DNA from: an uncultured Planctomycetota bacterium
Lineage (GTDB): Bacteria; Planctomycetota; Planctomycetia; Gemmatales; Gemmataceae
Length of the DNA stretch: 64,000 nt
Reading direction: 5' to 3'
Assembly: GCA_963849325.1 (NCBI GenBank)
Contig: CAWKHF010000010.1
Coordinates: forward strand, 448,001 to 512,000
Under the pieces are notes generated by a model, which did no database searches, was not told where the DNA came from, and was given only the letters and a program-made list of their open reading frames with translations. The stretch's first letter is position 1. Every line of letters starts with the position of its first letter. Shown one piece after another: positions 1-64,000 of this stretch. The translations under genes and the position numbers were made by a program.

Positions 1-2919
1 CCGTTATCGGGACCGTCAGCGCGAGAGCGAGCGGCAACGCGCCGCCGATCTCCACCGCGTCCGCGAGATGTACGAGCATCGCCTCCTCGAAATCCAGCAG
101 CGCCACGACGAGGACATGCGGCAACTCCAGGCCCGCCGCGAGCAATTGCTCCAGGAAGTCCAGCAACACCGTGACGCCGACTGGAATACCCTGGTCGAGG
201 ATTGGCGGCAAGCCATGAACGGGCTGCAAACGAGCGTCGCCGAGATCAACGAGACGACGCGCCGCTTGATGCCTGGCTGGGACGATCCCTCCTGGCAGCA
301 GTGGCAACCGCCCGCGACCATTCCGCCGGTGTTGCGCCTCGGCCAGTATCACATCCGGCTCGACCAGGTTCCCAAGGGCGTCCCGGCTGACCCCGGCCTG
401 CGGGCGTTGACTCCGGCCGCGTTCGAGCTGCCGGCCCTGTGCGACTTCCCCGCCCGTTCGTCGCTGCTGCTGCAAGCCGCGACGCGGGCCGAACCGTCGC
501 CGTGCAGACGCTGCAGACCATCGTCTTCCGCCTGCTCACCTCGATGCCGGCCGGTAAGGTGCGCTTCGTCATCGTCGATCCGGTCGGCCTGGGCCAGAAC
601 TTCGCCGCCTTCATGCACCTGGCCGACTACGACGAGATGCTGGTCGCCAGCCGTATCTGGACGGAGACGCCGCACATCGAGCAGCGCCTGGCCGACCTGA
701 CGCTGCACATGGAGAACGTCATCCAGAAATACCTGCGCAACCAGTACGAAACCATCATGGATTACAACGCCCACGCCGGCGAGGTGGCCGAGCCGTTCCG
801 CGTCCTCGTCGTCGCCAACTTCCCCGTCAACTTCAGCCCCGAGGCGATCCGCCGGCTGATCAGCATCACGCAGAGCGGGCCGCGCTGCGGCGTCTTGACG
901 CTGCTCAGCGTGGACACGCAAGGTGCCGCTGCCCAAGGGCTTCGACCTCGCCGACCTCGAAGCCGAACAGCCTGAACTTCGCCTGGGACGGACAGCGCTT
1001 CCGCTGGAAGGACGCCGATTTCGCGGCCTATCCGCTGACGCTGGAGGCACCGCCGGACAACGACTTCGCCAACCGCATTCTGGGGCAGGTCGGCGAAGCG
1101 GCTCGGAACGCGCAGCGCGTCGAGGTGCCGTTCGAGTTCATCGCGCCGGCGGCGGAGGAGTGGTGGCACGCCGACAGCCGCCGCGGTCTGCGCGTGGCCC
1201 TGGGCCGCGCCGGGGCGACGCAGCGGCAGTGCCTCGATCTGGGCAAGGGCACGGCGCAGCACGCCCTCGTCGCCGGCAAGACCGGCTCCGGCAAATCGAC
1301 CCTGCTGCACGCCCTCATCACCAACCTCGCCCTGCTGTACAGTCCCGACGAGGTCGAGCTGTACCTGATCGACTTCAAGAAGGGCGTCGAATTCAAGACC
1401 TACGCCGTCCACGAATTGCCGCACGCCCGCGTCGTCGCCATCGAGAGCGAGCGCGAGTTCGGCCTGAGCGTCTTGCAGCGGCTGGACGCGGAACTGCGAC
1501 AGCCGCGGCGAACGCTTCCGCGATGCTCGCGCCCAGGACCTGAACGCCTACCGCCAGGCCGTGCCCGATGCGCGAATGCCGCGTATCCTGCTCATCGTCG
1601 ATGAGTTCCAGGAGTTCTTCACCGAGGACGACCGCATCTCGCAGGAGGCGGCCCAGCTGCTCGATCGCCTGGTCCGCCAGGGCCGAGCTTTCGGCATGCA
1701 CGTCCTGCTCGGCTCGCAGACGCTCGGCGGCGCTTACACGCTGGCCCGCAGCACCATCGATCAGATGGCCGTGCGCATCGCCTTGCAGTGCAGCGAGGCC
1801 GACGCCCACCTGATCCTCAGCGACGACAACTCGGCTGCTCGCCTGCTGTCGCGTCCCGGCGAGGCGATCTACAACGACGCCAACGGTCTGGTCGAGGGCA
1901 ACAATCCCTTCCAGGTGGTCTGGCTCGGCGACGATCGCCGCGAGCAATACCTGAACGCACATCCGGGAGCTGACGCGGCAGCGCCCGCCGAAGCTGCTGG
2001 AAGCGCCGGTCGTCTTCGAGGGCAACGCCCCGGCCGACGTCGGCCGCAATCATCTGCTCAACCAATGGCTGCGCGAGCCGGTGACCACCGAGGACGCGGG
2101 CCGGCAGGGTCAGCTCGCCTGGCTGGGCGAGGCGATGGCCATCAACGACCTGACCGCCGCTCCCTTTCGCCGCCATCACGGCAGCAATCTGCTCCTCATC
2201 GGCCAGCAGGAAGAGACCGCCCTGGGCATGTTGGCGACGGCCATCGTCAGCCTCGCCGCCCAGATGACGGCGAGCGAATCGACCCGCGCTTCTACCTCGT
2301 GGACGGCCGGCAAGCCGACGTTCCGACCGAGGGACCATTGGCTCGCTTGCCGGAGGTGCTGCCGCAGACGATCCGCCTGGCCGGCTGGCGCGACGCCCCG
2401 GCGATCATGGCCGAGCTGACCGCCGAGGTCGAGCGCCGGCAGAAGGAGGCCGGCAATCCGCCGTCGATCTACCTCGTCCTCTTCGGCGTGCAGCGCCTGC
2501 GCGACCTGCGACGCCAGGAGGATGATTTCAGCTTCATGCGCAAGGGCGAGGAAACGGCCAACCCCGCCCAGCAGTTCGCCACGCTGCTGCGCGAAGGCTC
2601 CGTCCTGGGCATCCACACCCTGATGTGGTGCGACACGCTCAACAACCTGCAGCGCACCCTCGACCGTCAGGCGATGCGCGAGTTGACCCTGCGCGTCGTC
2701 TTCCAGATGAACGTCGCCGATTCGAGCAACCTGATCGATAGCCCGCTGGCCAGCAAGCTCGGCCTGCACCGCGCCCTGTTCTTCAGCGAGGAGGACGGCC
2801 GGCTCGACAAGTTCCGGCCCTATGGCCTACCTTCGGAGACTTGGTTGAGGCACGTGCGGGAGCAATTGCAGCGCCGCGTCGAGACAAAGGAAGGCGTAAC
2901 GCTTGGCGCGAGCGATTGA
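1..2919 (+). CDS. FtsK/SpoIIIE multi-ATPase (EccC/EssC-like), 5' end outside window, broken by about six frameshifts
   Basis: Joined ORFs 68-700, 439-975, 1125-1604, 1561-2919 and 2081-2419. Motifs VRFVIVDPVGLG, HALVAGKTGSGKS (Walker A), LYLIDFKKGVEF, ILLIVDEFQEFF (Walker B), QGRAFGMHVLLGSQ, and a third degenerate domain LLREGSVLGIH. Confidence 0.88.
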
Positions 2920-2996
2920 GGCGTGGATGCTATACCGCCGACTTCTCTCCCGATACTTTCTCCTCTTTCCTTTCCTGTGAGGGGGTTATTAGGAAC

Positions 2997-3260
2997 ATGA
3001 TGCGAAAGCAAAGAAAAAACCTAGGACGCTACCTAGTCATTGATCCAACGATCTGTCATGGCAAGCCAACTTTCCTGGGCACGCGGATCATGGTGACGCA
3101 GGTACTGAAACAGGTCGGCCGGGGAATGCCCTGGGACGCGATTATGGCCGAGTGGCGCGGCAGCATTACCAAAAATGCGATTGCCGAAGCGATAGAGCTT
3201 GCCCAACGCACTTTTGAGGAACATGCGGCGGACTACGCCTACGAGTTCCAGCCGGCATGA
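2997..3260 (+). CDS. DUF433 family antitoxin-like protein
   Basis: IDPTICHGKPTFLGTRIMV is the DUF433 signature; ATG at 2997 follows AGGAAC. Confidence 0.85.
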   Translation: MMRKQRKNLGRYLVIDPTICHGKPTFLGTRIMVTQVLKQVGRGMPWDAIMAEWRGSITKNAIAEAIELAQRTFEEHAADYAYEFQPA

Positions 3261-3423
3261 ACATACTGGCGGCGGCCCACTCGCGCAATGGACAGCCGGA
3301 AGTTTGCTCCCTTCCTCCATATACTCTCTGCACCAGGGGGCGCGCCTCGCCAGGGAGCGGTGCGCAGACTTTTTCCATTCGCGGTCGGCGCGGAGACCCC
3401 GCAATCATCGGGAGGCGAACATC

Positions 3424-5703
3424 ATGACGAGCGCGTGGCGAAGGCGACAGGTAGGGGTATTCGGCGTTTTGGTCCTGCTCGGGTGGACGGCGGCCACGAC
3501 GGCGGCGGATTGGCAACCGGCCAAGGGGTCCCTGATGACGCGCTGGGCCAAGGACGTCAAAGCAGATAAGCCGCACCCTGAATATCCGCGCCCGCAGATG
3601 CAGCGCGAGAAATGGATGAACCTCAACGGACTGTGGCAACTCTCCTTCGCGGGCAAGGACGAAGCCGTCCCGACCGGCAAGGACTTGCCCGAGCGTATCC
3701 TCGTGCCCTTCCCGGTGGAATCCGCTCTGTCGGGGATGATGAAGCATGCGGATCGGTTGTGGTATCGCCGCTTCTTCACCGTCCCGAAGGAGTGGGCCGG
3801 CCAGCGCGTGCTGCTGCACTTCGGCGCCGTGGACTGGGAGGCGAAGGTGTGGGTCAACGACAAGGAGTTGGGCAGCCATCGCGGCGGCTACGACGCCTTC
3901 CATTTCGACATCACCGACGCCCTGAAAAAGGATGGCGAGCAGGAGGTGATCGTCGGCGTCTGGGACCCGACCGACGCCGGCAAGCAGCCGCGCGGCAAGC
4001 AGGTCCGCAAGCCGGGCGGCATCTTTTACACGCCGACGACCGGCATCTGGCAGACGGTGTGGCTGGAACCCGTGCCGCGCACCAGCATCGAGGGGCTCCA
4101 CATAATCCCGGACATCGACGCCAAGCAGGTCACCATCCATACCACCCTGCGCGGCGACAAGATCAAACACCGCCTCCAGGCGGTGGCGCGCGACGGCGGC
4201 AAGGTTATCGCCAAGCAGGCAGGCACCTCCGGCTCTACGCTCGTTCTGACGCTGCCGGAGCCGAAACTGTGGTCGCCCGACCAACCGTTCCTGTACGATT
4301 TGGCGATCGATCTCTACGGCGAAAACACGCAGCCGAACCAGAAAATCGATAGCGTCAAGAGTTACTTCGGCATGAGGAAGATCAGCGTCGGCCCGGACAA
4401 GGAGGGCGTCACGCGCCTGCTGCTCAACAATCAATTCGTCTTCCAGGTCGGCCCACTCGATCAGGGCTTTTGGCCCGACGGACTGTATACCTCTCCGACC
4501 GACGAAGCCCTCAAGTACGACATCGAGATCACCAAAAAGCTCGGCTTCAACATGACGCGCAAGCACGTCAAGGTCGAGCCGGAGCGCTGGTACTACTGGT
4601 GCGACAAGCTCGGCTTGCTGGTGTGGCAGGACATGCCCTCCGGCGACAAGAGCATACGCCCCTCCGACCCCGATTTGGAGCGCAGTCCCGAATCGGCCAA
4701 GCAATACGAACGAGAGTTACAACGCATGATCGACGGACTCCGCAATCATCCGTCGATTGTGACGTGGGTCGTCTTCAACGAAGGCTGGGGGCAGTTCGAC
4801 ACGGTGCGCATCACGGAATGGACCAAGAAATACAACCCTTCACGCCTGGTCGATTGCGCCAGCGGCTGGGCCGACCGTCCGGTCGGCGACATGCACGACA
4901 TCCACGTCTACCCCGGACCCGGCTCGCCACAACCGGAGCCGAAGCGAGCGGCAGTGCTCGGCGAATTCGGCGGTCTGGGCCTGGGCGTCGATGGCCACAC
5001 CTGGGAGAAAAAAACGTGGGGCTACCGCCCGGCCAAGGGCAAGGACGACCTCACCCGCAAGTACGAGAGGCTGCTGCAAGGCGCGTACAAGCTCAAGGAC
5101 AAGCCCGGCCTGAATGCGGCCGTCTATACGCAAATCACCGATGTGGAGACGGAGGCCAACGGGCTGCTGACCTACGATCGCGCGGTCATCAAGGTCGATC
5201 TCGAGCGCGTCGCCGCGGCGAACCGGGGCGACTTCGCGCGTGTGCCGCGGCAAGTCGTCGTCGTGCCGACCTCGAAGGAAAGGGGGTTGAGCTGGCGTTA
5301 CACGTTCGACAAGCCCGCCGAAGGTTGGTTCAAGACGGATTTCAAAGATACGAATTGGAAGGAAGGCGTCGGCGGCTTCGGCACGCACAAGACGCCGGGC
5401 GCCGTCGTCCGCACGGTTTGGGACACGCCGGACATCTGGTTGCGGCGGACGTTCGAGCTGCCCGCGAACGCTCCCAAGGAGTTGCACTTGCTGCTGCACC
5501 ACGACGAGGACGCGGAAATCTACGTCAACGGCATCCTGGCCGCCAAGGTTGGCGGCTTCGTCAGCGATTACGAGGAAGTGGAGATCCGTCCCGAGGCGCT
5601 GGCGGCACTGAAACCGGGCCAGAACACCCTCGCCATCCACTGCAAGCAGACCGGCGGCGGCCAGTACATCGACGCCGGCCTCATCGCCTACAAGAAGAAG
5701 TAA
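3424..5703 (+). CDS. Secreted GH2 glycoside hydrolase with C-terminal galactose-binding-like domain
   Basis: Signal peptide; EYPRPQ, LNGLW, LHFGAVD, NHPSIVTWVVFNEGW (acid/base Glu) and LGEFGG (nucleophile); RBS GGGAGG. Confidence 0.9.
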   Translation: MTSAWRRRQVGVFGVLVLLGWTAATTAADWQPAKGSLMTRWAKDVKADKPHPEYPRPQMQREKWMNLNGLWQLSFAGKDEAVPTGKDLPERILVPFPVESALSGMMKHADRLWYRRFFTVPKEWAGQRVLLHFGAVDWEAKVWVNDKELGSHRGGYDAFHFDITDALKKDGEQEVIVGVWDPTDAGKQPRGKQVRKPGGIFYTPTTGIWQTVWLEPVPRTSIEGLHIIPDIDAKQVTIHTTLRGDKIKHRLQAVARDGGKVIAKQAGTSGSTLVLTLPEPKLWSPDQPFLYDLAIDLYGENTQPNQKIDSVKSYFGMRKISVGPDKEGVTRLLLNNQFVFQVGPLDQGFWPDGLYTSPTDEALKYDIEITKKLGFNMTRKHVKVEPERWYYWCDKLGLLVWQDMPSGDKSIRPSDPDLERSPESAKQYERELQRMIDGLRNHPSIVTWVVFNEGWGQFDTVRITEWTKKYNPSRLVDCASGWADRPVGDMHDIHVYPGPGSPQPEPKRAAVLGEFGGLGLGVDGHTWEKKTWGYRPAKGKDDLTRKYERLLQGAYKLKDKPGLNAAVYTQITDVETEANGLLTYDRAVIKVDLERVAAANRGDFARVPRQVVVVPTSKERGLSWRYTFDKPAEGWFKTDFKDTNWKEGVGGFGTHKTPGAVVRTVWDTPDIWLRRTFELPANAPKELHLLLHHDEDAEIYVNGILAAKVGGFVSDYEEVEIRPEALAALKPGQNTLAIHCKQTGGGQYIDAGLIAYKKK

Positions 5704-5841
5704 AACCACGAATCACACGAATCACACGAATAAAAGACAAAAAGAATAGCAAAGGAGCTGACCGAGCGCAGTTCGGTCTCCCTTCTCCTTATTGTGCTTT
5801 TATTGTCTTCGATTCGTGTGATTCGTGTGATTCGTGGTTTT
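5704..5841. repeat. Inverted pair of 9-mer tandem repeats (CACGAATCA) between convergent genes
   Basis: aaccacgaatcacacgaatcacacgaat at 5704-5731 and its reverse complement at ~5812-5841. Confidence 0.85.
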
Positions 5842-8464
5842 GTTCCTGGATTTGGGCGCGGAGGAGCTTATAGTCGGTTTTGCCCGTGCCCAGGACGGGG
5901 ATGCGTTCGACCTGTCGCACTTCATCGAGCCGCATGACGCCGCGGAAACCCTCTTCGAGCAAGCGTGCATTGGCGTCGCGCAAATTCATCGGCTCCGTCG
6001 TGAACAGCACGATGCGCCGACCGGACTCGGTCTCGACGCCCTCGACGGCCACGCGCGGCCCGTCCTTGGTCGGCGGATAGATGCGGATGAACGGTTCTTC
6101 CAAGGCCGGCAGCGAGATCATTTCGCCGCCCGCCTTCAGGAAGCGCTTCAGCCGGCCACCGAAGTGGATAAAACCGTCGTCGTCGATGTGGACCAGATCG
6201 CCGGTGACGTACCAGCGTTTGCCGTCGCGCTGCTGAAACGGCGACGGGCCATCGTAAGCGATGTAGCCGGGGAAGACGGTCGGACCGCTGACAAGCAACA
6301 TGCCGAGTTGGTTGGCCGGCAGTTCCTTGTCCGATTCCAGATCGACCACGCACACCTCGACGCCAGGTAGCGGCTTGCCGAGCGTGCCCGGACGGTTGGC
6401 ATGGACCGTGTTGGCCGACACGACCGGCGAGCATTCCGTGATGCCGTAGCCCTCCAGCAACGTCGCTCCCGGCACCAGCCGGGCGCAGCGCTCGCGCACG
6501 CTCGGCGGACATTTCTCGGCGCCGACGATGACCAGACGCAAGGACGTCAACTGCTCCGGCTCCGCTCGTTCGAGGATGTAACTGACGAAGGTCGGTGTGC
6601 CGGCGACGATGGTCGGACGATATGCCCCGATCTTGCGCCAGGCCGGAAGCATCGGTCGGATCGGGGTGGTGGACCACGCGCATGCCGCCCAGCAGCGGCA
6701 GCACGCCGGTCACGGACATGCCGAAACTGTGAAAGGCCGGCAGGAAACCGAGAATCGAATCGCGGCGGGCCAGGCCGAGGAACGGGATGCCGTTGCGTTG
6801 ATTGGTGAGAATGTTTTGATGCGTCAGCGGGACCGCCTTGGGTGCTTTTTCCGAGCCGCTGGTGAAGAGCACCACGGCAGGCTGGTCCGGAGAGACATGG
6901 GGGACGTGCTTGCGGACGGAGCCAGGCAGCCAACGCACGCCCAGCAGCGTGCGGAGCAACTCGACCTTGCCCATGCCCTTGCGCAGCGTCTCCAGGTGCA
7001 GGTACTCGACACCCTCGATCTCAATACCGGTGCGGTCGATGAAGGCGCGCGAGGTAACGACATGGGTTAGTTCCATGATACGAGCGGCATGGGCCAGGTT
7101 CGCCGGGCCGGTCGTCCAGTTGAGGAGGACAGGCAGCTTGCCGGCCAGGTGCAGGGCCATGAAGGCCGTGTCGCAGGCCACCGAGGCGGGCAGCATCAGA
7201 CCGACGTTGGCTGACGGCAACTTGGCGAAACGCCGGCTCATCGCCAGCGCCCCCGTCAGCATTCGCTCGTAGGGGACGGCGCCGGCCATGTCGTCGGCGG
7301 TAGCCACGTCGCGCGGGTTGGCCAGGGCACGGGCGATGAAGGCTTCGGCGATGGTCTCGCCCAGGATCTCCATCGCCCCCTCCTGCGCGAGCGGAGCGAA
7401 CCAGCCGGCCGGCGGCGGTTTCGGAGGGCCCTTCTCGACCAAGCCCTGAGCCAGCGCCCACAACTGGCCCAGCGTCATCGGCACCTGGTCCGACGTGAAG
7501 CCATACTGCTGCTCAACGCGCAGGTTCAGCTCCATGCGATCCAGACTATCCAGCCCCAGTTGGTCGAAGGTGGTATCCGGTTTCTGTTCGTCCTCCGTCA
7601 GCGCCCGGCCGAGCTTGTCCGCAATCATGTGCGTGACGGCCTCGCGGACCTCCGGTTTGATCTGCCCCGGATCGGCCTCGGCCAGCCCCGTGATCTTGGG
7701 GAAGTCGAAGGTGCGCCGGCCGAAGGCGAAGTGATACGGCACATAGGTAGGCGCCTCGGGACCACCTTCGTTGTACCAACTCTCGAACCAGGGGTTGAGC
7801 GTCTCACGGCGCAGCTCGGGCAGCCGGGCACGATCGACCCGTTCGATGGTGAGTTCGACCCGGCGACGCGGCATGAGCACCATCAGGTTGGCTAGCAGCC
7901 AGCCGACGCCGGCGGCGTAACGACCGATGAGATGGGGGTGCTCGCCGGTCTGGGCGTAGCCGAACATGCTGCCCCAGAGGCCGCGCGTGCGCACCCGCAC
8001 GACCGTCGCCTCGGGCACCGCCTGCAAAATGTCGGCCAGGGCGCGGCGCCGCCGAGCCTTTCCACGCCGTCGCGCTGGGTGTGTCCCGATGGCCAAAGGA
8101 TGTAATTCTCGCCGTTGCGCAGGCCGGCGATGACCACCTCGACCGCCTTCTGCGCCCGCGAACGCGCCTTGGCGCTGGCCTGGTCCAAATCCGGGACACG
8201 CACCGCGTTGAGAAGCTTTACCAGCAGAGACAGGAAGGGGTTGTTGAAATGGCCCTCGAAGACCATCGGCCGCGGCTTCAGTGACGGCCACACGGCGGCG
8301 AGCACGAGCAGCGGATCGACCAGTCCCGGATGATTGGGCAGGACGAGGACCGGACCTTTCAGGTTGCGAACCTGCTCCAGCCCGTGAACGCGGACGCGGT
8401 AGCGCAGCGATACGAACAGTCGCGTCAAGATCCATAACAAGTAGCGCAATGGCAAGAGCATCAC
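5789..8464 (-). CDS. Aas-like acyltransferase (PlsC) - acyl carrier domain - AMP-binding acyl ligase fusion, two frameshifts (~8040, ~6645)
   Basis: NHPGLVD (HxxxxD) and WPSG; LGLDSLDRMEL (ACP Ser); LFTSGSEKAPK, GYGITE, YVTGD and GKTDY adenylation motifs. Confidence 0.88.
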
Positions 8465-8563
8465 ATCCCCTCTCGAAAAACGGATCGTGCCGGCGCAGCG
8501 ATCCGTGCAGCACTGTATCTGAAAAAATCAGGCACGGCCAGAGGGGTGATGTCACGGCAGGCG

Positions 8564-8635
8564 CGTAGGGTGGGCCGAGCTTGCGAGGCCCACCAGGTCC
8601 GCTTGGTGGGCCTCGCAAGCTCGGCCCACCCTACG
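8564..8635. repeat. GTAG-type REP doublet (long hairpin)
   Basis: cgtagggtgggccgagcttgcgaggcccacca ... tggtgggcctcgcaagctcggcccaccctacg, a perfect inverted repeat. Confidence 0.9.
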
Positions 8636-8660
8636 GCAGACCCTTTCCGCGGAAGACGTG

Positions 8661-11103
8661 TCAGAAGAGAACGCCCGTCTCGAACCAGCCGTCGCTGCAG
8701 CGTTGCACGCGGACACAATGGCCGGACAGAGCCAACGCTTCGCTGCGTGAGGGTGTCAACAATTCCAGATGGACCTGTGAGCCGGCCGGGGCACGCGGCA
8801 GATACAGGCCCATGCCGCCCAGGGACAAGTCCTTGCCCCGACCCTCGATGGTCTCGCCGAGCTTGTCGTCGGCCAGCAGGAAGGCGGCGCGCACCGGATG
8901 CGGCCAGGCCACCCGCTCCTGGGTGCGCCGTTCCGGATAGGCTTCCAGCTGCGAGCGCAGGCTGTCCAGCAGCAGAGGGCCGACTTCCTTGACTAGAGGA
9001 TCGTCGGCCTTGTTCTTCTTGTCGGGGCAGCGGACGCGCACGGATACTTCGGGCAGGGTGTTGCTCGCCGGCCGTGGCCGACTCCAGCGAATGTCCACGA
9101 GCAGCCCTTGCGCCCCGCCCAGCCAGCGCTGCCAGAATCGGCCCGGCAGCGCCACCTGGAAGACCACGGAATGGTCTCCTTCGCGGACGACCTGGGCGTT
9201 CCACTGACGGCGAAAGGTCTCGAAGCTGGCGCGGGGGTTATTCGGGACCAACCGCGCCGGGAAACGGCCGTGCAGAATGCCGGTGCCTGCGGATGCGGAC
9301 GCCCAGTTGTCCGTCTCAGTGGTCGGCAACGCGCCCTTAGCCTCGACGATCAGTTCGGCGACGACGGCGCCGGCGCCCGCGCGTGTCACTTGCCATCGCG
9401 GCATCGCCGCTCGGCGATCGTCCGCCCTCCAGGGCGTCCATCAGTTCCGTGCAGGTGGCGAAGCGCTGGCCGGGATCGATGTCCAGTGCTCGGGCCAGAA
9501 CGGCGCGATCCTCGGACGACAGCGGTTCCAGGTTGGGCAGTCCCGAACGCCGACCACGCCACGGTGTCGTGCCCGTGAGCATCTCCTGGAAGATGACGGC
9601 CAGGCTGTAGGAATCGCAGGCGGGACCGACTTGACGCTCGAACAGTTCCGGCGCGGCGTAGCGGGCTTGCAGCTGTCCTTGCAGCTGTCCGGCCGGGTGC
9701 CATACCAGGGGCAGTAAACCGAAATCCGCGATGCGCAGCCGGTCGTCGTCGAACAGCAAGCTGCGCGGATGCAGACCCAGGTGTTGCATTCCGTGACGGC
9801 GCGACAGCTCGTCCAGCGACTCGGCGGCCCCGCGCAGCCAGTCGAGCAACGGACGGCGCGGGATGCCACGCTCGCCGCGGCCGCGATGTTCCTGGAAGCG
9901 ATCGCGCAGGCTGACCTCACAAAGCTCACTGTCCACGATGAGGCAGCCGCGACCGCCAGCGAGGATACGCCACTCCGGCAGGGCCGAGTGATGTAACGAC
10001 TGCAAACGCTCGATCGCCTCGCGCTCGCCGCCGGCATCGGTTCGGCTGACGCCGAACAATACCTTGACGAGTCGGCGTTTGCCGTCCGGTGTGCGCGCCT
10101 CCCACGTTTCACCGAAGGGAGTCCGCCCCAAGCAGCCGACAAATTGATAACCGGGCAGAAAGCGAGCCTGGGCCGGTTCACGCTCCGAGACCCGTCCCGC
10201 CGCGCTCGGCGCGACGGCCGATGCCACGGTTTCGCCCTCCGCGGCGGAGCGCGAATCGCCGGAGACCGTGTCATTCGCTTCCAGCGCCTCGACGAAGGCC
10301 ATGCACGTCGGGAAACGCTGGCGAGCGTCCTTGGACAGGGCACGGCCGACAGCGGCGCGGTCGCCTTCCGGCAAAGCCGACAGGTCCGGCTCGGCGGTGC
10401 TGTGCTGCATGAGCAACTGACGTAGGTTCTTGCCGTTGAAGGGACGGTTGCCGGTGAGCAACTCTTGATAGACGATTGCCAAACTGTATTGATCGCAGGA
10501 CGGGCTGATGGTGTTGTCGAACATCTCCGGGGCGGCGTACAGGGCCGTCAGGCCGCCCGAAAGCAGGGAGCCGTTCTCGGCGCCGCTCCGGTCAGACAGG
10601 CTGCGGACCAGGCCGAAATCCGCCACCTTGACGTGATTGCTGACCAGGAACAGATTGCCGGGCTTGATGTCCAGGTGTTGCAAGCCGTGGCGCAGGTTCA
10701 TCAGGTCCAGCACGTCCGCCGCCTCGCGCAGATAGTCCAGCAGTTCCTCGCGCGGGATGCCCGTCGCCCCGGCCGCCTGGTATTCGTTGAACACGTCCAT
10801 CAAGCTCTTGTCCGCCAACTCCATGACGATCACCAACTCGTCGTCGATCCGCTCGACGCGCTCCATGGACAGCAGGAAGGGATGGCGGAGCGACTTGATG
10901 TGCTGGATGGCCTTGAGTTCCTCGACGGCCGGCACGGATTCGCCGTGCAGGGCGTTCTGTTCGCCGGCCACGAACTTGATGGCCTTGAACAGACCGCCCG
11001 GCGCCTCGCACTTCCACACCTCGCCGAAGCCGCCGCGACCCAAAGGCTCGATCAGACGATAACCTGGAATCGGCTCCGGGTTGCGTTTGCGGGTCTTCAG
11101 CAT
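8661..11103 (-). CDS. Ser/Thr kinase - pseudokinase - PilZ domain protein, frameshift ~9405
   Basis: Domain 1: GRGGFGEVW, AIK, HLDIKPGN, DFG, YAAPE. Domain 2: GRTPFGETW, HLGLHPRS, DFG. C-terminus: ERRTQER and DLSLGG PilZ motifs. Confidence 0.85.
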
Positions 11104-11274
11104 TCCGATGGTCCTGACAGGGTGATACGGCGATCAAGCGGCCAACGCGGTACGCGCGGCCCTCCAGGCAATCCTAGGTTGCGAGGAGGGCCGATGCAAA
11201 TGACGGCGACACTTCTCTACTCAAAAGACATGAATTGGATTTTATCTACGGCCGGAACAAGCGAGTCCCTATCC

Positions 11275-11343
11275 GAGCCTGAAGCGTGAGCGAAGAGAAC
11301 GGCAACCGAAGGTTGCCGTTCTCTTCGCTCACGCTTCAGGCTC
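11275..11343. repeat. REP-like hairpin overlapping the Wzc stop codon
   Basis: gagcctgaagcgtgagcgaagagaacggcaacc-gaa-ggttgccgttctcttcgctcacgcttcaggctc, a perfect inverted repeat. Confidence 0.9.
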
Positions 11344-13448
11344 CGAAAGACGGTTCCTGGTCGCCGTCGCGTCCCATGAGCACGGCGCCGCGGAGCTGGA
11401 CGTGGAGGGCGGCCAATCGTTGCCGGGCGGCCTCGATGATCGGCACACGGCTGGCGCCGCTGCGGACGGACAGAAGTACCGCGTCGGCGTGCGTGCTCAG
11501 GAGGAGGGCGTCGGCGACGGGCAGCACCGGACAGGCATCGAGGATGACAAACTCAAACTGTTCCTTGAGACGATCGAAGAGTTGGCCGGCACCGTCCTGG
11601 GCGAGGGCCTGGATGGCGTGGGTGTCCCCGTGCCCGGCCGGGACGATCCACAGGCGGCTCAGGCCGGTCGGCTGGATGACGTCGGACGCCTCGGCCTCGC
11701 CGCGCAGCATCTCGCTCAGGCCCGGTTCCAGCGGCGTCTCAAACAGCGCGTGCGCCTCCGGCTTGCGCAGGTCGGCGTCGATGAGCAGCGTCTTGCGCCA
11801 GCCGCGCGCCAGGCTGGCGGCCAGGCGGACGGCCAGCGACGTCTTGCCCTCTCCCGCCACCGCGCTGGTAATCAAGAGCACGCGCGGGCCGCTAGCACCG
11901 TCACGCAGCAGCACTGTCCGCAGGGCGTCCATTGCTTCATGGACACGACCCTGTCCGTCCAGGTCGGCCCGCGTCATCTTCTGACGTCCCCGTACTTCCG
12001 GAATACACCCGATAACCGGCAAACCCAGCCCATGCACGAGGTCGCTGGCCGACGTGACGCGCCGCCGGCGGAACTCACGCCAACAGACGATCAGGACGAT
12101 CAGGGCACCGCTGCTCGAACCGGCGATCCCCGCTAACCGCGCCCGATGCTCCAGGTTGTCCTGCCGCAGCGTGATCGTCCCATCCCATCCGCCCGCTGCC
12201 GAGGCGTTGGCAGCGGTGTTCTCGGCGCGGCGGACCTCGTCGTCGAGCTTTCGCAGGCGTTCATCCCCGGCCGCTATTTCCCCTTGCAACGTCTTTAACT
12301 CTTCCGCGGCGGAAGTGCCGCCCAGTTTCTCGACTTCCTGTTCCAGTGATTTCACGAGGCGTTCGCAAAAGGCCACGCGCTCGCGCTGACGATCCAGCCG
12401 CGCTTGATACTCCTCCATCGCTCGGGCGCGGGTCTGCTGCTCGACGACGGGCCGAATCTCCTCGGCACGCCGTTTCATCCTCATGCTCGCCTCGTCGCGC
12501 CGCCGCTCGAAGGCCGGCAGACTCGGATCGCGTTCCTGCAGGGCTGAAACGCGAAGCACCTGCCGAATCTGCTCCTCCGCCGCCTCCAACTCCGCCAAGC
12601 ACCTCTGGCCGACGGGATCTCTGCTTCAGATACGACAGCACGGCCTCTTCGGGGACCGTCACTTGATTGACGCCCCCTTGCCGCCGCTCCTGGGCGGCGA
12701 GTTCGTTCCGTGCCAGCCGCAGGTCGGAACGTGCTTGCCGGCACTCCTTCTGGGCGTCCGCCAACCGGGTGTTCTCCAACTGGGCCAACCGTTGACGCTG
12801 GTGGCGCAGGCTGTCTTGCACCGGGGTCCGCGCCGCTTGCAACAGGTTCAAGTCGGCCTGGCGCTGGCGGGCGGTCTCGGCCAGATAGGTTTCCGCGACT
12901 GCCTGCGCGAGCACGGCCGTTTCGCCGGCACGGGGGCCGCTGACGCGAACTTGCAGGATGTCCGGGATCGAAGTGGCTTCGACGCGGAGATGGTTGCCGA
13001 GCCAGGCCAACGGGTCGTTTTCCCGGCGAATCGCCGGCAAGGTCGCCACGTCCGGCCGGCGCAGTACCGCCTCCAGCACGACCGAGGACGGAACCAGGGC
13101 CGTCTGCGTCCGCTGAAAGCGGGCGATCTCGTCTTCGCCGCCCTCCTGTCCCGAAGTCGCGGACCACGCGACCGGGATGCGCACACGGACTTCGGCGCTG
13201 TACTGCTCGGGCAGGAAACGCCACAACAGCGCGGCCGCCAATCCGCCGGCCAGCAAACCCAGGCTCGAAGCGAGCAGCCCGCACTGTCGAAATGCTTTGA
13301 AGAATCGGCTCGGGAGAGATGGCGGCGCGACGGACACAGGTTCGGATTTCAACTCGGAGGAGGCAGCGTCGCCCGAGGGCGAGAGGGGAGAGGCGGGTGG
13401 GTCGGAAAGGGCCGTTCGGGTGGCTGATCTGGGACCCTTACGTGCCAT
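11336..13448 (-). CDS. Wzc-like polysaccharide co-polymerase / tyrosine autokinase, frameshift ~12620
   Basis: TM - coiled coil - TM, then ITSAVAGEGKT (Walker A), LIDADLRKP (A') and VILDACPVL (B). No Tyr-rich tail visible. Confidence 0.85.
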
Positions 13449-13605
13449 GGCAAGCTCTCCGATGACAGGTTCCCCCTCCGGGATCGAGCCGGCCGGACAG
13501 ACGGGAATCTGAAGATTTATACGCCATAAATCACCTCCTGCCAAATGAAGGCGCCCCGAAGGAAGCACCCGGAAGCACCGACTCCCCGGCACATCCGGCT
13601 TTGTC

Positions 13606-15195
13606 TTACATTTCCCGCTCTCCCGACTCGTTCGAGATCGGCTCGAACAGAAGCACGTCCAGTCCCGTGAACTGCCGGCGGCTTGTCAGTCGCATGCCGA
13701 ACCCTCCCAGGAACTCGGGGATAGCTTGCCCGTATGGCCCTTGCCAAATTGTTTCCGGAGGCGTAATGACCCACAAACGCGCCCCCCGGACGCTGGTAAC
13801 GAGTTGGTTCGCGGGTGTGTAGGAACCCAGACAGGTCCGCCGCCCTCGGTAGTACACTTCAAACACTTCGGGGTGCGACACCCAGCACAGATCCTGCTCG
13901 TGTCGGTTCTGATCGACGTACACGAAGGCGTTGCGGAAATCGCTCTTCGTCCCGACGAGGACGAGATACTTGCATGCCCGGATGGACCCTGGCACCAGAA
14001 GAACGAGGGCGAGGAGCACGGCGACCGAGGCGCGGCGGGAACCGGCTCGGTTCGCCACCGCCTCGACACCGAGGAGAGCGAGCAGCCACACACAGGGGAC
14101 GGCGAAAAACACGGTACGATCGGCCATTGGATAGCGGCCGACGAGGGCCATCAGCCAACCCAGTCCGATCGGGCCGCTGAGTAACACGGCCAACGGCGGC
14201 GATCTTCGCCAACAGCAGGCCGCGCCGAGAAGTCCCAGGATCAGCAGGGGGATGCCGAGCGAGGTCGTGCCATAGTCGCCGATGCCGATCAGACAGCGAA
14301 TCGACCAATCCAGGATCGCACGCGGAGAATGTCCGTTAGGGAACCCCCCGCACTCGACCCAGAAGTCGTGCAGGCCCAGTGAATACAGATGGCGAGCGTG
14401 AAACCACCAGAGACTGAACCCCGACAGCAGCAGCAAGCCGTTGAGGAGTATCCAGTACAGCCAAGCGACGCGGTCCCCACGTCGGCCGACATCGAGGAGA
14501 AGAGCCAGACTCACGGCACCCAGGACGAGCGCGCTGGGGAAAGAGATCCAGGGAGCGAGGCCGGCCAGCAGCAGTAGTCCGATCCGACACCAGCCACGGG
14601 ACGAATCCGGCGACGAGGGGCGAAGAAGGATTATCCCCACGAGGAGGATCGCTTCGGTCAGGAGGAAATCGCTACTGTACGGATGCACCTCGTTGGCGTG
14701 TACCATGGCGTGATGGGAGAACGTACCTAGCCCCACGGCGAGCAATGCGCCCGGCGATCCGAGGATGCGCCGAGCCAGGAAGAACATCAGTCCGAGGGCG
14801 GCGAGGGATGCCGCCGTGGCGGGCAGCCGCATCACCCATTCCGCCCCGCCCAGCGCTGCGTACAATCCGCGCAGCAGGCACAGCAACAAGGGAGCCATCA
14901 CCTGCTGTGCCCGCAGAGGGCCGAACAATTCTCGACAAGGTTTGTCGTAAATGTTCACCAGGAGATACGCTTCGTCGTACCAGTACGAGGGGCAGGCGAA
15001 GAATTGCCGCAAACGGATCGCCGTGCCGAAAAGCAGAAGGAGGACCAAGAGAAGCGGCGACCAGCGGCGCCAGGCCGCGAAGGATGACGGGGGGACATCA
15101 AGGACCGCGGACTCCGCTGCCTCCTTTGCGGTTGTCGGAACCGCCGCGAATCGCCATGCCATGAGAGAGTATCCTTTCCGGCGGCCGCGGCTCAC
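13606..15195 (-). CDS. GT-C fold membrane glycosyltransferase (PMT/GT39-like)
   Basis: YWYDEAYL after the first TM helix, MRLPA, many TM helices. Start codon uncertain. Confidence 0.75.
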   Translation of the reverse strand: MSRGRRKGYSLMAWRFAAVPTTAKEAAESAVLDVPPSSFAAWRRWSPLLLVLLLLFGTAIRLRQFFACPSYWYDEAYLLVNIYDKPCRELFGPLRAQQVMAPLLLCLLRGLYAALGGAEWVMRLPATAASLAALGLMFFLARRILGSPGALLAVGLGTFSHHAMVHANEVHPYSSDFLLTEAILLVGIILLRPSSPDSSRGWCRIGLLLLAGLAPWISFPSALVLGAVSLALLLDVGRRGDRVAWLYWILLNGLLLLSGFSLWWFHARHLYSLGLHDFWVECGGFPNGHSPRAILDWSIRCLIGIGDYGTTSLGIPLLILGLLGAACCWRRSPPLAVLLSGPIGLGWLMALVGRYPMADRTVFFAVPCVWLLALLGVEAVANRAGSRRASVAVLLALVLLVPGSIRACKYLVLVGTKSDFRNAFVYVDQNRHEQDLCWVSHPEVFEVYYRGRRTCLGSYTPANQLVTSVRGARLWVITPPETIWQGPYGQAIPEFLGGFGMRLTSRRQFTGLDVLLFEPISNESGEREM

Positions 15196-15437
15196 CAGAA
15201 GGGGCTTGGGATCGCCGTGTTGTTGGCATCGGCTAGGCGTGAGGTTGACTTGAATCCGAGTCCCTTTGGCGGAAGAATGGACGACGTTCCTTATCGATGG
15301 GGGAATTTTCCACAGGACGCGAACCTTTGGTCCGGTGCGCGTGTCTTCTTCAAGTGAAACCCAACCACCCCTCGTTTCGCGCCCTTGACGGAGGAGGAAT
15401 CCGAACGCGACCTTGCGAGATCAACGCATCTTCGCAT

Positions 15438-15543
15438 CCGTATCGAGAGTGGCGCGAGGGATTGGGCCCGATGACCGCCACGGCAAGACTGGTCCAGCCG
15501 CCAAGTTGCCAAGGCCTACCCCCCAAATGGGGGAACGATACGG
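15438..15543 (+). ncRNA. SAM-I (S-box) riboswitch aptamer
   Basis: P1 CCGTATC/GATACGG; ATCGAGAG; kink-turn P2 GAGGGA-TTGG-GCCCGATGA; P3 CGGCAA...TTGCCAA; pseudoknot TGGG/CCTA; P4 CCCCC-AAAT-GGGGG. Confidence 0.85.
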
Positions 15544-15573
15544 CTCCACGGGAGCAACCAAGGGCGGATCGGC

Positions 15574-15602
15574 AAATCCTCGCTTGGAGGGTTTTCTTCT
15601 TC
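15574..15602 (+). terminator. Candidate riboswitch expression-platform terminator
   Basis: AAATCCTC-GCTTG-GAGGGTTT followed by TCTTCTT, about 30 nt after P1. Confidence 0.5.
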
Positions 15603-15825
15603 GCCAGGCTGCCGTCTCTCTCGGCCTCGGGTCGGCGGAGGTGGACCAAGCCTCTATCCGCGAAAACTCCCTTTTGTTCCTCGTGATGCCTTGAAGCGGC
15701 GTTGCGATTCGTCCCCGCGCGACGCCTCCCATTGCAACGACCTCGCTTCTGTCCACGGAAGCCTTGGCTGACGATCTCTTTGCACCTCGCAACGCACGGG
15801 AGTCCCAGAGAAGGAGGACGGCAAC

Positions 15826-16425
15826 ATGGTGGCCCAAGTAGGATCCATTGCGGAAATGGCGGACATGCCCGAAGAGCGCGAGAGTACGATTGACCGGGCC
15901 CGGGCCGGAGACCGAACGGCCTACGGGGAGTTGGTGAGGTGGTTCCGTCCGGCCATTTACAGCGTGCTGCTGGCCTGGCTGCGCGACCCGGCCGAGGCCG
16001 ACGACGTGGCCCAGGAGGTGTTTCTGCACAGCATGCGCAAGATCGGCCAGCTGCGCGATACACGCTGCTTCGCCTCCTGGCTGCGGCAGATCGCCGTGCG
16101 ACTGGCGCTCAACCGCCTCAGTCGCCGCCGTTCCGTGAGCAACTTGACCCACCTCCGCCAGTCGTCGCTGCCCGACGGCGGCGCCGACCCCCTCGACGAG
16201 ATGGTACGGGCCGAGGAGCAGGGACAGGTCCGCGAAGGGCTGAGCCATCTGAAGCCGCTGGACCGCGCCATGCTGGAGGCGTTCTATCTCCGCAGCCGCT
16301 CCTTGCGAGAGATCAGCGAGGAATTCGACGCCCCGCTCGGCACGATCAAGCGCCGCTTGCACATCGCCCGACAGCGTCTGCGCCGGCTTCTCGAGGGGGG
16401 GCAGGACTCTTCTGCCGTCGAATAA
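15826..16425 (+). CDS. ECF-family RNA polymerase sigma factor
   Basis: GDRTAYGELV, EADDVAQEVF, FASWLRQIA (region 2); SLREISEEFDAPLGTIKRRLHIARQRLR (region 4); RBS AAGGAGG. Confidence 0.93.
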   Translation: MVAQVGSIAEMADMPEERESTIDRARAGDRTAYGELVRWFRPAIYSVLLAWLRDPAEADDVAQEVFLHSMRKIGQLRDTRCFASWLRQIAVRLALNRLSRRRSVSNLTHLRQSSLPDGGADPLDEMVRAEEQGQVREGLSHLKPLDRAMLEAFYLRSRSLREISEEFDAPLGTIKRRLHIARQRLRRLLEGGQDSSAVE

Positions 16426-16439
16426 ACGGCCTTCTACAT

Positions 16440-16477
16440 CCCGCGCGGCACCGGTGCCACGCGGGTCTGCTTTTTGT
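16440..16477 (+). terminator. Candidate intrinsic terminator after the ECF sigma gene
   Basis: cccgcgcggcaccggtgccacgcggg hairpin followed by tctgcttttt. Confidence 0.55.
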
Positions 16478-16604
16478 CCACGCTACACGGTTGCTCTTGG
16501 GCCGACGCTGTGGTCCAATGGGGCACCGAGACCGCGCCGGCGACAGGGAGTCTCCGCACTGACGGTCTCGCCAGGCCGCACGAGGTGCGAGGGAGCAGCC
16601 GACG

Positions 16605-17892
16605 ATGGGATGCGACATGCTGGTGGCCTTGTCCCAGGCGACCCAGGACGGCGGGACGCTCTTCGGTCACAACTGCAACCGGCCCGAGGGGGAAGAGGTG
16701 TCTCTGCTCCGCGTGGCGGGGCGGGCCTTCGCACCAGGCGAAAGCATCCAGGCCGGCGACGTCGTCTTGCCGCAGGTGCGGCGAACGTGGACGGTGCTCG
16801 CCAGCCGTGGCCCCGGTCAGTGGGGCTACGCGCACGGCCTCAACGAACACGGCGTCTCCATCGGCCTGACCACCATCCGTACCCGGCGGCGCGAAGCGGC
16901 CCCTGCCCTGAGAGGGCCGGACCTGGTTCGTCTGGGCCTGGAGCGGGCGACCGGGGCCCGCCAAGCCGTCGATGGGATCACGGACCTGGTCGGCCGTCAC
17001 GGCCAGGGTGTGACCGACGCCGGGCTTGATTCCGCTTTCCTCATCGCCGACAACCGCGAGGCGTTCGTCGTCGAGACGTTCGGGTCGCACTGGGCGGTAC
17101 AGCACGTCGGCGCGGTTCGCGCCGTCAGCGACGTTTGCCATCTGCGCCGGGACTGGGACCAGTTGTCGTCCGGCCTGTCCGAACTGGCGATCGCGCGGGG
17201 GTGGTGGCCGGCCGACGGCAGCAAGCTCGACTTCGCCGGGGCCGTCGCCGCCGAAGGCGGTGACAACGCCGCGTCCTTGCGGCGCTGGGGGCGGGCCACA
17301 CTGATGCTGGAGCAGTCCAACGGACAGATCAACCTGGCCATGCTGCGGCGCGTGCTGAGCGATCACTTCGAGGATGGTAGCGACGAAGCCCATCTCGCCG
17401 GGTCGTCCCTTTCCATCGCACGCGGCGGGATGAGCCTGTGCCGGCACGCGATTGCAACGTCCACGTCGCGCACGGCGGCCAGCCTCCTCACGCAAACCGG
17501 CTCGGATGCCGTGCTGCCGATCGCCTGGTACAGTTTCGGTCCGCCATGCCTATCGGTGTACTTCCCGCTCCCGCTCGTGGGCGAACTGCCAGCCGAATGG
17601 CAGTCCACCGGGGACGGCTCAAGCAAACGTCTGGGCGATTGGCTGCGGCGCCGGCCGGGTGAACCCGAGCAGTTCGTCGCGCTGCGCCGCCCTGACGGAG
17701 TTACAGGAACGCTTCGATCAGGAGACGCGCGCGTTTGTCGCCGAGGCCGCCGAACTATGCCACCGCGGCGAGAGCGAGCGGCTGCCGCGTTTGGCGGAAC
17801 TATTCATGCGGCACAACCTGGAATCCTTTGAAACTCTGTACGAGGACTTTCCGCCAGCACGCACAAGTACGGCAGCTCCCGCGCGAACCTAA
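16605..17892 (+). CDS. Peptidase C69 / secernin-like Ntn hydrolase, frameshift ~17690
   Basis: N-terminal MGCDMLVA (Cys nucleophile), LFGHNCNRP, WGYAHGLNEHGVSIG, DLVRLGLERA, FLIAD. Confidence 0.8.
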
Positions 17893-17923
17893 AGCGCCTT
17901 CCATCCTTGAGGGAGCGTATCGC

Positions 17924-19349
17924 TCACTTCTTCGCTTTCTCCTTCTCCGCCACGCTGGCGACATAGGCGCGGACCTGCTTCATCCAATCCAGGGGATAGT
18001 GAGGGGAACCGACCACGAAGTTGCCGAGGAGCTTGAATTGCCGATCGGACTCGAGCAAGAGTCCGCATGTGTAGCAGAGGGCGGCGTAGCGGCTTCGATC
18101 GACGTAGTAGTCGGGGTAGTGCCGCAGATACTCGTCGTAGGCCGTTTGAAGATCGTGACGTACCTCCTCCGAGTGGTAGTATTTCGTGCGCTCCTCCTTG
18201 GAGAGGTGCTGCCCGGCCCGGAAGTGGGCATCGGGCAGTAGCAGCGTAATGCCGGCACGCCAGTTCCCCGTGTCACGGCAAGCGCGTCCGAAGGCCAGCA
18301 TGTCCTTGAGGCTGCCATGCCACTTTGGGTCCAGCCAGTCCAGCTTGGCCACGCACGCCAGCTTGAAGTCGCCGTCCGCCTTCATGGCTCGCTCGAACCA
18401 TTTTTCCATCTCGTCTCGATCACCGCCGATACCCTTCTCGACCATGAGCATCAGGGTCGCTGTGCGCGGGTCGTTCGGCTTCAGCGCCCAGGACCGCTCG
18501 ATGGCTTCGCGGGCCTCCTCCAATCGTTCGCGGAATTTCTTCCAGCCTTCCTCCGCTACGGTGTTGGCGAAACCGTTGCCCCGCGCCTCCCAGGCGTAGT
18601 TGATGAGAAATTGCGCGCGTACCTGCAAGCGGATCCCTTTCAGGGCCGAGATGCGAGCCAACACGGCATCGACGCGCTGGAACGCGGCCTCCGCCTCCAT
18701 GCCCAGGCGGCGGTGGCCGGCGAGCACGATCAAGGGTGTATCGAACCAGGTTTGCTCCACGTTGGTGTTGCGCTCGTCCTCCTTGACGCTTTGGGACAGG
18801 AGGGCCAGCGCCGCGTCGTACAGGCGGGCCGCTTCCTTGCGCCTCGGAGGTCAGATCCTGTTTGCGACAGATCACGTCGGCGGCCGCGCGGAGGGCGACT
18901 ATCCGCCGGAAGGGAGAGTAGGCGCTGCCCTCCAGGGCGGTGGCGGCGGCCGTGTAACGGCGTTCCAAATCGGCTGGGCTGGAAATATTCCCATCGTACG
19001 ACCCACGCGCCAAGAGATAGAGGATAAGCGGGTCGTCGCATCCGGCGTCAATGGCCCGCTTGGCCGGTTCGTAGAACTGATCGACCTTGACCCAAGGATC
19101 CACCTGACGGCTGAAGTGGCGGGCGGCTGCCTCCAGCGCTTGATGCGCCGCCTCGTCCCAGCGATGGTCTCTCTTGCCGACCTTGTCGTAGGCGCCGGCG
19201 AGGGTGCGCCGGTTCCACGCCAGCGTATCGGCGAGGCGTTTCTCCTGCCGCTGTGGATCTTGAGGGATAGGTTGGTCGTACTCGCCGGCCGAGGCCGAGG
19301 GAGCGGCGAAGCACAGGCCGGCCAGGGAGGTCAGAAGGAGGCGTCGCAT
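17924..19349 (-). CDS. Secreted helical-repeat protein with DUF4034-like region, frameshift ~18850
   Basis: Signal peptide MRRLLLTSLAGLCFAAPSASA; YAWEARGNGFANTV and LDPKWHGS motifs. Confidence 0.65.
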
Positions 19350-19620
19350 GGGGTAACTCCTTGGGTGGAGGAACGGCGGCGAGTCGATCCAGTCGTCGGC
19401 GCCGGGAGGTCGCGCCGGCGGCGCGATGGTCCTGCGGCAAAGCCGATGAGCGTTAGAATACCGCAGGCGGGCGCTCGAAGGAAGGGGGCGGCTCGCGGAG
19501 CGATGGCAATGGCTCCGCGACCAACGCAAGCCTTTCGCAACCCGAGCGCGGGTGCGAGTCGCCGAACCGCTTGGAGAGCCGGAAAGCTCTTGCTCCCGAT
19601 GCTCTGGTGGCCCATCATGA

Positions 19621-20640
19621 GTGCTGAATCCTCCTATTCGTCAACGGATCCTCATTGTGTTCCCTCTTGCCTTCCCGCAACGCTGGTGGCCGGCGCGACG
19701 CCCTCCGGCGGAGACATCGGCACCTTACGAAGTCGCCTGCTCCTGTGGCCGCTCGCTGCGCGGCCAGCGGCAGCGCCATCACCAGATGGTGTCGTGTCCA
19801 GGCTGCGGGCAAAGTCATTTGGTTTTCCCCAGCAGTCCCTGGCCCGGCGTCGGCAAAGCCGTCGTCTCGACGTCCGGCCTCGCGGGACCGCCCCATGCAT
19901 CGCACGCGAACTTGTGGCGACTAGTGCTGGTCATCCTCGCCGGCGGTGCGGCAACGGCGGCACTGCTCGTCCTGCTCGTTAAGCCGTATCTGCGACGCGC
20001 AACCGTCCCCGCTCCGCGAACGGACACGGCGGACATCCACGCCCGCATGGAGTCCGGTCGGCGCCACCTCCGAGGCGGAGAAGTCCGTCTCGCCCGCAAC
20101 GAACTGGATGCGGCCCTCCAGCAACACCAACGGAATCCCGATTCCCTTAGCCGCGAGGAGTCCCGTCGCCTCCATCAGCTCCTCCGCGAAAGCGACCTGC
20201 TGGCCCGCCTTCTCGACGATCCTCTGGAGCAGGTCCTTCGCCAGGCTCTGTCCCACCGCAACGACGAAGAATGGCGCGAGAAGTTCGCGGACTATCGCGG
20301 CCGTGCGGTCGTGTTCGATGATGTGCTCCGCCGCGACCCGATGGGCCGGCCGACACTGGGCTTTTACGTCGTGCGTATGGCGGATGTCGAAGCGCGGGTC
20401 GCCCTCGAAGACCTGCCGTTGCTGCGGCAGTTGCCGCTCGATCCGCCGCAACGTTGGTTGTTCGGCGCTCGGCTGGCGGACTGCCGCCGCGAAGAGGGTG
20501 GCACGTGGGCCTTCCATTTCGAGCCGGACAGTGCCGTATTGCTGACGGACGAGGATGCCGCGGCGGCCTGCTGTCCCGGTCCACTGGACGCGGAGCTGCG
20601 CGCCGCCTTACGGCGCCAGGACGACTGGTTGCAACGATGA
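19621..20640 (+). CDS. Hypothetical membrane protein with N-terminal zinc ribbon
   Basis: CSCG...CPGCG, one TM helix, helical middle region. Start may be GTG 19657. Confidence 0.65.
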   Translation: MLNPPIRQRILIVFPLAFPQRWWPARRPPAETSAPYEVACSCGRSLRGQRQRHHQMVSCPGCGQSHLVFPSSPWPGVGKAVVSTSGLAGPPHASHANLWRLVLVILAGGAATAALLVLLVKPYLRRATVPAPRTDTADIHARMESGRRHLRGGEVRLARNELDAALQQHQRNPDSLSREESRRLHQLLRESDLLARLLDDPLEQVLRQALSHRNDEEWREKFADYRGRAVVFDDVLRRDPMGRPTLGFYVVRMADVEARVALEDLPLLRQLPLDPPQRWLFGARLADCRREEGGTWAFHFEPDSAVLLTDEDAAAACCPGPLDAELRAALRRQDDWLQR

Positions 20641-20722
20641 AAAAACCCGCTGCTAGCTCTCCCAGTGGTGCCGGCACTGGCAGGGCCGCATGGCGGGTCC
20701 AAGGGAGCTTTTGGGAAAACGA

Positions 20723-20941
20723 TCAGGACGCCGGACGCGCTCGGCCGGGGGCGACAGTCAGAAAATCGCGGAGCAAATGACGAACCATCGCTCCCGTCGT
20801 CAAGCCGCGCTGGTGAGCGACCGTCTCCAGGATCGAAGCCTGCCAGCCGGGCAACAGCAGGGGGATCTCCACCACTTCCTCGGCCGTCAAGGGCGTCCGT
20901 GGTTCCTCAACGCACAGCGTGGAACGGGAGGGGGTACTCAT
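20723..20941 (-). CDS. Small hypothetical protein, possible ribbon-helix-helix fold
   Basis: VVEIPLLLPGWQASILETVAHQRGLTTGAMVRHLLRDFL has a strand-helix-helix pattern; divergent from rsgA. Confidence 0.55.
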   Translation of the reverse strand: MSTPSRSTLCVEEPRTPLTAEEVVEIPLLLPGWQASILETVAHQRGLTTGAMVRHLLRDFLTVAPGRARPAS

Positions 20942-21187
20942 GGCAATCGGTCCTGACAGAGGGGATAGGCGACATTCTTTCTCCAAAGCAAACTCAATGC
21001 CAGAAGCTTTGGCTTGTTCCACTTGAGACGCAAAACTTTTCATCTTCTCAGCTTCCGCAATGCGGCGTTCAGAAAGTTGGATTACGCCCCCTGCAAGGTG
21101 CTTGCACTTTCGACAACCAATGCCCGTTTGCGGGGCGATACAATAGGACAGGGAACAATCCGCGAACGATCCCCGGAGGGGCAGCAC

Positions 21188-22380
21188 GTGGCGAAGAAGA
21201 AGAAGGTCCGCGTGGACATGCGGAAGAATCGGTCCAAGCCGCCGCGTCCGCGGGGCTGGACGCGCGACTTTCAGGACCACGGCTTCGCCGAGGAAGCGAC
21301 GACCGGGCAGGAGCGCGTGCGTGCCAAAGGAGACTTATCGCGGCGACGGACCATCATCCAGGACGAGACGGGGGCCGCCGTTGCCGCGGGACAGGAGCCG
21401 GCGGAGATGCCGACCGTGGACGTCTCGACCTGTTTACCCGGTCGCGTTCTACGCGTGCATCGGCTGTTCAGCGTGGTCGAAACGGCGGATGGCCGGTCGT
21501 ACCGCTGTGTGGTGCGCCGCTTGCTGCGCACCCTGGCCACGCACGAGCGCAACATCGTGACCACCGGCGACCGCGTCTGGATTCGTCCCACCGCAGTCGG
21601 CGGCGCCTGCATGCCGGCGGCCGGGGAGACAGCCACGGCGGACCCGGCACTCGAAGGATGGATCGAGCGCGTCGAGCCGCGCCACGGCCTGCTGACTCGG
21701 GCGTCGCGCGGACGCGAACACGTCCAGGTCGCCAACGTCGATCAGGTCGTGTTCGTCCTGTCGCTGGTCGAGCCGGAACTGAAGCCGCACCTGATCGACC
21801 GCTACCTCGCCAGCGCCGAGCAGGGCGGCATTCGGCCGATCCTCTGTCTGAACAAGGCCGACCTCGTGGACCCGGCGCGACTATCAGCCGCTGGTCGGGC
21901 TGTACAGCCAACTCGGCGTGCCGACGCTGCTGACCAGCGCCGCCGACGGCACCGGCATGGACCATGCTGCGCCAGCGTCTGCGCGACCGGGAAACCGTCT
22001 TTACCGGGCAAAGCGGCGTGGGCAAATCGTCGTTGCTCAACGCCATCCAGCCGGGCCTGGGCCTGCGCGTGCGCGAGGTCAGCGACGTCAACCAGAAGGG
22101 CCGGCACACGACGACGACAGCCGAACTGATCCGGCTCGACTTCGGCGGCTGGGTGGTGGACACGCCGGGCGTCCGGCAATTCCAGCTGTGGGACCTGCGG
22201 CCCGAGGAGGTCGAGGGGTTCTTCGCCGAGTTTCGGCCGTTCGTACCGCTGTGCGGCTACCCCGACTGCACGCACACCCACGAGGACCGCTGCGCCGTCA
22301 AGCGCGCCGTCTTCCGCCGACAGATCGGCATCTCCCGTTACACCAGCTACCTCGGCCTGTTCGCCGGCGAGGGAGCTTGA
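21188..22380 (+). CDS. rsgA: Ribosome small subunit-dependent GTPase A, frameshifts ~21880 and ~21960
   Basis: VANVDQV, LNKADL, GQSGVGKSSLLN, GRHTTT, DTPG and CxYPDCxHxxExxC zinc site. Confidence 0.95.
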
Positions 22381-22560
22381 GGAGAACGGCCTCTCGGGAC
22401 GTATCAAAGCGGTATCCTCCCGCCTATAATGATAAATAGAGGAGAGAAGCCCACTTTTCGCCCGGGACAGAAACGGCGTTGTCCAGGACGCCGGCGCGAA
22501 TCCGTGGGGGCCGAGCGGATCGACGCAGCGGGATCGACCCATGTGAGGGGAGAGTGCATC

Positions 22561-23432
22561 ATGTTCGGGCTTCGCATTTCGTCGTGGAAGATGGGGTTTC
22601 TGGCCGTGGCCGGGCTGATGTTGGCGAGCGGAGCAGCCCTGGCGCATGGCGGAGGCGGGGGCGGGGGTCATGGTGGTGGCGGCGGACACGGGGGCGGCGC
22701 GCACGTTGGCGGTGGTCATTCCGGCGGTATGCACTTCGGCGGCGGTTACTATGGCGGCACCGGCATCGGACGCTACGGCGGCATCGGCATCGGCCGTTAC
22801 AGCAGCGTGGGAGGTGGATACCGGAGTGGAATTGGCTATTACTCTCCCGGCGTCTACGGCAGCTACAATCGCGGCTACGGACTCAACGGCGGTCGCTACG
22901 GCTACGGCGCCGGACTTTACGGTCTCGGGTACGGACTCGGCCTGGGTCTCGGTTACGGCTTTGGTTACGGCGGTCTTGGCTACGGCGGCTATGGTGGCGG
23001 CTACGGATACCCCTATAGCAACTACGGCTATGGCAGCGGCGGCTATCCCTATGCCTATGGCAACGGCTATACCTATGGCACGCCGGCTCTCAACGCCTAC
23101 TCCGCTTACTATCCGCCGACGGCCGGGGCCGCTCAAGGAACCCAGCGCCGCCGAAAGACAACGCGGCCCACTTGCTGATCGTCGTCCCCGAGGGAGCCGA
23201 ACTGTGGTTCAATGGCACGCAGACCTCTCAGACGGGTTCCCAGCGCGAGTTCGTCTCGCCGCCGTTGACCCCCGGCAAGGGGTACACCTACGAGATCAAG
23301 GCGCGCTGGACGGAGAACGACAAACCCGTCGAGCAGACGCGCTCGGTCCACGTGCAGGCCAATGCCTGGCAGGTGATCGACTTCACCAAGCCGCAAATGC
23401 CCGCCGTCCCCGAGGGACCGTCCGAGAAGTAA
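22561..23432 (+). CDS. Secreted Gly/Tyr-rich protein with planctomycete TIGR03000 domain, frameshift ~23135
   Basis: Signal peptide, long GY-rich tract, then VPEGAELWFNG...REFVSPPLTPGKGYTYEIKARW. Confidence 0.85.
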
Positions 23433-23448
23433 GGACGAGCGGACCCAA

Positions 23449-23497
23449 CCGAGCCGCGACCGTGAGGGAGCGGTGTTTTCTCACGGTCGCGGCTCGG
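23449..23497. repeat. REP-like hairpin between convergent genes
   Basis: ccgagccgcgaccgtgag ... ctcacggtcgcggctcgg. Confidence 0.85.
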
Positions 23498-23506
23498 ACG
23501 GCATCT

Positions 23507-23884
23507 TCATCCGCATTCGTGCAGGAAGGGTCGCAACTGTTCCTCCATCTCGCGCAACGAGTGGACGCAGAGTCCAACACCGCCCTGTTCGCGGATGTCT
23601 TGCAGAAACGCCTCCTGCTCGGCACGCGGCTTTTCGCCGGGCTTTTTCACCTCGATGGCGAGGAAATTCCCGAAGGTCTCTTTACTACCGTCGGCCAGGC
23701 GGACGGTCTGGGGCAAAATGCCGAGAATGTCGGATACGCCGCGCAGGCCGTGAAAGCCGCGGTGGACCTTCTTCACCGGGTCGAAGATCCCGGTGTTGTT
23801 CATTCGCCACGCCTTGATGCGGTGCAACGCCAGCCAATCCAGGCAAGCCCGCACGATGTCCGTTTCCTTCGTAGTCCATCGCAT
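23507..23884 (-). CDS. VRR-NUC domain nuclease
   Basis: ETDIVRAC, GVSDILG, AIEVKKPGEK, EQEAFL, GGVGLCVHS: PD-(D/E)XK VRR-NUC pattern. Confidence 0.8.
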   Translation of the reverse strand: MRWTTKETDIVRACLDWLALHRIKAWRMNNTGIFDPVKKVHRGFHGLRGVSDILGILPQTVRLADGSKETFGNFLAIEVKKPGEKPRAEQEAFLQDIREQGGVGLCVHSLREMEEQLRPFLHECG

Positions 23885-23953
23885 GATGCTCCCTCCCGTA
23901 CTGTACATCGGTACGGTTGCGGAAGGACTTGAATGGCTTCCCGTAAGCTCGGG

Positions 23954-24283
23954 TCAGCGATAGTCTTCGCGGATGGGATGGAAGATGTCGAGGGCGCGCA
24001 CTGGCTCGTCGAGGGCGATGACCTTGTGGCGGACGTGGCCGGGGATGCGGTACAGGTCGCCGGCTTGAAGGGTCTTCTGTTCGTCACCGATGAAGAAGAT
24101 GGCCCGACCCTGCACGATCATGCCGACCTGTTCGTGCGGATGGGCATGCTCTTCGACGATGGCGTGCGGGGCCAGATCGACCACGGAAAGCATCATCTGG
24201 TCAGCCGCGCACGTCTGAATCCGTACGCCGGGGAAGATGGTATGCTGGCTGAGTTCGTCCGAACGGGGGAAAAACAGGCTCAT
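23954..24283 (-). CDS. Cupin domain protein
   Basis: EHAHPHEQ and IPGHVRH metal-binding motifs, LDIFHPIREDY. Confidence 0.88.
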   Translation of the reverse strand: MSLFFPRSDELSQHTIFPGVRIQTCAADQMMLSVVDLAPHAIVEEHAHPHEQVGMIVQGRAIFFIGDEQKTLQAGDLYRIPGHVRHKVIALDEPVRALDIFHPIREDYR

Positions 24284-24293
24284 GGAGACCCCC

Positions 24294-24348
24294 AATGCGG
24301 AATGCCGAATGAAGACGAGATTTGTCTTTCATTCGGCATTCGGCATTC
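24294..24348. repeat. Heptamer-based inverted repeat
   Basis: aatgcggaatgccgaatgaa ... ttcattcggcattcggcatt. Confidence 0.75.
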
Positions 24349-24358
24349 CACGTTGATT

Positions 24359-25525
24359 TCAGCGGCCGCCATTAATCATGTAGTGGAACTCGGCGCTCTG
24401 CTTGATGACCAGACTCATGCGAACGGGGTCGAAGGAGATGGTGCCAGGTCCGCCGCGTCCTTCCCAGCTGTCCGGGTCGATGCCCTGGATCTGGCTGATA
24501 ATCATGCCGATGGCCTGCATCATCTGGAATCGATTGGCGATGGCTGGCAGCATGGGGCTGGCGACACCCATGAGATCGCCGACATAATAGGTCCGTGTTG
24601 TCAGCATCTCCTTGGCGCGGGCGATGGTCGTCACTTCGATGCTCTCGTTGCGGATGATATAGGTCAGGCCAAGGTCGGCGAGCACGCGCTTGAGGGCGGT
24701 GCGGGCACTGACGGGTTTATTGAAACGCAGGGTGACGGGCGTGTCGTAGGTGACGTTCGCTTCCTCCATCGCCCGCTTGTCGAGGAGGATGTTCTGGCCC
24801 ATGTGCTTGGAAAGGTGGTCGATGACGCTCTGGAAGGTTTCCATGTTGTAGTCCACCTCGACGGGCTTCTTGAGCGCTTCGAGGAGTGCGCGCTCGCGCG
24901 CGGTCAGCTTGGCCTGTGGAGACCGCTTCTTCGATTTCTCCAGCCAGTCGGCCGGCAGATCATAGTCGGAAGCCGCTGGCGTCGCCGACTTGACGACCTG
25001 ATCGACGGTGCCGGTGAAGCGATCGCCGGCCTTGTCGCGGACAGAGTGAACGTCGGCGATGCGCGTGGACATCGAGTTGATGCGCGAGGCGGCGGTGTCG
25101 TAGGCGGATTTTTTGTCGGCGCCGGCGCGGGGGTCCGCCGGACGGCGTGCTTCGAGCTGTGCGGCGCGGGTGGCGGGATCGCTCGTCCGGCGGACACCGG
25201 CCAGCGCTCGCAGAGAGGTGAGGTCGCGCTCCAGCGTCTTCATCAACGATGCGCGCTTCTCCGCGGAGAGGGCCGTGTCCTTGCGGAGTGTCCCGATCAG
25301 ACCCTTGATGATGTCAAAGACCCCATTGGGATCGCTGCGGAGAAGACGATACGCCTGCATGCGCCCGTCCTGAATCTCTTTCTCGATGCGCTGCGCCTCG
25401 ATTTTCAGACGTTCCCGCACGTCAGGCAGCGGATCGCGCGGTGGGTCCGCCGCCGGAGCGGCGAGCGTGCTGAGAGTCAACGAACAGACAGCAACCGAAA
25501 TGATGCGGCGCAGGGCTGCGGACAT
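24359..25525 (-). CDS. Secreted planctomycete protein with STN/secretin-N-like domain
   Basis: Signal peptide; FQSVIDHLSKHMGQNILLD, TRTYYVGDL, IDPDSWEGRGGPGTI, LVIKQS. Confidence 0.7.
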   Translation of the reverse strand: MSAALRRIISVAVCSLTLSTLAAPAADPPRDPLPDVRERLKIEAQRIEKEIQDGRMQAYRLLRSDPNGVFDIIKGLIGTLRKDTALSAEKRASLMKTLERDLTSLRALAGVRRTSDPATRAAQLEARRPADPRAGADKKSAYDTAASRINSMSTRIADVHSVRDKAGDRFTGTVDQVVKSATPAASDYDLPADWLEKSKKRSPQAKLTARERALLEALKKPVEVDYNMETFQSVIDHLSKHMGQNILLDKRAMEEANVTYDTPVTLRFNKPVSARTALKRVLADLGLTYIIRNESIEVTTIARAKEMLTTRTYYVGDLMGVASPMLPAIANRFQMMQAIGMIISQIQGIDPDSWEGRGGPGTISFDPVRMSLVIKQSAEFHYMINGGR

Positions 25526-25724
25526 CGGCGTTCCCCCTCCAGGTTGAAGACAGACGCACCAGCCTTCTCCCTTTTGTTTAACCTATCGTGCCGGCGATGG
25601 TTTCGCCAGCGGAAAACCCGTCGGCGGGAGGCATTCGCGCCCGCTCCCCCTACCAGGCGACAAAGCCGGCAAAGGACGCGAAGGCCATCCATTCGGCCTC
25701 GATACCCGTTCGCCTTCTCGCCCC

Positions 25725-25754
25725 TTGACGTTGGTGCGGAGTACACCCTAAGAT
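25725..25754 (+). promoter_or_regulatory. Candidate sigma70 promoter of tRNA-Leu
   Basis: TTGACG - 18 nt - TAAGAT, about 40 nt upstream of the tRNA. Confidence 0.5.
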
Positions 25755-25793
25755 ATTGCACACCCTCACGACCCCTGCCCGAGGAGGGCGGTT

Positions 25794-25878
25794 GCCGAAG
25801 TGGCGGAACTGGCAGACGCGCCAGGTTCAGGACCTGGTTCCCTTAACGGGAGTGGAGGTTCGAGTCCTCTCTTCGGCA
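25794..25878 (+). tRNA. tRNA-Leu(CAG)
   Basis: Acceptor stem GCCGAAG/CTTCGGC, anticodon arm CCAGG-TTCAGGA-CCTGG, long variable arm, GGTTCGAGTCC. CCA not fully encoded. Confidence 0.96.
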
Positions 25879-26153
25879 CCTTCCAACAACGGCACTTACG
25901 TCCAATCGGCGTGAGTGCCGTTCGCATGGACGGACCTATCGGCCCAACAGACCGGGCATTGGTGGGGCATTGGCAAAGGGTTTCTTGACCATGCTCGCCG
26001 CTCGATCGAGTCCTCGATCGAGCCAAAAAAATGTTTGTCTCTCTCCGATGTCCTGGTTAAGCTGAGGAGCATCCCAGGTTTAACCGGTTGCGTTCCCGGT
26101 TCCCTCCGATGAGGTGCCTCTCCCGGAGCGCGGCCCTGACAAGGAGCACAGCC

Positions 26154-26591
26154 ATGACGATGGTCCGGGACATTCTGACGAAGAAGGGATCGCACGTCTG
26201 GACGATCGGCGCTCAGGCGACGGTCCTGGAGGCGGCCCGATTCATGACCGAGCACAAGGTCGGCGCCGTCCTGGTTCTCGGCGGCGAGCGCATCGAGGGC
26301 ATGTTCAGCGAACGCGATGTTTTGCAGCGCGTGGTCGCCGAGGGGCGCGATCCCACGCGCACGACCGTCGGTGAGGTGATGACGGTGGAGGTCGCGTGCT
26401 GCACTCCCGAAACGCACATCGAAGAAGCCCGCGGCGCCATGAAGAATCGACGCATCCGCCATCTCCCGGTCGTGGACGGACAGGAACGTTTGCTCGGCGT
26501 CATCTCCATCGGCGATCTCAACGCCTACCAGGTCGCGGACCAGGAGCAGACCATTTTCCTCCTCAACGAATATCTCTACGGCCGCGTCTGA
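26154..26591 (+). CDS. CBS domain-pair protein
   Basis: VRDILTKKG, GMFSERD, RIRHLPVV, GVISIGDL; RBS AAGGAG. Confidence 0.92.
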   Translation: MTMVRDILTKKGSHVWTIGAQATVLEAARFMTEHKVGAVLVLGGERIEGMFSERDVLQRVVAEGRDPTRTTVGEVMTVEVACCTPETHIEEARGAMKNRRIRHLPVVDGQERLLGVISIGDLNAYQVADQEQTIFLLNEYLYGRV

Positions 26592-26754
26592 GTCGTCGTG
26601 AACGGCGAGGCTCGGTCCTGGAAAGATCGAGAAAAATTCGACCGAGCCTCTTGCCGCACGCGCGGGACGGTGTAAAAAACATGAATCCTTCGTGGGAAGC
26701 AAAACGTCTAATTTCTCACGAACGGTTGCGATGGCCCCTCTGGGGCGAACGCAG

Positions 26755-26768
26755 TGCTCTTTGACAAT
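26755..26768 (+). promoter_or_regulatory. rrn boxA-like antitermination site
   Basis: TGCTCTTTGACAAT in the 23S leader resembles boxA TGCTCTTTAACA. Confidence 0.7.
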
Positions 26769-26993
26769 TTGGCAGCGGTAGAAGTTGCAATTCACGAGCA
26801 ACGGCGGCACAGCGAGCTTTGGCAAACTGTGCTGACGTTTCTTGCGATCTCTGCATGAGCCCGAGAGAGAGTAGGATCGTTACTCCTCCCACCCGACGTT
26901 GGCCGCCTGGCCGCGACGAGGTGGGGCGGTAACTTGGAAGCGATGCCGGCTTCGGTACGGTGGGTCTCCACCAGCCCGAGGGCGGGATCAATG

Positions 26994-29878
<2,885 letters not shown>

Positions 29879-29969
29879 ATTGATCCTGCTCTCGGACCCC
29901 CACCAGGGTCCGATCCTGGACGGACCATGCAGAGAGAATTGCGACTTCGACCGCTGCCAGATCATACAA

Positions 29970-30056
29970 AGCATTCAGCGATCAGCCGTCAGCGATCAGC
30001 CAGACAAGAATCATGTCTGTGTTTGGCTGATCGCTGACGGCTGATCGCTGAATGCT
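29970..30056. repeat. Heptamer-based inverted repeat in the 23S-5S spacer
   Basis: agcattcagcgatcagccgtcagcgatcagcca ... tggctgatcgctgacggctgatcgctgaatgct. Confidence 0.88.
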
Positions 30057-30063
30057 AAGAGCT

Positions 30064-30175
30064 TTCCCGGTGAGCAGACCTGGATGGCCCCACCCGTTCC
30101 CATTCCGAACACGGCCGTTAAGCATCCAGGGCCGATGGTAGTCCTTCGCGGGCGAGAGTAGGGTATCGCCGGGGA
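30064..30175 (+). rRNA. rrf: 5S rRNA (short type, about 110 nt)
   Basis: CACCCGTTCCCATTCCGAACACGG, GCCGATGGTAGT, GAGAGTAGG; terminal helix CCCGGTGA/TCGCCGGG. Confidence 0.95.
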
Positions 30176-30180
30176 TTTTT

Positions 30181-30218
30181 CGACGCCCCCTGCAAGAACA
30201 TGCAGGGGGCGTCGCCTT
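30181..30218 (+). terminator. Hairpin after 5S rRNA
   Basis: cgacgccccctgca-agaaca-tgcagggggcgtcg; weak U-tract. Confidence 0.6.
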
Positions 30219-30272
30219 CGCGCACGTGCTGTCACGCTAAGCCGCAAGTGGCAAAATGCGGAGTTACCCCGT

Positions 30273-31424
30273 ATGTCCGCTCGCTTTTCTCTGGGATTAT
30301 TCCTTATCCTCCTTCTTCTAAGTCTCTCGCTCTCGGTTCCTGCCGCACTCGATATCTCGCTTCCGACAAAAAAAGATTCTCCGTCTCCTGCCGCGCCTGA
30401 ACCGAAGATTGTCAGCCTGCAATCTCCTTCCATTAAACCAAGCCTGGCCCTTACCGAATTGACCAAGCAAACAGGTATCCATGTCGAGTTCATCACCGGT
30501 ATCTCCGACGCGCCGATCCGCCTGGACCTGAAGAATGTGACTTTCTGGCAGGCGCTCGATGCCATCGCCGCCGCCTGTGACGCTCGGGTCGATCTCTACC
30601 CCACTAGCGGACGAATCCTCCTGGCCCGACGCGGAGCCACCTATCGCCTGCCGCCAATCAGCTACGACGGGCGTTTCCGGCTCTGCGTCAAGAAAGTGAC
30701 GGTCCTGCGCGACCTGGAAATCCGCGACGACGACCCCGCTCACGGTGCTTGCAACCTCGCCGTCGAAGTCGCCTGGGATCCGGAACTCCAGCCGCTTTAT
30801 CTGGAGACTCGGCCGCACGCCGTTCGCCTAATCGACGAGAAGGACCAGGCCATCGCCGTCCCCGACGAGGGTAGTTCGCTCGCCCCGGTGGACGGCCTTA
30901 TTGCCCTTGTCCTCGATTTACGACTGCCGGCCCTGCCACGCCGTATCGCCACCATCCGCAGCCTGGAGGGCAAACTGTCGATGATTGGCCCCAGCAAAAT
31001 GCTGAGCTTTACCTTCGACACGCTCGACCGGCTCTCCAGGGCGACCGTCAACGATCCCGAACGCCGGCTCACGCAGGAGGGCGTGACTTGCCACATCTCT
31101 CGGGTGTTCCTCGATCGGGACCGCTGGACCATCCAGGTGACCATCGATTACCCACCCGGCATGAAGCAACTCGACAGCAACCAGTCCTGGGTGGTCAACA
31201 ATGAGATGGTGCTGGAATCGCTCGACGGCAAGAAGCGCTTCGCCAACAGCGGATACGTCCTGGAAACGGCAACGCCGCGCCAGGCCGTTTTGAGTTACCA
31301 CTTCCTCGACAAGGGTGCGATGGTACGCGGCAAGGCGAGCGACTGGAAGGTGATTTATCGCACGCCGGCCAACCTCCTCGATGTGCCGATCCGATTCGCA
31401 TTCAAGGACATCCCGCTGCCTTGA
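30273..31424 (+). CDS. Secreted planctomycete hypothetical protein
   Basis: Signal peptide; LTELTKQTG, VTFWQALDAI, EVAWDP, terminal FAFKDIPLP. Confidence 0.75.
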   Translation: MSARFSLGLFLILLLLSLSLSVPAALDISLPTKKDSPSPAAPEPKIVSLQSPSIKPSLALTELTKQTGIHVEFITGISDAPIRLDLKNVTFWQALDAIAAACDARVDLYPTSGRILLARRGATYRLPPISYDGRFRLCVKKVTVLRDLEIRDDDPAHGACNLAVEVAWDPELQPLYLETRPHAVRLIDEKDQAIAVPDEGSSLAPVDGLIALVLDLRLPALPRRIATIRSLEGKLSMIGPSKMLSFTFDTLDRLSRATVNDPERRLTQEGVTCHISRVFLDRDRWTIQVTIDYPPGMKQLDSNQSWVVNNEMVLESLDGKKRFANSGYVLETATPRQAVLSYHFLDKGAMVRGKASDWKVIYRTPANLLDVPIRFAFKDIPLP

Positions 31425-31544
31425 CGGGGCGGACGCTGCGCTCGCCGGTTCGTGCTAAAATGGTATACTGACTATTTCTGAGGTCCGTGCGCCGCGGGTG
31501 GAAGGATGCGGCGGCACCGCCATCGCCCAGTGTCAGGGACGTTC

Positions 31545-33798
31545 ATGGCCACGTTTCAGCCTGCCGACAACCTCCGTTCGCGGACCTTCCTTGGCGCTGC
31601 TCGTGGCGCAGTTCCTCGCCGCCTTCAACGATCAGGCCATCCACGCCTCGGCGATGTTCTTCGCCATCAACAAGGGCGCGCTCAACGAGGCCCAGGCCAT
31701 CTCGCTGATGCCGGTGCTGTTTTACGCTCCGTGGGCACTGTTCTGCACCGTGGCCGGCTACCTCGCCGATCGCTACAGCAAACGCAACTCGCTGGTCTTC
31801 TGGAAGGTCGCCGAGGTCGGCATCACGTTGATCGCCCTGCTCGGCTTCTGGCTGGGCACGCAGGGCTACCAGGCCGGGCCGTTCCTCGTGCTGTCCACCG
31901 TCTTCCTCATGGGTACGCACAGCGCCTTTTTCGTGCCGGCCAAGTACGGCGCCATGCCGGAGATCCTGCAGCCGCAAATGCTGTCGCGCGGCAACGGCGT
32001 GCTCGAATCGCTGTCGTTTCTGGCCGTCATCCTCGGCACGGTGTTCGGCGGCATCCTGTCGGAGTATTACGGAGGTCAGGAGTACCTCATCGGCATCATC
32101 CTGACGGGGCTGGCGGTCCTCGGGGCGGCGGCCAGTCTGTTCATCCACCGCATGCCGGCGGCGAATCCGCGGCGGACGTTTCCGCCCTACGTCTTTGGCC
32201 CGTTGTGGACGAGCATCCGCGAACTGATGCGTTCGCGGCCGTTGGCCCTGGCGGTCATCGGCATCGCCTTCTTCACCTTCGTCGTCTCCTTCATGCGGGC
32301 CACGGTGTACATGCACGGCGAATCGCACGTGCCGCGCTGGTCGGAGTCGGAGACGAGCATGGTCGTCGGCATGGTGGCGCTGGGCATCGGCCTGGGCAGC
32401 CCGCTGGTGGGCTTCCTGTCCGGCGGCAAGGTCGAGCTGGGCCTGGTGCCCGTCGGCGCCGCCGGCATGATCGTCGCCGCCTGCGTGGCCGCGCCGCTGC
32501 TGGATCGACTGCAAGCGCTCATCGTCTGCATCATCGGCATCGGCTTTTTCACCGGCTTCTACATCGTCCCCCTGTTCACTCTCTTGCAGCACCGGGCGCC
32601 CAGGACGAGCAAGGGCGACTCGATTGCGACGAGCAACTTCATCAACGTCACCGGCGCCACCGCGGCCACCTTGCTCTTTTACGTACTCGTCTTCGGCGCC
32701 CAGCGCGTCGGCCTCGCTCCGCCGGCCGGGGAACTGACCGACCGGGTAGCCGTGGGTCCGTTGCTCGAAGATCCCGAGTACGTCCACGGTCGGCCGCATC
32801 GTTTCGTGATCGCCCGGGTGCCGCCGCCGATCGCCGTCGCCGGCATGATCGGCTTGCTCGGCACGCCGAACCTCTCGGCCCCTCTTCTGACGGCGACGAC
32901 TAGCCGCGTCGAACAGAAGGTGGTCACGGCCAACCACCGCGGCCGCCGCAAGACCGCCATCGAGACCGACGACGAGCTGATCGACGCCTTTGGCCAGCGC
33001 CTCAAGAAAGGCGACGTGGTCGTCGAGAGCACGTACAAGCTGGGCAAGGTGAAGCACCATCGCCTGCGCCGCGAGGGACAGGAGATGAAGCCCGTCTACA
33101 ACAACTCGGGTCTGCCGCGTTTGCTGTTCCTCGGGGCCGGCCTCATGACGTTGTGTACGCTGATGCTCTTGTGGTGGCAGATGCCGGACCTGTTCCTGCG
33201 GACGCTGATCTGGTTGCGAACGCAGCCGCGCTTTCGCCTGGAGATCGACGGCCTGAATAACTTGCCGGACAACGGCCCGGTCGTGCTGGTCACCAACGCG
33301 CAAGGCGTCGAGAGCTGCCTGCACGTCCTCAGCGCGACGGATCGGACGACGCGCTTCGTGCTGGTCGAAGAGGATACGCCACTGCGCTCGCCGTGGTGGC
33401 TGCGGCTGACCGCGGCGCGGCCTCTGCTCGCACAGTGGCAGCCCGGAACGAATGGAGTGGACGGGCACGTCCTCGAACGGAAAGCCGAGGAAGTGCTGGC
33501 GCGCAAGGGCGTGGTCGGTCTGTCGCTGGGCGGGACGGATGGAGGGGCGATGGCGGAACGGTTACTGGGCGAATTGGCCCTAAGGCGGCCGGTGCCCGTG
33601 CTGCCGGTCTGGTACGAGCCGGCGCCGGCGTCGGAGAAAAACAGACGACAACGCATTTACATCCTGGGCGGTCGGCTGCTGCCGGCGGGGAGTTTGGCTG
33701 CGGACGTGGAACGCGAACTTCAGCGTGTGTCCGAGGAATTCCGGGAGCGAATGAGGAGCGGAGAGGCGTTGCCCTACGTCGCATTCGCGGGACATTGA
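31545..33798 (+). CDS. LplT-like MFS transporter fused to a degenerate acyltransferase domain, frameshift ~31592
   Basis: True start MATFQPADNLRSRTFLG in another frame joins LLVAQFLAAFND; AGYLADRYSK, HSAFFVPAKYGAMPE, LSRGNG; C-terminal GLNNLPDNGPVVLVTN lacks the HxxxxD motif. Confidence 0.85.
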
Positions 33799-33824
33799 GC
33801 GCAGCAGCGCCAGACCCCAAGCGG

Positions 33825-35216
33825 CTAACGCACCGATTCCAGCGGTCGAACGCGCATGGCGGATAGGGCCGGTAGCAAACCGCCGATGTTGCCCATGCCC
33901 AGCGCGAACAGCAAGCCCCACATCAACACCTGCGCATCGACAACCAGCTTGAGCACGACGCTCTTGCCGCCGCCCTGACCGCTGCTGATAATGCTCGACG
34001 CCGTCCAGCCGTCCGCCAGCGTGCCCAGCAAGCAACCGATGCCGCCGCCCAGCACGGCCAAGAGCAGCGATTCGAGGAAGAACGACTCCAAAATCTGCCA
34101 GCGCGCGTAGCCGAGGATGCGCAGGACGCCGATGTCCTTCTGTCGCTGGCTGATGGCCGCGAACATCGTATTCATGATGCCGAACACGCCGCCCAGGGCC
34201 ATGAAGCCGGCGATGAACCAGGCCGCCACCAAGAACTGGCGGTTGGTGGCCGTCAGCTTCTCGTAATACTCCGTCTCCACCTGCGCGACGACGGCGGGAC
34301 TTTTGAAGTTGGCCGCCACGTCGAGGGCCGTGTCGCGGGCGGTCTCGGCGTCAGCGGTGCGCAGCACCACCGTCGTAAAACTGTCCTTGCCGAATTTCGG
34401 GCCGACGATCTGCTGCTTGGCCCAGATCTCCGAATCGAACGTCGAGCCGCTCGATTGCAGAATGCCGACGACGACCCACTGCTGATTGCCCATCGCAAAG
34501 ACGTCGCCGACCTCCAGGGAGGGCTTGCCCTGGTCCGGCCCCAGCTCGCGGGCGATGCCTTCGCCGAGGACGGCCTGAATGGCCTGTTCGCCGCTACCGC
34601 TGCCCGGCAGCGATTGAACGCCGGCAGCCGAGAACCACTGGCCGCCAGCGTGCAGCCCGATGTTGTGAACGAGGCCGGTGCGGACGGGATCTTTCAGGCC
34701 GCGCAGTTGCAGAAAGCGTCGCTGACGACCGCCCGGCGGGGCGTTGGGAATCGGCTGGTTGACGATAATGTAGACCTCCCAACTCGTCAACGGCTCGCCG
34801 TCCTCGTCCTTTTGCACCGTCGGCCAATGGTCGATGGTGGTGATGTCGCCGAAACCGAGACTGCTGAATGCCTCGTCGGTGGCGCCGTCGGACAGCACCA
34901 GTACGTTGGCCGGCTGGCCGCTCTTCTCGGTCAGGCGGTTCATGCCGTTGACGAAGGCGAGCATGACCGTGAACAGGCCGACGACGAAGGTGAAGGCCAG
35001 GCCGGTCAAGAGCGTCGTCGGCCAGCGGACGAGGAGGTTGCGCAGGTTGTAGCCGAAAGGCACGCTGCGCAGCACGCCCGCCATCTGCAAGAGCAGGACG
35101 AACGTCAGCGCCAGGCCCAGCAACAGCATGACCGCGACAACCGTGACGAGAATGCAGGCGACCGCGGCGGCCAGAACATAGACAATCCGTGTGACAATCT
35201 CCATGAACGGTGACAT
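33825..35216 (-). CDS. ABC transporter permease (MacB/FtsX family)
   Basis: YNLRNLLVRW, GIMNTMFAAISQRQKDIGVLRILG, GGLLPA. Confidence 0.9.
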   Translation of the reverse strand: MSPFMEIVTRIVYVLAAAVACILVTVVAVMLLLGLALTFVLLLQMAGVLRSVPFGYNLRNLLVRWPTTLLTGLAFTFVVGLFTVMLAFVNGMNRLTEKSGQPANVLVLSDGATDEAFSSLGFGDITTIDHWPTVQKDEDGEPLTSWEVYIIVNQPIPNAPPGGRQRRFLQLRGLKDPVRTGLVHNIGLHAGGQWFSAAGVQSLPGSGSGEQAIQAVLGEGIARELGPDQGKPSLEVGDVFAMGNQQWVVVGILQSSGSTFDSEIWAKQQIVGPKFGKDSFTTVVLRTADAETARDTALDVAANFKSPAVVAQVETEYYEKLTATNRQFLVAAWFIAGFMALGGVFGIMNTMFAAISQRQKDIGVLRILGYARWQILESFFLESLLLAVLGGGIGCLLGTLADGWTASSIISSGQGGGKSVVLKLVVDAQVLMWGLLFALGMGNIGGLLPALSAMRVRPLESVR

Positions 35217-35218
35217 CC

Positions 35219-36568
35219 CTAGGACAGCTTGGCGAAGACCTCGGAGACTTTGACGGAGCGTGCCGACCAGGCCGGCACGATGCTGCCGGCCAGGGCCGAG
35301 GCGCCGCCGATCAGCGGTCCCCACCACAAGGCGGCGCGCGGGATGCGAAAGGCCGGGAAAAAACCGATCGGGAACTTGATGCCGCCGAGCACCTCGTTGA
35401 CGAACAGGTACGTACTGCCGGCGCTGACGAAGCCGGACAGGACGCCGATCAGGATGGCCTCGGCCAGCACCATGAGCATGATCTGCGTCGGTCCGAAGCC
35501 GAGTACCTTGAGCACCGCCATCTCGAGGCGGCGCTCGCGCACGCTGATGCTGATGGCCGTGGCGATGACCAGGGCCAGAGTGGCGGCGATGGCAGGCACC
35601 AGGTACAGCTTCACCCATTTCAGCAGGTCGCGGTAGGCGTCGAGGAACGAGGCGATGCCGGAGGAGGCCGTCTCGACCTTGACGGCCGGGTCGGTGTACG
35701 CCGGCGAATGAAGGATCTGTTCGGCGATGCGGTTGTAGGCGGCCGTGTCCGGCACTTTGAGCCAGACCAGGTTGAGCGTCTTCTTGGCCAGCGGGTGCGG
35801 CTTGCCGTTTTTCTTTTCGTAGGCGTCCAGGGCGTTGTTGAGCCGATCGCGGTTCATGACGGCCAGCTGGTTCATGCCGCCGTCGGGGAAGGTGGCGTAG
35901 ATCTCGCAGTCGTCCAGGTTGATGCCGGGATAATTCATGCCGAACAAGGAGATGCGTTCACCGACCTTCTTGTTCATCGACTTGAGGCGTTCGATGCCGA
36001 CGATAATGCGACGCGGGTCTTCCTCCAGCGCCTTGACGGCGACCTGCAAGTCCTGCTCTTCTCGCGGCGTCATGTGATCGGAGATGTCGAGCATGGTCAG
36101 CGCTTTGCTCGGCTCCATGCAGAAGAAGAATACCAGACTTTCCCGAGTTTTCTTCTCGTCGAGTGTGGCGCCGTAGAACTGCCAGGTCATGTGATCCTGC
36201 GGCCGGATGTCGCCGGGTTTGGAGGCGGCACCTTCCTGGAGGCTGGCGGCGTAGGAGTACGGCATCTGGCTGGGGATCTGCCAGCGCTCCGTGACGATGC
36301 ACTTGAAGTCCTTGCTGCGCTCCGTCGTCACCAGGTTGAGCAGCCACAGGACGCTCAGGATGAGAGTGAGGATGAGCACGAGCAGGAACGTGGCCGTGCC
36401 GGTCAACAGAGTGCGCAGCGGATTGCGGGCCAGGCTCTTGACGACGAGTCGGACGTAAGGAGCATGGACGAAGGCCAGCACGAGCAGGAGCAGGAACGCG
36501 GCCACGCCGAGGACGTTCCAGGGGCTATCGAGGAAGGCCATCAAGTAGTCATCGAGGACGCGCGGCAT
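35219..36568 (-). CDS. ABC transporter permease (MacB/FtsX family)
   Basis: KSLARNPLRTLLT, SISVRERRLEMAVLKVLGF. Confidence 0.9.
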   Translation of the reverse strand: MPRVLDDYLMAFLDSPWNVLGVAAFLLLLVLAFVHAPYVRLVVKSLARNPLRTLLTGTATFLLVLILTLILSVLWLLNLVTTERSKDFKCIVTERWQIPSQMPYSYAASLQEGAASKPGDIRPQDHMTWQFYGATLDEKKTRESLVFFFCMEPSKALTMLDISDHMTPREEQDLQVAVKALEEDPRRIIVGIERLKSMNKKVGERISLFGMNYPGINLDDCEIYATFPDGGMNQLAVMNRDRLNNALDAYEKKNGKPHPLAKKTLNLVWLKVPDTAAYNRIAEQILHSPAYTDPAVKVETASSGIASFLDAYRDLLKWVKLYLVPAIAATLALVIATAISISVRERRLEMAVLKVLGFGPTQIMLMVLAEAILIGVLSGFVSAGSTYLFVNEVLGGIKFPIGFFPAFRIPRAALWWGPLIGGASALAGSIVPAWSARSVKVSEVFAKLS

Positions 36569-36579
36569 GGAAATGTTTT

Positions 36580-36609
36580 ATCCGTGTTTATCTGTGTTCA
36601 TCCGTGGTT
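36580..36609. repeat. 10-mer tandem repeat overlapping the ATPase stop codon
   Basis: atccgtgttt-atctgtgttc-atccgtggtt. Confidence 0.7.
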
Positions 36610-37298
36610 AATTGTTCTTCGTTTTCAACGACGAGACGGCCCTTGTCCAGGTGCAGAACGCGCTCGGCGCGGGCGGCGGCGCGCGGATCGTGCGTCACCA
36701 TCAGGATCGTCTTGACTAGGCTCTTTTGCAGGGCGACCAGCAAGTTGAGAATGTCCTCGGCCGAGCGGGCGTCGAGGTCGCCGGTCGGCTCGTCGGCAAC
36801 GAGGATGGTCGGGTCGGTGACGATGGCGCGAGCGATGCCGACGCGCTGCTGCTGGCCGCCGGAGAGTTGGCCGGGCCGGTGTCTCAGGCGGTTGGACAGC
36901 CCCACCAGGTCCAGTGCCGTCATCACCTGCCGGCGCCGCTGCGACGCGGACAGCGGCAACAGCAGCAGCGGCAGCTCCACGTTCTCGTAGGCGGTGAGCA
37001 CCGACAACAAATGGTAGAACTGAAAGACGAAGCCGACGTGCCGCGTGCGCCAGGCGGCCAGGCGTCCCTCGCTCATGCCGCTGATGATCTGGTCGCCGAC
37101 GCGGATCGTACCGCCGCTGGGCGAGTCCAGGCCGGCGATCAGGTTGAGCAGTGTCGTCTTGCCCGAACCGCTCGGACCCATCAGCGCCAAAAACTCGCCC
37201 TCCGGCACGTCCAGGTTCAGGCCGTTGAGCACGTCGATTTGTTCGCTGCCGCGACGGAAATACTTGTGAAGATCGCTGACCTGGACGATCGGTTGCAT
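36588..37298 (-). CDS. ABC transporter ATP-binding protein (LolD/MacB type)
   Basis: GPSGSGKT, LSGGQQQR, VADEPTG, MVTHD. Confidence 0.95.
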   Translation of the reverse strand: MQPIVQVSDLHKYFRRGSEQIDVLNGLNLDVPEGEFLALMGPSGSGKTTLLNLIAGLDSPSGGTIRVGDQIISGMSEGRLAAWRTRHVGFVFQFYHLLSVLTAYENVELPLLLLPLSASQRRRQVMTALDLVGLSNRLRHRPGQLSGGQQQRVGIARAIVTDPTILVADEPTGDLDARSAEDILNLLVALQKSLVKTILMVTHDPRAAARAERVLHLDKGRLVVENEEQLTTDEHR

Positions 37299-37312
37299 GC
37301 GTCAAACCTCGC

Positions 37313-37371
37313 ACAAGCCCGGAGCGCCAGCGACGGGTTGAGACAACCCGTCGCTAGTGCTCCGGACTTGT
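37313..37371. repeat. REP-like hairpin (AGCCCGGAGCGCCAGCGACGGG family)
   Basis: acaagcccggagcgccagcgacgggttg-aga-caacccgtcgctagtgctccggacttgt. Confidence 0.85.
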
Positions 37372-37379
37372 CGAACCTT

Positions 37380-38594
37380 CTACTTGTTCGTCTTGCGGAA
37401 CGACACGAGGACGCTCATCTCCGGCTTGAGGACCGTGCCGATTTCGTCGTCGGGGAGTTCCTCGACCTTGACGCGGACGTTGATGGCCCCCTTGGAGCGG
37501 TCGGCGATGGGCATCAAGCGGATGACGCGGCCATCGTAACCGTGCGGATGACGGCGGCGGAACGGCTCGTGATTCTGGAACGCCTCGGGCATGACCGTGC
37601 AGGGCTGGCCCTTCTCGACGCGCGCGATGTCGCGTTCCTGAACGGACAGGTCAATCTCCAGATCGCCGAGGTCGGCCATCTCGCACAGGCTGGACGAGAT
37701 GGTGAAGGCCAGCGGGTTGACGACGTTGCCCTTCTCGGCCTTCTTGGTGAGGATGTGGCCGGAGATGGGCGCCTTGATGTCGCAGTTATCCAGGCGCCAC
37801 TTGGCCCGGATGGCGTCGGCCTTGGCGGCTTCCCAGTCGGCGCGGGCCGCTTTCTGACGCTCCTCGCGCGGCCCTTTCTTCATGAGGTCATAGGCAAAAC
37901 GCAGGCGATCAACGCGGCGTTTCATGGCGTCGTGGGTGAATTTCACCTGCTCGAACTCCTTGGGCGATAGGGCCGTGGTGCCGGCGAGGCGCTCGCTGCG
38001 GCGCAGGTCCAATTCGAGTTGACGCAGCGTCGCCTCGGACTCGCGCAGCTCGTTGTGGGCCGCTTCGATCTCCTCCGGACGATTGCACAGCGATTCCTTG
38101 TACTTCTGCTCGGCGGCGTCGCGGGCGGCAACGGCGTGGTCGTAATCGGCCTGGTAATCGTCTTTCTCCAGGCGGGCGAGTATCTCTCCCGCCTTGAAGA
38201 ATCGCCCCTCCTCGAAGCGCGGATTCAACTCGAGAATCATGCCGCCGACCTTGGGGCTGACCTGGACTTGATGCGCGGGAACGACATAGCCCTTGGCTTG
38301 CAGGACCACCTCGCCGGACGAGGCCACCGACGCGGCGGGTGTCGGCGATGCGGCGGGAGTGTCGGTGTCGGCAGTCGGTGTTGTCGGTGTCGGGGCCAGC
38401 GCGCCGACGCGATAAGCCCGGTAGCCGAACGCGGAAGTAGTCAGCAGAAGGATGACGCACAAGGCCCAGGGTAGCACGGCCGTTCGCGGCGTCGCCGCCG
38501 GCTGCCGTCCCAGGCGGAGGGAGAGGACTCGATCATTCAGCGCGGCGGCACCGTTCTCAGTAGGAGGACGTTTCAGTTCGCTGCTATTCATCAT
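37380..38594 (-). CDS. HlyD/MacA-type periplasmic adaptor
   Basis: N-terminal TM, VSPKVGG, coiled coil, IKAPISG, LKPEMSV. Confidence 0.9.
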   Translation of the reverse strand: MMNSSELKRPPTENGAAALNDRVLSLRLGRQPAATPRTAVLPWALCVILLLTTSAFGYRAYRVGALAPTPTTPTADTDTPAASPTPAASVASSGEVVLQAKGYVVPAHQVQVSPKVGGMILELNPRFEEGRFFKAGEILARLEKDDYQADYDHAVAARDAAEQKYKESLCNRPEEIEAAHNELRESEATLRQLELDLRRSERLAGTTALSPKEFEQVKFTHDAMKRRVDRLRFAYDLMKKGPREERQKAARADWEAAKADAIRAKWRLDNCDIKAPISGHILTKKAEKGNVVNPLAFTISSSLCEMADLGDLEIDLSVQERDIARVEKGQPCTVMPEAFQNHEPFRRRHPHGYDGRVIRLMPIADRSKGAINVRVKVEELPDDEIGTVLKPEMSVLVSFRKTNK

Positions 38595-38940
38595 GACTCA
38601 CCTGAGGCGCCGCGCTCGGCGGCGCGGCGTCTACCTCTTCTTCGTCTGTCGGTCGCCGAAATTGCCGCGAAAGTCCGCGTCCAAGCTCGGATCGGAACTT
38701 TTAGAGACTCCACCAGTTATAGCCCGGCTGGAGTCGGGAAGTCAAGTCGGGGCCCGCAGCGTCCACGAGGGGGGCAGGTTCCCTCGCGGACACAGCGGGC
38801 TCCGCTGGGAAACGTCCCCACCTTCGTTTTTCGCTCCCTCTTCCAGCCATACAATGCCCACACGGCCGAGCATGGCGGAGAGTCTCCGTTGGCACCTTGG
38901 TCCCGCGTTCGTCGCCATTTCCTTTGTGGACAGGAGAAAC

Positions 38941-41900
38941 ATGAACGTGTCCTTGACCAGTCGCACCTTCGTCCGCGTCCTCTTCGCTCTGTCAACCCTT
39001 TTGACGCCGATCGGCATGACGGCGGCGCACGCCGAGGAAACCAAGGGCGGCCCGCCGGAGTTCAAGCGGCTCAAGTTCCGCTCGATCGGCCCGGCGGCGG
39101 GCGGTCGTGTCTGCCGCGTCGCCGGCGTTCCCGGCGATCCGCTCACCTGTTACGCCGCCACGGCGGCCAGCGGACTGTGGAAGTCCAGCGATGGCGGCAT
39201 CCGCTGGAAGCCGATTTTCGACGATCAGTCCACCTCGACGATCGGTTCCCTGGCCGTCGCGCCGTCCGATCCGAACGTCCTCTACGCCGGCTCCGGCGAG
39301 GCCAACATCCGCGGCAACATCGAGGTCGGCGACGGCATCTACAAGTCCGTCGATGCCGGCAAGACCTGGAAACACGTCTGGACGCAGGAAGGTCAAATCG
39401 GCACCCTGATCGTTCATCCGGCCAACCCCGACATCGCCTACGCGGCGGTGCTCGGCCACGCCTTCGGACCCAACCCGGAGCGCGGCATCTATCGCACCAC
39501 GGACGGCGGCAACAATTGGCAGCGCGTGCTTACCAAGGACGCCGACACCGGCGCCTCCGACGTCTGCTTCGATCCGTCCAACCCGAAGGTGTTGTTCGCC
39601 GGTCTGTGGCAGGCACGACGGCGGCCGTGGGAATTGGTCAGCGGCGGGCCGGGCAGCGGCCTGTACACGTCCCGCGACGGCGGCGACACCTGGACGCAGC
39701 TTGTACCGCCGCCGGCGGACGATGCGCCCAACGTCGGCGCCGAGGCGCCGAAAGGCAAGAAGTATGCCAAGGGACTTCCCGCAGGTATCTGGGGCAAGGT
39801 TGGCGTGGCCGTGGCGCCCTCCGACGGCCGCCGCGTCTACGCCCTCATCGAGGCCGACAAGGGCGGACTATTTCGCAGCGATGACGGCGGCGATTCCTGG
39901 AAGCTCGTCAGCGACCACCGCGTCCTCCGCCAGCGCGCTTCTATTACTCCACTCTCACTGTCGATCCGCGCCACCCCGATGTCCTCTGGTGTCCGCAAGT
40001 GCCGCTGCTCAAAAGCATCGACGGCGGCAAGACCTTCCAGCGCGTCAAGGGCACTCACCACGGCGATCATCACGACATCTGGATCGATCCGAAAGATCCA
40101 CGCCGTATTCTCGACGGCAACGACGGCGGCGTGGACGTCTCCAGCAATGGCGGCGAAACCTGGTTCGCTCCGCCACTACCGTGGGGCCAGTTCTATCACA
40201 TCAGCGTGGACAACCGCATCCCCTACCACGTCGCCGGCACCATGCAGGACATCGGCACCGGCTCCGGCCCGAGCAACAGCCTGTCCACGGCCGGCATCGT
40301 TCCGAACGATTGGCACCCCGTCGGCGGCGGCGAGACCGGCTTTACCGTGTCGGACCCCATCGACCACAACATCGTCTATGCCGGCGAATACGGCGGTTAC
40401 ATCTCGCGCTACGACCACCGCACGCGCCAGGCCCGCAGCGTTGGCGTCTACCCCTTCAACCCGTCCGGCCACGAACCGGCGAGCCTGAAATACCGCTTCC
40501 AATGGACCGCTCCAATCCTCCTGTCGCCGCACGATCATCGCCTCGTCTATCACGCCGCCAACGTCCTCTTTCGGACCAACGATGGCGGCCGACGCTGGAC
40601 GCCGATCAGTCCCGACCTGACGCGCAACGATCGCGGCAAGCAGAAGTGGTCCGGCGGCCCCATCACCGGCGACAACACCGGCGTCGAGGTCTACGGCACC
40701 ATTTACGCCCTCGCCGAGTCTCCCAAGCGGAAGGGCGTCCTGTGGGCCGGCAGCGACGACGGTCTGGTCCACGTCTCGGCCGATGGCGGCGGGAGTTGGA
40801 GCAACGTCACGGTCAACGTCAAGGGGTTGCCGGAGTGGGGCACGGTTCGCTGCATCGAGCCGTCGCCCTTCGATGCGGCCGCCGCCTACCTCGTCGTGGA
40901 TGCGCACAAGCGCGACGATCGTCGGCCATACCTGTTCAAGACGAGCGATTTCGGCAAGACGTGGACCAGTCTCGTTGTCGAGGGCACGGTAATGGCCGAC
41001 CGCGGCCGAGGACCGGAGAAAGTCACGCGCAACGGGCTGTTTGCCGATGCCTCTTTGCACGTCGTCCGCGTTGATCCACGGCGACCGGGCTTGCTTTATC
41101 TCGGCGGTGAGCGCGGCCTCTCGGTGTCGTGGAACGACGGCTCGACCTGGACGCCGCTGCGGCTCAACCTGCCGACCGTCACCGTCACCGACCTGATCGT
41201 CAAGCACGATGACCTGGTAGTCGGCACCAACGGCCGTTCCGTGTGGGTCCTCGACGACCTGACGCCATTGCGTCAGCGACAGCCGGCCATCCGCGACAAG
41301 GCCGTTTTCCTGTACCCGGTCCAGCCGGTGGTGCGCTATCGTTATCACACGCCGCTGGGTGAAAAGAAGCCGCTCGGGGCTGGTCAGAACCCACCGCAGG
41401 GGGCGATTGTGCATTACTACCTCAAGGAGAAGCCGGCCGGCGACATCACCCTGGAGATCCTCGATGATCGCGGCGCCCGCGTGGCGCGGCTGACGAGCAG
41501 AAAGGAGCCGGAAGAGAAGCCGGAGGATGTCGATTCTTCCAGCGACAAGTACAAGAAAACGGTGCTGCCCGTCGAGCCGGGCCTGCATCGCATCCACTGG
41601 GACCTGCACTACGATGGTGCCGAGATCATCAAAGGCGCCAAGGTCGATAGCGGCGAGGCGAAGAAGGGGCCGCTGGTCAACCCTGGCGTCTACACGCTGA
41701 AATTAACCGCAGGCGGACAGGCGCTCACGACCAGCCTGGAAGTGCTGCCCGATCCACGCACCGTTCCCGATGAGGTGTGGACGCGGACGGCGGCGAAGTT
41801 GGCCGAGACCGACCAGCCGTTGACGCCGGAGGCCATTCTGCGCCGCGTGCGAGTGCCCGAGCAGACGGCGGAGCTGAAGGAGCAGATCGAGCTGACCCTG

Positions 41901-42347
41901 AAGATCCGCGACGACATCACCAGCCTGAGCCGCACGGTCGAACAGCTCCGCGCAGTCAAGGGGCAGCTCGTGGCGCGCAACGGTTTGCTCAAGGACGACA
42001 CTCGGACGGCATCGCTGGTCAAGGCATCGCGCGAATTGCTGACTCGGCTCGACGCCCTGGAAGAAAAGCTGCACAACCCAAAGGCCAAGATCGCCTACGA
42101 CATTCTCGCCCAGAAGGGCGGCGCCCGGCTGTACTCTCAACTGACGTGGCTGTTCGAGATGAGCAAGGACAGCGATGGAGCGCCGACGCAAGGACTCCGC
42201 GAGGTCTTCGCCGAGCAGGACCAACTCTTGCGCAAGTATCAGGAAGAGTGGCATGCGTTGGCGGCCAAGGACCTGGCCGCGCTGAACGAACAGGCGAAAA
42301 GGCTCGACGTGCCCGTGGTCATCATCCCGCCCGCTCCAGCGAAATAG
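38941..42347 (+). CDS. Secreted VPS10/BNR-repeat beta-propeller glycosyl hydrolase-like protein, frameshift ~39938
   Basis: RSIGPAAGGR, many Asp-box repeats (SxDGGxTW), HGDHHDIW, QFYH, NLPTV; RBS AGGAG. Confidence 0.88.
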
Positions 42348-42368
42348 GAGGGACCGTGTGAAATGGTT

Positions 42369-43742
42369 TCAGGCGGCACGCGGAAGAAGGAGGGCGGAGA
42401 CGGGTCCGTTCGCGGGGCGACGCAGCAGGACGACGAGGGCGGCCAGCAGGTCGAGATATGCCAGCACGAACGCCCCATACACCTGGGCTTGCTTGGCGAA
42501 GAGCTGGTACAAATGCCGCGGATCGACGGCGCCGTCCGGAACGGCGGTGCTCGTGGTGGCGATGAGCAGCATCGACACCGCCAGAGAGCCGATCAGGTAG
42601 GCGCGCAGCCCTTTGCCCGGCGCGCACGTCGCCAGGTGATAGCAGATCACCGCGAAGGGCAGCAGCAGCGTTACGCAGTGGTGCTTCCACGTCCGTTCGC
42701 TGAACAGCAACATGCCCAGCAGGACGATGCTGAACTCGGCGCTCAGCCGCCAACCGTCGCGCGACGTCGTCGGCGTCCGGCACGACCAGACGACCAGCAA
42801 GGCGAACAGACCCATGCAACCCTTGACCAGCCACCGCGCCGCGCCGGGGCTGAGGTCGAGCAGGTTGTCGTAGTGCGTCGGCGTGTATTGATTGTGGACG
42901 TAGGTGGAGAACGAGGGACTGTGCGTGGCCAGCCGCGCCACCAGGCCGGGCAGCGACTGATTGTGATGCTCGCTGGTGACCTTCCCTTCGATGACGAACG
43001 GATACACCATGTCGTAATACCAGCTGACCAGGTGCTTCTCATTGCGTTCCCCACCCATGAGGAGAGCGGGGACGACGCCCGGCCACAGGAAGAGGACGAG
43101 TCCGGCCGCACAGCTGCCGAGCGCTTTCCAGGAGCGCTTCCACACGAGATAGGGCACGAACAGGGCCGGCGTCACCTTGCAGGCGATGGCCAGGCCGAGG
43201 ACGATTCCCGCCAGGACGTTGCGCTTACGGTGATACGCGCTCAGGGCGGCAACCACCAGAAAGAGGATGAACAGGTTGACGTTGCCGTGTTGCAGGTCGC
43301 TCATGATCGGCCGCAGTGCCAGCAGGACCGTGACGCCCTTGGCCCACAGGGGAAAGGGATGGCCGCGCTGGGCAACAAACTGGAAGACCCAACGGAAGGC
43401 CAGCAGAGTCAGTCCGGCCTTGATGTAGAACCAGCACAGGGCGGCCAACGTCGAGGCCGCGTGTTCGGATAGTCCTAGCCGCTGGGCCGTCTCGGGCAGT
43501 CGAGCCAGGGGATAGAGCAAGAGGGCCATGATGGGCGGGTTGGGATAGTTGTAGCGCTGGGCGATGTCCACGCCGTTGCCCAGGTCGCTGATCTGCGGCT
43601 GCCAACGCTGAAAAGCGGAACCGCCCCGCCACGCCTTCAGGCCGTAAGGGATGCCCAGGAGCACGAAGAAGAGCACGAGGACGAGCACGAAGCCGCGCTG
43701 TCCGGCCTGCGACGCAGGCGACGAGAGGGGGAACGTTTTCAT
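42369..43742 (-). CDS. GT87 / DUF2029 membrane glycosyltransferase
   Basis: YNYPNPP, HGNVNLF, LAIACKVTP, NQSL, TWKHH. Confidence 0.82.
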   Translation of the reverse strand: MKTFPLSSPASQAGQRGFVLVLVLFFVLLGIPYGLKAWRGGSAFQRWQPQISDLGNGVDIAQRYNYPNPPIMALLLYPLARLPETAQRLGLSEHAASTLAALCWFYIKAGLTLLAFRWVFQFVAQRGHPFPLWAKGVTVLLALRPIMSDLQHGNVNLFILFLVVAALSAYHRKRNVLAGIVLGLAIACKVTPALFVPYLVWKRSWKALGSCAAGLVLFLWPGVVPALLMGGERNEKHLVSWYYDMVYPFVIEGKVTSEHHNQSLPGLVARLATHSPSFSTYVHNQYTPTHYDNLLDLSPGAARWLVKGCMGLFALLVVWSCRTPTTSRDGWRLSAEFSIVLLGMLLFSERTWKHHCVTLLLPFAVICYHLATCAPGKGLRAYLIGSLAVSMLLIATTSTAVPDGAVDPRHLYQLFAKQAQVYGAFVLAYLDLLAALVVLLRRPANGPVSALLLPRAA

Positions 43743-43867
43743 GCGACTGCGCATCCTTGCACGGCGAGCGGAAGATCCCCCGGACGACGCGCCGGGAGGG
43801 TCGGCGCCCACTGTAACCGGGTCCAGTCCTCCGCGGCAAGGCGAGTCCAAAGACACGATTTCCCTAT

Positions 43868-43908
43868 TAGCCCGGAGCGCCAGCGACGGGTTCGCATAAC
43901 CCGTCGCT
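43868..43908. repeat. Truncated REP-like hairpin, same family as 37313
   Basis: tagcccggagcgccagcgacgggtt-cgcat-aacccgtcgct; right arm ends next to the neighbouring stop codon. Confidence 0.8.
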
Positions 43909-43909
43909 C

Positions 43910-46900
43910 TTATTCGTCCGGCACTTCGCCAACGGAGACGTAACGGGGAGGCAAGGTCTCGGGATGGCGCGGCGGCGTGCGCAGCTCGACGAGGCGGCGT
44001 TTGGCGGCGGGGGCCGCGTCCGAGAGCACTTGTCCCACGCGCACGCGCAGCGCCCATACGTCTTGCGGCTTGAGCCGGGCGAAGTGGATCACACCGGCGT
44101 CCTCGCCGACGAAGCCGGTGCCCTTGCGCACCGCCGCCAGCCGCAGCGCCTCGCGCACGCGCTGGCCCAGCGCCCAGCGCGGTTCGCCCCGCACCTGCCC
44201 CAGCAGCGTCAGGTACTCCACGTCCTGCTGTCCACGGCGGTACGCCTTCAGACGGATGGAGGGGATCGGCTCGCGCTTCGCGGCGTTGCGGCCGGGATAT
44301 AATAGGGACAGCGGATCGGCCTGCCGCCACGAATTGGCGTTGCCCACCGTCTGCCAGGGTAGAACGCCGTTACTTCCCAGGGTCCACGAATCGAGCGACC
44401 AGCCGACCGGCTGCATGTTGGCGTCCTCGATGGCGTTGCTGCCGGCGTACTCGACCACCAAATCGCCGTTGGACTCCTTGCGATCGAACACGAGCCGGTG
44501 ATACCGCCGCATGGCGCCGCCGATCACGTTGAAGTCGAGCAGGCCGTCGAACGTGTCGCGCTGCCACTCGGGCCGAGAGATGTCGCAGCGAAACACCAGC
44601 TTGGCCCGTCCGGCGCCTGGTTGCGCCCCTCGTGGAAGGCCGTGCCGAAGTAGCGCAGCGCCCAGTAATCCTGGAAACTGGCCGGCTCGTCGAGCAACCA
44701 CGGCGACGAGCCGCGCGACCAGCCCTTGCGTTTGAAATCGACCTTGTTGTTCAGGAACACGTGAAAGAGCGTATCGTGCCACTTCTTCGCCTCGAAGTGC
44801 TCGGCCGTCTGCCGCGATACTTCCACGAAGTTCCGGCGATAGCTGGCCGGGAAGGCGCGGTCGGCCCAGTAGGAGCCGTTGTAGTTGCCGGCCATCGGCG
44901 TGGGCCAATTTTCGTGCATCGGCAGATAGAAGCACTCCAGGGGCACACTGCGGCGCGGCAGATCGGCGAAGGCCGAGCCGTCGAAGTACGACCCGAAACG
45001 ACGGTCCCACGCCGACCAGTCGAGCCGCTGTCCGTCCCAGCCGGGGGCGCAGCCGTCGCTGATCGTGCCGTTCTGCGAATAGGGTACGCGGTTGAGGACA
45101 GTGCGGTGCCGGTGGGCGAGGCGGTAGTAGGTCCGTTCGTTGGCGGGCAGACCGTAGCAATTCATTTCCGGCAAGAAGCTCAGGTAGTCCGGTAACGTGA
45201 AGTCCCAGACGCGGAGCGAGACGTCGAGGGCGAGCGTCTGCCCATCGGCTTCGAGCGCGAGTCGTCCCTTGTAGTCGCCGGGTTTGATGTCGTGCGGCAC
45301 GTACACCTCGGCGTGGAGACTGCCACTCTTTTGCCCTTCGATGTTTTCCCCGTCGGCGGGCACGCTCACGGGGCCGGACAGCGGCACGATGGGATCGGGC
45401 AGCGGTCCCTTTTTCGACCGGACATGATGGTAATTCCCCCAGGCCACTTGAATTTTCGCGGCGTCTTCGCCCTGGAACGTCAGCGTCGGACGCACACCCT
45501 TGATGCGGCCGCGCAGCAGCACCTGGAAGGCGACGAACTCATTGCGGGCCGCGTGGAGGCGAACTTTTTTGTCCTTGGCGCTCCACAGGTGATTGGCGGC
45601 GAGATAACCGTCCGACTGCGGCGGGATCATGGCGCCGGTCACGGGATGGACCTTGTCGAGTTCATCGAGGACGGCGACCTCCGTCTCACCCAGGTGCGGC
45701 AGGGCCGCTGGCTCCGCGAACGGTTGCGGTGTTCGGCCCGGTAGCGGCGCGGCGATCCGGCTCGATACGCGGACCTTGGCCGTCGCCGCCGGGCCGACGT
45801 TGCCGGCGCCGTCCACGGCGCGGACGGCGAACGCCACCTCGGCCCCCGGTGGCAGGGCCAGATCGCGCAGGTGCATTCGCACTCGCTCGCTGGGTTTGCC
45901 GGCCAGCGGAATGAGGTAGCGCGGAACGTCCTTGCCGGCCACGCGGACGAAGAAACCCGTCGTCCCGGCCGGCCCCTCATCGGCCGGCGTCGTCCAGGAT
46001 ACCCACGCTTCGCCGGCCGGTAGATCCTTGACCTCCGAGCGCAGCTCGCCCGGCGTCGCCGGCGGCTGTTTGTCCTCCGCTCCCAGAAACACCGTCAGAT
46101 ACGGAGCGGTCGCCGCTCCCGACTCGCGGCTGTGGATGAAGCGATTGGGGAAGAGGCGAAACTGAAATTGTTCTCCCTGCCGCTTCCACTCCGAGCCGGT
46201 GTCATCGAAGAGAAGGAAGCCATAGCTGATGCCCGCCGTGCGCGCGGCGACGACGGCGGGGTCCACGGCCACGCGCTGCCAACCGCGCTCGTCCGGCGGA
46301 AAGGCGTCGGCCATCCGCCACAGGGTTCCTCCTTCGCCGAGCATGACACTGCACAGGTCGCTGCCCGGCACGGTCCACGGCACATCGGGATGGCGGCGGT
46401 GCCGGTGCGTCGAACTGCCCTTCTGCGGCGCGTAGCGCGGCGAGGTGCCCTCGACCCAATCGCTGCCGAAACTGCCGACGGTGACGCGACGGAGCGGCTG
46501 ATCGCCGGCCAGGTGGACGTGCAGCGTCGCCCCCTGGACGACCCGGCCGCGCAGCGGTTTGGGATCGATGTCGATCAGGCTCATTTCCTGAATCGCCTTC
46601 AGTTTGAGCTGAGCAGCGCCGCCGAGGTTGCAGTCGGCCTCCTGGCCAACGTTGGAGAACCAGGTATCGCGCGTCACCGCCAGGCGCACCGCCGCGCCCA
46701 TCGGCTTACGCACATCGGGCTTCTTCGCCTTCTCGGGAACGGGCGCCGGTAAGCCATCGAGCACGGTTCGTTTGACTTCGGCGATCTTTTTTACCGATAG
46801 CCAACCGCGCAGTAGGTAGCCGCTGTTGCGCAGATCCTCCTCCGTCGGCGCCGACGTGGGCGCGACGCCGTTGACGCCGGCCGTGGGATGGACGTCGTTC

Positions 46901-47607
46901 TTGCCCAGCAGGGTTCCGTTCCAGTCGTCCGGCCGGCGCTTGAGGATTTCCTGTTCGTAGTCGATCAGCGGAATTTGTCGTTCCCTGGCCAGGCGGCGCA
47001 GCGCCTCGTTATAGGATTTCGCCTTCTCCATCTGGCCGGGGTGCGGCGGGATCGTGGACACGATGGGGATGATGCCGCGCTCCAGCATCAAATCGACCGC
47101 CCTGGTCATGTCGGCCTGGTAGGACTCGACGCTGCGCCGGGCCGAGGCGTCGTTGGTGCCGAGCATGAGGACGACCATTTGCGGCTTGTAGGTGTCGAGC
47201 AGCTTGGCGAGCGGCGGCATGTGCTGTTTACCTCCCTCCAGCATCTCATTGATGCGAATGCCGCCGCAAGCCGTGTACGAACGGCCACCGTCAGGATGGT
47301 CGAAACGCGCCAGCCACCAACCGTCCGTATCGTTATCGGCTCCCATGTGCGTCCATTGGAGGATGGCCTTGTCCTCCGCCGTCTTGCCCGCGCCGGCGCG
47401 CGGCCACTGACCATAGGGGTTCGCATACGTGATCGAGTCGCCGACATGAAGAACGACGCCGGGCCGGCCGTGGAACTTGCCGGCCGCTTTCTTCATGGCC
47501 GCGGCGTAGTCCCACGGCTGGGGCAGGGGCTTTTCCTCGCCGCGCACGGACGGAAGGAAAAGAGAGATTGCCAAGAGAAGCAGCATGGTGGTGGAATGGT
47601 TTTTCAT
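43910..47607 (-). CDS. Secreted SGNH/GDSL esterase - beta-sandwich/FN3 - DUF4091 (GH123-like) multidomain enzyme, frameshift ~44605
   Basis: GDSIT, LGTND, DVHP triad; VRAVDGAGNVG (FN3); AARNEFVAFQV, LLDEP, SIRLKAYRRGQQDVEYL. Confidence 0.78.
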
Positions 47608-47752
47608 GGTGATTGCGGAGAGAAATAGTGGATTAGCAACGCACTGGAGAAGCGTTGCGCCTGGCACGCTTCCTCCAAGCGTCTCGAATGAACGGTCATC
47701 TGTCAATGAGAAAGAGGCGGCCCGACGCACGGTGGGGTGGGAGGTTGGGAAA

Positions 47753-47959
47753 GTTGATGCTTGCGTGTCTGCGGGCTGGGATCGTAGAATCGTACCGAGG
47801 TGAAGGCGGCGAAGAATCGAAAGTCCAAAAGGCGGGATGAAGGCGTTGGTGGCCTCGCCCGCGGTTCAGTCCAATAGCGGCCTATCCGCCGTGCCTTTTC
47901 AGGACGCGGACACGGTTTTCAGCCGGACGGCACGGCGGATAGACCGCTCTTCATTTGGC
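47753..47959 (+). repeat. ~205-bp direct repeat copy 1 (promoter-like part plus REP-like hairpin)
   Basis: Aligns end to end with 48347-48552; TTGCGT-18-TAGAAT; 20-bp stem 47876-47895 / 47929-47948. Confidence 0.9.
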
Positions 47960-48042
47960 CTCAACGAATCGTACCTCCAAGGGCATTCTGTTATACTGAA
48001 GTGTCCAACTCGGCGCTGAGATGTCCGCCTGCGGAGGTCGAA

Positions 48043-48116
48043 TTCGTCATCACGCCTATGAGTTGCGAGGCAAGGCGAAAAAGGCCTACCGAAGCCGTCA
48101 ACGGAGAAGGTCATGA
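48043..48116 (+). pseudogene. C-terminal remnant of a BrnT/DUF4258-like toxin
   Basis: FVIT/AYELRGKAKKAYRSRQRRRS*; its TGA overlaps the next ATG (ATGA); no N-terminal part. Confidence 0.55.
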
Positions 48117-48323
48117 AGAAGAAGCAGAAGTTCCCCGCCGGCTGGGATGAGAAAGCGCATTCGTGAGGTTCTCGCCCACTACGAAAACCAGAGCGAGGAC
48201 GAACAATTCGCGGAGATCGAGGCGGCGCGGGAGGCCGAAGGTATCACTCTGATGGCGGTTCCCACCGAGTTGGTTCCGAAGGTGCGGGCCTTGCTCGGCG
48301 CGGTCAAAGTGCTTGAGCCGTGA
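48113..48323 (+). CDS. Small putative antitoxin, one frameshift ~48153
   Basis: MKKKQKFPAGWDE(K)RIREVLAHYENQSEDEQFAEIEAA...MAVPTELVPKVRALL; missed by the ORF track. Confidence 0.65.
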
Positions 48324-48346
48324 AGCGGAATAACGGGAATGGACCC

Positions 48347-48552
48347 GTTGATGCTTGCGTGTTTGCAGCTGGGATCATAGAATCGTACCGAGGTGAAGGC
48401 AGCGGAGAATCGAAAGTCCAAAAGGTGGGATGAAGGCGTTGGTGGCCTCGCCCGCGGTTTAGTCCAACAGCGGTCTATCCACCGTGCCCCGTCATGGCGG
48501 GGACACGGTCTTCGGCCGGACGGCACGGCGGATAGACCACTCTACATTCGGC
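48347..48552 (+). repeat. ~205-bp direct repeat copy 2
   Basis: TTGCGT-17-TAGAAT; hairpin ends in CTAC (GTAG on the minus strand). Confidence 0.9.
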
Positions 48553-48574
48553 ACCTTCATGGGAGCATTAGCAA

Positions 48575-48781
48575 ATGATCCCTTTACTCGCTACAATTGT
48601 CTCAATTTATTGTGTTTTGCGCTTGATCGAGATGGGTTACGAATCATCTAAGAAGTATCAAGTGCCCGCCTTTCGACTCTATAACATTTATTACCTCGGA
48701 GCAATTGTTATCGTTATCTTGTGTTTGGTCATCTTGAGTAAAGCTGACGAGGCATCGCGAGCCCTCAGCCATCTTAAATGA
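48575..48781 (+). CDS. Small two-TM hypothetical protein, AT-rich
   Basis: 68 aa, two hydrophobic segments, RBS GGGAG. Confidence 0.55.
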   Translation: MIPLLATIVSIYCVLRLIEMGYESSKKYQVPAFRLYNIYYLGAIVIVILCLVILSKADEASRALSHLK

Positions 48782-48882
48782 CGTTGTGCCGTGGAAACAA
48801 GAGAAGATCTGACTTCTCATATTGATGCCAAAAATGCGTTAACGGTTCCTAATACATAATTGCTGTTTCCAAGGAGAATGCC

Positions 48883-49221
48883 ATGCGGGCTTATGCCGTG
48901 CGAAGGTTTCAGAGTCGGGAAACTCTGGATTGGGTTGAGTCGCTGGGAAGCAGACCTGATTTATTCGTTCCATTACCCTTTGTGCCGCGAGAAGACTTTC
49001 GGGGACTGATAATACTGCTTAGGAATTTTGCCTTCATTTGGGATCGTGCAAGAATAGCATCGGGAAATGGTGAGATTGTGAACTGTGGCAGTCTGGAAGA
49101 TCAGCCTATCAGAGCGTTGACTAATATTTTTCCAAAGGGCACCCCCAAGAGGCGAAGGACTATACGCCGCGGCCCCCGCCGAATTGCTTATTGCGACCGT
49201 TGGGAAGACTGGGCCGAATAA
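48883..49221 (+). CDS. Hypothetical protein, low GC
   Basis: 112-aa ORF with RBS AAGGAG; no recognised motif. Confidence 0.45.
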   Translation: MRAYAVRRFQSRETLDWVESLGSRPDLFVPLPFVPREDFRGLIILLRNFAFIWDRARIASGNGEIVNCGSLEDQPIRALTNIFPKGTPKRRRTIRRGPRRIAYCDRWEDWAE

Positions 49222-49384
49222 GCGGTAGCCTGGGTGGAAGGCGAGGGCGCAGTGTAGAAACGGCAGTGGGGCGCTTGCCCGCATGGTAACGTCCGGCCGC
49301 GGCCGTCGCCTCGATGCAGCGGACAGGTGCCTCGCCGTTGGGGAACGCTTCCCCGCACCAGCGAGACGGCCGGCAACTCGATGG

Positions 49385-50963
49385 TCAATGCCGAAAGTGA
49401 CGGATGCCGGTGAAGACCATCGCCAGGCCGTGCTCATCGCAGGCCGCGATCGAATCGGCGTCGCGCACCGAGCCGCCCGGTTGGATGATTGCCGTGACGC
49501 CGGCACGGGCGGCCTCATCGACGTTGTCGCGGAACGGGAAGAAGGCATCGGAGGCGAGTACGGACCCTCGGCTCCGCTCGCTCGCCTTGCGAACGGCCAT
49601 ATGCACCGAGTCCACCCGGCTCATTTGTCCGGCGCCGACGCCCACCACCATGCCGCCTTTGCCCAGCACGATGGCGTTGCTCTTGACGTGCTTGCACACC
49701 AGCCAGGCGAAACGCAAATCGTGTATTTCCGCCTCGGTCGGTGCGCGTTTGCTCACGACTTTGAGCTGGGCGAAGTCATCGCTGCCAGCATCGCGGTCCT
49801 GGACGAGCAGGCCGCCCTCGATGCGGCGATAATCGAGTCCCGCCGCGCCTTGTCGAGTGCCGAGGGAACCCGTGCGCAACAGACGGACGCTCTTTTTCCA
49901 GGTCGGCCGGGTGGTCAACACCTGAAACGCCGCATCCGTGAAACCAGGAGCGATGATGCACTCGACGAAGCGGTTCGGCTCGCTGATTTGCACAGCCGTC
50001 GCCTCCTCGACTTCGCGGTTGAAGCCGAGGATGCCGCCGAAGGCGCTGAGCGGATCGCCTTCATACGCTTTGCGGAACGCCTCCACCAGCGTCTCGGCGA
50101 CGGCGGCACCGCAGGGGTTGTTGTGCTTGACGACCACGGCGGCCGGTTCGTGGAACTCGCGGACGAGATTCAACGCACTATCGAGATCGAGAAGATTATT
50201 GAAGGAAAGCTCCTTGCCGTGCAGCACTTCGGCGTTGGCAATGCAGCCTGGCGGCGCTGCCGGCTCGACGTAAAAGGCGGCTTGCTGGTGTGGGTTCTCG
50301 CCGTAACGCAGCATCTGCTTGCGGAGAAAGCGCGCCTCGAAGACGGCGGGCAACGGTTCGCTGCCGGCGCGGTTGGCGAAGTAGACGCGGATGGCCTCGT
50401 CGTAAGCGGCCGTGCGCGCGAAGGCGGCGGCGGCCAACCGCTCGCGCATCTCCAGCGTCAGGGCGCCGTTGTGTCGTCGCATTTCCTCCAGCACAACAGC
50501 GTACTGTGTCGGAGAGATGACGACGCCGACGTCTCGATAGTTCTTCGCCGCCGAGCGCAGCATCGAGGGGCCGCCGATGTCGATGTTTTCGATGATCTCC
50601 TCATGCGTCGCGCCGGGGCGGTGCGACGGTGATCTCGAAGGGATAGAGGTTGCAGACGACAAGATCGATGGCTTCGATGCCGTGCGTTCGCAGGGCGGCG
50701 ACGTGTTCAGGATTGTCGCGGACGGCGAGAATGCCGCCGTGGATGCGCGGATGCAGCGTCTTGACCCGGCCATCGAGCATCTCGGCCAAGCCCGTCACCT
50801 CGGCGATGTCGCTCACCGCCAGGCCGGCGTCGGCCAGCGCCTGGCGTGTGCCGCCGGTGGAGATCAACTCGACGTGGAAGGCGGACAGGCCGCGAGCTAG
50901 GTCGAGCAGGCCGTTCTTGTCGCTGACGCTGAGAAGGGCGCGGCGGATGGTGCGGAGGCTCAT
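49385..50963 (-). CDS. purH: Bifunctional AICAR transformylase / IMP cyclohydrolase, frameshift ~50625
   Basis: [67 protein letters not shown]. Confidence 0.97.
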
Positions 50964-50986
50964 GCGTTCTCCCGTAACGTCCCGTG

Positions 50987-51946
50987 TCACTGGCTGGCTT
51001 TCGGCTTCGCCTTCAGGTACTGATCGAACCAGTCGGCGAGCGTTTCCGTATCGCGGAGGATGGTGATCCAGAAGTGATCGCAGCCTTTCTTGACGATCAA
51101 CTTGGCGGGCACGCCGACCTCGTGGAAGCGGGCGATGATGCTTTCGGACTGCTGCAACGGCACCAGATGGTCCTTGTCGCCGTGGATGATGAGGGTCGGC
51201 GCATCGTCGGCGCTGACGTGCGTGATCGGCGAGACGCGGCGGAGGATGTCGCGAACCTTCTTCTCATCGGTGACGCGCACGTAGATGAGCTGTCCCCGAT
51301 CCAGCTCCTGAAAATCGTAGGCGGCCCGGAAGCGTCGCTCCACGTGCGGCGGATCGAGAACGGCGCCGGGCTTTCCCCAGTTGAGAAAGTCGGTCGGCGG
51401 AAAGAAGCAGGCGACGGCCTGGACGCGGCTGGAGACACGCTCGACCGGATCGCGGTCCTTGGGGTCGCCGGGCTGGCCGGCCGTGCCCATCATCAGCGCC
51501 AGGTGTCCTCCCGCCGAGCCGCCGCTGATGCCGAGGTGGTCGGGGTCAATGTGGTAGTCGCGGGCATGGCAGCGGACGAAGCGGACAGCGCGGTGGATGT
51601 CCTCGAGAATATCCGGGATGGCGAACTTCGGCTGCGTGCCGTGGACGACGGCGAAGACGGTGTAGCCATGCTTCAAGAAAGCGTGATACATCTCGGGACG
51701 GATGGCGCCGGGGCTGGAGCGCCAGCCGCCGCTGACGATACAGACAATACCCAGTCCGTTGGCGTTTTCCTTCGGGGCGAACACGTCCATCGTCAGAGCG
51801 AGTCCGGCCTTACGGCCGTAGATCACGTCGCGCGTCCGCGTAAAGGCGGGGACGCTGTCCGTGGCGTCGTCGTCGGCACGGACGCCACCGACGGCGAGAA
51901 GGATGAGGAGAAAGCTCAACAGTTGCGATGACAGCACTCGATACAT
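50987..51946 (-). CDS. Secreted alpha/beta hydrolase (esterase/lipase)
   Basis: [12 protein letters not shown] nucleophile elbow, HGDKDHLVP, terminal His. Confidence 0.9.
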
Positions 51947-52140
51947 GGCGACCCTCGAATCGCAGGGGATGTCCAGGCAACGGATGATGTTTCAGCGTAT
52001 CCGCCGTGGGCGGCCGGTGCAATGGTCGAGGCCGAATCAGGGCGGAAAACCAGGATTTTCTCTCCCCGCTCGCAGCCGGAGATGATACCATCCTCGTAGG
52101 TCCATTGCCGCGCACGCTGCTTCAACCGGCCGAGACACCC

Positions 52141-53201
<1,061 letters not shown>

Positions 53202-53250
53202 TACACGCATCCTTTCATGGTATCCCGTTGCTGTAGTTGGCTTGGACCCG

Positions 53251-53643
53251 ATGGACTTTCGCGTACCCGAATACATCCAAACTCGGCTTCGGCAGCGCCC
53301 ACCAAATGGCCTGCCAATCGTTCCGGGGTCAACGCCAGTGGTGGCGTTCGGAGACGTGCGTAAGGCGAAGGTAGCCACACTTGGATGGAATCCAAGCAAG
53401 CTTGCGTTTCTTGACCGCCGCGGGAGCGAGTTGACAGGCTCACAACAGCGATTGGAAACATTATTGTCACTCGGAGAAAGCGACCTCTCGTCTGCGTCCT
53501 CCAATGCTATCTACCGTGTCTTTGATACCTGCAACAATTACTTCCAGCGACGCCCTTACCGAAAATAGTTCGACGTTCTGGAAAAGGTTCTACTTCCGTT
53601 GGGGACGTCCTACTATGCTGGCACGGCTTGCCATCTGGATTTA
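53251..53643 (+). pseudogene. Disrupted hypothetical protein (UDG-superfamily-like)
   Basis: PVVAFGD...VATLGWNPS; in-frame TAG at 53566, reading continues to ACHLDL, then is cut by an IS end at 53644. Confidence 0.65.
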
Positions 53644-53815
53644 GAGCCTATCCGGTTAACCCCATCCGCTTGTAAATGATGAAGGCGAAAGACATATGCA
53701 GCAGAGCAATATAATTCTCAGCCTTCTTGCCCCAACGGATCAGGATGCCGCGGAATCGGTTCATCCAACTGTGCGTCCGCTCCACCACCCAACGTCTCGC
53801 CTTACGGCCGGCCTT
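53644..53815 (-). mobile_element. IS5-family right-end remnant
   Basis: ARRWVVERTHSWMNRFRGILIRW transposase C-terminus; terminus GGATAGGCTC next to a TAA target. Confidence 0.8.
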
Positions 53816-54061
53816 CCGCTTCACCTGCTGCTCGACCAACTTTTCGGGATCCTGGATGCGAAGCTCGAACTCGGCTCCGAGCACACTCGCAAGGGCCAAC
53901 ACGCTCTTGAGGCTGGAGGAAGTCCGCTTTTCCTTGAGGATGCGGCACACGGTCGCCCTGGACAATTGGGCCCGCTCGGCCAAGATGGGCAGAGGCATCT
54001 TCAACGCTCGCCGCTGCTTCTCCAGAGCCTCCAGCCATTTTTGCACGTTCGTCACCGGCAT
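53648..54061 (-). CDS. XRE-type HTH protein fused in frame to an IS5 transposase tail
   Basis: RRALKMPLPILAERAQLSRATVCRIL HTH; RBS AGGAGG; junction near KRKAGRKARRW. Confidence 0.7.
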   Translation of the reverse strand: MPVTNVQKWLEALEKQRRALKMPLPILAERAQLSRATVCRILKEKRTSSSLKSVLALASVLGAEFELRIQDPEKLVEQQVKRKAGRKARRWVVERTHSWMNRFRGILIRWGKKAENYIALLHMSFAFIIYKRMGLTG

Positions 54062-54086
54062 AACCCACCTCCTCTCTACTTGAACA

Positions 54087-54136
54087 GTATCGTCCGTGAG
54101 GCGAGGAAGTCAATAGAATAGTCTCACGGATGAGAC
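54087..54136 (-). promoter_or_regulatory. Promoter with two operator-like sites for the HTH gene
   Basis: Palindrome GTCTCA-CGGA-TGAGAC (54121-54136), a 13/16 match at 54087-54102, and TTGACT (-35, minus strand) between them. Confidence 0.6.
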
Positions 54137-54293
54137 GATTTTTGCGCGGCGATCCCTAGAACCATAACGGCAGGAACTGAAGAGAGGGCAGCACGTCCGC
54201 TCGCCTCCCTCAAGTTGGCGGAGAAACCGAGGCGCCTCGCGTCACGAAGAACGGCATTGTCTCACTCCAAGTCGCTTCCGAGGCGCCGGCGAC

Positions 54294-57200
54294 TTATTTC
54301 GACGTTTTCCGCGGCACGCCCTTCAGGTCATTGACCGTTAGCCGAACGGCGATCTTCGCCTTGGATTCGAGTGTCGCGCGCTGGAGCCAACCATCGATCT
54401 CCGTCCAACTCCAGTCGGAGCGATAGCCCGGCGCGGCGGTGATCTCCCGCAGCATCGTGAGGTCGTTGCCGGGGGGGCCGCCGGTCAGGTGCATGGCGAT
54501 GGCGCGGAAACCGCAGAGCAAGGCGAGGTTTCTTCTCTTCGTCTCGCCGGCGCCGCCGGGCTTCCATCCTTTCCTGTCCAGCTCGGCCATCAACTTCAGC
54601 GCCTCCGCGGGTTGTCCCGTGATAATCAACGTCTCGAACAGTTTCAGCGCGTCGCCGGTGCCGGACTCGCTTTGGGGATCGCGTTCCAAATCCCGCCGGA
54701 ACGCCGCGACCTTCCAATTCATCATCTCCCGGACGAAGACGTCCGCGAACACTTTCTTGTCTTTCTCGGCCTCGCCTTTGCTCCCCTTCAACAACTCGGT
54801 GATGTCCTTTGGCAGCACGATGCGAACGTTCGAGTCGAGCTCAAACAACTGGGCGAGCTTGCGGGCCGCCGAGACGTGACCCTGGCGCACCGCCCGAAAA
54901 GCCCAGCGAGCCGCCTCGATCGGGTTGTCCTTCTGAAGCAGCTCGGCCAGGGCAGCCTGTCCTTCGCCGACCTGCTGGCGCCACGTCGCCTGGAACGATT
55001 CATCCAGCAACCCCTCGAAGGTGTCGAGGTGACGGCGGTACAGGAGGTAGGCGCTCTCGAAGCTGTTGAGCTGAGCGTGTACACGGCCAAGGCTGAAGTA
55101 GACGCGGCCCAGCAACTCGCGCAAGCCAGCGTCGGCGGGAGAACGCCGAGACAATCCCTCCAGCAGCCGCTGCGCCGCCTGAAATGACGGCACGGCCTCG
55201 GTTTGACGTTTCGCCCGGGCGCAGGCATCGCCCAGCTCGTGGTAGCCCCGAGCCAGGTCGAGCCGAGCGGAAACGCTCGGCGTTTTGTCCGCCCTCGCCT
55301 TGAGATCGACGACCTTGGCGCGGAGGGAAGCGACCGGGTCCACTTTCTCTCCCGGGGGAGCGGAGGCCGTGTTGGGATCCTCGTCCGGGTTTTCGGCCGT
55401 CGTCGTGCCCAGGGCGTAAACGCACAGATCCTGGAACGACACGTTATTATCGTGGGCGATCTTGTGCAGCTTGCGGAACGATTCACGAACTTCTTCCGGG
55501 ACTTTTCCGCCGCGCTCTTCCAGCAGCCACCGCGCCTGGTCTTCGAGCGGGTCTTTCGGCCACGGGGTTTCGGTGATGTAGATGTGGAAGGGATATTTCA
55601 AGCCGTCGAAGTCGCACGGGACGGTGAAGCGCTTCATGCCGGGACTGCTCGCGACGAACTTGCGCAAGCGAACGGCCTCGTCCTCATCCGTGGGATTTTT
55701 CGGATCGACATACGGGTCAATCTTCATGCCCTGGATGGGACCGAGCCAGACCTTCAGGTATTCTCTCTGGGCGAGTACCTCGTTGCGAGAATCGGCTCGG
55801 GCCTGGTGACACTCGACCAGATGCATGTAATTGCCGCCCACCTGCTGACGCAACCACCAGTGCCACGGCGCCTCCTCGAAGGCGGATTTGCTCGCCGCCA
55901 AGGCGTCGTTGTAGGCTTGAACCGCTTCCCGAAGCAGTCCCGCCTGCTGATACAGCCCGGCGGCAAGACTCAACATCGTCCCCAGGGAGCGTCGTCCCTC
56001 CCGCGTGGGACAGGATTTGCCCAACTCGTGGGCCAGATGCGCCCAGTAGAATACCTTGTCCTTGCGCTCCAGTCGCTTGGCGCACTGGACCGCGGACTCC
56101 GTGGCCTTCAAGAACTCCTCCACGCGCCACGGCTCGGGCGAAGCCGAGGGAGCGACGATCCGGGTCCGGTACACCTCGACGCATTCCTCATGCAGCGGCA
56201 GGGCCGCTGCGTCGCGCTTGGCTTCCTCCTCCTCGTACAGGGCGCGGCGGTAAAGGACCTGAGTAAACTGAGAATTGACCTCGGGACTGGCCGCGAAGCG
56301 TTCGGCCAACTTGCGCCCGTCTGTCACGGCGGCATCGAGCGCCCGCAGATATTCGCTTTGACGCTGGACTGGATCGGACACCATCGGGTTGACTTGATAG
56401 AACTGCGTCAGCAAGAAACGAAAGCGGATGGCGTGCCCCGCAAAGGCCTGCCAATCCTCCGCCCGCGCAGCCAGACCATCCATGAGCTGACAAACCTCCT
56501 CGCGCATCGCCTTGGCGTCGGCGAATTCTCGTCGTCGGGTCAGGAGAGTCACCATCCGGTTCAAGGTGTCGGCCAGGATCAATTGCGATCGCACCGCGTC
56601 GGGGTCCGCCTTGACCAAGGCCCGCGCCAGCACTTCGGCCTCGCGCTGACACGCCATCGCCTCCTTGCGCTTTCCCAATCGATCCACCGCCTCGGCCTTG
56701 TCACTTAGGGTATAGATTTTGTAGAACAAGAGTTGCGGAGAACCCGGGGCCAGAGTCAACCCTTCGTCGCCGGGAACCAACGCCTTGTCCAGGGCGGCCA
56801 CAAGGGCGGCCTGGTCTTTGCCATCCCAGCGAATCCAGGCCAGCTTGTACGCCGCCTCCATCAGGCCCGCCAGGCCGTCCACCTTGCGATAGTCGGCGCG
56901 GACCAACGGCTCGTACCATTCCATCGCCCGAGCATATAGTTGGGCCCGCGCCGGCTCGTCCGCTTTCCTGGTCATGCTGGAGGCGAGGGGTTGGCAGGCG
57001 CGGGCGAGCAGGAAGCGGAAATCGTTGCTGTCCGGTGCGTCCCTCAGGGCCGCTTCCGCCAGTTCGATCACCCGCGTGCAGTGCTTCCGCGCCTCTTCAT
57101 TCCGCGAGTCCGACCAGCAGAGGTAGCCCAACTCGTAATGGGCCTCGCACAGGTGTCGGCGGTGCTCCGGCACGTCGGGCGCTTGCCGCGCCAGCCGCTC

Positions 57201-59736
57201 GTAAATCTCGATGGCCTTCTCCAAATCGGCCTTGGCCCGCTCGAACGAGCCGATGCGGGCGCGGATCATGCCGAGCACTGTGTGGGCGCGGGCCAGCCGC
57301 GGCGGAAGTGTCGCATCGTCCGGACTCATGGCCACGAGTTGTTGCAAACCTTGCAGACGGACGTTGGCCATCCCCTCGTGGGCGGCATCAGCCCGGCAAC
57401 GTGCCGCAGGTCTTCCGCCTTCACCGAGGCGTAAGCCTCCTCCACCACCTTCCACACGACTTCCGACTCGCGGCGGCTTCGGGTCAGGTCGTCCAGCGCC
57501 TTCTCGGCCTTCTCGCGCTCGCGCAACTCCCGTTGACCGGCCTCAATGGCGTCATTGCGTTCGGCGCGGATGCGAACGAAGGCCAGGACCACGCCGAGCA
57601 TCGTCAACAGAAGAATGCCGGCCGCCGTCCCCAGGCCGAGCCGATGGCGACGCACGTATTTGCCCAGCAGGTAGTGCAGGCTCGGCGGCTGGGCCGAGAC
57701 CGGCTCGCCGCGCAGGAAACGGCCCAGATCCTCCGCCAGTTCCGCCGCCGTGCCGTAACGCCGCGCTCGGTCTTTCTCCAGGCACTTCAGGACGACGGCT
57801 TCCAGGTCGCGCGGAACGTGTCGATTGTGCTTGCGCGGACTGTCCGGGTCGGTAGACTGGATGCGCAGCATCAGGTCCGGCGTCGGCGTGTCCTCGCCGG
57901 CCCCGAACATTGGCCGCAAGGTCAGCAATTCCCACAGCGTCGCGCCGAGGCTGTACACGTCGGTGCGTCGATCCACCTTCCCCGCGGCGAGGACCTGCTC
58001 GGGACTGGCATAGCGAAGGGTGCCGACGAACTGGCGCGTGCGCGTCAGCCGTCCGTCGGTCTCGTCGGCGAGCTGGGCCAGGCCCAAGTCCATCAGGACC
58101 GGATGGGCCTCGGCGGGCGTCAGCATGATGTTGCCGGGCTTGATGTCGCGGTGGACGACGCCGGCCTCGTGTAGGGCGTGCGCCGCCTCCGCCACCTGCC
58201 GGACGATCTCGACCGCCCGCTCCACGTAGCCGCGCCCCGTCGGCGCCGGCGCGACGCGAGCAGGGCGCGGCGCCGACGAAGCCGCCTCGGCGTGAGGTTG
58301 GCCCTCACTCAAGGGAGTTTCGCGGCTGCGGGCCTGCTCGCACGCCGTCGTCAGCGCCTGCTGCCAGCGCGTGTCGTCCAGCTCCGCGGCGCTGCTGCCG
58401 GCCAGCTGCTCGCACACGCTCGCCAGCTCGGCCCCGTCGATCAGCTCCATCACATAGAACCACTGATCGCCCTCGGCGCCGGAGGTGAAGACCTTGACGA
58501 GGTTGGGATGTTCGACCCGTCCCAGGGCGCGGATCTCGCGGGAAAAGCGTGCCTCGCCCTTGGGGTCGCCGCTGCGGAGCATGCACTTGAGCGCCACCTG
58601 CCGCCCCAGGGACGGTTGCCAGGCGCGGTAGACGACACCCATGCCGCCCTGGCCGAGCCGGCTGAGCAGCTCGAACTCGCCGACGACCCGCGCCGCGCCG
58701 GTAGCCGGTACAGCGCCGCTCGGTTCTTCGGCGAGGCTGCGAGCGGCCCAGACATCGGCGGCGGCGCCATCGACGGATTGCCCGAGCACGTGCGACAACA
58801 GCTCCCAGCGGCCGTCTCCCAGCGCCTCCTGCTTCAAGACCTCGCCGGTGTTGTAGCAAAGATATTCGACCTGACGGCGGCCCCGGCGCGAGTTGAGGAA
58901 ATAACTGCGGGCCGCGTCGAGGTCGTGATGCACCAGGGGATACAGCGAACGCAAAGTCGGGAAAGGGACCGACACGGCCGGGTCGCGCTGGCCCTCGACG
59001 TAGACGCGATCGGTCTGCGGCAGCCGGGCGACTTCGGCTTCGGGCAGACGGAGCGGTTCGGTGCGGCGGGCCGTCTCGCCGACGAGGAGATAGCGGTCGA
59101 TGATCCAACCGCCGCCGGCCTGCCGGCGCACGTCGGTGACAAAGACCAGCCGTCGTCCGGCCAGCACATCGACGCGATCGAACAGTTCGCCCAGGCCGGA
59201 GCGCAGGGCCGCGCTCATCCCTTCGTAGAACGCGGTCGGCCGCTGTCCGGCGGCCCCGTGACCGACCTCGACGTTGCGATACTGCACCAGCCGCTCGAAC
59301 AACTCCGTCAGGCGAACCGTGCCTGCGCCCCGCCGCGGCCACCCAGCGCCTCGGTTAGCGAAGCGTACAGGCCGGCCGTCCGGGGCATGTCGTCACGGGC
59401 ACGCCCCAGCACTACGTCGCGCAGTGCCGGGAAGCCCTTGACGCCCGCGTCCGCCAGGACCGGGACCAGCCGGCGCACGAACTCCCACCAGTGCCCGACC
59501 GACGGACGAGCGAGGTTCTTGAGCCGCTCCGCCAACTCCGGATCGCGGTCCTTCAACGAGGCATATTCGCGGACGGCGACCGAGGCCATCAGTTTCAAGC
59601 CGGCTTCCCACAGGTAGTACGCCGCCAGGTGACGCTCCAGGGGCGTCTTGGCGTTGTGCGCCCGCCGATAGAGGTGGGCCAGCGGCAGCGGCAGCTTCTG
59701 CGTGAATCGATCATCGAAGGCGACGGCGGCATTCAT
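54294..59736 (-). CDS. Giant HEPN-like - Ser/Thr kinase - TM - TPR - DUF2610 - TPR protein, frameshifts ~59310 and ~57380
   Basis: YRNVEVGHG; LGQGGMGVVY, VALK, HRDIKPGN, DLG, YASPEQ; TM; TPR-like repeats; MKRFTVPCDF...ERGG...SFQDLCVYAL. Confidence 0.82.
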
Positions 59737-59946
59737 GGTCGGTCTCGTTGGGAGAGAAGCCGGATCGCGCCCGGCGGTGAAAACCGGCGCTTCAGATCCC
59801 GGCTGAGTTCACAACTTGACGGAGAGAATGGTAACACGCCATCCAATTCCCCGCAAGAAACTCTCAATACTTGACAGAGCGGCATGCAGCGAAGATGATC
59901 GGACCAGACGCATCCGTTCCGCCCAGATCCTTACCCGAGACGGCTG

Positions 59947-61578
59947 ATGGATCCTTCGCTCCAGCCCTTGCTCACCCGTCTGGAACGTCTCTCCGACGAA
60001 TTCCGAGAGATACGCGAAGGGATCGAAAAAGCGGTCCTGGTCGCCAAGGTCGATCCCGAGATGGCCCTGACCCGCGCCCGCAAGGTGCTCGAACTGGTGG
60101 TCCGGGAGATCTTCCAGCGTCGCGTGAACGAGCCGCCCGGCACGCGCCCCTTGGAGAACCTCATCCAGCGTCTGGTCAAGGACGGCTACTTCCCCGATCG
60201 CCTGGATGCCTACGCCTCCACCATCCGCAAGCTCGGCAATGTCGACACCCACTCCTTCGGCGAAGGCGTCACGCGAACCGATGTGCGGCTGTCGCTATCG
60301 CAGCTGATGCCGATTCTCGATTGGTACTTCCAGGTCGAGCGTCCCGATGCGGTCGTGACAAAACCGCCCGCGCCGGCGGCGCCCCCGGAGAAGCCGCCTC
60401 CGCCGTCCGTCCGCGCAAACCCCACCGTTCTTGATCGGCCGGATAGAAGTCAGTCCCCGGACAAGCGGCCCCCGCTGTCCGTCCGCGCCACTCCTTCCGC
60501 AATGCCCAAGAAACCTTCCGGCCGCCCACAAGCCGCACCGGCGCCGCTGCCAGTGATCCCAGAGACGATGAGGAAGGGCCGCATCCCGGTCGCCAGGGCG
60601 ATGAAGACGGCGGACGCGAAGCCATCGAGGAAGTGGCTGCTTGGGCCGCTAGCCATCGTACTGCTTCTCGCCGGACTGCTCGGGCTAATCCTCGCGTTCG
60701 CCCCGAAGAACCATTTCCCCTCTGCCGACAGCCAATCAACCAAAACGCCATCTGGTGGCCGGTCGTCTCCAGAGTGGGGAAAATCCATCACCAACTCCAT
60801 CGGCATGAAACTCGTGCGCGTGGAGCCGGGCGTCTTCCTCATGGGTTCGCCGGAGAGCGAGAACGAACGCTTCGATGACGAACACCAACACGAAGTCGAG
60901 ATCACCCGGCCCTTCCATGTGGGCGTCTACGAGGTAACGCAAGAGCAGTACGAGCGCGTCATGGGCAAGAACCCAAATTACTTCTCTTCTACGGGTGCGG
61001 GCAAGGATACGGTGAATGGCATGGATACCCGCCAATTCCCGGTGGATGAGGTCGCATGGAAGGACGCCGTGGAGTTTTGTCGCCAGCTCTCGAAACTGCC
61101 CGAAGAGAAGGCGAATGAACGCCTGTATCGCTTGCCGACCGAGGCGGAATGGGAATACATTTCCCGAGATGGGCCTTTTTTCAAGAAACCTTCGCCACCT
61201 TTCTCTTTCGGCAATTCCCTCTCTGCCTCGCAAGCCAACTTTGACGGCAACTTCCCTTACGGCGGCACGGCCAAGGGCGTCTACTTGGAGCGCCCTACGA
61301 AAGTCGGTTCTTATCCTCCCAATCCCCTCGGCCTCTACGATCTCCACGGCAACGTCTGGGAGTGGTGCGCCGACTGGTGCGACAAGGACTACTACAAAAA
61401 CAGCCCCCGGCAAGATCCGCAGGGACCGGAAAACGGCGAGCGCCGTGTTTTGCGTGGCGGTTCCTGGGTCAGCTACGGCAGGCTCTGCCGCGCCGCCTAC
61501 CGCAACGGCAATGCGCCCGGCGATCGCGTCAACTACTACGGCTTTCGCGTTGTGTTGGTTGCCGGCGCGAGGACTTAG
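59947..61578 (+). CDS. DUF4145 (HEPN-like) - Pro-rich linker - TM - FGE-type C-type-lectin-fold protein
   Basis: ALTRARKVLE...IRKLGNVDTH; TM LLGPLAIVLLLAGLLGLILAF; NSIGMKL, RLPTEAEWEY, DLHGNVWEW, RVLRGGSW...GFRVV; no catalytic CxxxxC. Confidence 0.85.
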   Translation: MDPSLQPLLTRLERLSDEFREIREGIEKAVLVAKVDPEMALTRARKVLELVVREIFQRRVNEPPGTRPLENLIQRLVKDGYFPDRLDAYASTIRKLGNVDTHSFGEGVTRTDVRLSLSQLMPILDWYFQVERPDAVVTKPPAPAAPPEKPPPPSVRANPTVLDRPDRSQSPDKRPPLSVRATPSAMPKKPSGRPQAAPAPLPVIPETMRKGRIPVARAMKTADAKPSRKWLLGPLAIVLLLAGLLGLILAFAPKNHFPSADSQSTKTPSGGRSSPEWGKSITNSIGMKLVRVEPGVFLMGSPESENERFDDEHQHEVEITRPFHVGVYEVTQEQYERVMGKNPNYFSSTGAGKDTVNGMDTRQFPVDEVAWKDAVEFCRQLSKLPEEKANERLYRLPTEAEWEYISRDGPFFKKPSPPFSFGNSLSASQANFDGNFPYGGTAKGVYLERPTKVGSYPPNPLGLYDLHGNVWEWCADWCDKDYYKNSPRQDPQGPENGERRVLRGGSWVSYGRLCRAAYRNGNAPGDRVNYYGFRVVLVAGART

Positions 61579-61613
61579 TCAGGACCGATACGGACCCGAT
61601 AAGGAGCTGAGGC

Positions 61614-62796
61614 GTGTTATTTCTGGAGTCGCTTCGACTCGATGGCTTGCTTTCCTTTCCACCAGGCGCCGAGACGATTTCGCTGACTCCGCTGAACGTC
61701 CTTATCGGGCCAAACGGGGCCGGCAAATCCAACCTGCTCGAAGCCGTGGAATTGCTGCACGCCACCCCCACGGCCTTCGCCGCGGCTGTCCGCGACGGCG
61801 GCGGCGTGAAGGAATGGCTCTGGAAAGGGCAAGACGGCAAAGGCCAAGCGGTCATGGAAACGGTGGTCAAAGGAAAGACGCCGATTCCCGACCTCCGCTA
61901 CCGCCTGGCTTTCGCTCCCTCCGGTCAACGAACCGAAGTGCTCGACGAGGCCATCGAAGAAAGAGACAAGCGCTCCCCGAAAGAACGGGACGTTTTCTTT
62001 TACTACCGCTTTCAGAAAGGGCGGCCGGTCCTGAATGTCCGGGACACCTCCGGGGGCTATGTCCGCCGCAGTCTCAAACGAGAAGATCTCGTCCCGGACG
62101 AATCCGTACTCTCGCAGCGTAAAGGCTCTGATGTTTACCCCGAAGTCACCTGGCTCGGCCAGCAGTTTTCGCGCATCCAGACTTTCCGAGAATGGAGTTT
62201 CGGACGCTATGCCCCCGTGCGGCAACCTCAGCCGGCGGACCTGCCCAGCGACGTTCTGTTGCCCGACTCGCGCAACCTGGGTCTGATCCTCAACGAGGTG
62301 GAACACACCGACGCCGCGCCGGAGTTCAACCGCTTGCTGTCCCGTTTCTTGCCGCGCTATCACCGTTTCAGCACCCGCATTCAAGGCGGCACCGTCCAGT
62401 TCTACCTTCATGAGAAGGGCTTGAATGCCCCGATCCCGGCCACGCGCTTGTCCGACGGCACCATCCGTTTCCTGGCCATGTTGGCCTTACTCCTTTCTCC
62501 CAACCCGCCATCTCTGTTGTGCATGGAAGAGCCGGAACTCGGGCTGCACCCCGACGCCGTCAGCCTGCTGGCGGACTGTCTGGTGGATGCCTCCACGCGC
62601 ACCCAGCTCATCGTCACCACGCATTCCGACGCCCTGGTTTCGGCCCTCACGGACCATGCGGATTCGCTACTCGTGTGCGAGAATCAGGGCGGCACCGTGC
62701 TGCACCGCGTTGAGTCCCAGCGGCTTGGGCACTGGCTGGAGAAGTATCGGCTCGGCGAGATTCTGGCGTATCGGCGAGCTGGGAGGCAATCCGTGA
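61614..62796 (+). CDS. AAA_21 / ABC-type ATPase, extra base ~62763
   Basis: GPNGAGKS, LSDGT, MEEPELGLHP, VTTHS; natural end WRIGELGGNP* lies in the alternate frame. Confidence 0.88.
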
Positions 62797-63440
62797 AGGA
62801 GGTCGCCATCTACCTGGAAGGGGGCGGAGACTCGGCCCAGCAAAAGGCCGAACTGCGAACGGGGATGGACGCCTTGCTTGATCCAGAGAAGCGGGCGGCG
62901 CGGGACAAGGAGTTGCGCTGGCGAATGATACCCTGCGGCGGCCGAGAGCAAACCTTCGACGCCTTCCACAACGCCCTCCAGCAGTCCGACGAGGAGACCC
63001 TGCTGATCCTTCTGGTGGACTCAGAGGATCCCATCGGCCAGGAATCCAAAGATAAAGAGAAGAACGCCGATGCCCGTGTCCAGCACCTCACGCAACGCGA
63101 TCAATGGGACTTATCCGGCGCGGACCCCAAACAGGTCCACTTGATGGTGCAATGTATGGAGGCCTGGATCGTCGCGGATCAGGAGGCACTCGCCGCCTTC
63201 TATGGGAAGAGATTTCATGCGAATAGTTTGCCCAATCGGCTGAACTTGGAAGAAGAGCCCAAGGCGGACTTACTGAAGAAGCTCAAGAAGAGCACGGAAA
63301 AGACCCAGAAGGGAGAATACGCCAAGATCAAGCATGCCAGCAAGCTGCTGGAGAAGATCGATAGGGCGAAAGTGGGTAAGCGTTGCTCCCGCTTTGCGAC
63401 CTTCACCGCTTGGTTGGCCGAGAAGATCACAGGTGCCTGA
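62793..63440 (+). CDS. DUF4276 family TOPRIM-like protein
   Basis: GTG overlaps the upstream TGA; IYLEGG, LLVDSE, MVQCMEAWIVAD, YAKIKHA. Confidence 0.8.
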   Translation: MKEVAIYLEGGGDSAQQKAELRTGMDALLDPEKRAARDKELRWRMIPCGGREQTFDAFHNALQQSDEETLLILLVDSEDPIGQESKDKEKNADARVQHLTQRDQWDLSGADPKQVHLMVQCMEAWIVADQEALAAFYGKRFHANSLPNRLNLEEEPKADLLKKLKKSTEKTQKGEYAKIKHASKLLEKIDRAKVGKRCSRFATFTAWLAEKITGA

Positions 63441-63626
63441 CATTGCAGATCCCGCCTTTCCCCTCGCCGCCTCGCGACGGTCGTGTCCCGAGCATGTCCG
63501 GCCAAAGACACAAGCGATCCGCGTGGGCTGGTAGGTACGCCCGAAGACCCACGCGAGATCTCTCCTCTTTCGAGGCGTGACCGCCGTGGTTCCATGACAC
63601 GAGGAGCCGCACTCCTGGAGTCCGCC

Positions 63627-64000
63627 GTGACCACGAAGCCCTATGATCCGACGCTCAAAGCGCTGGTCGAAACCGAGCCGGAGGCGTGGCCCGCCCTCCT
63701 CGGCCGTCCGACGGGTCCGACGGCGGTGATCGACGCGGACATCGCCACCGTCAGCGGCGCCGCCGACAAGGTGCTGCGCGTATCCGCCGACCCGCCGTAC
63801 CTGCTGCATCTGGAATTCGTCAGCGGCCACGACGCCCCGACGCTGCCGCGCAAACTGCTCGTCCGCAACGCGCTGCTGGAGGACCGTCACGACTTGCCGG
63901 TGCGCAGCGGTGTGGTGCTTCTGCGTCCCGAGGCCGATTCCCCCCAGTTGACTGGGCGGTACGAACGCGGCTTCCCCGGCGAGGACGCCTACCTGGCCTT
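63627..64000 (+). CDS. Rpn-like PD-(D/E)XK nuclease / putative transposase, runs off the window
   Basis: KPYDPTLKALVE, ADKVLRV, LLHLEF, LPVRSGVVLLRP; RBS GGAG; absent from the ORF track. Confidence 0.75.
   Translation, partial: MTTKPYDPTLKALVETEPEAWPALLGRPTGPTAVIDADIATVSGAADKVLRVSADPPYLLHLEFVSGHDAPTLPRKLLVRNALLEDRHDLPVRSGVVLLRPEADSPQLTGRYERGFPGEDAYLA

Follow-up and report, generated by a model that had tools for sequence, protein, structure and literature searches.

The window analyzed here, a stretch of DNA of 64,000 nucleotides, contains a gene for a stand-alone ECF-type sigma factor of 199 amino acids (15826–16425, + strand), which lies behind a long leader carrying a SAM-I (S-box) riboswitch aptamer (15437–15544, + strand). 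The encoded protein matches the Pfam domains Sigma70_r2 (residues 36–102) and Sigma70_r4 (residues 139–186) with no match to r1 or r3, scores 79.1 bits against TIGR02937 (sigma70-ECF; cut-off 42.9), and has SigW of B. subtilis as its closest solved chain (E = 2.4e-17). Sigma gene identities of 0.82–0.89, 0.87–0.91, and 0.55–0.63 at the first, second, and third codon positions point to purifying selection on the gene. A ribosome-binding site, AAGGAGG (15811–15817, + strand), is located 8 nt before the ATG in a context, CAGAGAAGGAG, that is kept in all relatives, and the gene is followed by a terminator-like hairpin with a T run (16440–16475, + strand), in which the hairpin spans 16440–16465 (−20.8 kcal/mol) and TTTTT occupies 16471–16475. 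A preliminary description made from the DNA had proposed an ECF sigma gene with its own terminator and no anti-sigma, methionine, or cysteine gene next to it, and the present results bear out both statements.

The upstream neighbor in the window is a divergent PMT_2 glycosyltransferase gene (13606–15195, − strand), and the downstream neighbor, behind the terminator-like hairpin, is a weak C69/C45 Ntn-hydrolase-like ORF (16605–17831, + strand); Pfam and TIGR scans of the window neighbors found no anti-sigma, Met, Cys, or SAM gene. A co-transcribed anti-sigma factor is likewise missing in each of four genomes, and one encoded at an unlinked site elsewhere is still conceivable. In two relatives, the upstream genes encode an M56 peptidase (G006) and a kinase-PilZ protein (G010), and both have a convergent selA-selB pair downstream. 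Because the genes on both sides vary among the window, G006, and G010, the sigma gene is the only constant neighbor of the aptamer, and it is the only conserved gene downstream of it. The usual SAM-I context, with a gene of methionine, cysteine, or SAM metabolism or transport downstream, is replaced here by the ECF sigma gene.

Identity and inheritance of the SAM-I aptamer

A complete SAM-I aptamer had been described by inspection at 15438–15543, together with the suggestion of a search with Rfam RF00162, and a covariance-model scan with this model returns a match at 15437–15544 (+ strand) with 60.4 bits, above the cut-off of 44.4, covering the full length of the model (positions 1–108 of 108) with an E-value of 1.6e-11 for the 64-kb window and 1.8e-13 for a 701-nt stretch. 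Helices P1–P4 are seen both in the cmscan alignment and in the minimum-energy fold, and all strongly conserved positions of the model are matched. As far as the sequence alone shows, the k-turn in P2 has GA/GA motifs that align with the conserved GAGGGA and AUGA of the model, and the P2 loop UGGG is complementary, as in a pseudoknot, to J3/4, which reads CCUA in the window and CCCA in the relatives. The match confirms 15437–15544 as a genuine SAM-I (S-box) riboswitch aptamer, for which sensing of SAM is predicted. The same genome contains a second SAM-I element of the ordinary kind (84.3 bits), which precedes a gene for a PLP-dependent enzyme. Sub-threshold RF00162 matches of 36–39 bits occur in G002, G007, and G023; they were considered as possible kin of this locus and are unrelated to it by blastn. 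Those in G002 and G007 resemble each other, the G002 match precedes an ORF that by eye begins with a twin-arginine-like signal, and a Pfam scan of the ORFs around the three matches found no family except for a Metallophos ORF farther downstream in G002.

The preliminary description had also raised the question of whether orthologous planctomycete sigma genes keep the aptamer, and the answer is that most of them do. Among eight distinct sigma relatives with at least 60% identity and at least 500 nt of upstream DNA, the aptamer is present in five, namely the window, G006 (59.5 bits), G010 (59.7 bits), and the metagenome contigs L067 (58.6 bits) and L100 (59.9 bits), and is missing from one sister lineage (G009) and two outgroups. 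In the four carriers other than the window, the aptamer lies 300–440 nt before the ATG of the orthologous sigma gene. The sigma tree places the carriers within one crown clade (support 93/98), in which the aptamer-less G009 is nested as the sister of the window (support 87/93), so the missing aptamer of G009 reads as a secondary loss. The lineages with this arrangement form a small group of uncultured planctomycetes from soil.

The mean pairwise identity of the aptamer across the five lineages is 0.92, and the 33 base pairs examined in five sequences give 164 of 165 cells with standard pairing, the remaining cell being an alignment gap. Variable positions are all located in loops and junctions or preserve pairing, and no helix is broken. 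Pair changes include C-G/U-G, G-U/G-C, and one U-A/C-G exchange in P4, where the window has C-G and the other four carriers have U-A; this single compensatory pair follows from the five aptamers being nearly identical, and covariation from so few and so closely related sequences is thin. Unconserved parts of the leader are 0.26–0.53 identical, with 0.26 in the distal leader. An identity of 92% for the aptamer against 55–63% at third codon positions and 26% in the distal leader indicates that the aptamer is selected rather than a decaying orphan, and this comparison supports strong selection on the aptamer, which has been passed on along with the sigma gene.

The leader and its candidate control elements

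Upstream of the aptamer lies an ECF-type promoter-like motif, GAACCTTT-N14-GTCT (15321–15347, + strand), with candidate −35 and −10 elements. Within it, CGCGAACCTTT and GTCTT are invariant in five of five aptamer-bearing leaders, next to a 5′ flank that is 30% identical, and the predicted transcription start is near 15353–15356. We take this motif to resemble the consensus promoters of sigma-E and sigma-W. Autoregulated ECF promoters are of the AAC-N16/17-CGT type, and against this generally known consensus the form GAACCTTT-N12-14-(C)GTCT is kept before both paralogous sigma clades. For the paralogous sigma, the same motif occurs 580–1235 nt upstream in 9 of 26 related genome loci, and it is also found before the sigma paralog of G000 itself and at five further metagenome loci; CGAACCTTT-N-GTCT occurs only three times in the 8.16-Mb genome, twice before the two paralogous sigma genes. 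The preliminary description had pointed instead to a TTGACG hexamer as a −35 element at 15385; the hexamer is there (15385–15390), but it is conserved in none of the four aligned relatives, and a scan of 15100–16700 for sigma-70-type promoters found none. The motif at 15321–15347 is the better promoter candidate, a function that we infer from its sequence and conservation. A fuzzy genome-wide scan with the motif, aimed at the regulon, gave 83 matches, and the four examined (three of the best-scoring and one lower-ranked) lie in or beside unrelated coding regions, namely family-less ORFs and genes for a RecQ-like helicase, ribosomal protein L1, and a protein with an EF hand; no target related to Met or SAM and no definable regulon came out of the scan.

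The widespread sigma paralog has a candidate leader RNA of its own, previously undescribed, covarying, and ∼270 nt long. A search of this leader for a relic aptamer or another known RNA gave no Rfam match at E-values up to 5. A protein gene within it was considered on the strength of ORF-level similarity, but the leaders differ to a similar extent at all three codon positions (0.249, 0.284, and 0.296), which indicates that the paralog leader is non-coding.

Between the promoter-like motif and the aptamer of the window, an invariant purine block resembling a ribosome-binding site, GGAGGAGGAA, is found at 15390–15399 (+ strand), with GAGGAGG invariant in all five leaders. This block is complementary to the pyrimidine tract located in or behind the platform hairpin, and the two are paired in the full-leader fold of G010. 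Directly behind the aptamer, the folds predict a small hairpin, GCUCC-ACG-GGAGC, followed by the invariant AACCAAGGGC (15543–15565, + strand), a candidate switching sequence in which GAGCAACCAAGGGC is invariant in five of five leaders and in which AAGGG can pair, in the relatives, with the 5′ arm or the loop of the next hairpin.

This next element, the platform hairpin (15574–15594), is followed by a pyrimidine tract with the invariant TTCGCCAGG (15595–15609), and the whole (15574–15609, + strand) is a candidate terminator or switching helix. As a terminator, which is what the preliminary description had proposed, it is convincing only within the window: it is the sole terminator-like match in 15100–16700 (15574–15594 plus TCTTCTTC), and its local fold reaches −20.8 kcal/mol (z = −2.99). 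This one match stands against 1.2 ± 1.0 expected from shuffles, which by itself is not significant, and the U tracts of the relatives are poor, with only five to six U in ten. In the four relatives, the same tract is directly preceded by a G+C-rich hairpin of 5–7 bp and of differing sequence, and local folds frequently draw the tract into an extended stem so that it does not form a free tail. When aptamer and platform are folded alone (172–176 nt), the best structure with the 5′ strand of P1 blocked lies 0–5 kcal/mol above the unconstrained minimum, a gap presumably within reach of the energy of ligand binding by our estimate. No clear canonical antiterminator built from the 3′ strand of P1 was found in the leader.

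From the platform hairpin to the ATG there are about 220 nt (15604–15825), as the preliminary description had stated; the distance from the aptamer to the ATG is 282 nt, which is long for a classical S-box leader, and the whole 5′ leader measures roughly 470 nt. The part between the aptamer and the start codon (15545–15825, + strand) is untranslated, varies by indels, and is biased toward C over G: C/G is 1.18 in the window leader, with 1.94 in the best 78-nt segment, and 1.25–1.27 in the other four leaders, with 1.68–2.06 in their best 78-nt segments, compared to 0.99 for the whole 64,000 nucleotides. Rho is encoded in the genome. A small ORF in the leader was considered and rejected, since none is conserved and the indel lengths do not follow a triplet pattern. 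A look-up of sequencing runs sharing sequence words with 15300–16480 gave two DNA runs (word shares of 0.05–0.09) and no RNA run.

A riboswitch-controlled sigma factor and competing readings

The reading that we favor, with modest confidence, is that a functional SAM-I riboswitch within the ∼470-nt leader controls the stand-alone ECF sigma factor in cis. It builds on what is observed, namely an aptamer that is under selection and co-inherited with the sigma gene, a conserved promoter-like motif, and no further conserved ORF. Transcription would most likely start at the ECF-type promoter candidate at 15321–15347, which is probably auto- or cross-activated, because the motif is also kept before the widespread paralogous sigma. 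The transcript would then run through the aptamer (15437–15544), the platform (15543–15609), and the C-rich untranslated leader into the sigma ORF, and the platform would form mutually exclusive purine and pyrimidine helices. Binding of SAM would lock the aptamer and lead to an early end of transcription, whether at the hairpin with its U/C tract near 15600 or through Rho acting on the C-rich leader left exposed. Under SAM shortage, read-through would allow the sigma factor to be made, and the factor would then amplify its own synthesis; the direction, in which depletion of SAM induces, is assumed by analogy with other SAM-I switches. In a more far-reaching version, which is tentative, the aptamer would gate a self-amplifying ECF loop and thereby an all-or-none program triggered by methyl-donor status with no anti-sigma factor involved, possibly as one case of a habit of long structured leaders in this Gemmataceae ECF family, in which the ∼270-nt RNA of the paralog might be a new ligand-sensing element.

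Control by the riboswitch could also be partial, with the aptamer gating only transcripts from the distal promoter, a promoter between the aptamer and the ORF acting as the main driver, and SAM merely modulating the amplification loop; the preliminary description had itself named a separate promoter in this interval as the finding that would speak against gating. Such a candidate exists in the relatives, as a block TGAAAA-N16-CGTAT is located ∼75–100 nt before the ATG in G006, G009, L067, and L100, with a degenerate form in G010, and G009 has this block within about 90–140 nt of intergenic DNA that contains neither the aptamer nor the distal motif. By its look, the block may act as a second promoter, from which transcription would bypass the switch, and the persistence of the sigma gene in G009 without the aptamer implies that its expression is possible in the absence of the switch. 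In the window, however, the proximal block is deleted, which leaves the riboswitch route as the only conserved route to the sigma gene there. A conserved leader block, CCTNTATCCGCGAAA-CTCCCTTGTGTTCCTCGTGA (15650–15690, + strand; mean identity 0.67 vs. 0.26–0.53 in the flanks), resembles the −35 element of the distal motif but is without the invariant GTCT −10, and the empty sigma-70-type scan of 15100–16700 likewise tells against an internal start. Two weak ECF-like hexamer pairs were seen by eye inside the window leader (15659–15688 and 15741–15768), and an internal promoter at these sites is possible. Partial control is on this evidence rather unlikely, and the complementary losses in the window and in G009 amount to a natural experiment on the evolution of layered control.

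A different read-out of the same aptamer, as a translational or ON switch, would have purine segments (GGAGGAGG at 15390, GAGGGA of the aptamer, and the ribosome-binding site) compete with pyrimidine segments (the tract at 15595–15603 and CUCCC/UUCCUC at 15669–15683). All five leaders keep these purine and pyrimidine blocks unchanged, and when the full leader of G010 is folded, the pyrimidine tract behind the hairpin takes up the ribosome-binding site (probability of being unpaired 0.01) and the hairpin region takes up GGAGGAGG. Against this, equilibrium partition-function modeling of three of the five leaders showed no consistent change in the accessibility of the ribosome-binding site between the aptamer-enforced and the P1-blocked state (0.23 vs. 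0.37, 0.34 vs. 0.39, and 0.01 vs. 0.01), the blocks are 130–340 nt away from that site, and to our knowledge every characterized SAM-I switch is an OFF switch, all of which makes such a read-out improbable. The hairpin after the aptamer and the long gap to the ORF would also suit an independent small RNA, such as a riboswitch RNA acting in trans, made from the promoter, aptamer, and hairpin and merely lying beside the sigma gene, and a preprint reports a SAM-I RNA of D. vulgaris that acts in trans (bioRxiv 10.1101/803072). We regard this as very improbable, given that the unit is found only before the sigma gene and on the same strand in five lineages, that the distal promoter motif is a feature of this very sigma family, and that the one other conserved promoter-like block is gone from the window. 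The least credible reading is that of a functionless relic orphaned by gene loss; it would account for the lack of a Met, Cys, or SAM gene nearby and for the loss of the aptamer in one sister lineage, and it is contradicted by an aptamer that is 92% identical where synonymous sites are 55–63% identical and that has no helix-breaking substitution.

If cis control by the riboswitch is true, one small molecule would reprogram many promoters through a cis aptamer placed before a dedicated sigma factor, and the locus suggests methyl-donor supply as a signal able to switch an entire transcription program through RNA alone. This raises the question of what a planctomycete must turn on at low SAM, and orthogonal sigma circuits gated by a ligand would have a template from nature in this arrangement.

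Comparison with known systems

As far as is known, riboswitches almost always control enzymes or transporters of the pathway of their own ligand. The SAM-I/S-box switches of Firmicutes (RF00162), such as those in the yitJ and metI leaders of B. subtilis, share with the present element the aptamer family with P1–P4, k-turn, and pseudoknot, and its position in a 5′ leader followed by a hairpin and a U/C-rich tract. Unlike them, the element described here precedes an ECF sigma gene in place of a Met, Cys, or SAM enzyme or transporter, has no clear antiterminator from the P1 3′ strand, extends 282 nt beyond the aptamer, and shows weak U tracts in the relatives. Our literature searches found no printed case in which a metabolite riboswitch precedes an ECF sigma gene in cis, in line with the statement of the preliminary description that no characterized example was known.

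In C. difficile, sigD lies in the flgB operon and drives the toxin genes. This system and the locus of the window are alike in that a riboswitch stands upstream of a transcription unit with a sigma gene, forming a riboswitch-to-sigma cascade. The flgB operon has a c-di-GMP riboswitch in a 496-nt leader (PMC7438776). That switch, in contrast to the predicted SAM sensor of the window, senses a second messenger and not a metabolite, and its sigma factor is FliA-type and encoded deep in a large structural operon, whereas the stand-alone ECF gene of the window is located directly behind the leader. The flgB system may be seen as a partial precedent for the principle of such a cascade. Similarly, rpoS of E. 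coli has a long structured 5′ UTR in which RNA pairing decides translation and premature Rho-dependent termination, under the control of trans-acting small RNAs and Hfq, and RpoS is a group-2 sigma factor. Both rpoS and the gene of the window are sigma genes behind long leaders; rpoS differs in having no metabolite aptamer and in not being an ECF factor.

SAM-I elements are also known to reach regulators rather than enzymes in trans. SreA of Listeria is a trans-acting SAM-I RNA with PrfA as its target. For D. vulgaris, a preprint reports a trans-acting SAM-I RNA that targets SahR (bioRxiv 10.1101/803072). These RNAs base-pair in trans and stay attached to ordinary Met or SAM genes, whereas the aptamer of the window lies in cis, in the regulator's own leader.

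Among ECF sigma factors, groups without an anti-sigma factor are described in one study as controlled transcriptionally, for example ECF282, or as having no known regulator, for example ECF54 and ECF58 (PMC7826278; Casas-Pastor et al., 2021). The gene of the window is like these in being a stand-alone ECF gene without a co-transcribed anti-sigma factor, for which control of synthesis is the likely input. The word "riboswitch" has no occurrence in the main text of that study (PMC7826278; Casas-Pastor et al., 2021). Inputs to ECF sigma factors described in the literature comprise anti-sigma factors, C-terminal extensions, phosphorylation, and upstream transcription factors, and if the favored reading of the present locus is true, the riboswitch would join these mechanisms.

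The SAM-I aptamer and its sigma gene

The SAM-I element ahead of the stand-alone ECF sigma gene is real and under selection. Four Rfam matches exceeded their gathering scores in a cmscan of the whole window, among them a full-length RF00162 match at 15437-15544 (+), which scored 60.4 bits (gathering cut-off 44.4; E 1.6e-11; 1.8e-13 for a 701-nt stretch scanned alone) and bears out the complete SAM-I aptamer of the preliminary description. The RF00162 alignment contains P1-P4, the strongly conserved core is matched (AGAG, GAGGGA, GGCCC, AUGA, GGCAA, GCCAA, and GAUA), and the four helices are recovered in the minimum-energy fold of 15420-15620. When the leaders of the five carriers (the window, the related genomes G006 and G010, and the metagenome loci L067 and L100) are aligned, the aptamer has a mean pairwise identity of 0.92 (range 0.90-0.95), against 0.30 in the far 5' flank and 0.26-0.53 in the unconserved leader, and the sigma gene is identical at 0.55-0.63 of third and 0.87-0.91 of second codon positions. 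Standard pairs fill 164 of 165 cells (33 aptamer pairs in five sequences), the sole exception being an alignment gap in P4, and one P4 pair is exchanged, C-G in the window and U-A in the other four carriers. A decaying orphan aptamer is therefore excluded by this conservation relative to third codon positions and leader, together with the intact pairing.

The sigma ORF (15826-16425, 199 aa) contains Sigma70_r2 and r4 domains only, passes the sigma70-ECF superfamily model TIGR02937 (79.1 bits vs 42.9), and has B. subtilis SigW as its closest solved relative. The ribosome-binding site ahead of it, AAGGAGG (15811-15817), is strong, and a hairpin of -20.8 kcal/mol with a T run follows the gene. 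The anatomy described earlier (aptamer, leader, ECF sigma gene, and terminator-like hairpin) was thus right. The window neighbours are a divergent PMT_2 glycosyltransferase gene and a weak C69/C45-like ORF. On the upstream side, the window has PMT_2 and two ORFs, G006 an M56 peptidase gene, and G010 a divergent kinase-PilZ gene; on the downstream side, a C69-like ORF occurs in the window and in the related genome G009, and convergent selA-selB in G006, G010, L066, and L067. The carrier loci are thus orthologous but rearranged, no gene other than sigma is constant on the aptamer's strand across the compared loci, and no leader ORF conserved among the five carriers was found. The selenocysteine synthase gene selA and elongation factor gene selB converge on the sigma gene in these four relatives (L064 4830-8147 in G006; L065 25-3102 in G010) and are not found there in the window or in G009; nothing evident ties them functionally to the riboswitch.

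Further Rfam matches in the window are a tRNA (25794-25878), 23S rRNA (26995-29878), and 5S rRNA (30066-30174), with no match for 16S rRNA in the 64 kb. In this genome, the rRNA genes for the two ribosomal subunits may be unlinked, an arrangement reported in planctomycetes.

Distribution and history of the aptamer

The sigma protein was searched in 61 genomes, namely the window's own (8.16 Mb, 14 contigs) and 60 relatives, and matched at E <= 1e-20 in 48. Close orthologues (76-83% identity) occur in only three, G009, G006, and G010, all of the same genus, so that the window-type gene is present in four of its 11 genomes; matches near 50% identity represent a paralog, which the window's genome also carries (C5:113538-114056). 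RF00162 was found in one or two copies in 51 of the same 61 genomes. One of these copies sits immediately ahead of the orthologous sigma gene, in the same orientation, in both G006 and G010, and cmscan of the extracted loci confirmed an aptamer at these two of 11. Among metagenome loci, three of the 20 scanned have the aptamer, comprising the distinct carriers L067 and L100 and a duplicate of G010 (L068).

The suggested check on whether orthologues keep the aptamer was positive for five of the eight distinct relatives with at least 60% sigma identity and enough upstream DNA (L066 and L070, whose upstream DNA is too short, were left out of the count), but not for G009 (also seen as L150; none within 1500-2000 nt upstream), L069 (67% identical sigma; none in 868 nt), or L152 (61% identical; none in adequate upstream DNA). 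In a maximum-likelihood tree of 22 sigma proteins, excluding L100 (65 residues only) and the duplicates L068, L150, and L151, the carriers fall in one crown clade (support 93/98), G009 is sister to the window (87/93), and L069/L070 and then L152 are successive outgroups. The simplest history is that the aptamer was acquired once, at the base of the crown clade, and lost once, in G009. All carriers are uncultured genomes from a single genus-level clade.

The second SAM-I element of the window's genome (C5:1097784-1097896, -; L001 1501-1613; 84.3 bits) is in an ordinary SAM-I context, ahead of a PLP-dependent (PALP) enzyme. The N-terminus of this enzyme reads like a threonine-synthase-type protein, and its Pfam match is distributed between two overlapping frames (L001 105-2027 and 128-988), pointing to a frameshift or assembly error; the platform has a small hairpin and then a C/U-rich tract, with no clean U run. 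Sub-threshold RF00162 matches in G002 (C3:3848256-3848363; L230 1457-1564; 39.4 bits) and G007 (C4:856600-856704; L231 3001-3105, -; 36.2 bits) have a common S-box-like sequence unrelated to the window locus and may be a divergent SAM-I-like variant. The G002 match precedes an ORF whose start, MSFLTRRTFL, looks twin-arginine-like by eye, and the ORFs scanned around both matches gave no Pfam family except, in G002, for a Metallophos ORF further downstream.

Promoter-like motifs and the expression platform

Approximately 90-115 nt upstream of the aptamer (window 15318-15348), all five carriers share CGCGAACCTTT and GTCTT unchanged. The motif (T-rich)-GAACCTTT-N12/13-CGTCT also precedes the paralogous sigma gene, at a distance of 580-1235 nt, in the window's genome (C5:112740), at 9/26 paralog-type genome loci, and at five further metagenome loci, some of whose sigma factors reach only 43-46% identity. 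Across the whole of the window's genome there are three occurrences of CGAACCTTT-N-GTCT, two of them before the two paralogous sigma genes. In form the motif resembles the consensus of ECF promoters such as the sigma-E and sigma-W type (AAC, about 16-18 nt, then CGT/GTC), and we infer that it could be the sigma family's auto- or cross-activated promoter. Read as a promoter, it would place the aptamer ~85 nt into the transcript. The motif was not found in G009 or L152, and L069 has a variant followed by a different leader of ~480 nt. The candidate -35 element previously placed at 15385 exists as a TTGACG hexamer but lacks a -10 partner (no promoter-like site in a scan) and is not conserved.

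The leader of the paralogous ECF sigma gene, which is widespread (C5:112740-113480; L062 4241-5015; orthologous in L007, L009-L013, and L017) extends 616-1236 nt behind the same motif and includes a conserved stretch of ~270 nt, whose core GATCGCCGGAGGTCTCCnATGGCCGT is kept across genera. Differences by codon position are flat (0.249, 0.284, and 0.296), so the stretch is non-coding. RNAalifold gave 83 pairs, 27 with compensatory changes, on a structure derived from the same eight-sequence alignment, compared with 7.8 +/- 2.1 in shuffles (0/500) and 4-11 in slid controls. Rfam yielded nothing for it up to an E of 5. The stretch is a candidate undescribed leader RNA.

A second, proximal block (TGAAAA-N16-CGTAT) lies ~75-100 nt before the ATG in G006, G009, L067, and L100 and is degenerate in G010. 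It is probably a promoter in G009, since the intergenic DNA there is almost nothing else. The sisters have complementary losses: G009 keeps the proximal block only, without the distal motif, aptamer, and PMT_2 gene, and the window keeps the distal motif, aptamer, and leader, having lost the proximal block in a deletion of ~130 nt (15701-15806 compared with the relatives' leaders). That deletion leaves the window no conserved route to the sigma gene except through the riboswitch; a weak internal promoter at 15650-15770 is conceivable, and the relatives with the block suggest two inputs.

Downstream of P1 follow a small hairpin (GCUCC-N3-GGAGC), the invariant AACCAAGGGC, a G+C-rich hairpin of 5-8 bp that differs in sequence in every lineage, and an invariant pyrimidine tract with TTCGCCAGG at its end. 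The terminator proposed at 15574-15594 was recovered by a scan that the window's hairpin and tract pass, but as a single match against 1.2 expected by chance, and in the relatives only 5-6 of 10 tract positions are U, with the tract often paired into an extended stem. The leaders are C-rich and G-poor in all five carriers (C/G 1.18-1.27, best 78-nt windows 1.68-2.06; whole window 0.99) and Rho is encoded in the window's genome, so the transcript may as plausibly be ended by Rho within the long untranslated leader as by an intrinsic terminator. Aptamer and platform (172-176 nt) were folded for the five carriers with and without the P1 5' strand blocked, and the best blocked structure lay 0-5 kcal/mol above the unconstrained minimum (coincident in G010 and L100, whose minima pair the aptamer 5' half to the downstream tract; 0.3 in L067; about 4-5 in the window and G006). 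These small gaps are compatible with a ligand-tilted switch without proving one. In models of three of the five leaders, the ribosome-binding site did not respond consistently to aptamer state. Other known SAM-I switches work in the OFF direction, which is assumed here by analogy.

Comparison with known systems

The locus places a known aptamer class, SAM-I, in a new regulatory position, ahead of an ECF sigma gene. The rpoS leader is a partial precedent. In the portions of the literature covered, including Planctomycetes and Gemmata riboswitch work, no case of an ECF sigma gene preceded by a cis-acting riboswitch was found. The main text of the ECF re-classification (PMC7826278) contains "riboswitch" 0 times and lists ECF groups without a known regulator; "sigma" has 0 occurrences in the main text of the riboswitch survey by McCown et al. 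and of Sun et al. (2013). Further partial precedents are the c-di-GMP riboswitch of C. difficile flgB (PMC7438776) and a SAM-I RNA that acts in trans on SahR (10.1101/803072).
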